DNA from: Ranitomeya imitator
Taxonomy: Eukaryota
DNA: 64,000 nucleotides
Direction: 5' to 3'
Assembly: GCF_032444005.1 (NCBI RefSeq)
Contig: NC_091290.1
Location: 36,332,001-36,396,000, forward strand
The notes under the pieces were generated by a model that had not been told where the DNA came from, did no database searches, and saw only the letters and a list, made by a program, of their open reading frames with translations. Each line of letters starts with the position of its first letter. Position 1 is the first letter of the stretch. The position numbers were made by a program, and so were the translations under genes. Below, piece by piece: positions 1-64,000 of the stretch.

Positions 1-660
1 CAATTGTCGTTATTCCCTGACCTGGCGCATGCGCAGTAACGTCCTCATGACATCATGAGAGCAAGGCTATCCATCTGTGCATGCGTTGCCACCCCCTCCC
101 AGTAATGAATTCGCCTATGCAAGATGGCAGTGTCTGTGACCTGCTCTCCCACCTGAGATTTTGCGCATGTGCCATCACTTCCAGAGGTAGAGCATGCGCA
201 GTAATATCCATCCTCAAGACATTGTGAGAGCCTGCCTATCCACCTGCACATGTATCGCCTCCCCAAGGAATGATGGCGCCTGTGCAAGATGTCAGTGTCT
301 GTGACCTGCTCTCCCACCTGAGATTTTGCGCATGTGCCATCATTTCCACTGACGGCACATGCGCAGTAAAAGCCTCATTAAATTGCGAGAGCTGGGCTAT
401 CTGCACGTGTGTGACCCTTCCCGGGAATGATGGCACCTGCGCAAGATGTCAATGTCAGTGACGTGCTCTCCCACCTGAGATTTTGCACATGTGCCAACAT
501 TTTCAGGGGTAGCGCATGCGCAGTAACATTCTCATAACATTGAGAGAGTCGGGCTATCCATCTGCACATGCGTCACCCCTCCCAGGAATGATGGCACCTG
601 CGCAAGTTGTCCGTGTCTCCGACCTGATCCCCCACTTAAGATTTTGCGTACGTGCCTTTA
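1..660. repeat. Diverged tandem repeat, ~157-165 bp unit, about 4 copies, running off the left edge
   Basis: GCAGTAA recurs ending at 39, 204, 369 and 526. CTCCCACCTGAGATTTTGC also recurs. The last unit is interrupted by the CR1 insertion and appears to resume at ~2645-2680. Confidence 0.85.
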
Positions 661-662
661 TT

Positions 663-2637
663 ACATAGTAACATAGTTAGTAAGGCCGAAAAAAGACATT
701 TGTCCATCCAGTTCAGCCTATATTCCATCATAATAAATACCCAGATCTACGTCCTTCTACAGAACCTAATAATTGTATGATACAATATTGTTCTGCTCCA
801 GGAAGACATCCAGGCCTCTCTTGAACCCCTCGACTGAGTTCGCCATCACCACCTCCTCAGGCAAGCAATTCCAGATTCTCACTGCCCTAACAGTAAAGAA
901 TCCTCTTCTATGTTGGTGGAAAAACCTTCTCTCCTCCAGACGCAAAGAATGCCCCCTTGTGCCCGTCACCTTCCTTGGTATAAACAGATCCTCAGCGAGA
1001 TATTTGTGTTGTCCCCTTATATACTTATACATGGTTATTAGATCGCCCCTCAGTCGTCTTTTTTCTAGACTAAATAATCCTAATTTCGCTAATCTATCTG
1101 GGTATTGTAGTTCTCCCATCCCCTTTATTAATTTTGTTGCCCTCCTTTGTACTCTCTCTAGTTCCATTATATCCTTCCTGAGCACCGGTGCCCAAAACTG
1201 GACACAGTACTCCATGTGCGGTCTAACTAGGGATTTGTACAGAGGCAGTATAATGCTCTCATCATGTGTATCCAGACCTCTTTTAATGCACCCCATGATC
1301 CTGTTTGCCTTGGCAGCTGCTGCCTGGCACTGGCTGCTCCAGGTAAGTTTATCATTAACTAGGATCCCCAAGTCCTTCTCCCTGTCAGATTTACCCAGTG
1401 GTTTCCCGTTCAGTGTGTAATGGTGATATTGATTCCCTCTTCCCATGTGTATAACCTTACATTTATCATTGTTAAACCTCATCTGCCACCTTTCAGCCCA
1501 AGTTTCCAACTTATCCAGATCCATCTGTAGCAGAATACTATCTTCTCTTGTATTAACTGCTTTACATAGTTTTGTATCATCTGCAAATATCGATATTTTA
1601 CTGTGTAAACCTTCTACCAGATCATTAATGAATATGTTGAAGAGAACAGGTCCCAATACTGACCCCTGCGGTACCCCACTGGTCACAGCGACCCAGTTAG
1701 AGACTATACCATTTATAACCACCCTCTGCTTTCTATCACTAAGCCAGTTACTAACCCATTTACACACATTTTCCCCCAGACCAAGCATTCTCATTTTGTG
1801 TACCAACCTCTTGTGCGGCACGGTATCAAACGCTTTGGAAAAATCGAGGTATACCACGTCCAATGACTCACCGTGGTCCAGTCTATAGCTTACCTCTTCA
1901 TAAAAACTGATTAGATTGGTTTGACAGAAGCGATTTCTCATAAACCCATGCTGATATGGAGTTAAACAGTTATTCTCATTGAGATAATCCAGAATAACAT
2001 CCCTCAGAAACCCTTCAAATATTTTACCAACAATAGAGGTTAGACTTACTGGCCTATAATTTCCAGGTTCACTTTTAGAGCCCTTTTTGAATATTGGCAC
2101 CACATTTGCTATGCGCCAGTCCTGCGGAACAGACCCTGTCGCTATAGAGTCACTAAAAATAAGAAATAATGGTTTATCTATTACATTACTTAGTTCTCTT
2201 AGTACTCGTGGGTGTATGCCATCCGGACCCGGAGATTTATCTATTTTAATCTTATTTAGCCGGTTTCGCACCTCTTCTTGGGTTAGATTGGTGACCCTTA
2301 ATATAGGGTTTTCATTGTTTCTTGGGATTTCATCTAGCATTTCATTTTCCACCGTGAATACCGTGGAGAAGAAGGTGTTTAATATGTTAGCTTTTTCCTC
2401 GTCATCTACAACCATTCTTTCCTCACTATTTTTTAAGGGGCCTACATTTTCAGTTTTTATTCTTTTACTATTGATATAGTTGAAGAACAGTTTGGGATTA
2501 GTTTTACTCTCCTTAGCAATGTGCTTCTCTGTTTCCTTTTTGGCAGCTTTAATTAGTTTTTTAGATAAAGTATTTTTCTCCCTATAGTTTTTTAGAGCTT
2601 CAATGGTGCCATCCTGCTTTAGTAGTGCAAATGCTTT
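663..2637 (-). mobile_element. 5'-truncated CR1-clade LINE with a 7-bp target-site duplication
   Basis: Contains an RT ORF. The 3' end has (ACTATGTT)-type repeats at 663-678. CTTTATT flanks both ends (656-662 and 2638-2644). Confidence 0.92.
766..2637 (-). CDS. CR1 ORF2 remnant: uninterrupted reverse transcriptase reading frame (~623 codons), no endonuclease domain and no true start codon
   Basis: Motifs KSPGPDGIHP, NYRPVSLTS, YLDFSKAFDTV, GVPQGSVLGP, FADD and YCVQFW. The first 36 codons of the track ORF (2638-2745) are flanking DNA. Confidence 0.85.
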   Translation of the reverse strand, partial: KAFALLKQDGTIEALKNYREKNTLSKKLIKAAKKETEKHIAKESKTNPKLFFNYINSKRIKTENVGPLKNSEERMVVDDEEKANILNTFFSTVFTVENEMLDEIPRNNENPILRVTNLTQEEVRNRLNKIKIDKSPGPDGIHPRVLRELSNVIDKPLFLIFSDSIATGSVPQDWRIANVVPIFKKGSKSEPGNYRPVSLTSIVGKIFEGFLRDVILDYLNENNCLTPYQHGFMRNRFCQTNLISFYEEVSYRLDHGESLDVVYLDFSKAFDTVPHKRLVHKMRMLGLGENVCKWVSNWLSDRKQRVVINGIVSNWVAVTSGVPQGSVLGPVLFNIFINDLVEGLHSKISIFADDTKLCKAVNTREDSILLQMDLDKLETWAERWQMRFNNDKCKVIHMGRGNQYHHYTLNGKPLGKSDREKDLGILVNDKLTWSSQCQAAAAKANRIMGCIKRGLDTHDESIILPLYKSLVRPHMEYCVQFWAPVLRKDIMELERVQRRATKLIKGMGELQYPDRLAKLGLFSLEKRRLRGDLITMYKYIRGQHKYLAEDLFIPRKVTGTRGHSLRLEERRFFHQHRRGFFTVRAVRIWNCLPEEVVMANSVEGFKRGLDVFLEQNNIVSYNY

Positions 2638-3323
2638 CTTTATTGCCGGAGATGGCGTATGTGCACATGGCTCCCCCAGGAATAATTTTTGTAAAACCCA
2701 ATGTTTGCTCTTTAGACTTAGTTTGTCACCCACAAGCTCTGTCATATGTGATCCTGCAATGCGCTGCTCACCACTTGTAGGAAAAAAAATGTTTTTTTGA
2801 GGTCACAAATGACATGTTTTCTAGTGAAAACCTCTCCAGAAAATGCTCCTTTTTTGGGGAGGTTTTGGATAAAACTTCTCTTTGAAGAGGTTTTTTTTTT
2901 TGCAGATTTTTGATTGGACAGTGCCTAGATTGGAGCAGATTCCATCAGGAACGGCTTTAACTCCCTCCCCCCCCCCCCAAAAAAAAAAAAAAAAAAACCA
3001 GGTGCTTTGTCAAAACCTGTGGTGGATGAGGAAAAAAAAAGCTGAAAAGAGAGGACAGATAAACAGGTAAGAAGTTTTAATGGTACGAAACAATAGGAAG
3101 CGTCTATCGAGCAATTTTTTACAGTTGTTTTTGGAAAGCGGACACTTTCCAAAAAAAAAAAAAAAAAAAAAAAGTGACAGCTTTACAATTTCTCATTTAA
3201 CTTTGGCTGTGAATAAAGCTAAAATTATCATTCAATCCCATATCAGCAACAATTAGACAACAGTACATTAACATTTCCTTAAAGGATTAATGTAGTTATA
3301 TTAAAAAAAAAAAAACCACGTTA

Positions 3324-4229
3324 GGGTATGTTCACACGTTCAGGATTTCCATCCTTTTTTTTTCAGGACAGTTTTTTTAAAAAACTGCAGCTCTTGGCAG
3401 AAAACGCAGGTCTTTTTTTGATGCGTTTTTTTTATCCTTTTTTTATGCAGTTTTCTATGCAGAGACTGTGTGTTTCCTAGGAAGCTTTTTAGGGCTAAAA
3501 TGGCTGAAAATACCCTAACCCTACCCCTAACCCTATTCTAACCTTAGTAAAAAAAAAAAAAAAAAATTCTTAATTTTTTTATTGTCCCTACCAATGGGGG
3601 TGACAAAGTGGGGGGGGGGGGGGGGTGTCATTTACTATTTTTTTATTTTGATCACTGAGATAGGTTATATCTCAGTGATCAAAATGCACTTTGGAGCGAA
3701 TCTGCCGGCCAGCAGATTCGGCGGGCGCACTGCGCATGCGCCCGCCATTTTGCAAGATGGCGGCGCCCAGGGAGAAGACGGCCGGACGGACACCGGGACG
3801 CCGGGTAAGTATAAGGGGGGGAGATTAGGGCACGGGGGGGCATCGGAGCACGGGGGGGCAGCCACACTCCGCCCACGCACTTCCGCCCGCTCCCCCGCAC
3901 TTCCTGCTGCAGCGGTTCTGCACATCAAATCGCAGTAAAACCCGCAGATATATTTTTGATCTGCGGGTTTTACTGCGATTTTGACCTCACAATGGAGGTC
4001 TATGGGTGCAGAACCGCTGCGGTTCAGGAAAAAGAAGTGACATGCTCCTTCTTTTTTGCCGCAGCTATTCTGCGCGGCTTTTTAAACGAAATTACGGACC
4101 ATGTGCACAGCAGTGACTGTTTTCCATAGGGTTACATTGTTATGTACCCTGCATGGAAAACTGCTGCGGAACCGCAGCGGCAATACCGCTGCGGTTCCGC
4201 AGTAAAAAACGCACTGTGTGAACATGGCC
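3324..4229. mobile_element. PIF/Harbinger-type non-autonomous element of mosaic structure
   Basis: TIRs GGGTATGTTCACAC / GTGTGAACATGGCC, with TTA on both flanks (3321-3323 and 4230-4232). Confidence 0.75.
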
Positions 4230-5696
4230 TTATATTTCTGAATTTTTGTGTACGAGCGGTTGAGGTCCAGACGGCTCGGACTCAGAGCTGTGCCCCTTCG
4301 TGTCCGATCTACTTTATTTCAGCTGGCGACCGGAGGAATGTATGAACTGAAAAGACTAAATCCAGAATTTAGCCGATGGCTTTTCCCCCCTTTATGCAGA
4401 GATTAGTAGAAGTCTCGGCATCCAGAAACTACACAATAAAAAAAAAAAAAAAAATTAAAAAAACCTTCTGATGTCTCATTATGACATACCAGAAGTTGTG
4501 CCAGTTGTCTAATATCACCCCCCAATAGTCCAAAAATTCTGATAATCCAACACTTTCATCTAACTATAAAATTGCAAGTTAATTGTAAACAAACGGAATT
4601 TTGAGACGTCTGCATTTACCATGAAGGGGGCAGATTTTTTGATGGTCTTATTTTATGTTTACAAATAGGTTCTAGATACAAAAACAGTCCTAAATCCCAG
4701 TATAAAAATAAAAAAATAAAATACAAAATCTGATTTTTTTTTTTCTACTTAGATTTAAATAGTAAGAAGTTACAAAATATTCAGAAAAAGTTTAGAATTC
4801 TCTTAACCCCTTCCCGACCCATGACGCCACGTAGGCGTCATGAAAGTCGGTGCCAATCCGACCCATGATGCCTATGTGGCGTCATGGAAAGATCGCGTCC
4901 CTGCAGGCCGGGTGAAAGGGTTAACTCCCATTTCACCCGATCTGCAGGGACAGGGGGAGTGGTAGTTTAGCCCAGGGGGGGTGGCTTCACCCCCTCGTGG
5001 CTACGATCGCTCTGATTGGCTGTTGAAAGTGAAACTGCCAATCAGAGCGATTTGTAATATTTCACCTATTATAACTGGTGAAATATTACAATCCAGCCAT
5101 GGCCGATGCTGCAATATCATCGGCCATGGCTGGAAATACTAATGTGCCCCCACCCCACCCCTCCGATCGCCCCCCCAGCCCCCCGATCTGGCCGGTACAC
5201 TGCTCCGGCTCCCCTCCGTCCAGTGCTCCGCTCCCCCCCGTGCTCTTGTCCGCTCCCCCCGTGCTCCAATCACCCCCCCGTGCTCCAATCACCCCCCCTG
5301 CACTCCGATCCACCCCCCCGGTGCTCCGTTCCACCCCCCCGTGCTCCATTCCAGCCCCCCCGTGCTCCGTTCCACGCCCCCCGCGCTCCGATTCCCCCCC
5401 CGTGCTCCGATTCCCCCCCCGTGGTCCCCCCCCACCCCATCATACTTACCGATCCAGCCGGGGTCCCGTCCGTCTTCTCCCTGGGCGCCGCCATCTTCCA
5501 AAATGGCGGGCGCATGCGCAGTGCGCCCGCCGAATCTGCCGGCCGGCAGATTCGTTCCAAAGTGCATTTTGATCACAGATATAATCTATATCAGTGATCA
5601 AAATAAAAAAAATAATAAACAACCCCCCCCCCCTTTGTCACCCCCATAGGTAGGGACAATAAAAAAATAAAGAAATTTTTTTTTTCCACTAATGTT

Positions 5697-5780
5697 AGAA
5701 TAGGGTTAGGGTTAGGGTTAGGGGTAGGGTTAGGGGTAGGGTTAGGGGTAGGGGTAGGGTTAGGGCTAGGGTTAGGGTTT
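5697..5780 (+). repeat. Interstitial telomere-like (TTAGGG)n tract
   Basis: TTAGGG / TAGGGG hexamer run inside the piggyBac element. Confidence 0.9.
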
Positions 5781-5781
5781 C

Positions 5782-6113
5782 GGTATGTGCACACGTATTC
5801 TGGTTCTCTGCGGATTTTTCCGCTGCGGATTTGATAAATCCGCAGTGCTAAACCGCTGCGGATTTACCGCGTTTTTTTCTGCGCATTTCACTGCGGTTTT
5901 ACAACTGCGATTTTCTATTTGAGCAGTTGTAAAACCGCTGCGGAATCCGCACAAAGAAGTGACATGCTGCGGAATGTAAACCGCTGCGTTTCCGTGCAGT
6001 TTTTCCGCAGCATGTGTACAGCGATTTTTGTTTCCCGTAGGTTTACATTGAACTGTAAACTCATGGGAAACTGCTGCGGATCCGCAGCGTTTTCCGCAGC
6101 GTGTGCACATGCC
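5782..6113. mobile_element. Nested Harbinger-like MITE
   Basis: Ends are GGTATGTGCACACG / CGTGTGCACATGCC, with CCGCAG/CTGCGG-rich internal palindromes. The TSD is not preserved. Confidence 0.6.
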
Positions 6114-6123
6114 ATTAGAATTA

Positions 6124-6481
6124 GGCTATGTGCACACGGTGCGGATTTGGCTGCGGATTGGCCGCTGCGGATTCGCAGCAGTGTTCCATCAGGTTTACAG
6201 TACCATGTAAACATATGAAAAACCAAATCCGCTGTGCCCATGGTGCGGAAAATACCGCGCGGAAACGCTGCGTTGTATTTTCCGCAGCATGTCAATTCTT
6301 TGTGCGGATTCCGCAGCGTTTTACACCTGTTCCTCAAAAGGAATCCGCAGGTGAAATCCGCACAAAAAACACTGGAAATCCGCGGAAAATCCGCAGGTAA
6401 AACACAGTGCCTTTTACCCGCGGATTTTTCAAAAATGGTGCGGAAATATCTCACACGAATCCGCAACGTGGGCACATAGCC
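6124..6481. mobile_element. Nested Harbinger MITE
   Basis: TIRs GGCTATGTGCACAC / GTGGGCACATAGCC, with TTA at 6121-6123 and 6482-6484. Confidence 0.8.
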
Positions 6482-6560
6482 TTAGGGTTAGGGTTGGAAT
6501 TAGGGTTGTGGTTAGGGTTGTGATTAGGGTTATGGCTACAGTTGGGATTAGGGTTAGGGG
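6482..6560 (+). repeat. Degenerate (TTAGGG)n tract
   Basis: TTAGGGTTAGGGTT followed by several further TTAGGG units. Confidence 0.75.
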
Positions 6561-8728
6561 TGTGGGGGGGTTAGTGTTGGAGGTAGAATTGAGGGGTTAC
6601 CACTGTTTAGGCACATCAGGGGTCTCCAAACGCAAAATGGCGCCACCATTGATTCCAGCCAATCTCGTATTCAAAAAGTCAAATGGTGCTCCCTCACTTC
6701 CGAGCCCTGACGTGTGCCCAAACAGTGGTTTACCCCCACATATGGGGTACCAGCATACTCAGGATAAACTGCGCAACAATTACTGGGGTCCAATTTCTCC
6801 TGTTACCCTTGTGAATCTAAAAAAATGCTTGCTAAAACATAATTTTTGAGGAAAGAAAAATGATTTTTTATTTTCACGGCTCTGCGTTGTAAACGTCTGT
6901 GAAGCACTTGGGGGTTCAAAGTGCTCACCACATATCTAGATAAGTTCCTTGGGGGGTCTAGTTTCTAAAATGGGGTCACTTGTGGGGGGTTTCTACTGTT
7001 TAGGCACACCAGGGACTCTGCAAACGCAACGTGACACCCGCAGACCATTCCATCAAAGTCTGCATTTCAAAAGTCACTACTTCCCTTCTGAGCCCTGCCG
7101 TGTGCCCAAACAGTGGTTTACCCCCACATATGAGGTATCGACGTACTCGGGAGAAATTGCCCAACAAATTTTATGATCCATTTTATCCTACTGCCCATGT
7201 GAAAATGAAAAAATTGAGGCGAAAATAATTTTTTTGTGAAAAAAAAAGTACTTTTTCATTTTTACAGATCAATTTGTGAAGCACCTGGGGGTTCAAAGTG
7301 CTCACTATGCATCTAGATAAGTTCCTTGGGGCGTCTAGTTTCCAAAATGGGGTCACTTGTGGGGGAGCTCCAATTTTTAGGCACACGGGGGCTCTCCAAA
7401 CGGGACATGGTGTCCGCTAAAGAGTGGAGCCAATTTTTGATTCAAAAAGTCAAATGGCGCTCCTTCCCTTCCAAGCCCTGCCGTGCGCCCAAACAGTGGT
7501 TTACCCCCACATATGAGGTATCAGCGTACTCAGGACAAATTGGACAACAACTTACGTGGTTCAGTTTCTCCTTTTACCATTGGGAAAATAAAAAAATTGT
7601 TGCTAAAAGATAATTTTTGTGACTAAAAAGTTAAATGTTCATTTTTTCCTTCCATGTTGCTTCTGCTGCTGTGAAGCACCTGAAGGGTTAATAAACTTCT
7701 TGAATGTGGTTTTGAGTACCTTGAGGGGTGCAGTTTTTAGAATGGTGTCACTTTTGGGTATTTTCAGCCATATAGACCCCTCAAACTGACTTCAAATGTG
7801 AGGTGGTCCCTAAAAAAAATGGTTTTGTAAATTTCGTTGTAAAAATGAGAAATCGCTGGTCAAATTTTAACCCTTATAACTTCCTAACAAAAAAAAATTT
7901 TGTTTCCAAAATTGTGCTGATGTAAAGTAAACATGTGGGAAATGTTATTTATTAACTATTTTGTGTCACATATCTCTCTGGTTTAACAGAATAAAAATTT
8001 AAAATGTGAAAATTGGGAAATTTTCAAAATTTTCGCCAAATTTCTGTTTTTATCACAAATAAACGCAGAATTTATTGACCTAAATTTACCACTAACATGA
8101 AGCCCAATATGTCACGAAAAAACAATCTCAGAACCGCTAGGATCCGTTGAAGCGTTCCTGAGTTATTACCTCATAAAGGGACACTGGTCAGAATTGCAAA
8201 AAACGGCAAGGTCTTTAAGGTCAAAATAGGCTGGGTCATGAAGGGGTTAAAAGCTTTGATGTGAAGAACCTGCTTTCTACTTCTTTGCGCTTCAGTGCTG
8301 CCCTGATGTGTACAGAATTCCCCCGCACACTCAGAAAAGTGGACGGCGGCCAACTCTGAGGGTTACACAACACACTACCTGACGAAACATTTAACCCTTG
8401 GAGTGAAAACTCCACACGTCTCTTCCCAGCTTCAGAGAGCAGGGGCATGATTTGGAAGGGGGTAGCGGGCAAAACTAAATCCTGACCGATGCACTGAAAA
8501 CAATGCACATAGTAGTGTGTACAAGTGATCTAGACAATACACCCCATTGCGGATTTAGAGAATGGGGTGAGCTCAGTTTAATGGAATTGTCCTAATTCAT
8601 AACTAGTTTTCATAGTTAAGTCTCGCCCACAGTCAGAAGATCGCTCCACACTTTTCCGCTACTTGCTCCCTTGCAGTTCTGGTAAGTAACCAGGTCTCCC
8701 TACATCTACACATACGGTAAGTAATATC

Positions 8729-9394
8729 CACTATATGGATAAAAGTATTCAGACACCTCAGGAACTTATAAATCCATAGACATTAATATGGAATTGGTCC
8801 TTGTAACACTATCCCAGCACGATGCAGTCAGGGGGTGACGTTCTCTTGGCATCCACCAAACCCAGACTCATCCGTCACTACACAGAACATGTTTCCACTG
8901 CTCCAGGGTCCAGTGGTGGCTTTACATCACTCCATCCATTGTGCTTGGTGATGTAAGGCTGCTCGGCCATGAAGCTCCTGGTGGGGGCGCAGTGTGCCGA
9001 TGTTAGTACCAGAGGAGGTTTGGACTCTGCAGTTATGGAGTCAGAAGAGCGTTGGTGACTTTTCTGCCCTCGGTGACACCACTCTGTAATTTTACGTGGT
9101 CTACACTTCTACTGTTCCTTCCACCTCTCAATAACATCATTCACAAATGATGGGGAAACATTTAGGAGGGGAGAAATGTCATGAATGGACTATTACAAGA
9201 CTGCGCTGGTATCAGTGGGCTCTGCACCAACAACCATTGCGTCACATGGAAGACGGCATGGCGGAGGGCAGGAGGTTATACACTGGGGCCAAAATGGGAC
9301 CAGATGTTATAGACCAGGCGGTGATGGGGCAGGGTGAAAAAACAGAATTAAATGCTTAAAGGAGCCATGTCCCAATACTTTTCTTCAAATAGCG
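8729..9394 (-). mobile_element. Internally deleted, degenerate Tc1-like fossil
   Basis: Left end CACTATATGGATAAAAGTATTCAGACAC. Right end TGTCCCAATACTTTT...ATAGCG followed by TA. The interior resembles decayed Tc1 transposase sequence. Confidence 0.6.
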
Positions 9395-9427
9395 TAGATA
9401 GTGCAGGATACCTACCATGCTGGGCGA

Positions 9428-9507
9428 CAGGGCTGTGGAGTCGGAGTCTGAGTCGGTGTCATGGAAATTGAGGAGTCGGAGGTTTGGATACCGACTCCAC
9501 AGCCCTG
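9428..9507. mobile_element. 80-bp hAT-type MITE
   Basis: 17-bp perfect TIR CAGGGCTGTGGAGTCGG / CCGACTCCACAGCCCTG. 8-bp TSD CTGGGCGA / ATGGGCGA (7/8 match). Confidence 0.8.
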
Positions 9508-9636
9508 ATGGGCGAACTACCACTTTAATAAAGAACTGCTTCAGAAGCGGAGCCGTTTGGCCTCCTGCCCGCCGCGGTGTAGCATGTAACATTGATTCAT
9601 TCTGGGCACATAGTTGGCACAACATCTTTCCTTTAC

Positions 9637-9768
9637 CTTCCCATCGGCGCCATGCACTTTTCCCCACTCGCTCACAACAAAGGCATCATTGACCGAGATG
9701 CAGGCGATTACTTCCGCCCCGCGGGATTTCAGGTCGTCAGCCTGAGTCACGTATCCAGGCAGGTGCGT
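9637..9768 (-). CDS. PRDX5: PRDX5 coding exon 3 (132 nt)
   Basis: Acceptor ttccccAG at 9770-9769, donor GTaaag at 9636. Encodes THLPGYVTQADDLKSRGAEVIACISVNDAFVVSEWGKVHGADGK. Confidence 0.96.
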
Positions 9769-12700
9769 CTGGGGAAAAACACAAGGAAGACGACAACTAA
9801 ATATAACAAAATGTACGTTCTGGGCCCGGAGGGGGCACGTCTACCGGATTTCAGCTGGAGGGGATGCAATATCCAGTGTGGTGTACATTGTAGCTTTTTT
9901 TCCAGGTGTTTTTTTATGGAGCGTCATTTGCCTATAAAGTTTGTGTGCCCGGATCAGGAGCCACCGGCGCGCTCCAGCGACCCCCACAACGTTCAGAACA
10001 GCGCTTACAAGCCTCTAAACCCTGAGCAAGTTCAGCCACTGCTGATGGGCACCAGAGGTGGTCGAAAACTTGGGCAACGAACAGCGATCAATAAAATAAA
10101 AAAAATCTCAATTCTTGAGAACAGAGAAGATTTTTAAACACAAGTAGGTTTTCATTGCTTGTTTTTTTATAAGAACTTTGCAATTTTAACCATTTTAGAT
10201 CATGAGAATAATCCTTTAAAAAGGTGTAAGCCAAAAATAATTGGGCAAAAAAATCCAAATCTGGGCAAAGTAAGCATAGCTTTAACTTTCTGACTTAAAA
10301 AGATAAACCAGATGCACACAATTATACAAAGGATTAAAGGGAATCTGTCACCAGGTTTTTGCCACCTAATCTAAAAGCTGCATGATATACAGGGAGAGAC
10401 CCTGATTCCAACGATGTGTCACTTACTCGGCTGCTTGTTGTAGTTTTGATAAAGTCACTGTTTTATCAGCAGGAGATTATCACTAAAGGACTAGTAAACC
10501 TGCCGCCAGATAGTCCAACCTGCCCCCACCACTGATTGGCTGCTTTCTGCCTATGTACAGTGTGCACAAAAGCTGAAAAATCAGTGGGGTGGGCGGGGTT
10601 ATACATGGCTCAGCATTCAGAGCACTGCTAGAAAACATGGATTTTATAAAAAACTGCAACAAGCAGCCCATTAAGTGACATCGCTTGGAATCAAGGTCTC
10701 TGTCTCTACATTATGCTGCTCTCAGATAGGGGAGCAAAAAACCCCAGAGACAGATTCCCTTTAAAAATGTCAGCATTTTACTCCAAATGTTCTTCAGTTA
10801 AAGACATGGGTGCAAAGAAAAAAAAAAAAAAAAAAAAAAAAAAGTGTCCTACTGCTTTTTTCTGAAACAAACAAAAAAAACCAACATGTTTTTCATGGAT
10901 TTTTAAAAATGGCCTTGGGGCGAAGATGCTGCTGCAAGATGATTCTTTGAAGTTCATACTAAAATGATAACTGCATGCACTACCTAAAATGAATTGTTCT
11001 GTGCTTAGAATATGGTTTTTTGGTTTTTTTTTCAATGTAGAAATAAATGACAGGAAAAACACATGTACAAAATGACAATAAATACTACTAAAAACTGTAT
11101 ACAAAAAAACAAACTTGTGCTATAAAATGTTACAAATGAGGAAGGAATAACAGAAACTTACATGAAACTTAAGTGATGCAATTGAAAAATATTCCCTTGA
11201 TGTCCCTTGTGCTGCCCGTTACTCCACTGGTTACGAAAGATTCTTTTGGGGTCACGTTAGGCAACAAGAAACCACTCAGAGCCGAGAGTCATTTCCACAC
11301 CGGCCCTATAGCTGTAATTACTGTTACAGGGGTGTTGGCAAATCCCACCACCACTCATGCTCAGGGGAAATGACGGCTCTCAGGGATGTTTAGGACCAAA
11401 CCACAAGATAAATCGGACTGGGGTATCTGGTAACCAGAGTGATCCTGAAATATATACAGTCCTGGGGGAACTGGAGGGGAGAGCCGCGGGGACGGGAGGG
11501 GAGAGCCAGGGGGACGGGAGGGGAGAGCCGCAGGGACAGAGGTATCTGGTAACCAGAGTGATCCTGAAATATATACAGTCCTGGGGGAACTGGAGGGGAG
11601 AGCAGCGGGGACAGAGGTATCTGGTAACCAGAGTGATCCTGAAATATATACAGTCATGGAGAACTGGAGGGGAGAGCCGCAGGGACAGAGGTATCTGGTA
11701 ACCAGAGTGATCCTGAAATATATACAGTCCTGGGAGAACTGGAGGGGAGAGCCGCAGGGACAGAGGTATCTGGTAACCAGAGTGATCCTGAAATATATAC
11801 AGTCCTGGGGGAACTGGAGGGGAGAGCAGCGGGGACAGAGGTATCTGGTAACCAGAGTGATCCTGAAATATATACAGTCATGGAGAACTGGAGGGGAGAG
11901 CCGCAGGGACGGGGGTATCTGGTAACCAGAGTGATCCTGAAATATATACAGTCCTGGGAGAACTGGAGGGGAGAGCCGCGGGGACAGAGGTATCTGGTAA
12001 CCAGAGTGATCCTGAAATATATACAGTCCTGGGGGAACTGGAGGGGAGAGCCGCGGGGACGGGAGGGGAGAGCCGCGGGGACGGGAGGGGAGAGCGCAGG
12101 GACAGAGGTATCTGGTGACCAGAGTGATGCTGAAATATATACAGTCCTGGGGGAACTGGAGGGGAGAGCCGCAGAGACGGGAGGGGAGAGCCGCAGAGAC
12201 GGGAGGGGAGAGCGCAGGGACCGAGGTATCTGGTAACCTGAGTGATGCTGAAATATATAGTCCTGGGGGAACTGGAGGGGAGAGCCGCGAGGACGGGAGG
12301 GAAGAGCCGCGGGGACAGGGGTATCTGGTAACCAGAGTGATCCTGAAATATATACAGTCCTGGGGGAACTGGAGGGGAGAGCCGCAGGGACGGGGGTATC
12401 TGGTAATCAGAGTGCCTATGATCCTGAAATGTATAGTCCTGGGGGAACTGGAGGGGAGAGCCGCAGAGATGGGAGGGGAGAGCCGCGGCGACGGGGGTAT
12501 CTGGTAACCAGAGTGATCCTGAAATATATACAGTCCTTTGGGAACTGGAGGGGAGAGCCGCAGGGACGGGAGAGCCATGGGGACGGGGGAATCTGGTAAC
12601 CCGAGTGCCTACGATCCTGAAATATATACAGTACTGGAGGAACTGGCGGGGAGAGCCGCGGGGACGGGAGAGCCATGGGGACGGGGGAATCTGGTAACCC

Positions 12701-15700
12701 GAGTGCCTATGATCCTGAAATATATACAGTACTGGAGGAACTGGCGGGGAGAGCCGCGGGGACGGGAGAGCCATGGGGACGGGGGAATCTGGTAACCTAA
12801 GTGCCTACGATCCTGAAAATATACAGTCCTGCGGGGACGGGAGGAGCATGGCCTAGGGCATCTGGTAACCCGAGTGCCTACAATCCTGAAATATATACAG
12901 TTCTGTGGGGAACGGAGCTGAACCGCAAGGGCTGGGGCATCTGGTAACCTGAGTGATTACGATCCTGAAATATATGCAGTCCTGCGGGGATGGGAGGCGA
13001 GAGTTACCGGATGAGCTATTTTATCCATGACATTGCTGGATCTGAGCCAGGCGCCTCTTCTTTCTGACCAGACACAACTTACCTTGGAGCACCCCGGAGT
13101 AAAAGCCCCTGGAACGCCAAACAGAACCCCTTTCTTGTTTCCGAACACATCTCTGATGCTTTTCTTGTTTGCAGGACCTCCATCAAAGATCTGCACATCC
13201 GGTAGAGAATCTCCAACCTTGAAGAGAAATCACCTATCAGACACGTCGGCTTCTTGTTCGCCCCGTTCAGTTTCATATAGGAAACAATGGACCCCTGACT
13301 ATAATAATGGACCCCTGACTATAATGGGCAAGGCAGACCTCCAGATTTGCCACGGGCTTCAGCGTGAACCTAGCACTAGAGATCAGGACCTTACATTGAC
13401 CATGGGACAAAACAACAAATGATAAAAAATGAGCAAGAAGTGATTTGGAGCCGGAATATCACACAGTAGAAGAAACCAGACCTCAGTGAAGGAACGGATC
13501 GTTTTTTTTCTAACTGTAGAAGTGCATGAAAGTGAAGTAAGGAATGTGGAATAACCGGGGCGGTAATGGCGGCCGTGGTGTGGCCACCCAGCCGACCGTA
13601 AGCTAATACAAAAGCCACATGTGTTGCAACTGATTTCATGGCGGAAACATGTTGCAAAAAATGAAGCTAGTGCAATCTAAAAAAAAAAAAATCGTATGCA
13701 AATATAAAAAAAGCATTTTATCCTTAAGATTTTTACAATTAGTTTTTACTTTAATCTCTAGAGAGTTCATGAACCAAAATAAATAAAAATGTAAAAACTC
13801 TATGGAACATGCACAGTGTGAACCCAGCTGAAAATGGACAAAAGGAGACGTGCACCTGACTCCCCCTGGACGAACAAGGTGTCCAAACATCATAGGGTCT
13901 ATAACGGCCCACCTTTATCAAAAATCGGGAATTTGCACTAAATGGTGCAGACACTTCAGCTCCACCACCTCATTCTTATCAGAGGTCACATCCGAATGAG
14001 GAATTTGGTACAAATTACAGCACAAATTGTTCGGTGCTTTAAAGGGGTTGTCCGGCCTTAAGGCTACAAGTCTGCAGTCATTCTACGTGACTGCAGACTT
14101 GTGAATGCTCACATCGTGCACATTGCTTGCTGTGCGGATTCTCCAGGAATGGTGGGCTCATGACCACAAGTTGGTGATTTTCACTTTCGGCCACATTCCG
14201 ACTAGACGTGTCGGGTCTCGCTGAATACACTTGCACTGAGCTAGGCAGTGCACGTCTAGTTGGCATGTGACAGTAGGCATGCAAATCACATACAAGCTGC
14301 TGATGGAGAATCCTCACAAGTCTGCAGTCACAGAGTTTAAGGCCGGACAACCCCTTTAATATTGATGGCTACTATGCAGTTAACTGAGCTGTGCTGTTCC
14401 GCAACTAATCGTCATACACGGCGCATACTAAGAGCAGCCGCCTTCATACACGAGCAGGCGCACACTAAGAGCAGCCGCCTTCATACACGAGCAGGCGCAC
14501 ACTAAGAGCAGCCGTCTTCATACACGAGCAGGTGCACACTAAGAGCAGCCGTCTTCATACACGAGCAGGCGCACACTAAGAGCAGCCGTCTTCATACACG
14601 AGCAGGCGCACACTAACAGCAGCAGTCTTCATACACGAGCAGGTGCACACTAAGAGCAGCCGCCTTCATACACGAGCAGGCGCAGACAGAGCAGCCGTCT
14701 TCATACACGAGCAGGTGCACACTAAGAGCAGCCGCCTTCATACACGAGCAGGTGCACACTAAGAGCAGCCGCCTTCATACACGAGCAGGCGCAGACAGAG
14801 CAGCCGTCTTCATACACGAGCAGGTGCACACTAAGAGCAGCCGCCTTCATACACGAGCAGGCGCAGACAGAGCAGCCGCCTTCATACACGAGCAGGCGCA
14901 CACTAAGAGCAGCCGTCTTCATACACGAGCAGGCGCAGACAGAGCAGCCGCCTTCATACACGAGCAGGCGCAGACAGAGCAGCCGCCTTCATACACGAGC
15001 AGGCGCACACTAAGAGCAGCCGCCTTCATACACGCGCAGGCGCACACTAAGAGCAGCCGTCTTCATACACGAGCAGGCGCAGACAGAGCAGCCGTCTTCA
15101 TACACGCGCAGGCGCACACTAAGAGCAGCAATCTTCATACACGAGCAGGCGCACACTAACAGCAGCAGTCTTCATACACGAGCAGGCGCACACTAAGAGC
15201 AGCCGCCTTCATACACGAGCAGGTGCACACTAAGAGCAGCCGCCTTCATACACGAGCAGGCGCAGACAGAGCAGCCGCCTTCATACACGAGCAGGCGCAC
15301 ACTAAGAGCAGCCGCCTTCATACACGAGCAGGCGCAGACAGAGCAGCCGCCTTCATACACGAGCAGGCGCAGACAGAGCAGCCGCCTTCATACACGAGCA
15401 GGCGCAGACAGAGCAGCCGCCTTCATACACGAGCAGGCGCAGACAGAGCAGCCGCCTTCATACACGAGCAGGCGCACACTAAGAGCAGCCGCCTTCATAC
15501 ACGAGCAGGTGCAGACAGAGCAGCCGTCTTCATACACGAGCAGGCGCACACTAAGAGCAGCCGTCTTCATACACGAGCAGGCGCACACTAAGAGCAGCCG
15601 TCTTCATACACGAGCAGGCGCACACTAAGAGCAGCCGTCTTCATACACGAGCAGGCGCACACTAAGAGCAGCCGTCTTCATACACGAGCAGGCGCACACT

Positions 15701-18515
15701 AAGAGCAGCCGTCTTCATACACGAGCAGGCGCACACTAAGAGCAGCCGTCTTCATACACGAGCAGGCGCACACTAAGAGCAGCCGTCTTCATACACGAGC
15801 AGGCGCACACTAAGAGCAGCCGTCTTCATACACGAGCAGCCGTATACTAAGAGCAGCCGTCTTCATACACGAGCAGGCGCACACTAAGAGCAGCCGTCTT
15901 CATACACGAGCAGGCGCACACTAAGAGCAGCAGGCTTCATACACGAGCAGGCGTACACTAAGAGCAGCCGTCTTCATACACGAGCAGGCGCACACTAAGA
16001 GCAGCAGGCTTCATACACGAGCAGGCGTACACTAAGAGCAGCCGTCTTCATACACGAGCAGGCGCACACTAAGAGCAGTCTTCATACACGAGGAGGCGCA
16101 CACTAAGAGCAGCCGTCTTCATACACGAGCAGGCGTCTTCATACACGAGCAGCCGCCTTCATACACGAGCAGCCGCCTTCATACACGAGCAGGCGCACAC
16201 TGAGAGCAGCCGTCTTCATACACGAGCAGGCGCACACTAAGAGCAGCCGTCTTCATACACGAGCAGGCACACACTAAGAGCAGCCGTCTTCATACACGAG
16301 CAGCCGTATACTAAGAGCAGCCGTCTTCATACACGAGCAGGCGCACACTAAGAGCAGCCGCCTTCATACACGAGCAGGCGTCTTCATACACGAGCAGCCG
16401 CATTCATACACGAGCAGGCGCACACTGAGAGCAGCCGTCTTCATACACGAGCAGGCGCACACTAACAGCAGCCGTCTTCATACACGAGCAGGCGCACACT
16501 AAGAGCAGCCGTCTTCATACACGAGCAGGCGCACACTAAGAGCAGCCGTCTTCATACACGAGCAGCCGTCTTCATACACGAGCAGGCGCACACTAAGAGC
16601 AGTCGTCTTCATACACGAGCAGGCGCACACTAAGAGCAGCCGTCTTCATACACGAGCAGGCGCACACTAAGAGCAGCCGCCTTCATACACGCGCAGGCGC
16701 ACACTAAGAGCAGCCGTCTTCATACACGAGCAGGCGCACACTAAGAGCAGCCGCCTTCATACACGCGCAGGCGCACACTAAGAGCAGCCGCCTTCATACA
16801 CGCGCAGGCGCACACTAAGAGCAGCCGTCTTCATACACGAGCAGGCGCACACTAAGAGCAGCCGTCTTCATACACGAGCAGGCGCACACTAAGAGCAGCC
16901 GTCTTCATACACGAGCAGGCGCACACTAAGAGCAGCAGTCTTCATACACGAGCAGGCGCACACTAAGAGCAGCCGTCTTCATACACGAGCAGGCGCACAC
17001 TAAGAGCAGCCGTCTTCATACACGAGCAGGCGCAGACAGAGCAGCCGTCTTCATACACGAGCAGGCGCACACTAAGAGCAGCCGTCTTCATACACGAGCA
17101 GGCGCACACTAAGAGCAGCCGTCTTCATACACGCGCAGGCGCACACTAAGAGCAGCCGCCTTCATACACGAGCAGGCGCACACTAAGAGCAGCCGCCTTC
17201 ATACACGAGCAGGCGTACACTAAGAGCAGCCGTCTTCATACACGAGCAGGCGCACACTAAGAGCAGCCGCCTTCATACACGAGCAGGCGCACACTAAGAG
17301 CAGCCGCCTTCATACACGCGCAGGCGCACACTAAGAGCAGCCGTCTTCATACACGAGCAGGCGCACACTGAGAGCAGCCGTCTTCATACACGCGCAGGCG
17401 CAGACAGAGCAGCCGTCTTCATACACGAGCAGGCGCACACTGAGAGCAGCCGTCTTCATACACGAGCAGCCGTATACTAAGAGCAGCCGTCTTCATACAC
17501 GAGCAGGCGCACACTAAGAGCAGCCGCCTTCATACACGAGCAGGCGCACACTGAGAGCAGCCGTCTTCATACACGAGCAGGCGCAGACAGAGCAGCCGTC
17601 TTCATACACGCGTAGGCGCACACTAAGAGCAGCCGCCTTCATACACGCGCAGGCGTATACTAAGAGCAGCCGTCTTCATACACGAGCAGGCGCACACTAA
17701 GAGCAGCCGCCTTCATACACGCGCAGGCGCACACTAAGAGCAGCCGCCTTCATACACGCGCAGGCGCACACTAAGAGCAGCCGCCTTCATACACGCGCAG
17801 GCGCACACTAAGAGCAGCCGCCTTCATACACGCGCAGGCGTATACTAAGAGCAGCCGTCTTCATAAATAACTAAGTTGAGCATGTAAACATGAAATACAT
17901 AAAACCTGCATTGCATTACTGTGCTAGAAAATAGTTAACATTGAGAATACTTAGCACATAAATCATGTGTGCCCGGCAGCCACGATAAGGCGATTCTTGT
18001 TGCTGGGAACCTCACCATAAAGTCGGCCAGATTTTGTCTCTTCCTAAACGTTTCGGGTCTTTTTAAGACCGCCATGACTGCAATAGGCAACTTTTTTTTC
18101 CCTTTTTCATGTAGAAATGCAGTCATACAGCCGTCGTACTTCTCTGCTCTCTGTAATTTTAGATTTTACTGCAAATACTAGAGAATTCATGTAATACATA
18201 GAGAAACCCTGGATACACGTAGTTCAGGCGTTTCTGACAACAATCTGAGGCATAAACGCCCCGTGTGCGCGGTGTCAGTTATGGGACTTCAATCCCTGAC
18301 GTTATTACACGCCAGCACTGATATAAGAGCTATTATTAGCACAGGGCGCTATTCTCAGCCCTGATAACGCTCCGCACTGGCCGCATGCGCCCTGGGGTCC
18401 GGTGTACACACCGCGCGGTTACCTTGATGGACATGGCTCTGCTCCACACTCCGCTCCTGGCGACTGCACACAGCTGTGACTGGAGGAGGACTGATACGGG
18501 CAACCGAAGAGCCAT
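9637..18515 (-). CDS. PRDX5: Peroxiredoxin-5, partial gene. Coding exons: 18515-18423, 13217-13083, 9768-9637. Remaining exons lie outside the window.
   Basis: Spliced product MALRLPVSVLLQSQLCAVARSGVWSRA-MSIK|VGDSLPDVQIFDGG...VLFGVPGAFTPGCSK|THLPGYVTQA...ACISVNDAFVVSEWGKVHGADGK. It has the peroxidatic PGAFTPGCSKTHLP motif. All junctions are GT-AG, phase 0. Confidence 0.96.
10338..10760. mobile_element. T2/Kolobok-type MITE
   Basis: TTAA flanks. TIR AGGGAATCTGTC / GACAGATTCCCT. Confidence 0.8.
11419..12997. repeat. Minisatellite, ~74-75 bp unit with variable ~21-bp inserts, in PRDX5 intron 2
   Basis: GGTATCTGGTAACCAGAGTGATCCTGAAATATATACAGTC recurs (11541, 11616, 11690 and onward). It diverges toward the right end. 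Confidence 0.95.
13083..13217 (-). CDS. PRDX5: PRDX5 coding exon 2 (135 nt), containing the peroxidatic Cys
   Basis: Acceptor tcttcaAG at 13219-13218, donor GTaagt at 13082. Encodes VGDSLPDVQIFDGGPANKKSIRDVFGNKKGVLFGVPGAFTPGCSK. Confidence 0.96.
14043..14355. mobile_element. T2/Kolobok-type MITE
   Basis: TTAA|AGGGGTTGTCCGGCCTTAA ... TTAAGGCCGGACAACCCCT|TTAA. Confidence 0.85.
14413..17864. repeat. Minisatellite, 37-bp unit, ~93 copies, in PRDX5 intron 1
   Basis: Unit ACTAAGAGCAGCCGYCTTCATACACGAGCAGGCGCAC (e.g. 14464, 14501), with shorter variant units. Confidence 0.97.
18423..18515 (-). CDS. PRDX5: PRDX5 coding exon 1: mitochondrial transit peptide plus second in-frame ATG (18434, MSIK)
   Basis: Donor AAG|GTaacc at 18422. 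ATG 18515 is in strong Kozak context (GTCATGG). A further in-frame ATG at 18599 has weak context. Confidence 0.85.
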
Positions 18516-18759
18516 GACAACTATGGGCAGGGCCACAAGGGGGCGGCGGCATGGCTCTGCAGAAAGTACGCCCACCAGCGGCAAGCTGAATGAGCGCATG
18601 CGCGTGTCTCTCACCCCTAGCGCGCTTGCGCTTAGAACCTCCTTGCGTTCGTGAACGGTTACCTAGCTACACAGAGTGGAGGCGGAGCTACAGACCTGCG
18701 GTGACCTACGTCCCCGGAAGTAGTTCAAGTGTGAAGCACGTGGGTGCCGGTACCGGAGA
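18516..18759. promoter_or_regulatory. Bidirectional CpG-rich promoter shared by PRDX5 and TRMT112
   Basis: Lies between two divergent start codons. Contains an NRF1-type GCGCATGCGC (18594-18603), GCGCTTGCGC (18622-18631), an ETS motif CCGGAAGT (18714-18721) and an E-box CACGTG (18737-18742). Confidence 0.8.
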
Positions 18760-18834
18760 ATGAAGCTTTTGACGCATAATATGCTGCGGAGCCACGTCAG
18801 CGGCGTGACGCGAGGATTCCCGCTAATCATCCGG
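18760..18834 (+). CDS. TRMT112: TRMT112 coding exon 1
   Basis: ATG at 18760, encodes MKLLTHNML..., donor CGG|GTATAA. Confidence 0.93.
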
Positions 18835-21800
18835 GTATAATACGTGTGTGTGTGACTGTCTGCGCCATGCTGAGCCTCGTCCTCGTCTTATCTCTGCTCT
18901 GTCAGGTCTTCTGCGCCTTTTTCCTGTTTAACTCTGTAGTGACCGGGAGGTAATGATTTTGGGGGCTGTGACTCTGCCCCTGGCTGATTTTTGTGGGGTG
19001 TATCACCAGATTAAAAGTGTCCAGTGTTCGCCTTTATTTAACTCCTGCTGGTCCCCTGGGTATTCCGGCTTTTGTTTTCTTAAAATTTAATCCACCATTT
19101 GGTTCCAGAGATTATTTAGTGCTGTGTTTTTCCTCATTTTTTTTTGCCAAAAGGGCGTGGCTCACAGAATAATTATGCAGGTCCAGCTAGAGACACGCCC
19201 CAGAGGAACCTGAGCCACGCCCCCTTGATAATACCTTAAAACTAAGCTCTAAATAAAGCGGCCCCTATCTCTAGCACCATGCGATGGATTAAAAAAATAT
19301 TCAGAGGAGCAGCGGGAATCTAGTGAGGGCAAGAACTGGACACTTTGGACCAGGTGACAAAAAAAAGAATCCTGATAAATTCTCCTTATGTGTCTCTGTG
19401 CTAGTCTGTCTCCATGGTTACGGACTACAACGGACCCCTGGGTAGTCACGCTCCGTGCTTCTTGCTAACATTCAGTAGATTAAAGAGGTTGTCCAGGCTT
19501 TTGGGGCTTAATTCCGCAATCACTCTGCAGACTTGTGACTCCTCACTTCTGGCAGCGCGAGGATTCTCCGGCGCCGAGAGCGAGCAGTCATGTGACCACA
19601 ACTACGCGATTTGCACACTTCTCGCCACATTCCGACTAGACGTGTCCTCCTTCAATTCCCTTGTGAAGCCGCGCACGTCTAGTCGGCATGTGACCGCAGG
19701 TATAAAAATCACATTTCCTTCACTGGAGAACCCTGACACTGTGCACAAATCTGCAGACCTGAGCCCCAGGCCTGGAAAACCCCTTTAGCCCTCCTCCACA
19801 CGTCCATGTTATATGGAGGACTTGGCCCCTATAAAGTCCTTGCAGTATAGATTTTCTCCTTTACTTGGATTTTATGTAGCATTGGTCGCTCCTCCCCACC
19901 CCCCATTAATCATAAGTTTTCCACCCCACTCCTCTTTGATTGACAGCTCTCTTCCTGACAGTGAGCACTGCCTGATCTGAATCTCCTTTTTTTTTTTTTT
20001 TTTTTACCATATAAATAAAAATATAGACATATGTAAGTGATAGTATTGTCATAATCATTACCATTTAATAAATACCATAAAATAATTGCAGAATTGTATT
20101 ATATTTTTTTTTGCCTCCATTTCATCCCACTTGGATTTTTTTCCCGTTTTTATTTTTTTATTTTTTTTTTTTTTTATAGCACGTTGTGTGATAAAATTGA
20201 CAATGTCATTCAAAACTAACTCGTCATGCAAAAAAAAAAAAAGCCCTCTGACATCTATATCCATAAAGAAATAAAACCTTCTGGCCCTTCCGGAGCATTC
20301 CGATATCGGTGCAGATAAGTAATCAGTCCAATATCGGAGCGCAGTGCACGGACTGGCCGCGGATATCCTGACCTGGTTGTGACAGTCTCATAGCTGTATA
20401 CAAGGGGCGATCCAAAAGTAATGATAATCAATACTAAACACAATGAATATAGTCAAAAATTTTTTTTATTTTTCTACATAGTCTCCTATCAAGTCTATAC
20501 ATTTAGTCCATCTCTTTTCTAAACTTAGAATTCCCTTAGAAAAAAATTCTTGATCTTGACCCTCAAAAAAATCCCCAACAGTGGTTATCACGTCGCTATT
20601 GTCATCAAATTTCTTGCCCCGGAGGTGTTCCTTGAGCCGAGGAAAGAGAAAGAAGTCACTGGGGGCTAGATCTGGTGAATAGGGGGGGTGTTCCACCAGT
20701 TCAAAGCCCGCTTCTTGAATGGTAGCCATGGCAACAACAGTTTTGTGAGCCGGCGCGTTATCTTGGTGAAACAACACTCCAGCCCGCAGTTTGCCGCGCC
20801 TTTTCTCCTTGATAGCCTCCCACAATCTTCTTATTTGTTCTGCGTAGTAGGATCCCGTAATAGTGGCTCCCTTCTCCAAATAGTCCACCATAGTAATTCC
20901 TTCATCGTCCCAAAAAACGGACGCCATAACCTTCCCTGCTAAGCTTGACACTTTGAATTTCTTCGGCGTCGGTTCGTCGGCTCGTTTCCATGTCATCGAT
21001 TGTTGTTTAGTTTCGGGATCAAAGTGGTGGATCCAGGTCTTGTCCATGGTCAAAAAAAAGTGACAAAAAATTTTCCTTGTCTGCTTGGAACTTTTCGAGA
21101 TTTGCTATTGAAATGTCAACTCGTTTCTTCTTTTGCTCGTCGGTTAACATTTTTGGCACCCAACGCGCGGAGACCTTTCTCATATGCGATTCTTTTGCAA
21201 GGATTCTTTGAATACTGCCATATGAGATCCCTGGGACCTCAGCTACATGCCTGATAGTCACTCTTCGATCTGCCAGTACAACTTCTTCAACTTTTTTCAC
21301 GTTTTCTTCACTGAGGGACGTGGATGGGCGTCCTTGACGATGTTCATCTTCTGTCGATGTTCTTCCCAGCTTAAATTCCTTGGCCCAGCGTGCAACTGTG
21401 GAATATGGAGGAGAAGAGTCCCCCAATGTTTCCACCAAGTCGCTGTGTATGTCTTTGGCAGTCATTTTTTTCAAGCAGAGGTATTTGATGACAGCTCTGA
21501 GCTCGTTTTTTTCCATTTTGATGTTCACTCCTGGGCAGTTCATATTCAAATGAATGTAGCTCCCGGGAATCGTGGTCTATTTAAGTAATTTTTTTTTTCC
21601 TGGACTAGTGGGTACCTAAGAGAGAAGAAAACATTTTATTTTAATTTCTGTGTGCAATAGAAATAACCGATTTATCATTACTTTTGGATCGCCCCTCGTA
21701 TATAAAGCTGCTCTGCTCTGGTTGGGAGACCTGCGGCCTGTACGCCGTGGTTTATCTGCTTGCACATCTGAATAGGCCCTTACAATTAGAGGAGGGAAAG

Positions 21801-24800
21801 ATGCAAACGTAAAAACAAAAAGCACAGATAATGACGCCCCTGCCTGTAAGAGCTTACAGTCTACAATGAGGTGGGGGAGACCATCTTGAGGGAATGGGGA
21901 TAAATAAAGGCTGCATTCGTTTGACACCAGCCAGTACGTGTGGTTATTTTGGGTGCAGTGGAATTTGATGGATCGTGATAGGCCGCTCTAAACAGATGTG
22001 TTTTTAGGGAGCGCCAAAAACTGTATAAGTTGCGGTTAGTCCTGATTTCTTGGGGTAGAGCATTCCAAGGGATTGGTGCAACTTGTAAGAATTCTTGGAG
22101 CTGGAAGTGGGAGGTACGGATTAGTGCAGAGGTTAGTCGAAAGTAATTTGCAGAGTGCAGCGGTTAGGCTGATAGACCGATATGAGGGAGGAGATGTAAG
22201 GAGTGCTGCACTGTGGAGAGCTTTGGGGGTGAGAACAAGTACTTTGAATTGGATTCTATAATGAATGGGCAGCCAGTGTAAGAGCAGATGGGTCTGGATC
22301 CCGATTAGCTAGATGGACAACCCTGGCTGCTGCATTAAGGATAGACTGGAGAGGAGAAAGTCGAGTAATGGGGAGGCCAATTAATAGAGCGTTACAGTAG
22401 TCCAGGCGGGAGTGGATTAGGGCGACAGTGAGGGTTTTTGTTTCCATGGTGAGAAAATGGCGCATTCTAGAGATGTTCTTTCGGTGACAAGAGATTGTAT
22501 ATGGGATGTGAAGGAGAGATTGGAGTCAAACATAGCACCCAGACAGCGTGCCGGGGTGTTATTATGGTGCCACCCACGGAGAGGGAAACGTCAGGTTTAG
22601 GGAGGTTAGTAGATGGCGGGAGCAGAAGACGTTCAGTTTTGGAGAGGTTGAGTTTCAGATAGAGAGCGGACATGATTTTGGAGACTGCAGACAGTCACTG
22701 GCGTTCTGTAGTACAGCGGGGGTAAGGTCAGGGGATGACTTATATAGTTGTGTTTCATCAGCATAAAGATGGTACTGAAAGCCAAATCTGCTGATGGTCT
22801 GTCCAATTGGGGCCGTGCAGAGACAGGAGAGAAGCGGGCCAAGGACTGACTCCTCAGGTACCCCAATAGTGAGACAGAGGGGAAGTGGAGCCAGAGAACA
22901 GAACACCAGGAGAGAGCAGTGACCTTAGTGCCAAGTGACTGGAGCCTAGAGAGTAGGAGAGGGTGGCCAACAGTGTCGAAAGCTGCAGAAAGGTCGAGAA
23001 GAATGAGCAGAGAGTGGTCACCGTTACATTTTGCTGTCAGAAGGTCATTGGTCACTTTGAGTGCAGTTTCTGTAGAATGTAGGGGGGATATATGTAGTTT
23101 GTATTGTGAAATCTCTTGACAATTCGGCCTTCAGAATTCATGGACACAGTCCACCTGGTCCTTGGGTCTAGCTCACATTCTATGTAACTTAGCTTGAACT
23201 ATACAGTCAAGGCCGAAAGTGTTGGCACCCTTGAAATTGTTCCAGAAAACAGTGTTTCTCTCAAAACTTATTACAATTATGTACACATTTTTTGTTATAC
23301 ACACGTTTTATTTCCTTTGTGTGTATTGGAACAACACAACAAACAGTGAAAAAAAAAAAAGCAAATTGGACAGAATTTTGCACAAAATCCCCAAAATGAG
23401 CCGGACAAAATTGTTGGCATCTTCAACTTAATATTTGGTTGCACACCCTCTGAAATAAATAACTGCGATCAATCGCTTCCTATAACCATCAGCAATCTTC
23501 TTACACTTCTCACCTGGAATTTTGGACCATTCTTCGTTTGCAAACTGCTCCAGGTCTCTCATATCTGAAGGCTTCTTCTCCCAACAGCAATTTTAGGATC
23601 TCTCCACAGGTGTTCAATGGGATTTAGATCCGGACTCATTGCTGCCACTTCAGAATTCTCCAGTGCTTTGTTGCCATCCATTTCTGGTGCTTCTTGAAGC
23701 ATGTTTGGTGTCATTGTCCTGCTGGAAGACCCATGACCTTGGACGCAAACCCAGCTTTCTGACGCTGGACACTACATTGCAACCCAAAATTCTTGGGTAA
23801 TCTTGAGATTTCGTGATGTCTTGCACACAGTCAAAGTTACCCAGTGCCAAAGGCACCAAAACATCTTTAAACTTCCACCATATTTGTAGGTACTGTGTTC
23901 TTTATTTTTTTTTTTTATAGGCCTCATTCCATTTTCTGTAAACAGTACAATCATGTGCCTTATCAGTAAGCTCCATCGTGGTCTCATCTGTCCACAAGAT
24001 GCTTTTCCCAGGAGGATTTTGGCTTACATACTTTTCGGCAAACTGCAGTCTTATCTTTTTTATGTCCCTGTGTTAGCAGTGGGGTCCTCCTGGGCAGGGT
24101 ATGGAGTCGGTAAGCTAAACCTCCGACTCCTCAGTTTTCCTGACTCCATCACTCCGACTCCACAGGCCTGCCTCACTACTGAGCATGTGCAGAAAGTGCA
24201 GCACAGATTCATCTTAACTAAAAGCCGAGATCTTTAGATCAGGAATAGAACAGACATTTATAGGACATTTCTTAAGTTTCCAAATTTCTTATGAAAACAT
24301 TTACAGCACATCCTGCACTGAACTACTATACTCAATTTATTATATATTTTAGGAGTTGGTTCGTATTATATTGAATCCACCAAAATGGCCACGACTAACT
24401 CTACAGCTTTGCTCCTGGGTCTTCTTCCATAGCATTTTGTTTCTTTCAAATGTTGGTGGATAGCTCGCCCTGACACTGATGCACCCTGAGCCTGCAGGAC
24501 AGCTTGAATTTCTTTGGACCTTGATTGGGGCGACCTATCCATCATCAGGACTATCCTGCGTTGCAACCTTTCATCAATTTTTCTCTGCCGCCGACTTCCA
24601 AGGAGATTAGCTCCAGTGCCATGGGTGGTAAACTTCTTGACTATGTTGTGCACCTTGAACACCAAGATCCCTGGACATGGACTTGTAACCTTGAGATTGT
24701 TGATTTATTTCTTCAAGAATTTTAGTTCTCAAGTCCTCAGACAGTTCTCCTTTCCTTTTTCTGTTCTCCATGCTTAGTGTGGCACACACAGACACACAAT

Positions 24801-27800
24801 GAACAGACTGAGACAACTTTTTATCTGGTTTCAGGTGTGATTTTCATATTGCCCACACCTGTTACTTGCCACAGGTGAGTTTGAACGAGCATCACATGCT
24901 TGAAACAAAGTTGTTTGCCAACAATTTTGTCCTGTCTATTTTGGGGGTTTGGTGTGAAATTGTGTCCAAGTTGCCCTTTTCCTGTTTTTTTTTTTCTATT
25001 GTTACGTCTGTATTATAAAATGTGTGTAATTTCAATAATGTTCTGGGAGAAATACTTAATTTTTTAGGAACAATTTCAAGGGTGCCAACACTTTCGGCCA
25101 TGACTGTAACTACATTCAGCCAGTAATGTTTGATGATATATATATATATATATACTGGCACCACCTACATAACTGACTCTTGTGCATATACAGAGCTGTA
25201 GAACCCAATTTGGGTATGTTCACACAGGGCATGTTTAATTTTTTTCTGCATGAAAAATGCAGTGCGTGCGTTTTTCCAACATGGCAGCCATGGGGGTCTT
25301 CAGCAGGTAGACATGCAAGTGTGCTCGAGCACCAGCCCTCCTCAACAGTCACATAAAACTCACCTGTGTAGACATTAATGTTTGCCAGGTTTGATCTGTC
25401 ATAACTATGTCTTATTCCTGTTCTTTCCTGCACAATTTCTATGGAGCGATGCCCCTTTTTGTACTGAGCAGCGCCCCTTTTCTACGGAGCAGCGCCTTTT
25501 CTCCGGAACAGTGCCCCTTTTCTATGGAGCAGCGCCTCTTTTCTACGTAACAGCGCCCCTTTTCTACGGAGCGGTGCTCCTTTTCTACGGAGCAGGACCT
25601 TATTTCATCTTTCCCTCTTGCAGCACTAGATGGCGCCGTACTAGGATGCATTCTAGAATACCTAGCCTCCGCTCTGTATTATTTGTTCTGAATGACTTAA
25701 TGTTTTCTCTGCTTTGATTTTAGGCCGAGGAGGTGAAGCTGAATTCTGTGGACTTTAACCGCGAGTTTGTGACTCGTATGATTCCTAAGCTGGAATGGGA
25801 GGCCCTGGTGCAGTCCGCAGAGAGCGTGAGAATCCTTAATTCACTCCAGCATCTGTGTATAAATAAAAATGTAGCATCGCTCGTCACATTTAATCATTTT
25901 TTAACCTTTTTTTTGTGCTACTTTTATTTCTTCGGTTATAATAATATAGAATAGACTGCACCTGGTCTTTCTTCATACTCTCACTTCCAAACGATACCTC
26001 CAATATTCACTATAAAAAAAAAACCCCCCACAAAAACAGTGACCCTGCAATAAGTGTTCATGGATTTCAAGCAGCAATATTTAGGATACGGCTACATCGA
26101 GACTGTGGCTGTGATACAGGGGACGTGTCCAAAAATCATTATGTATAGCTGCGTCAAAAATTCCATATACCGTATATACAGTACAGACCAAAAGTTTGGA
26201 CACACCTTCTCATTTAAAGATTTTTCTGTATTTTCATGACTATGAAAATTGTACATTCACACTGAAGGCATCAAAACTATAAATTAACACATGTGGAATT
26301 ATATACATAACAAAAAAGTGTGAAACAACTGAAATTATGTCTTATATTCTAGGTTCTTCAAAGTAGCCACCTTTTGCTTTGATTACTGCTTTGCACACTC
26401 TTGGCATTCTCTTGATGAGCTTCAATAGGTAGTCACTGGGAATGGTCTTCCAACAATCTTGAAGGAGTTCCCAGAGATGCTTAGCACTTGTTGGCCCTTT
26501 TGCCTTCACTCTGCGGTCCAGCTCACCCCAAAACCATCTCGATTGGGTTCAGGTCTGGTGACTGTGGAGGCCAGGTCATCTGGCGTAGCACCCCATCACT
26601 CTCCTTCTTGGTCAAATAGCCCTTACACAGCCTGGAGGTGTGTTTGGGGTCATTGTCCTGTTGAAAAAGAAATGATGGTCCAACTAAACACAAACCTGAT
26701 GGAATAGCATGCCGCTGCAAGATGCTGTGGTAGCCATGCTGGTTCAGTATGCCTTCAATTTTGAATAAATCCCCAACAGTGTCACCAGCAAAGCACCCCC
26801 CCACACCATCACACCTCCTCCTCCATGCTTCACGGTGGGAACCAGGCATGTAGAGTCCATCCGTTCACCTTTTCTGCATCGCACAAAGACACGGTGGTTG
26901 GAACCAAAGATGTCAAATTTGGACACATCAGACCAAAGCACAGATTTCCACTGGTCTAATGTCCATTCCTTGTGTTCTTTAGCCCAAACAAGGCTCTTCT
27001 GCTTGTTGCCTGTCCTTACCAGTGGTTTCCTAGCAGCTATTTTACCATGAAGGCCTGCTGCACAAAGTCTCCTCTTAACAGTTGTTGTAGAGATGTGTCT
27101 GCTGCTAGACCTCTGTGTGGCATTGACCTGGTCTCTAATCTGAGCTGCTGTTAACCTGCGATTTCTGAGGCTGGAGACTCGGATAAACTTATCCTCAGAA
27201 GCAGAGGTGACTCTTGGTCTTGCTTTCCTTGGGCGGTCCTCGTGAGCCAGTTTCATTGTAGCGCTTGATGGTTTTTGCAACTGCACTTGGGGACACTTTC
27301 AAAGTTTTCCCAATTTTTCGGACTGACTGACTTTCATTTCTTAAAGTAATGATGGCCACTCATTTTTCTTTACTTAGAATTTGTATTATGGCAAGAAAAA
27401 AGCAGCTAACAGCCTATTCAGTAGGACTATCAGCTGTGTATCCACCGGACTTCTGTACAACACAGCTGATGGTCCCAACCCTATTTATAATGCAAGAAAT
27501 CCCACTTATTAAACCTGACAGGGCACACCTGTGAAGTGAAAACCATTCCCGGTGACTACCTCTTGAAGCTCGTCAAGAGAATGCCAAGAGTGTGCAAAGC
27601 AGTCATCAAAGCAAAAGGTGGCTACTTTGAAGAACCTAGAATATACGACATATTTTCAGTTGTTTCACACTTTTTTGTTAAGTATATAATTCCACATGTG
27701 TTAATTCATAGTTTTGATGCCTTCAGTGTGAATGTACAATTTTCATAGTCATGAAAATACAGAAAAATCTTTAAATGAGGTGTGTCCAAACTTTTGGTCT

Positions 27801-28873
27801 GTACTGTATATCATGCAATATATAATATGTTTCTATGTTTTCCTCCCCTTCTCCCAAGAGCAATGACTTTTATATTTCTATCAACATAGCCGTATTGGGG
27901 GCTGATTTTTTTATTTTTTTTGCAGTATGATTTGTAGCTTGTAATTACCTCATTCACGTTACATATAATGTACTGAAGAACAGTTAAAAAAAATTTAAAG
28001 TAAGGTGTAATAGTGAAGAGAATAAAAAAAAAACTATTTTACTATTCTTTTTTGGTTTTGGTATCTATTTTGCAGTACCCATGACCTGGCAATACGATTC
28101 TTCAGGACAATACAAGTCCAGTTATACCAAACTTCTATATAATTTTTTTTTTATATCTTAGTACTTAAAGAAAGTAAAAGTTTGGTGACAAACCCAATTT
28201 TTGTTCTGTATATTTTTTTTTTTAGATGTGTAATTTTTTTTGTGTCTGTGTGCTAACAAACCTTCTTTTTCCCAGACTATTTTGGATGCGTATGACCATT
28301 GTTCAAGGCCATGTTCACACTTTCAGTATTTTACATCAGTATTTATAAGCCAAACCAGTGGGTGATAAATACAGAAGTGGTGACATGTTTCTATTATACT
28401 TTCCCTCTGATTGTTCCACTCCTGGTTTTGGCTTATAAATACTGATGGAAAATACTGAACGTGTGACCGTAGCCTTAGAGGCAGGTCCTGGCTGTATAGC
28501 ACAGCTGGCGCTCGCTGTGTATGGAGAAGGCTCAGCGCCGTGCACCCGACATGTCGGGAAGGGGCAGTGACACTAATTTGCTCTCGTTGCAGCTGGGGCA
28601 TGGCTCAGACCTTCCAAGAGAACTTGTATCTGGATATGAGAATGATGAGGAGTTCTTGAAGAAAGTTCACCATGTATTGCTGGAGGTAAGACCCCAAGAT
28701 ACAAGGAGGGCGGGGGGTGGACGTCCACCATGTTATACTAGTGCACTCCTCTTCTTATTTATCTCTGCCAGGTTGAAGTTACTGAAGGTGCCTTGAAATG
28801 TCCTGAGTCCGGCACAGAATTTCCCATCAATAGAGGAATTCCTAACATGCTCATTAATGAGGAGGAGTCCTAA
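18760..28873 (+). CDS. TRMT112: tRNA methyltransferase activator subunit 11-2, complete, 123 aa. Exons: 18760-18834, 25724-25825, 28593-28685, 28772-28873.
   Basis: [25 protein letters not shown]|[34 protein letters not shown]|[31 protein letters not shown]|[33 protein letters not shown]. All introns are GT-AG, phase 0. Candidate ATTAAA at 28936-28941. Confidence 0.97.
19484..19784. mobile_element. T2/Kolobok-type MITE, same family as 14043-14355
   Basis: TTAA|AGAGGTTGTCCAGG ... CCTGGAAAACCCCT|TTAG. Shares the internal TTCCGACTAGACGTGTC with the other copy. Confidence 0.7.
20401..21698 (-). mobile_element. Full-length mariner transposon, 1298 bp, DD34D, irritans-like
   Basis: TA flanks at 20399-20400 and 21699-21700. 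~27-bp TIR C(A/G)AGGGGCGATCCAAAAGTAATGATAA. Confidence 0.95.
20466..21516 (-). pseudogene. Mariner transposase broken by a single +1 frameshift (349 aa if repaired)
   Basis: ATG at 21516 ([13 protein letters not shown]). Motifs WVPKML, TMDKTW, HQDNAP and [10 protein letters not shown], with 34 residues between D2 and D3. The frame switch is in an A8 run at 21052-21059. Confidence 0.9.
21780..23115 (-). mobile_element. Degenerate 3' fragment of an L2-clade LINE
   Basis: Frameshifted RT pieces [30 protein letters not shown] and [13 protein letters not shown]. Boundaries are approximate. Confidence 0.85.
23204..25106 (-). mobile_element. Full-length degenerate Tc1-like transposon
   Basis: TA flanks. 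TIR CAGTCA(A/T)GGCCGAAAGTGTTGGCACCCTTGAAATTGTTCC. Broken transposase fragments include [13 protein letters not shown] and [10 protein letters not shown]. Confidence 0.9.
24095..24411. mobile_element. hAT-type non-autonomous element nested in the Tc1 element
   Basis: 8-bp TSD CTCCTGGG at 24087-24094 and 24412-24419. Left end CAGGGTATGGAGTCGG belongs to the same family as 9428-9507. Confidence 0.7.
25623..25636 (+). promoter_or_regulatory. Candidate CTCF site
   Basis: GCACTAGATGGCGC matches CCASYAGRKGGCRS at 13/14 positions. Motif match only. Confidence 0.35.
25724..25825 (+). CDS. TRMT112: TRMT112 coding exon 2
   Basis: Acceptor ttttAG, donor GTGAGA. Encodes [34 protein letters not shown]. 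Confidence 0.95.
26179..27806 (-). mobile_element. Tc1-like transposon with DD38E spacing (Intruder-type), 1628 bp, with ~265-bp TIRs; inactive copy
   Basis: TA flanks. TIRs at 26179-26446 and 27542-27806, starting CAGTACAGACCAAAAGTTTGGACACA. The stretch QQD-NDPKH...SPDLNPI-E has 38 residues between D and E. Carries frameshifts and an early TGA. Confidence 0.92.
28307..28474. mobile_element. Harbinger-type palindromic MITE
   Basis: GGCCATGTTCACAC ... GTGTGACCGTAGCC|TTA. A second copy of the family is at 62272-62486. Confidence 0.7.
28593..28685 (+). CDS. TRMT112: TRMT112 coding exon 3
   Basis: Acceptor ttgcAG, donor GTAAGA. Encodes [31 protein letters not shown]. Confidence 0.95.
28772..28873 (+). 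CDS. TRMT112: TRMT112 coding exon 4 (to stop)
   Basis: Follows an 86-nt intron. Encodes [33 protein letters not shown], then TAA. Confidence 0.96.
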
Positions 28874-31800
28874 GGAGCCGTCCTGTTCCCCGGCCTGTAA
28901 ATATCATCCCGCCACCCTTTGTTCTGTCCGTTCTTATTAAACGCTGTTACCTGTTGGACATCTTGCGTCTTTTCTGAGAAGCCCCTTGCAATTGTCTTGA
29001 GTATGGACTGCGAGACACGGATTGTCTGGGGGGTTTCCTTGACGGCCTCATACATGCCTACGAGACCCCCGGCCGGTCTGGGCATTGTGGTTCGTACTTA
29101 GACTGTGATTCACAGATGTTTGAACCAGGCTTACATTGTATACCCAAATAATCAGCACAAAACATGAAATCTCCCTGATGTTTATTGCAGTTCAGGCCCA
29201 TGAGAGCCTTAATAATATACAACGGTCTGTATATAAGCCATGAGGTATATTACATATGCACATTATTCTATAGGCTATGTACAGTAGATCACCCACCAGT
29301 ACTAGGGTAACCAACCAAAATACGGAGGTGCGATAACAAGGAGGATAGAGGACATCGAGACAAAAATACCAGTAGTAAGAATACTAGAAGCGCAGGAAAG
29401 CAGAATGTAGTGTAGCTGCAAGGGACGGCAATACAACACTAGACCAAAAGACCAGGTCCCCTCCGATACTGCAGGGTGTCGGTACCTCGCCGGCATATAT
29501 TGTTTTCAAGCTGTGGATAAACTTTCCCTTACATGGTAAAAGTCAGGATTTATGCATCAAGATGTGAGAACTGCCCAATATGTTCCCCAAGCAGGGGGCC
29601 GTGTGGGTACCCTAGTATCAGACATAAGAGATAGCTCATCACTTGTCTGCATAGATCACTTCTATATTGAATAATGCGGTAATTTAATATCAGCGGAAAG
29701 TTCATTGAGCACATCGACTAATACTGGTGCAGTCTGGAGAGGAGTAGCTAGTAAAAGTAAGGTGGCCAAACCAAAAGTGCATGCAAGGGGAAATGGGTGA
29801 TCATTTGGTTAATGAACCGTTTCGATCCTTACTGCTTTACTCTTTGCTTTTCATACATCTGATCTGAAGATTTAACACTGTGAATATAATCGAGAAAACG
29901 TTCCACAAAAAAAACACAGACCTCTATTCATTAGTCTGACTTTTGCTTTTTTTCCCCCCAAAAGATCAGAAGCCATTGCACCTTTCTCCACACTCGAGAG
30001 CTCATTCTTACTATTGGGCCAAGTTTATATATCGAGGGTCTTAAATGCTATTATTAAGGGTTCATGCAGATGGCAGTTTCTCTCGTGCAGGTGCCATTTG
30101 TGTTTTTCATGGATAGCATTAGTCTATGGGCTGGTTCACATGTCAGATATTTTAATTTTTTTCCCCCCTTTGGACAAAGCGGTTTGCACAAAAACACAGA
30201 AACTTGTCCAATAATAATTTGAGCACCAGATCCAGGTTGCCGATGCAAGTCTATGGATCTGTGAAAAATCGGAATGCGTCGGCATCGGATGCCACCTGTG
30301 CGCTGTCCGTTTTCCACAGACTGGTAGAAGCTGGAGAAACATCAGGGTTTTATTTAGAGTTGATCACAAGCTTTTGTGAATCACTAATGTCTTTTCATGC
30401 ACCCACTTTCTCTTGTAGGGTTTTTGACACTTGTGTGGCCTGGCAGAAGTGAGCAATGAACAGATCGTAAATGTGAAGAACGTGACCATGCCTGCGTACA
30501 TTTACCTATTTATATTACGGCACCTATTGCTCTGCGCTAAATGATGCATACCGCCATATATATGGTCCGAGTTTGGTTTCCATATTTTTTTTGCCATAAA
30601 TGCCAATTCACCTGTGAAACGGACAGGTTTGCTCAGGATACACTGTCTACCAACCATTTTTTCCTAACAGGATTTGTCAGTCTGTGCCAGATTACTCGGG
30701 GACTTCAGTTAAGGTAAAGTTATCACTGAGTTGAACTGAGGGCAGAGGAGTAAATAGGCTTGGTGAGACTTAATGGGATTTTCGGCGTTAATTTTATATG
30801 CATGCGGAGGGGCGATATTGGCCGCGGCAGGGTGCTGCACTGGCGTCCTTCTTTCTCAATCAGGAAGAAAGACATGATAATAATTCTCTGCAGCATTAAC
30901 GATGCATGCTTCCGTTTGCAATGCCCGATAAAAGGACTGTCCTGCAATTATTACTTATGGGAGTCCAAACCCTCCCTGGCCTAATGGCATTATAGCTTTA
31001 CCATTAGGAAAATGTGGCTGCAGCTCATGTACATAGTCTCCACATATGATAATCACAGTAGTGGCTCTAGCCGGGACTTGCAAAAAAAAAGTATAAAGGG
31101 AAGTCAAGACTTGTATGTTATCCATGATTTGGATCAATTCCTGGTTTTGGCTCAACATGCCTGTAGATGAAGTTGCATGACTGACTGTGGTCTGCGGCCA
31201 TAGACTTGTAGTCCGGATGGACATCCCATAAATACGACGACAGCTTTCTGCCGCTGAGCTCTGTTGTTTGCAATGTTATAGCAAGGAAAAATTAGAGGAA
31301 TAGTCTTAACTCCTAAACAAAAGGAGAATGAATAATGGGACAAACGTACCATTGATGCAACCTGTGCAGCCGTAAGGGCCACTTCTTCTACCTCCAAAGC
31401 AGGTGATATTGTGCATTATAATAGGAGACTGCAAATGGCTCACATGCTGTTCTTGTACAGGGGTCTCTTCCGTCTGTGTCCACTCCTGCTTAAAATCTCT
31501 TGTAAATCATGTCTTTCTCTAGGAAATATATTGTATAAATATTAGTTTTTTGCAGCTAACCTGATCCTTCCTGATAACTTGCTGTAAATCGGAGCAAATA
31601 TTCCACCCAATTTCCAGGTTAAGAGACCAGAGCAGTTAATATGACTGTCAGGGTCCTGATCCGGTAACACTTGTTGCATGCAACGTTGCTGTACTGCTAG
31701 AACTCATCCTACATGGTGGATTAAAGAAGAGTGTCCCGTATTTTGCGTCCGGATTGCCAGTAATGATAATGTAATGTCCTAACATGTCAGTGATATTCAA

Positions 31801-32201
31801 TGGTGGTTTGTTCTTAGATGGGGGCCTAACGACACATCCAGCGCTATCTCTATTCTTTCCATTCATTTGAAGAAGGAAGATTGACTGACTGCATGCCTTA
31901 GTAGGAGCACATGGATTGTTGTGATATAGCTGTCCGTGCATGGCGGTAAAATTGTGCAGAATGTTAATGTTGGAAAAAGTTGCATGCATTTCTGCATAAT
32001 TTATATTTTTTATATCTGTGCAAGACAAGGCTTTAGCCCTGGTAGGGAAACCTAGATGTTTGGATAAGGGCATGATAACTCATAAGCCAGTATTAATTTG
32101 TGACTCTAAGGGCTTACATAAGCCATACAAAAGAAGAATTTTACATCTAGAAGTGCAGAATGGTGTCTAGATCTCCAGGATCTAATAGGTAGCGTTACCA
32201 A

Positions 32202-34037
32202 GCCTGGGGGCCGGCAGGTAACGCTCGAGCAGTGTTGCCTGGGGGCCGGCAGGTAACGCTCGAGCAGTGTTGCCTGGGGGCCGGCAGGTAACGCTCGAGC
32301 AGTGTTGCCTGGGGGCCGGCAGGTAACCCTCTATCAGTGTTGCCTGGGGGCCGGCAGGTAACCCTCTATCAGTGTTGCCTGGGGGCCGGCAGGTAACCCT
32401 CTATCAGTGTTGCCTGGGGGCCGGCAGGTAACCCTCTATCAGTGTTGCCTGGGGGCCGGCAGGTAACCCTCTATCAGTGTTGCCTGGGGGCCGGCAGGTA
32501 ACCCTCTATCAGTGTTGCCTGGGGGCCGGCAGGTAACCCTCTATCAGTGTTGCCTGGGGGCCGGCAGGTAACCCTCTATCAGTGTTGCCTGGGGACGGCT
32601 GGTAACGCTCGAGCAGTGTTGCCTGGGGGCCGGCAGGTGACCCTCTATCAGTGTTGCCTGGGGGCCGGCAGGTAACCCTCTATCAGTGTTGCCTGGGGGC
32701 CGGCAGGTGACCCTCTATCAGTGTTGCCTGGGGGCCGGCAGGTAACGCTCGAGCAGTGTTGCCTGGGGACCGGCAGGTAACCTTCTATCAGTGTTGCCTG
32801 GGGACCGGCAGGTAACCCTCTATCAGTGTTGCCTGGGGACCGGCAGGTAACCCTCTATCAGTGTTGCCTGGGGACCGGCAGGTAACCCTCTATCAGTGTT
32901 GCCTGGGGGCCGGCAGGTAACCCTCGAGCAGTGTTGCCTGGGGGCCGGCAGGTAACCCTCGAGCAGTGTTGCCTGGGGACCGGCAGGTAATCCTTTATCA
33001 GTGTTGCCTGGGGACCGGCAGGTAACCCTCTATCAGTGTTGCCTGGGGACCGGCAGGTAACGCTCGAGCAGTGTTGCCTGGGGACCGGCAGGTAACCTTC
33101 TATCAGTGTTGCCTGGGGGCCGGCAGGTAACGCTCGAGCAGTGTTGCCTGGGGGCTGGCAGGTAACCCTCTATCAGTGTTGCCTGGGGGCCGGCAGGTAA
33201 CCCTCTATCAGTGTTGCCTGGGGGCCGGCAGGTAACCCTCTATCAGTGTTGCCTGGGGGCCGGCAGGTAACGCTCGAGCAGTGTTGCCTGGGGACCGGCA
33301 GGTAACCCTCTATCAGTGTTGCCTGGGGGCCGGCAGGTAACCCTCGAGCAGTGTTGCCTGGGGGCCGGCAGGCAACGCTCGAGCAGTGTTGCCTGGGGAC
33401 CGGCAGGTAACCCTTTATCAGTGTTGCCTGGGGACCGGCAGGTAACCCTCGAGCAGTGTTGCCTGGGGGCCGGCAGGTAACCCTCGAGCAGTGTTGCCTG
33501 GGGACCGGCAGGTAACCCTTTATCAGTGTTGCCTGGGGACCGGCAGTTAACCCTCTATCAGTGTTGCCTGGGGGCCGGCAGGTAACGCTCGAGCAGTGTT
33601 GCCTGGGGACCGGCAGTTAACCCTCTATCAGTGTTGCCTGGGGGCCGGCAGGTAACCCTCGAGCAGTGTTGCCTGGGGGCCGGCAGGTAACCCTCGAGCA
33701 GTGTTGCCTGGGGACCGGCAGGTAACCCTTTATCAGTGTTGCCTGGGGGCCGGCAGGTAACCCTCTATCAGTGTTGCCTGGGGGCCGACAGGTAACCCTC
33801 GAGCAGTGTTGCCTGGGGGCCAGCAGGTAACCCTCGAGCAGTGTTGCCTGGGGACCGGCAGGTAACCCTTTATCAGTGTTGCCTGGGGGCCGGCAGGTAA
33901 CCCTCGAGCAGTGTTGCCTGGGGACCGGCAGGTAACCCTCTATCAGTGTTGCCTGGGGGCCGGCAGGTAACCCTCGAGCAGTGTTGCCTGGGGACCGGCA
34001 GGTAACGCTCGAGCAGTGTTGCCTGGGGGCCGGCAGG
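32202..34037. repeat. Minisatellite, 35-bp unit, ~52 copies
   Basis: Unit GCCTGGGGRCCGGCAGGTAAC(C/G)CTC(TAT/GAG)CAGTGTT, starting at 32202 and 32237. Confidence 0.97.
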
Positions 34038-34639
34038 GTCCTTGCACATCAAATATGGAGTGGTGAGAGACATTCTTCTTTTGATTAGCCGGCCTGAGTC
34101 AATGTCTCACCAAAGAAGAGCCATTGATGCAGTCGGAGAAGGGACAGTTCTCGCTACTCCACACCTCACCAGGTCATGGGAATCTTTTCCTATCAACTGT
34201 AGATATTATATATTATCGGTATCAGTGTCAGACTGGGATGGCAGAGGCCCACCACTAACATTGATTCTTGGGGCCCACTGTTCAGCTACATGCAAACGTA
34301 CCCTAACCCTAGTACATAAATTTAGTTTTGCTTCTATGTAATATTAATTTGGCTAGCTTGTTTAATGAATTATTAGATTATACTTTTTTCTGCAAATTGT
34401 GAATGAAGTGTAACAGCACTACTCCTTAGCCATCCTTCACAGGGGCGTCCTACCGGAGGATTCTCCTGTGGGCCAGTCCGAGCCTGATCGAGGTTGAGGG
34501 GCAATATTCCTGCCCACTCCTTGTTCAGCTTTTATCATCTCTGGCGGCAGAGGGAAATACTTTAATTACTGGAGTGGAACAGCACAGCTCTGCACAACGG
34601 GTAGCAGCTGCTGCCACGAACTGCAGACCCGTTCCTATT

Positions 34640-34945
34640 TAGTGATGAGCGAATATACTAGTTACTCGAGATTTCTCGAGCATGCTCGGGGGTCCTCCAG
34701 AGTATTTTTTATTGCTCGGAGATTTAGTTTTTATTGCCGCAGCTGAATGATTTACATCTGTTAGCCAGCCTAAGTACATGTGGGGGTTGCCTGGTTGCTA
34801 GGGAATCCCCACATGTAATCAAGCTGGCTATCAGATGTAAATCATTCAGCTGCTGCAATAAAAACTAAATTTCCGAGCACTAAAAAAATACTCGGAGGAC
34901 CCCCGAGCGTGCTCGAGAAATCTCGAGTATATTCGCTCATCACTA
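34640..34945. mobile_element. Palindromic hAT-type MITE, 306 bp
   Basis: TIR TAGTGATGAGCGAATATAC. Perfect 8-bp TSD TTCCTATT (34632-34639 and 34946-34953). Confidence 0.9.
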
Positions 34946-36079
34946 TTCCTATTCTGTTCTGGAGCCAATACGCCATACTCATCAGCGACTGCTACAGTGG
35001 ATGGAGCTGTGCTGATCCTTTCAGTGCTTATATCCAACCACTACCAAAGTAGATATCATCTGCTGTTGATGACCATCAATATTACAGTATTCATCCAGAC
35101 AACCCCTTTTAATGTAATTGGGGTGGTGGGGGGGATGCAACATTTCTACGATTTGATAAAATCATGTTTCTTGACAGCTTTGCAAACTGCCATTGTAGAG
35201 TAACATTATTCTCCAATGACCATTGGATCTCATAGATAAGGACAGTACATGGTGCATAATCCAGGCCTCTACATGTGATCGGCGTAGACATAAGCTTACA
35301 GAAATCCACCACTTGTTTTCTCCTTACATTCGGCATAGAGTCAGCAAGTAATGGACCAGAACGTCACCAAATGTGTAGTATCTTCATATTAAGTATTACA
35401 CATGAGCAAACCTGGGTTTGCAAAATAAAAGTGCACCTTCAAATTACAACGGCCCCTTCCCACCATGGCCAGCACCTGCAATTATCCATAGTGTTTTAAA
35501 ACTAAATTAATGAGCAAACAGTTTACTCCTAGTAAAGAAACGGTAGATTCCCAAAATGGACTGAAAATCCCACATTTTCGGGGGAAATCGTCACTTGGAC
35601 AGATTCTTAAAAAATAAATTGATTGCTGTAAAGTTCTACATGAAGAGTAAGAGAGGGACACGGAACACTAAGTCATCATCCAGGAACTGAGGGATGTGCC
35701 CTATTGCTTACTTATGGGAGCAAGGTTATGGCTCAAGAGTATGTCTGACGGATGGAAGGACTCCCGGCAATTCTTCCTATGGCTTATCCTACCATAGGAT
35801 ATCAGAACATTGCTAAATTAAATTAAAAATAACTAAAAGGCTTTGATGCCACATAGCTGATACATACATCTTCTTGCTATGTCTGCCAGCGTCCATGTAT
35901 GTCCACTTGCATACATGCCTGCACCAATTCTGCCATATCTTCCTTAACAGTCTATAATGCATTACGGGAAGAATGTATGCATGGAGAATAAACATTGCTC
36001 GTCCTATACATTCACTATGAACTCCCAGCTTGCATCCTCTGGGTCTTTACTAGGAAAGTACATAGGGATTTCATCTACC

Positions 36080-42649
<6,570 letters not shown>

Positions 42650-44247
42650 TATAAAGAAGTGTTCTGTGAAAAGAAAGGAATGTTTCTTAATATTTGAAAA
42701 TAAAATACATTCTAATCATTCCTTACGTGAATCTTGTCCACTATATCAGTTTTGTTTGTACACATATATGAGGAACACATCCCAGGGCTTGCAAAAATTT
42801 GCAAATAGTATTATGAATAGTTTTGCTTTATGTATGATGGAAGTATTCACATTGGCCTGTTCCCACATAGCAGCTTAATAAATGTACTAAGGTTTACATT
42901 TAATAAGTAACAGGTGAACCTAAACACCTTTTTAGTCTGAGAATTGAAAAAAATATGGCTGCTGTGTTCCAAAAAAAACAGTGCAATACCTATCCGTAAG
43001 TTGTGTGTAGTGTAGCGGCTAGGCACTATTGCGCTAAATGTCAGACACAAAGCCATAGGCCGGTGTGGTATTGCTCCTGGAAGAATGCAGTTACGATATG
43101 TTTCTCGCATCCTGGAGCCTAGGTGTTCACAAGACTCCTATCTGGTGCAGATTTTAGTGGTTGATTTCCAAACTAAAATACCATGTCTGCATCTAAAATC
43201 CACACACATTTTCTGCATTTATTCATGCGTTTTCAACTGAGTGTTTTGTTGTGGAAATGCATTAAAAAAATTGGAGTAAAAATAATGTCATGCTGGTGGA
43301 TTAAGAGTCCCCATTTAAATCAATAGGTAAAATCTGTGCATTTCCGCAACAGAAATTGACATGCTGCAAATTACAAAAAAAAAAAAAAAACACAACAAAA
43401 TACAAATTTCCAAGATGATTTTGCACCAAAGAAAAAAATGAAAATGAAATATGGGCGAGAGTAAATGGATAGCCTACTAATTGCAATGCAAAGTCATATT
43501 CACATATTTTTTCCCTATCCATTTCCTTGAACAGTGTGCAGGTATTTACACAGGTTTATCCAGTAGCAAAACAATGGGTGAAATTTATATCAAAAAGGAA
43601 AAAACAGACGGCGCATGCAGTAGATTTACATTTCTGTGGCATGCTCTTTTGCAGTTTGTTGAAGATTTTCGGGATAGATTCCTATGGTGCATTTAGTATT
43701 CAGTGCAGCAGAATTTGCACCAAAATCAAGGCGTACTGCTTGCAGCATTTTTTACAGATTTGGTGCATTTTTTCACCCTTTCCATTAAGAAGGATGAAAT
43801 CCGCAGTGATTCGGCACCAAGAATTCCCATGCTGTATACTTTAAAATCTACGACGCAGTTCAATTTCCATGCAGAAATTTTCTGCAACGTGTAAATTAAA
43901 TTTTTTTTTTTGCAATCTCATATACTTCACTCGTCCTGTATTACGCTGCAGGGTTTCTGCAAGCAAATCCGCACCAAATACACAAGATGTGATCCTACCC
44001 TTAGTGCAACACCTGTACCAAAAATCTAAAACGACCTGCAAAAAAGCATGTCGCAAAAATGTAAATCTACGGCAAAGGTAAACGCAGCATAAAGGGACTT
44101 ATTTCCCCTGCAATGAGTGTGCAAGAAAGATGAGCAGTTGGCTGCTGTCCTTGGAAATATTAACAGATCATTGGAGGTCTCTGTAGCAGAACTCCCCTTG
44201 ATCTTAGCCAGTCATCAGGGGGTCATGGTGCAGACACGTTCATTTAA

Positions 44248-44599
44248 AGAGAACCTGTCAAGTCAAAAGTGGCCAGTTTTTGCTCCCCCGAGTATTCTGT
44301 ATTTTTCGTTTTAAAAATCGGTTCCAGAGATATGGGCCTTTTTATTTAGTGCACCCAATATGACAATTTTCATGGTCTTTACTGATAAGGTGCAACTCCC
44401 AGGATCCTCAGGGGTGTGTCTTTAGTCTGCTCTGCACTATTACCCATGAGTCACGCCCCTTTGGTAAAGACCGTAAAAATTAAAATACTCTGAGGAAAGG
44501 CCCATATCTCTGGAACTGTATAGAAGGTTTTAAAATAAAAAAAATGGAATACTCAGGAAGCAGCACTGCACATTTCTGAGCTGGCGGCAGGTCCTCTCT
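44248..44599. mobile_element. Degenerate T2/Kolobok-type MITE
   Basis: TTAA|AGAGAACCTGTCA ... GGCAGGTCCTCTCT|AA. Confidence 0.5.
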
Positions 44600-47394
44600 A
44601 AGACAGTGCCTTGCTGTTAAAGGGATTGTCCGGTCTAAACTGTATGGGGTTCGAATAATCATTAAGTGCCCATACAGTTTAGACACACGATATGCGGCCG
44701 GCAATGATGATTTTTAGGTCCCCATACACTACTGAATCAGCTGCTGAATGCAAATTTTGCTCATTCACCAGATGCACACTTTTAATTGTTGCAAGTAAGC
44801 ATTTATATGGGCAGGCAACGTAGAGGGGTCTGAAGTCCATTCAGATTACATGTGTCCCAAAGTCTCCTGGTCCGGCAACCCTTACCTCGTGCACATGACC
44901 AACCACCTGCTGACGGCAGGCATATCGTGTTGGATTTTGGAAACAGAAGCAAAGGCAGAAAATAATTCAATTTTAAAGGGTTGCTCCACTACTTTTCTTG
45001 ATGACCTATCCTTACGACTGGTCATCAATATCTGGATCTGCAGTAGCCGGCAGCAGCAGCTACACAACTGCTAGCATCGAGAACAGCCGATTGGTGAGAG
45101 TGATGGGAGACGGACCCCCACCGATCTGATATTAATTACATGATCATCTTTTTTTTTCCATCTGAAATCAGGTAAAAATACTTTTTCTAACTTTTCTAAA
45201 GTGTATAGCAAGTAACCTAATATCTGTGGATACCTGTACCAAAGTCAATGCACCGAAACAAGCCACAGGTAAAAGATATAATAGGCAGAATGTACTGTAA
45301 AAAAGTAAACTTGTGACTATGGAAACTCCAAAATAAAAAAAAAGTCTAATTCAGGTAGCAGCCGGTTGTGGAGGAATGTCAGGACTCCTATTGTACATTG
45401 TTTGGGGCAGGCAGAACAGCCACTAACTATATACTGTAGGAGCAAATCACTAAGACGACTGTAGACAAATCACCAGGACTCAAAATAATAAAAAGAAACT
45501 ATCCTAAGATTATATTATACAAGTTTATTCTTAGGAAGAGGGGGAAAAAAAACAAATCAGAGGAGGTAACCAAGAAGAGATCGTGACCTTTGCACTGGTA
45601 AAGCCTCATGCACCAGTGTTTAGTTAGACTGGTTTAGCAATAACCTAAGGGTGTAAAGGACAGAAACAGAAGCACAGTTGTAGCAACACAACTATGTTGA
45701 TGCGTTACACAGGAGATAAATCGAGCAAGAACTGAAAAATTGACCGGATTTGTTTTTAGAAAACAAGTGGTAAAATGTTGGAGCGGAACACAACAAGGAC
45801 TGGACTAGACGTAAGTGTCGGGGACTCCAAGCATTGCCGTATAATAGGGTTACAATATTACAAAGTTACAAAATGTGTAAATATATCAGAAAGCAACACA
45901 TTAGTTTATAAGAGGAAACTAACAAAGTAATGAAACTGGAACACAGGAAGAATAGAAATTAGGCAACTGGTCAGTTTAACCTTTGGCCTGTACCCCTCCC
46001 CGCTTTTACAATATATCGGCTCACCGAGCGTAGTTCCTGAGTACATAAACTTTACGATGTATTTAGCCTCATTGCCTGCACTTTATTATATACTAATAAT
46101 GAACAAAAAAAAGAACATGGCCTGATGGAAACTCACAAGAAGATACACATGAAGGCAACACTACTACTCCCGCTGTGGTGGGTCACACACCGTTTGTCGA
46201 CAGGTGGTCGGCTGGTCTTGGCTGACAGTCGTTATAAGAGACGTAACATCTGTAGACAGAAAAACACAAAGCATGAATGTACAGGAGATCCATAATATAT
46301 GTTATTATTATGCTTGCTTATTGCTGACTTATTCTGCAGCCCTTTACAGACATCGTCAAGCTCTTAAAATTCTGATAACGACCATAATAAAGTTATTCCT
46401 TGCGTCGTCCTTTTTGTTTCTCCCGTTAGGCAATTTCTTAATTATAGCCCATTTTGGTAAACTGAATTCATACAAATATGTCAGCTCTTACGATGCTGGC
46501 CACCCAGCTTTCTCAGACTTCTGCAGAAGAAGGGAACGTAGCACGACATGTGTTGGAAGGTTCCCATCTAGGAAATCTAACTCACTAATATGAGAGCTAT
46601 AATAGTAGTAAGTCATACAACTTTCCCCAAGTATGGAAATAGTTAATAGTCAAATAGGTTTAACAACTTGACTAAGGCGGACAAAGAATTATAATTAGTG
46701 TGATTTGAGATTTTAGAGGTTAATGCATAAAAGCACACCGAACCATCTCAACTGCGAGGAGCGGGAATCCGGAAAGTATAAATACTACTTAAATAGAATG
46801 ATATATAATGACATTTCTAGCTAGACAAAATGTGATCCATGTTCATCTCTCACTTTACATATAACTGCATCTGATCAGAGCCCTGAGCTGCAGCCACGTA
46901 CACTGACCCACGTCTCCAAAATCCCAATGACCTTGCTTCAAAGTCACTACATGTTTCCAAGAAGAACGAGCGAGCGCAGTACAAGGATAATGTGATCATC
47001 GAGGACTGGATGTAATCTACATGGATAATTAGTAATGTACCCCTACACGGCAGTCTATATCAATCCATGGCAAATGGTAATAAAACATATATTTGTCCAT
47101 ACGGTAAACACACATATATTACCTATACACACATGCAAACATATATACACACACACACTATGTACCGTATATATTCCTTTACATAGTGAACGGTCCAATA
47201 TAAATGAATGGTTTGAATGAATCTCTACAGATTAGAGACATGATAAACCGTCTCAGTCTTGTTACACATGACTAGAAATGCCCTGACATTTGTCCGTGTG
47301 ATCCTTCATAAAAAGTTTTGGCACAACATTGTAATAATTGAAATAATGCAAAAATGGCACAAAGAGCTTTGATACATAAGAGACAAAAGACTAA

Positions 47395-49152
47395 ATTAAA
47401 TATATATACATAAAAATACATACAGTTATACACATACATATTTACACATACATACACTATACAAGCCTTTTACATATTACACATACATACACTATACATG
47501 TTACACATACATACACTATACATGTTACACATACATACACTATAGACACATTACACATATTATACATACACACACGACACATTTATACACTATACACATT
47601 ACATACACTATAGACACGACACATATACATACACTATACACACTACACATACATTATACACATATATACACTATACACACAGTACACATATTATACATAC
47701 ACTATACACACAACACATATTACACATACATACATCATACATACACTAGACATACATTACACATACATACATACACATTACACATACATACACTATACAT
47801 ACATTACACATACATACACTATAGACACATTACACATACATACACTATAGACACATATTATACATACACTATGCACACATTACACATACATACACTATAC
47901 ATACATTACACATACATACAGTATACATACATTACACATACATACACTATACATACATTACACATACATACACTATAGACACATTATACATACACTATAC
48001 ATACATACACTATAGACACATATTATGCATACACTATACATACATTACACATACATAGACTATAGACACATATTATGCATACACTATACATACATTACAC
48101 ATACATACACTATAGACACATTATGCATACTCTATACATACATTACACATACATACACTATAGACACATATTATGCATACACTATACATACATTACACAT
48201 ACATACACTACACACATATTACACATACATACACTATAGACACATTATACATACACTATACATACACTATAGACACATATTATGCATACACTATACATAC
48301 ATTACACATACATACACTATAGACACATATTATACATACACTATACACACATTACACATACATACACTATAGACACATTACACATACATACACTACACAT
48401 ACATACATTACACATACATACACTATAGACACATTACACATACATACACATATTATACATACACTATATACACATTACACATACATACACTATACACACA
48501 TTACACATACATACACTACACATACATACACTATACACACATTATACATACATACATACACTATACATACATTACACATACATACACTATACACACATTA
48601 CACATACATATATACACTATACATACATTACACATACATACACTATACACACATTACACATACATACACTATACACACATTACACATATATACATAACAC
48701 ATACATACAGTATAGACACATATTATACATACACTATACATACGTTACACATACATACATACACTATAGACACATATTATACATACACTATACATACATT
48801 ACACATATTATACATACATTACACATATTATACATACATTACACATATATACACTATACATACATAACACATACATACAGTATAGACACATATTATACAT
48901 ACACTATACATACATTACACATACATACATACATACACTATAGACACATATTATACATACACTATACACACATTACACATAAATATACTATACATACATT
49001 ACACATAAATATACTATACATACATTGCACATACATACACTATACACACATTACACATAAATATACTATACATACATTACACATTATACATACACTACAG
49101 ACACATTACACATATTATACATACACTACAGACACATTATACATATTACACA
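47395..49152. repeat. ~1.75-kb low-complexity CA/TA (purine-pyrimidine) tract
   Basis: Imperfect repeats of TACACATACATACACTATAGACACAT. Confidence 0.95.
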
Positions 49153-49169
49153 CAATATTATCCATACTA

Positions 49170-49950
49170 TATAATTGTGAGTCCCTATAACGTGGACACA
49201 CGTGCACAGCCCATCCCTGGCCGTCCATACACTTGTGCACACACTGTCACCACAGTCCCCACTCGTGCCATAACTCACGCCAGGCTCCTGTGTCGCTGCC
49301 CGTGGCCCCGGCTCAGGACACTCACTCTCCCCACTCGTGCATACCTTGTGTGTGCGTCTCCTCCCGTGCAGGCTGCTGTCCGTGCACACAGTAGTGTAGG
49401 ACACGGCAGAGGACGCGGCTCACACTCACACACACTCCGTGTCACACACTCACACACTTCCTACACTGGCTCCTCCTCCCGCGGGGAAGGGGCGTGGCCG
49501 GGCACGCTGAGCAGCCGCACTGCCGCCGCCGAGTAGTGTCCGGCATTGGCGGCCGGTGCGGTGCGCGGAGCTGACTGGCTGCGGTCCGGCTTCATTACAT
49601 ATGCTATGAGGGGGGCACGATGGATAAATATCTCCGTGTCCTGCGCCGGGGCCGGCGGGGGCTGTGTGCAGCGGGCACAGACGGCTGGTGCAGTAGTGTC
49701 CCCGGCTCTGAACGACCTTGTGTGCGACCTTGAGGCAGAGTGAAGTCACCGTGCAGCTCCCGTCACTCCTCCTCAGCCTCCCTGTGGTCACAAGTTTGTC
49801 AGTGACACTGCGGTGACCTTCAGCAGCTGATCCGCGCCGTCTGCCAGGGAGACGGCAAACAGCGTTACAGGCAGAGGAGTACCATGTCCTTCATGTCACC
49901 TCTACCGGGAGAAGAGCCCCCCGCAGCCCAAACACGTCCGGAGAGAACTG
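49170..49950 (-). promoter_or_regulatory. ESRRA: CpG-rich putative ESRRA promoter and non-coding exon 1
   Basis: High CpG density, a GC box GGGCGTGGC near 49488 and an ETS core CACTTCC near 49455. Candidate minus-strand donors AAG|GTATGC (49344) and GA|GTGAGT (49325). ERRE-like sites at 49713-49822. The first coding exon has an acceptor, so an upstream exon is required. Confidence 0.65.
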
Positions 49951-49954
49951 GTGT

Positions 49955-52900
49955 GCTGCCCCCAGCCTGTGTGATACCCCCCCAACCTGTGCACTGCCCC
50001 CCAGCCTGTATGATACCCCCCAACCTGTATACTGCCCCCCAGCCTGTGTGATACCCCCCAGCCTGTATGATACCCCCCAGCCTGTATACTGCCCCCCAGC
50101 CTGTGTGATACCCCCCAGCCTGTATGATACCCCCCAGCCTGTGCACTGCCCCCCAGCCTGTGTGATACCCCCCCAGCCTGTATACTGCCCCCCAGCCTGT
50201 GTGATACCCCCCAGCCTGTATGATACCCCCCAGCCTGTGCACTGCCCCCCAGCCTGTACACTGCCCCCCAGCCTGTATGATACCCCCCAGCCTGTACACT
50301 GCCCCCCAGCCTGTACACTGCCCCCCAGCCTGTATGATACCCCCCAGCCTGTACACTGCCCCCCAGCCTGTACACTGCCCCCCAGCCTGTACACTGCACT
50401 GCCCCCAGCCTGTATGATACCCCCCAGCCTGTACACTGCACTGCCCCCAGCCTGTATGATACCCCCCAGCCTGTATGATACCCCCCAGCCTGTATGATAC
50501 CCCCCAGCCTGTACACTGCCCCCCAGCCTGTACACTGCCCCCCAGCCTGTATGATACCCCCCAGCCTGTATGATACCCCCCAGCCTGTATGATACCCCCC
50601 ACCCTGTACACTGCCCCCCACCCTGTACACTGCCCCCCACCCTGTACACTGCCCCCCAGCCTGTATGATACCCCCCAGCCTGTATGATACCCCCCAGCCT
50701 GTACACTGCCCCCCAGCCTGTATACTGCCCCCAGCCTGTATGATACCCCCCAGTCTGTGCACTGCACTGCCCCCAGCCTGTACACTGCCCCCCAGCCTGT
50801 GTGATACCCCCCAGCCTGTATGATACCCCCCAGCCTGTACACTGCCCCCCAGCCTGTACACTGCCCCCCCAGCCTGTATACTGCCCCCCCAGCCTGTACA
50901 CTGCCCCCCCAGCCTGTACACTGCCCTCCAGCCTGTACACTGCCCCCCAGCCTGTACACTGCCCCCCAGCCTGTATGATACCCCCCAGCCTGTACACTGC
51001 CCCCCAGCCTGTATACTGCCCCCAGCCTGTATGATACCCCCCAGTCTGTGCACTGCACTGCCCCCAGCCTGTATGATACCCCCCAGCCTGTATACTGCCC
51101 CCAGCCTGTATACTGCCCCCAGCCTGTACACTGCCCCCCAGCCTGTACACTGCCCCCCAGCCTGTACACTGCCCCCCAGCCTGTATACTGCCCCCGCAGC
51201 CTGTATACTGCCCCCCAGCCTGTATGATACCCCCCAGCCTGTACACTGCCCCCCAGCCTGTATACTGCCCCCGCAGCCTGTATACTGCCCCCCAGCCTGT
51301 ATGATACCCCCCAGCCTGTATACTGCCCCCGCAGCCTGTATACTGCCCCCCAGCCTGTATGATACCCCCCAGCCTGTATACTGCCCTCCAGCCCGTACAC
51401 TGCCCTCCAGCCTGTACACTGCCCCCCCAGCCTGTATGATACCCCCCAGCCTGTATACTGCCCCCCAGCCTGTACACTGCCCTCCAGCCTGTACAATGCC
51501 CTCCAGCCTGTACACTGCCCCCCCAGCCTGTATGATACCCCCCAGCCTGTACACTGCCCTCCAGCCTGTACACTGCCCTCCAGCCTGTACACTGCCCCCC
51601 CAGCCTGTACACTGCCCTCCAGCCTGTACACTGCCCCCCCAGCCTGTATGATACCCCCCAGCCTGTATACTGCCCTCAGCCTGTGCACTGCACTGCCCCC
51701 CAGCCTGTACACTGCCCCCCAGCCTGTACACTGCCCCCCCAGCCTGTATACTGCCCCCCCAGCCTGTATACTGCCCTCCAGCCTGTACACTGCCCTCCAG
51801 CCTGTACACTGCCCCCCCAGCCTGTATACTGCCCCCCCAGCCTGTATACTGCCCTCCAGCCTGTACACTGCCCTCCAGCCTGTACACTGCCCCCCCAGCC
51901 TGTATACTGCCCCCCAGCCTGTACACTGCCCTCCAGCCTGTACACTGCCCCCCCCCAGCCTGTATGATACCCCCCAGCCTGTACACTGCCCTCCAGCCTG
52001 TACACTGCCCTCCAGCCTGTACACTGCCCCCCAGCCTGTACACTGCCCTCCAGCCTGTACACTGCCCCCCCAGCCTGTATACTGCCCCCCAGCCTGTACA
52101 CTGCCCCCCAGCCTGTACACTGCCCCCCAGCCTGTACACTGCCCCCCCAGCCTGTATACTGCCCCCCAGCCTGTACACTGCCCCCCCAGCCTGTACACTG
52201 CCCCCCAGCCTGTACACTGCCCCCCAACCTGTACACTGCCCCCAGCCTGTATGATACCCTCCAGCCTGTACACTGCCCCCCACCCTGTACACTGCCCCCC
52301 AGCCTGTATGATACCCTCCAGCCTGTATGATACCTTCCAGGCTGTACACTGCCCCCAGCCTGTACACTGCCCCCCACCCTGTACACTGCCCTCCAGCCTG
52401 TACACTGCCCTCCAGCCTGTACACTGCCCCCCAGCCTGTACACTGCCCCCCAACCTGTATGATACCCTCCAGCCTGTACACTGCCCTCCAGCCTGTACAC
52501 TGTCCCCCAGCCTGTATGATATACCCTCCAGCCTGTATACTGCCCCCCAGCCTGTACACTGACCCCCAGCCTGTATGATACCCTCCAGCCTGTACACTGC
52601 CCCCAGCCTGGGTGCTGCCCCTTATCCTGTACGCTGCCCCCCATCCTGTACAATTCCCCCATTCTGTGTGCTGCCCACAGCCTGTATGATACCCTCGAGC
52701 CTGTATAATGACCCCCAAGCCTGTACGATGCCACCCAGCCTGTACAATGACCCCCCTGTGCAATGCACCCCAGCCTGTACAATTCCCCCATTCTGTGTGC
52801 AGCCCCCAGCCTGTATGATACCCTCCAGCCTGTATGATGCCCCCAGCCTGTACACTGCACCCCAGCCTGTGTGCTGCCCCTTATCCTGTACGATGCCCCC

Positions 52901-53545
52901 ATCGTGTACAATTCCCCATTTGTGTGCTGCCCCCAGCCTCTATGATACCCTCCAGCCTGTACGATGCGTCCCAGCCTGTACGATGCCCGCAGCCTGTACA
53001 ATGCCCCCCAAGCCTGTAAGATGCCTCCCCAGCCTGTACGATGCCCCCCCCCAGCCTGTACGATATCCCTCAGCCTGTATGATGCCCCCCATCCTGTACA
53101 ATGCACCCCAGCCTGTACGCTGTCCCTAGCCTATACACCCCCCCCCCCCCAGTCTGAATGCGGCACCCCAGCCTGTACGCTCTCCCCCAGCATGTATGAT
53201 GCCCCCCAACTTGTACAATGCCCCCCAGCCTGTAAACTGCACCCCATCATGTATGCTGCCCCTAGCCTGTGAACTGCCCCTATCCTGTATGCTGCCCGCA
53301 TCCTGTACGCTGCCTCCCTTCCTGTATGCTGCCCCCAGACTACGTTGCCCTCCCATCCTGTACACTGCCTCCCATCCTGTATGCTGCCCCCAGACTACGT
53401 TGCCCTCCCATCCTGTATGCTGCCTCCATCCTGTATGCTGCCCCCCAGACTGTACGTTGCCCCCTTCCTGTATGCTGTCCCCCAGCCTGTACGCTGCCCC
53501 CAGCCTGTGCACTACCCCTAACCTGTACGTTGCCCCCAGCCTGTA
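49955..53545. repeat. C-rich (+) / G-rich (-) minisatellite, ~17-19 bp unit, ~200 copies
   Basis: Unit CCCCCCAGCCTGTA(CACTG/TGATA). Homogeneous to ~52610, then progressively degenerate. Confidence 0.97.
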
Positions 53546-55679
53546 TACTAGTTGCATGTTGCAAATATAGGAATAACCTGTACAGAATCAATTTAAAAAA
53601 ATAAATAATTTTTGTGTTGAAAATTTCACATTCAAATCTCCTTACGGATCTGCACTTTGGAATTTTACCCAAAGTTTAGCAAACAGTAAAATCTGTAGAA
53701 TGCGCTCAGGCCCACTCTGAACATAGCATGCTAGAAATTGCAGCAGACTTTTAGACAAGGATTACACTGAGCTTAGAACTTACATGTGGATTTTGTGACG
53801 GAAATCAGCAGCGTTTCTGCATGTAATATCTGCAAACATGCATATGTATTTTTTTTACCCACCCATAAATTTGAATGGATGAGTATTTGATCATGTACAT
53901 TTTTTAATGTAGATTTATGAAAACGGATTTCACACGGATGTAAAAAAAAAAAAAATAGATATGCGAATGGCAAACGGATGAAAATTACATGAAAAATAGT
54001 TGAACATTTTTATACTTTCGTCTGCACGAGGCCTAATTCAGATAGAGGAAAACATACTGGCACACAGAGCTGTAAAGAATTACAATGAGCAATAACTTTC
54101 CAAAGTAAAAGAATATTTGTTGGAGCTCTCGACGGGGCCCATACTATGTTCTGCATTGGGGCCACATGATTTCTCGATGGCGTATGGCGTTATTGTCTAG
54201 TAGTATTATGACATTATTTTTTGGGCAATATTATGACAATATTACAGTCAATTTCCAAAACTAAATTGGGGTCCTGCAGGGTATGCCCAGGAGCCCCAGA
54301 CACCTTGAATCAGCCTGTTAAAAATTTTTTATGTAATTTATCATTCCCAAAACAGATTCCGCACATACATTTTTTTTTTTTTTTATCAAGGATTGAGTTT
54401 TATGATATTTTTGCTACATGCTCCTATATTTTGCCTTGAGCAAAGCTGCACCAAAAATATGCTTTGGCAGGTGATCATCTGCCCTGGCCGAGCATTGACA
54501 TTCTTGTTTAGCGGAGACAAATAAGATTTTACATCGGCACTTCCATTGGCAGCTGAAAGGTTGGTTGGTTGAAAATGATGTCCATGGGCAGTGTCAGTCC
54601 AGCAGTGAATATGGATTGCTATATGTATACTGTAAACCTGAGCAATGTGTATAGCAAATACAAATGCATGGGAGGATTCTTTATTAAGAGTTATCAAGTT
54701 GTCAGTACAGACCAGTTGCAAGTTGAGAGAACTAGGTTTGTTAGGAAAAGTGACGTTTCTCCACATTCCATAGATAAATAAGGCACCAGCATAACAGAGC
54801 CCAGACTTCTAAGCAATAGGGACAATGTAACTGTGAATTTCATATGAATGTACATGTACATTTGAGAGAGTTTAAAGAATTTTAATGTTTGTTCACTTGC
54901 TATAGAAGAGGTGTTATTTAAAGTTTAAGATTTTTCCACCTTCATTTTATCCCCTTCTTCCAAAAGCCATAACTTTTTCATTGTTCCATAAACATAGCCA
55001 CACAAGGGATAAAGTTTAAACTTTTAGATTAAAAAAAAAAAAAAAACATTTTTAATATTTTTTTAACCACTGTCAAAGATTGTTAGCATCTTGTAAATCA
55101 TTAAACTGCAGAGATAGGAACTGACTTTGGAACTGTTGGAGGCAGATGCCGGCTGTTTAACACTGCCAGCACCTGCTCTGTAATGAATGGGTTCAATCCC
55201 TGCTCAGCCCCTGCCCCGCTCTACCTCCCTTTACCTTCATGCCACTCTGTGTTTTTAAAATATATTGACCTCTCCCCATTATTGCAATTCCTGCTACTCT
55301 TGGGCACCAGCACAGACACTTTAGGAGTCGGACGCTGTCTGCTGCAGAGAAGGACTGCAGGAACTGGTGAGTATCTGTATGTCTGGTATAAGGTCTGCAA
55401 AAGGAATCCTGGGGTCTATACCAAAGTGGAGAGGTGCAGTTTTGACTTGGTTGGTTTAGCTCTAAGCATGTAGTCTTTAAACAGGGCTAGTCCAAGGGCC
55501 GGCCTGGGGTGTATAGCGGTATCAATGTATAGAGGGGTGTCAGGCCTGGGGTCTATTTAAAGGTCTGGTAAGCTAAGTCTAGTCTGTAATCCATATATAG
55601 AGCTGGGCTGGACTTGGGTCTGGTCTGGTGTCCTTAGTTATTTGGAGTCAGTATTTTGAAGGAGTGTGTAACGTGGGAG

Positions 55680-58572
55680 TCTGGTCTGGGGTCTGTATAA
55701 CAGACGTGGTCCAGAGTCTATAGAAATCGCCAGTCCAGGGTCTGTATAACTTAGCGCCTTGTCTGGGGTCTGTATAACAGACGTGGTCCAGAGTCTATAG
55801 AAATCGCCAGTCAAGGGTCTGTATAACTTAGCGCCTTGTCTGGGGTCTGTATAACAGACGTGGTCCAGAGTCTATAGAAATCGCCAGTCCAGGGTCTGTA
55901 TAACTTAGCGCCTTGTCTGGGGTCTGTATAACAGACGTGGTCCAGAGTCTATAGAAATCGCCAGTCCAGGGTCTGTATAACTTAGCGCCTTGTCTGGGGT
56001 CTGTATAACAGACGTGGTCCAGAGTCTATAGAAATCGCCAGTCCAGGGTCTGTAAACTTAGCGCCTTGTCTGGGATCTGTATAACAGACGTGGTCCAGAG
56101 TCTATAGAAATCGCCAGTCCAGGGTCTGTATAACTTAGCGCCTTGTCTGGGGTCTGTATAACAGACGTGGTCCAGAGTCTATAGAAATCGCCAGTCCAGG
56201 GTCTGTATAACTTAGCGCCTTGTCTGGGATCTGTATAACAGACGTGGTCCAGAGTCTATAGAAATCGCCAGTCCAGGGTCTGTATAACTTAGCGCCTTGT
56301 CTGGGGTCTATATAACAGACGTGGTCCAGAGTCTATAGAAATCGCCAGTCCATGGACGGTATAACTTAGCGCCTGGTCTGGGGTCTGTATAACAGACGTG
56401 GTCCAGAGTCTATAGAAATCGCCAGTCCATGGACTGTATAACTTAGCGCCTGATCTGGGGTCTGTATAACAGACGTGGTCCAGAGTCTATAGAAATCGCC
56501 AGTCCATGGACTGTATAACTTAGCGCCTGGTCTGGGGTCTGTATAACAGACGTGGTCCAGAGTCTATAGAAATCGCCAGTCCACGGACTGTATAACTTAT
56601 CGCCTGGTCTGGGGTCTGTATAACAGACGTGGTCCAGAGTCTATAGAAATCGCCAGTCCAGGGACTGTATAACTTATCGCCTGGTCTGGGGTCTGTATAA
56701 CAGACGTGGTCCAGAGTCTATAGAAATCGCCAGTCCAGGGACTGTATAACTTAGCGCCTTGTCTGGGGTCTGTATAACAGACGTGGTCCAGAGTCTATAG
56801 AAATCGCCAGTCCAGGGTCTGTATAACTTAGCGCCTTGTCTGGGGTCTGTATAACAGACGTGGTCCAGAGTCTATACAAATCGCCAGTCCATGGACTGTA
56901 TAACTTAGCGCCTGGTCTGGGGTCTGTATAACAGACGTGGTCCAGAGTCTATAGAAATCGCCAGTCCAGGGACTGTATAACTTATCGCCTGGTCTGGGGT
57001 CTGTATAACTTAGCGCCTTGTCTGGGGTCTATATAACAGACGTGGTCCAGAGTCTATAGAAATCGCCAGTCCATGGACGGTATAACTTAGCGCCTGGTCT
57101 GGGGTCTGTATAACAGACGTGGTCCAGAGTCTATAGAAATCGCCAGTCCAGGGACTGTATAACTTATCGCCTGGTCTGGGGTCTGTATAACAGACGTGGT
57201 CCAGAGTCTATAGAAATCGCCAGTCCAGGGACTGTATAACTTATCGCCTGGTCTGGGGTCTGTATAACAGACGTGGTCCAGAGTCTATAGAAATCGCCAG
57301 TCCATGGACTGTATAACTTAGCGCCTGGTCTGGGGTCTGTATAACAGACGTGGTCCAGAGTCTATAGAAATCGCCAGTCCAGGGTCTGTATAACTTAGCG
57401 CCTGGTCTGGGGTCTGTATAACAGACGTGGTCCAGAGTCTATAGAAATCGCCAGTCCAGGGACTGTATAACTTATCGCCTGGTCTGGGGTCTGTATAACA
57501 GACGTGGTCCAGAGTCTATAGAAATCGCCAGTCCAGGGACTGTATAACTTATCGCCTGGTCTGGGGTCTGTATAACAGACGTGGTCCAGAGTCTATAGAA
57601 ATCGCCAGTCCAGGGTCTGTATAACTTAGCGCCTGGTCTGGGGTCTGTATAACAGACGTGGTCCAGAGTCTATAGAAATCGCCAGTCCAGGGACTGTATA
57701 ACTTAGCGCCTTGTCTGGGGTCTGTATAACAGACGTGGTCCAGAGTCTATAGAAATCGCCAGTCCAGGGTCTGTATAACTTAGCGCCTTGTCTGGGGTCT
57801 GTATAACAGACGTGGTCCAGAGTCTATAGAAATCGCCAGTCCAGGGTCTGTATAACTTAGCGCCTTGTCTGGGATCTGTATAACAGACGTGGTCCAGAGT
57901 CTATAGAAATCGCCAGTCCAGGGTCTGTATAACTTAGCGCCTTGTCTGGGATCTGTATAACAGACGTGGTCCAGAGTCTATAGAAATCGCCAGTCCAGGG
58001 TCTGTATAACTTAGCGCCTTGTCTGGGGTCTATATAACAGACGTGGTCCAGAGTCTATAGAAATCGCCAGTCCATGGACGGTATAACTTAGCGCCTGGTC
58101 TGGGGTCTGTATAACAGACGTGGTCCAGAGTCTATAGAAATCGCCAGTCCATGGACTGTATAACTTAGCGCCTTGTCTGGGGTCTGTATAACAGACGTGG
58201 TCCAGAGTCTATAGAAATCGCCAGTCCAGGGACTGTATAACTTATCGCCTGGTCTGGGGTCTGTATAACAGACGTGGTCCAGAGTCTATAGAAATCGCCA
58301 GTCCAGGGACTGTATAACTTATCGCCTGGTCTGGGGTCTGTATAACAGACGTGGTCCAGAGTCTATAGAAATCGCCAGTCCAGGGTCTGTATAACTTAGC
58401 GCCTGGTCTGGGGTCTGTATAACAGACGTGGTCCAGAGTCTATAGAAATCGCCAGTCCAGGGACTGTATAACTTAGCGCCTGGTCTGGGGTCTGTATAAC
58501 AGACGTGGTCCAGAGTCTATAGAAATCGCCAGTCCAGGGACTGTATAGCTTAGCGCCTGGTCTGGGGTCTGT
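55680..58572. repeat. Minisatellite, 77-bp unit, ~37 copies
   Basis: GTCTGTATAACAGACGTGGTCCAGAGTCTATAGAAATCGCCAGTCC recurs at 55691, 55768 and onward. The unit has an internal GGGTCTGTATAAC duplication. Confidence 0.97.
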
Positions 58573-59524
58573 ATTCAGAGGGGGAACATGCTTTTCTTTT
58601 CTCTTCGGAATGTTTCTGATAAATCCTTTGTTTGTAAATATATGTAACTTGTATCCACTTGTATCACAAACATTTTGCAAATATCATTAAACCCTAATAG
58701 TTGCCTAACTGGTGAATCTACCTGAAATATACTATAATGCGGAACCCCTCGGCTGTAATGCATACTGAGTTTAACATGAAACGTTCAGTGTTTTATCACT
58801 ATGGGTCAGGGTACAGTCTGGTAGGGGAAGAGTCATATGACACCTGTAATTACAGAGTGACCTTCAAGATGTCCTTGAGGAAACACGGAAAGGAATTCAG
58901 CAGCAAAAGAAATCACAAAGAGAAAAAAAAAAAGAAGTTTGTTAATCCCTTCGTCATTATGCACAGGTTAGATGCTGCAATTTTTATGTATTTTTATGTC
59001 AGTTAAAATATATAAATTGGGATGTGAAGGTTTGTAACTAGAAATAGGAATAATAAGACTTAAATAATATTCTGCAGCTGTCATGTAATACTGGCACAGG
59101 TGAGGATACTTCTGTCCTGGGCATACGGTATTAAAGGGGTGATCATTCTAGCACCCTGGGGGAGGGCAGAATTACTTTATGGAAATTTGGTGCCAGTTCT
59201 GTCTGGCATTTCCCTAGTGAGTCTATGATTGATGCCAATCGAAGATTTGTAAACCGACTGACACAACTGCATAAATCAGAATGCATTCATGAACGTATAG
59301 AGTTGTGTTCACACATTGCATGTTTGATGAAGATTTTACACATGGATTTGATGCAAGCAAATTCATCAGCATTTTACAGTACCAGCAAAGTGGGCGAGTT
59401 TTAATCTCATCTACATTTTATGTACTGAATCAGTGCAGAAACAGGCTTTTGTTTTGTTTTTTGTTTTCCTTAAATCCGCAGCATGTCAATTTCTATTGCG
59501 ATAGTTGCAATAAGCCCAATGTAA

Positions 59525-61939
59525 GGCCGCCGTCACACATGCGAGTTTTACGGACGTAAGAGCGCAGAATCTACGTCCGTAAAACTCGCAAAAAATACGG
59601 CACAATTATTCTCTATGCCCCTGCTCCTATTTGCCGTATTTTACTGATCAGTATTATACGGTCTTCTACGGCCGTACAAAATCGCAGCATGCTGCGTTTG
59701 TCACCGTACTGCGCAAGAAATACGCCAATGAAAGTCTATGGAAGCGTGAAAAATACGGATCACACACGGACAAGCAGTGTGACTTGCGAGAAATACGCAG
59801 CGCTGTTAGAGAGAAAAGCCGGCAATTCAGTGCGGTGTACAGTAAAATCACACTGACAGCTTACAGTAGAATAGGTAGAATAAATGTGTACACAGAGAAT
59901 AGGTATATATATATATATATGTCAGTGAGACACATATATGTATATATATATTAATATTTATTCCAGCGCTATACAGCTTGAAAGCCGGTAATTCAATTAC
60001 CGGCTTTTTCTTTCTCCTTCCTAAAACCCGACATGATTTGAGACATGGTTTACATACAGTAAACCATGTCTTCTCTCCATTTTTTTTGCAGATTCCACAC
60101 TACTAATGTCAGTAGAGTGTATCTGCAAAATTTGGCCGTTCTAGCTCTTAAAATAAAGGGTTAAATGGCGGAAAAATTTGGCGTGGGCTCCCGCGCAATT
60201 TTCTCCGCCAGAGTAGTAAAGCCAGTGACTGAGGGCAGATATTAGTAGCCTGGAGAGGGTCCATGGTTATTGGCCCCCCCTGGCTAAAAATATCTGCCCC
60301 CAGCCACCCCAGAAAAGGCACATCTGGAAGATGCGCCTATTCTGGCACTTGGCCACTCTCTTCCCATTCCCGTGTAGCGGTGGGATATGGGGTAATGAAG
60401 GGTTAATGCCACCTTGCTATTGTAAGGTGACATTAAGCCTAATTAATAATGGAGAGGCGTCAATTATGACACCTATCCATTATTAATCCAATTGTAGTGA
60501 AGGGTTAAATAAAACACAAACACATTATTTAAAATTATTTTAATGAAATAAAAACAATGGTTGTTGGAGTATTTTATTCAACGCCCAATCCAGTCACTGA
60601 AGACCCTCGTTCTGTGAAAGAAAAAACATAATAAACCAACAATATACTTACCCTCCGCAGATCTGTAACGTCCAACGATGTAAATCCTTCTGAAGGGGTT
60701 AAAACATTTTGCAGAAAGGAGCTGTGCTAATGCAGGCTGCTCCTCGCTGCAAAACCCCAGGGAATGAGGCTAAAAATAGATCAATGATCTATATTTAGCT
60801 TCATTTGCGGTGAGGCGCCCTCTGCTGGCTGTTCATAGATCGTGGGAAATTACCTAGAAAGCTCCCAGGCTTTCTAGGAAAGTTCCCACGATCTATGAAC
60901 ATCCAGCAGAGGGCGCCTCACCGCAAATGAAGCTAAATATAGATCATTGATCTATTTTTAGCCTCATTTCCTGGGGTTTTGCAGCGAGGAGCAGCCTGCA
61001 TTAGCACAGCTCCTTTCTGCAAAATGTTTTAACCCCTTCAGAAGGATTTACATCGTTGGACGTTACAGATCTGCGGAGGGTAAGTATATTGTTGGTTTAT
61101 TATGTTTTTTTACTCACAGAACGAGGGTCTTCAGTGACTGGATTGGGCGTTGAATAAAATACTCCCACAACCATTGTTTTTATTTCATTAAAATAATTTT
61201 AAATAATGTGTTTGTGTTTTATTTAACCCTTCACTACAATTGGATTAATAATGGATAGGTGTCATAATTAACGCCTCTCCATTATTAATTAGGCTTAATG
61301 TCACCTTACAATAGCAAGGTGGCATTAACCCTTCATTACCCCATATCCCACCGCTACACGGGAATGGGAAGAGAGTGGCCAAGTGCCAGAATAGGCGCAT
61401 CTTCCAGATGTGCCTTTTCTGGGGTGGCTGGGGGCAGATGTTTTTAGCCAGGGGGGGACCAATAACCATGGACCCTCTCCAGGCTATTAATATCTGCCCT
61501 CAGTCACTGGCTTTACTACTCTGGCGGAGAAAATTGCGCGGGAGCCCACGCCAATTTTTTCCGCCATTTAACCCTTTATTTTAAGAGCTAGAACGGCCAA
61601 ATTTTGCAGATACACACTACTGACATTAGTAGTGTGGAATCTGCAAAAAAAATGAAGAGAAGACATGGTTTACTGTATGTAAACCATGTCTCAAATCATG
61701 TCGGGTTTTAGGAAGGAGAAGGAAAAAGCCGGTAATTGAATTACCGGCTTTCAAGCTGTATAGCGCTGGAATAAATATTAATATATATACATATATGTGT
61801 CTCACTGACATATATATATATATATACCTATTCTATGTGTACACATTTATTCTACCTATTCTACTGTAAGCTGTCAGTGTGATTTTACTGTACACCGCAC
61901 TGAATTGCCGGCTTTTCTCTCTAATATATGTGTCTACTG

Positions 61940-61976
<37 letters not shown>

Positions 61977-62227
61977 GTATATATATATTTTCTTTTCTTT
62001 TTGGGACACATGGATCACTTCTATAGCGGTATGTTGGTTTTGCTAGCCTGCGAGAAAACCACGCAGTACGGATGCCATACGGATTACATACGGAGGATGC
62101 CATGCGCAAAAAACGCTGACACACCCTGCCTACGGAGGAGCTACGGACCACTTTTTTCGGGACTTTTCAGCGTATTACGGCCGTAATATACGGACCGTAT
62201 TGTTTTACGCTGTGTGTGACGCCGGCC
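59525..62227. mobile_element. Harbinger-type non-autonomous foldback element, 2703 bp
   Basis: TIR GGCCG(C/G)CGTCACACA, with TAA TSD at 59522-59524 and 62228-62230. Internal inverted arms at 59806-60862 and 60869-61924. Confidence 0.88.
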
Positions 62228-62271
62228 TAAGGTGGAGATATTTAGATTAGTGGGGTATGCGCTCACCTTTT

Positions 62272-62486
62272 GGGTCACATTCACACTAGCAGTATTTGGT
62301 CAGTATTTTACATCAGTATTTGTAAGCCAAAACCAGGAGTGGGTGATAAATGCAGAAGTGGTGCATATGTTTCTATTATACTTTTCCTCTATTTGTTCCA
62401 CTCCTGGTTTTGGCTTACAAATACTGATGTAAAATACTAACCAAATACTGCTAGTTTGACGGCAGCCTGATAGTGTGAATATGGCC
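62272..62486. mobile_element. Harbinger-type MITE, same family as 28307-28474
   Basis: GGGTCACATTCACACT ... AGTGTGAATATGGCC|TTA. Shares the internal CATCAGTATTTGTAAGCCAAAACCAGGAGTGG palindrome. Confidence 0.7.
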
Positions 62487-63292
62487 TTACCCTAGTAAAG
62501 GCTTGCAGATTTGCGATCTGTCAGCTGTGACCTGATGAAGACACCAATTCATAGTCGAAACGTGTTACCTGAATATCTTTCCAATAAAGGAACCTTGACT
62601 TTATCTTCTATTCTGTTTGTTGTTTGGATTTAGTCATTGATTTTAATGGATACTCTAAGTCCGAAGATTAAACTGCTGGCCTGGCAATGTTTTGCTGCAT
62701 TTTATGGTGCATTACTACAAAAAAAAAAAAACATCACAAATAAAAATGCATGAATAAGTTCTGAAAATTTGCAAGGATTTTTGATGCAGAAATGCGACAG
62801 ATTTCAGGTTAGAAATTCACGAGTAAAATTAGCACCAAATATGCAATGTGTGAACCCAGACTAACAGTACTGAACAGAGGTCACAAATATAGTCATTAGG
62901 TTGCAATTGAACGCCAGACGAAATAAATAGATGGACAGTAAACGACAACAACGCTGCAGGGTCACATACCAAGAAACAAGAACTGAGCTGGTTTAATTTG
63001 GTTATTTGGGATTTTGTGATTTCCCCCTTGCGTTTGACTATCTACATAGCAAAATATGCAATAAATAAAGAACATAGGCTGCAAACGAGATTCCGCCATC
63101 CAGATCCAGAGCCACGTCACTACTGCTCTAATTATCATCCAACTATGTGAAGTAATATTCATGGTGATCTGATGGACAAAGTGGCTAAAGGGACCAAGGT
63201 GAAGGTGGCAAAAATGCACAACCCTCTTCACAATACTCAGTTTGCCAAAATAGTAGTGCAGCGCAATGCTGGAATAGTAATGTCACATCCCT

Positions 63293-63447
63293 TGCTCACC
63301 AAAGGGCAGCATATACCAATGACAGCAGGATAGCAGTAATTACATCCAGTGCTCACCAAAGGGCGGTATATACCAATGACAGCAGGATAGCAGTAATTAC
63401 ATCCAGTGCTCACCAAAGGGCAGCATATACCAATGACAGCAGGATAG
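63293..63447. repeat. 57-bp tandem repeat, ~2.7 copies
   Basis: TGCTCACCAAAGGGC starts at 63293, 63350 and 63407. Confidence 0.85.
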
Positions 63448-64000
63448 GGTTAATTATAGCTTCTACAGCATAGTATTATACCCAGTGCCTACAGGGTAAT
63501 GACATATCCAGTGTTGTATGCACACCGTGTAGCATTCCCAGTCTTTCCAGAATTTCCTATCCCCTCCTATTGGCCTCCCCAACTGTTGCTGCCAGTCAGT
63601 TCAATCAGTTTCCTAATAGTGAAGGGAAGTGCTAATTAGTGCACAGTGGTCCAAGTCTCATAGAGCAGCATTTTGCAGATCTACTGATCCGTAACAGATC
63701 ACTGCACCAATCTGTAACCTTTAGTGACAGGGAAACACTGATTGGTCGCACAACAAAAACTAGATCTTTAGCGGGTATGCCTGCTATGTGTCCTGCTCTT
63801 TTTTGGGGGCTAAATTTGCACCACTCTGATTTAGGTTTTTGGATAAGTACTTGTCTACAGCACCAATGTCACATTTGGTTGACCGCAGCAAATCGGGGGC
63901 ATGCAAGCTATTATTGGTTATATGAATACCCCAGTTTGCTTGTTTTTAAGGAGTTTTCCAGCACTTAGGAAAGACAATTAGAAATGAGCAATTCGATTCT

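What the first reader, a model, noticed from the sequence alone, without database searches (positions are those of the whole stretch)
59525..62227. Foldback transposon carrying a divergent CTCF pair at its hairpin tip: a possible mobile chromatin boundary
Seen: a Harbinger-ended element (TAA TSD) whose interior is a palindrome of two ~1056-bp arms separated by 6 nt (TCCCAG, 60863-60868). Near the tip each arm carries CCAGCAGAGGGCGC, a perfect match to the CTCF core CCASYAGRKGGCRS. It is in reverse orientation at 60815-60828 and forward at 60903-60916, 74 bp apart. Established: a reverse-then-forward (divergent) CTCF pair is the typical layout of TAD boundaries, because it blocks loop extrusion from both sides. 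Inference: the foldback geometry turns one motif into a two-sided boundary, so each insertion of this family could create an insulator. Here the reverse motif is convergent with the forward CTCF-like site at 25623-25636, which would enclose ESRRA and its promoter in a ~35-kb loop.
Basis: partly seen in the sequence, partly recalled or inferred. Interest (0 to 1): 0.75.

Follow-up and report, generated by a model that had tools for sequence, protein, structure and literature searches.

The report
Rearranged frog MITE with mirrored CTCF motif
A non-coding Harbinger-type jumping-gene copy upstream of the poison-frog ESRRA gene has folded part of its interior back on itself, which mirrors one CTCF-type motif into a back-to-back pair; the structure is real, but it looks like a one-off repair accident in a very abundant repeat and nothing shows that it works as a chromatin boundary.

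Summary
Window 59525-62227 is a TAA-flanked element with 15-nt terminal inverted repeats. Its interior is a palindrome with 1057-bp arms, 98.2% identity and the spacer TCCCAG. The only two exact matches to CCASYAGRKGGCRS in the 64 kb lie 74 bp apart, back to back, around the tip.

- The two motifs are one motif, copied by the inverted duplication.
- Every part of the element is very high-copy repeat DNA, roughly 10^4 copies or more for the tip module, and it also occurs in two other organisms.
- In those two organisms the repeat carries the motif once. It runs straight through the spacer and continues after 60871 with unrelated sequence (CGAGTTCATA...).
- The palindrome junction therefore lies at a 3-nt inverted microhomology, AGC/GCT, around a 6-nt loop. 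This is the signature of snap-back synthesis.
- So the foldback looks like a derivative of this copy or a minor subfamily, not a family design that would drop a two-sided insulator at each insertion.
- The proposed loop partner at 25623 has one mismatch.
- CTCF occupancy, methylation and insulation could not be tested.

Transposon-borne CTCF sites are already well known. The scan has noted other CTCF-motif repeats and snap-back palindromes in this genome, but not this family. Interest is low to moderate.

The parts
59522..59524 (.). left target-site duplication TAA
   Evidence: Contigs of other copies begin to match at 59524, and an organism-B flank reads ...CTT|A, i.e. TTA.
59525..59539 (+). 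left terminal inverted repeat GGCCGCCGTCACACA
59525..59805 (+). left end module, 281 bp, non-palindromic and rich in TACGG/CCGTA subterminal motifs
   Evidence: CpG o/e is 1.2-1.4. Summed word depth is about 1e6 in X1. An organism-B contig covers 59679-59802 with 1 difference and ends at 59802.
59806..60862 (+). left arm of the palindrome. At the tip it is contiguous with the spacer and with GCT, as in other species' copies.
60815..60828 (-). exact CTCF core CCAGCAGAGGGCGC, reverse orientation
   Evidence: The core is intact in organism-B contig 60467-60828, whose 3 differences fall at 60499, 60580 and 60715.
60860..60871 (+). AGC-TCCCAG-GCT: a 3-nt inverted microhomology around the 6-nt loop. 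The fold-back junction lies at 60871/60872.
   Evidence: Contigs of organisms B and C follow the window up to 60871 and then read CGAGTTCATA.... That continuation is absent from the window.
60869..61924 (+). right arm, the reverse-complement copy of the left arm
60903..60916 (+). exact CTCF core CCAGCAGAGGGCGC, forward orientation (mirror copy)
61925..62212 (+). right non-palindromic part: a TA-rich tail followed by the high-copy right end module. The first 35 nt of the tail repeat 61792-61826.
   Evidence: Depth is 2.6e5 for 61922-62072 and 1.0e6 for 62073-62223.
62213..62227 (-). right terminal inverted repeat GGCCGGCGTCACACA
62228..62230 (.). right target-site duplication TAA

Best explanation
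This is one copy of a very abundant, non-coding PIF/Harbinger-type transposon (a MITE-like element) in a poison-frog genome, about 10 kb upstream of the probable ESRRA promoter. Its interior suffered an inverted duplication. A DNA strand that ended in ...AGC-TCCCAG-GCT snapped back on itself: GCT paired with AGC, leaving a 6-nt loop. The strand was then extended using itself as template, which produced a second, reverse-complement copy of 1057 bp. The repeat module at that place already carried one consensus CTCF core 34 bp from the break, so the duplication mirrored it into a reverse-then-forward pair 74 bp apart. What is shown: the anatomy, the high copy number of all parts, the single-motif linear form in two other organisms, and the position of the junction at the microhomology. 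What is inferred: the snap-back mechanism, which probably occurred during double-strand-break or excision-gap repair, and an age of a few million years from 1.5% arm substitutions. The pair is most likely a by-product without a selected function. CTCF could bind such a strong motif if the copy is unmethylated, but nothing here shows that it does.
For: - The TIRs, the TAA duplications and the lack of coding capacity are shown.
- Contigs of other copies start exactly at the TIR (records 2, 9 and 25).
- The arms are 98.2% identical, and their differences are spread evenly and are mostly substitutions.
- Both arms share letters that are rare in the family. At 60499/61232 the family majority letter holds 92-100% of depth. 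At 60715 the majority letter holds 97%, and the mirror base is the same because 60715 is not among the arm differences. The arms are therefore sisters.
- The organism-B loose end after 60871 reads CGAGTTCATA.
- The organism-C contig, which holds all depth at that place, reconstructs to CGAGTTCATATGATGA... from the listed gaps and substitutions starting at 60872.
- The window lacks that continuation.
- Depth is 2e5-1.7e6 inside the element against 7-12 for the single-copy flanking contigs.
- Published work supports foldback priming at microhomologies next to breaks (PMC11724301) and microhomology-guided template switching inside TIR transposons (PMC8277862).
Against: - The linear continuation rests on one contig each from two small runs of other organisms. 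No contig of the source species that bridges or bypasses the tip was listed, so a palindromic subfamily in this species is not excluded.
- The outer junctions (59805/59806 and 61924/61925) show no clear microhomology. A 35-nt direct repeat (61792-61826 and 61925-61958) flanks the outer 98 bp of the right arm, and simple snap-back does not explain this.
- The best DNA run may come from the individual that was assembled, so it is not independent support.
- Absence of function is assumed, not tested.
Confidence: 0.7

Rival explanations
1. One reading: the foldback element is a mobile two-sided chromatin boundary. CTCF occupies both mirrored motifs, blocks loop extrusion from both sides, and encloses ESRRA in a loop with a forward site to the left.
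For: Two perfect core motifs lie in divergent order. Divergent sites are enriched at TAD boundaries (PMC7422557). Frog TADs depend on CTCF/Rad21 with convergent motifs (PMC8270788). Transposons are known to seed CTCF sites in mammals (PMC7786948). The motif is intact in the dominant contigs of three organisms. ESRRA and a CpG island lie between 25.6 and 60.8 kb.
Against: There are no occupancy, methylation or Hi-C data. The module occurs in roughly 10^4 copies and the linear single-motif form dominates in two other organisms, so the two-sided design is not a family property. The partner site has a mismatch and its choice is arbitrary, since another one-mismatch forward site lies at 18533. The region is not a CpG island (o/e 0.5-0.66), so methylation is the default expectation for a high-copy repeat. 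The enrichment of divergent sites reported in PMC7422557 is on a 5-100 kb scale, not 74 bp. Motif retention in a family with many copies at least 99% alike is expected without selection.
Confidence: 0.07
2. Assembly artefact: the palindrome was created by a chimeric foldback read or by a mis-join between two inverted family copies.
For: Long, near-perfect palindromes with tiny spacers are a known product of hairpin chimeras. No listed contig bridges the centre. The best-holding runs may be the assembly's own sample.
Against: The arms differ at 19 columns, mostly substitutions. That is far more than a single-molecule artefact would leave after consensus. The junction sits at a biologically meaningful microhomology, exactly where other species' copies diverge. 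The element is only 2.7 kb, so long reads span it. The left flank-element junction is held without differences by a 712-nt contig (record 1). Runs X1 and X2 hold 85-86% of the sampled words.
Confidence: 0.05
3. A nested or double insertion: a separate element with about 1-kb inverted arms, or a head-to-head dimer as made by Penelope-like or other retroelements, landed inside an older Harbinger MITE.
For: Earlier notes report many head-to-head and snap-back retro-inserted palindromes in this genome. Depth differs about 5-fold between arm segments and end modules, so the element is a mosaic. An organism-B contig of the left end stops at 59802, 3 bp from the arm. The layout arm-spacer-arm-unpaired tail resembles snap-back retro-insertions.
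Against: No target-site duplication flanks 59806-61924. The only similar flanking strings, near 59785 and 62048, are copies of the subterminal motif and are too diverged. No hammerhead or other Rfam family appears in the arms. There is no poly(A) or ORF. Two independent insertions would not be truncated at mirror-identical points.
Confidence: 0.1
4. Functional consequence through RNA: if transcribed, the 1-kb-stem hairpin yields double-stranded RNA and small RNAs that silence the 10^4-copy family. This would be a Mu-killer-like inverted duplication (the comparison is from my own knowledge).
For: The palindrome is near-perfect: the central 152 nt fold at -85.9 kcal/mol, z = -23. Runs guessed to be RNA hold family sequence, with the highest depth at 60563-60713 and its mirror 61016-61166.
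Against: The RNA status of those runs is a guess, and the contigs cannot be assigned to this locus. No promoter was identified and no small-RNA data were examined.
Confidence: 0.06

Closest known systems
Non-autonomous PIF/Harbinger elements (Tourist-like MITEs) of vertebrates
   Same: They have a 3-bp TAA target duplication, short GG-initial terminal inverted repeats, subterminal short repeats, no coding capacity and very high copy number. Autonomous Harbingers are reported for this genome by earlier notes.
   Different: At 2.7 kb the element is long for a MITE. Four fifths of it is an internal palindrome that does not reach the ends.
Rearranged derivatives of cut-and-paste transposons made by abortive gap repair or template switching (Ds and P derivatives, Pack-TIRs; PMC8277862, PMC3814204) and foldback inversions at breaks (PMC11724301)
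   Same: The internal rearrangement has its junction at a very short microhomology, and the inverted copy of adjacent sequence is templated by the nascent strand.
   Different: The inverted copy is 1057 bp, whereas the yeast foldbacks documented are mostly 5-34 bp. The outer junction is unexplained.
Transposon-borne CTCF sites (rodent SINE B2, MER20 and others; PMC7786948, PMC6979391)
   Same: A strong CTCF core sits in the dominant sequence of a high-copy repeat and is shared by related species.
   Different: The carrier is a DNA-transposon-associated module in an amphibian. No binding data exist. Here the motif is doubled into a divergent pair by a palindrome.
Drosophila Foldback (FB) elements
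   Same: Long inverted arms can form a hairpin.
   Different: FB arms extend to the element ends, consist of tandem subrepeats and give a 9-bp target duplication (from my own knowledge). Here the arms are internal and not built of tandem units, and the duplication is 3 bp.

Membership tests
PIF/Harbinger non-autonomous element (MITE-like) | 3-bp target-site duplication TWA (TAA/TTA) | tested here: met
   TAA lies at 59522-59524 and at 62228-62230. Another copy in organism B is flanked by TTA.
PIF/Harbinger non-autonomous element (MITE-like) | Terminal inverted repeats that define the ends of a multi-copy family | tested here: met
   The 15-nt TIRs match 14/15. Contigs of other copies from three runs start to match at 59524.
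PIF/Harbinger non-autonomous element (MITE-like) | No transposase gene of its own | tested here: met
   The longest ORF is 107 aa and lies in low-complexity sequence. The ORFs have no relatives.
PIF/Harbinger non-autonomous element (MITE-like) | Shares its TIRs with an autonomous element that encodes a DDE transposase and a Myb-like partner | not tested
   Earlier notes report young autonomous Harbingers in this genome. Their termini could not be compared here.
Foldback (FB) transposon family | Long inverted arms that reach the element termini and are built of tandem subrepeats | tested here: not met
   The arms end 281 and 303 bp inside the termini. There is no tandem substructure apart from TA-rich stretches.
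Foldback (FB) transposon family | 9-bp target-site duplication | tested here: not met
   The duplication is 3 bp, TAA.
CTCF-site-bearing repeat family (SINE-B2-like role) | CTCF core present in the family consensus | tested here: inconclusive
   The core is intact in the dominant contig of organism B (differences only at 60499, 60580 and 60715). No motif variant is listed for organism C or the source species, but only 40 of 207 variable places were shown.
CTCF-site-bearing repeat family (SINE-B2-like role) | CTCF occupancy of copies in vivo | not testable with these tools
   No ChIP-seq or CUT&RUN data are available.
TAD boundary / insulator | Divergently oriented CTCF motifs | tested here: met
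   The order is reverse at 60815-60828, then forward at 60903-16. The spacing of 74 bp is far tighter than the 5-100 kb scale reported in PMC7422557.
TAD boundary / insulator | Insulation in Hi-C, cohesin retention and enhancer blocking | not testable with these tools
   No contact or reporter data are available.

The most novel reading that the evidence does not exclude
The tip module is a frog counterpart of rodent SINE B2. In this reading it is a repeat of roughly 10^4 copies, shared by several dendrobatid species, whose consensus carries a perfect CTCF core that CTCF actually binds. Rare snap-back derivatives such as this one would then turn the one-sided site into a compact two-sided boundary, here about 10 kb upstream of the ESRRA promoter.
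Probability: 0.07. Interest if true: 0.55.

Novelty: new member of a known kind. Interest (0 to 1): 0.25.

Why it matters
If CTCF bound these copies, a DNA-transposon-associated repeat would be shown to spread architectural-protein sites in an amphibian with a giant genome. A natural palindromic derivative would then give a clean one-sided versus two-sided comparison at 74-bp spacing. As it stands, the locus mainly documents a 1-kb snap-back inverted duplication inside a Harbinger-type element, with the junction resolved to a 3-nt microhomology. That is a tidy example of a known repair mechanism, not a new regulatory principle.

Tried and rejected
- I searched for further copies of the family so as to build a consensus and compare motif decay with arm decay. 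The window holds no second copy of any part.
- An exact look-up of ten ORFs from the element and a word search with the 74-aa ORF were blank.
- Two metagenome scans were blank. One used a 24-mer beside the motif and one used a 23-mer of the left end.
- The single read-laying run returned only 40 of 207 variable places and short contigs, so the conservation test could not be done.
- Rfam gave only sub-threshold hairpin (miRNA-like) hits and no hammerhead, so a Penelope or retrozyme origin was dropped.
- I looked for a target-site duplication around the palindrome. Only the recurring subterminal motif was found.
- I considered a TA duplication of a Tc1-like long-TIR element at 59807/61923. I rejected it because the arm ends do not resemble such termini and TA is palindromic by itself.
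- The joints listed between mirror positions have 22-36 letters on the short side. They fall at local small palindromes, so I did not use them as evidence for other foldback copies.
- I did not score the motif with a position weight matrix, because none was available from a tool.

Full report
**Observation**

Window 59525-62227 begins with GGCCGCCGTCACACA and ends with the complement of GGCCGGCGTCACACA, a 14/15 match. Both ends are flanked by TAA. Inside it, 59806-60862 and 60869-61924 are reverse complements of each other, separated by TCCCAG. The arms are 1057 bp long and 98.2% identical over 1058 columns. The 19 differing columns are 16 substitutions and two indel events. They are spread along the arm and none is a CpG transition.

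The consensus CCASYAGRKGGCRS has exactly two perfect matches in the 64 kb, against 0.04 expected. They lie at 60815-60828 on the minus strand and at 60903-60916 on the plus strand, 74 bp apart. Two corrections apply:
- The two matches are mirror images of one another, so they count as a single chance event.
- The proposed loop partner at 25623 is GCACTAGATGGCGC, with one mismatch. A second one-mismatch forward site lies at 18533 in a CpG-rich stretch.

**Context**

Earlier notes of the scan identify the genome as a Ranitomeya poison frog with young autonomous Harbinger elements. I did not test this myself.

An ERR-type receptor gene lies on the minus strand. Its DNA-binding exon is at about 42.35-42.44 kb and its last coding exon ends near 36.08 kb. 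The C-terminal 40 residues match human ERR1 (ESRRA) end to end and match it best. The only CpG-island-like stretch upstream of the gene is at 49.2-49.8 kb. The element thus sits about 10 kb upstream of the probable promoter.

**What the element is**

It has no ORF above 107 aa, and none of its ORFs has relatives. No Rfam family reaches its threshold, and there is no hammerhead.

Contigs of four public runs were laid on 58600-63100:
- The flanks have word depths of about 7-12. Examples are the 712-nt contig 58835-59546 with no differences and the 882-nt contig 62441-63100.
- Everything from about 59506 to 62525 has summed depths of 2e5 to 2.6e6 in the source-species run.
- The same stretch is also present in two other organisms.
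- Contigs from three runs begin to match exactly at 59524. One organism-B copy is flanked by TTA.

The TIR is therefore the true terminus of a very high-copy family with the TWA target of PIF/Harbinger elements.

Summing mirror-image bins gives about 4e5 for the tip, about 2.3e6 for the mid-arm and about 1e6 for the left end. The element is thus a mosaic of modules of different abundance. The tip module that carries the motif has a copy number of roughly 10^4. This figure is rough, because the tool warns that depth is not a copy number.

The high depth beyond 62227 belongs to a second, adjacent Harbinger-like hairpin MITE.

**How the palindrome arose**

The decisive detail comes from the other organisms.
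- An organism-B contig of 362 nt matches 60467-60828 with three differences. By their distances to the contig ends, these fall at 60499, 60580 and 60715, so the CTCF core is intact in that species.
- Another organism-B contig follows the window through the spacer to 60871 and then reads CGAGTTCATA.
- In organism C, one contig holds all the depth at that place. It follows the left arm, the spacer and GCT. From 60872 onward it can be aligned to the right arm only by dropping 12 of 29 bases. Reading the retained bases gives CGAGTTCATATGATGA..., the same continuation as in organism B.
- The window contains no such sequence.

In two other species, then, the repeat is linear at this point and carries the motif once. 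The palindrome of the window starts exactly where homology to them ends.

That point is AGC-TCCCAG-GCT. A strand ending in GCT can pair with AGC six bases upstream and prime copying of itself. This is the foldback mechanism documented at double-strand breaks in yeast (PMC11724301). It fits the microhomology-guided template switching described for the interiors of TIR transposons (PMC8277862).

Both arms also share letters that are rare in the family. One is G/C at 60499/61232, where 92-100% of depth has the other letter. The other is A at 60715, where 97% has C. The arms are therefore copies of each other and not two independent insertions.

With 1.5% substitutions between the arms, and assuming no gene conversion, the event is a few million years old at typical vertebrate neutral rates. 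This is an inference from my own knowledge.

The outer junction remains unexplained. The right arm is followed by a 35-nt direct repeat of 61792-61826, and no microhomology is evident at 59805/59806.

**Could it be an artefact or a nested insertion?**

An artefact is unlikely, for three reasons. The arms differ by real substitutions. The junction is biologically meaningful. The element is short enough for long reads to span. However, I could not show a read that bridges the centre, and the best runs may be the assembly's own sample.

A nested retro-insertion of a snap-back palindrome is suggested by other notes on this genome. It lacks a target-site duplication, a hammerhead and a poly(A) tail.

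**Function**

Transposons that carry CTCF sites are well known in mammals (PMC7786948, PMC6979391). Divergent sites are enriched at TAD boundaries, although on a 5-100 kb scale (PMC7422557). Frog TADs need CTCF and Rad21 and show convergent motifs (PMC8270788). The idea is therefore coherent.

The specific claim that the foldback geometry makes every insertion of the family a two-sided insulator is contradicted by the linear single-motif form in the other species.

Several points argue against occupancy:
- The module has about 10^4 copies.
- The surroundings are not a CpG island, with CpG o/e of 0.5-0.66.
- According to earlier notes, this genome holds satellites with 1e5-8e5 CTCF-like units. 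Strong motif matches in repeats are therefore commonplace here.

Motif retention across three organisms is expected without selection in a family in which about a fifth of the contigs are at least 99% alike.

A different possible consequence is a long hairpin RNA that feeds silencing of the family. It is equally untested. The central 152 nt fold at -85.9 kcal/mol as a perfect hairpin.

**Verdict**

The structure is a Harbinger-type non-autonomous element with a secondary snap-back inverted duplication that mirrored a pre-existing CTCF-type motif. The mobile-boundary reading is possible for this single locus but unsupported, and as a family property it is contradicted. Novelty is that of a new member of known kinds. 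Interest is 0.25.

Noticed in passing
window 62269-62467: A second hairpin MITE lies directly after the element. Its arms are 62281-62342 and 62398-62459, 97% complementary. It has the highest depth of the whole stretch, up to 2.6e6. The consensus end from other copies reads TTA|GGCCACGTTCACAC, and its right end GGCTGCCGTCAAACT resembles the TIR of the main element.
   Followed up: partly
window 14420-17865: A CpG-rich 37-bp satellite with about 94 copies and 91% matches. Its CpG o/e is about 1.0. It carries no CTCF core.
   Followed up: partly
window 49201-49800: This is the only CpG-island-like stretch (GC 0.65, o/e 0.8) upstream of the minus-strand ESRRA gene, and it is probably the promoter. 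ESRRA has its DNA-binding exon at about 42.35-42.44 kb, and its last coding exon ends at about 36.08 kb.
   Followed up: partly
window 60563-60713 and mirror 61016-61166: In run X3, which is only guessed to be RNA, this arm segment is 3-10 times deeper than its neighbours. In DNA it is shallower than its neighbours. The segment contains an exon-like end followed by GTAAGT. It may be a transcribed part of the repeat family.
   Followed up: no
window 34663-34929 and 36372-36592: Two further short hairpin repeats. Their arms are 130 and 108 nt, with 7- and 5-nt spacers and 88-91% complementarity. The second lies just inside the 3' part of ESRRA.
   Followed up: no
window 26209-27779: A Tc1-like element with 242-nt inverted ends that are 96% complementary. 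The one-mismatch CTCF-like site at 25623 lies about 590 bp outside it.
   Followed up: no
window 61026-61575 (right arm) and its mirror: The word TTAACCCTT recurs four times in one orientation within the arm. This is reminiscent of piggyBac-type ends at TTAA, but no inverted partner was found and its meaning is unknown.
   Followed up: no
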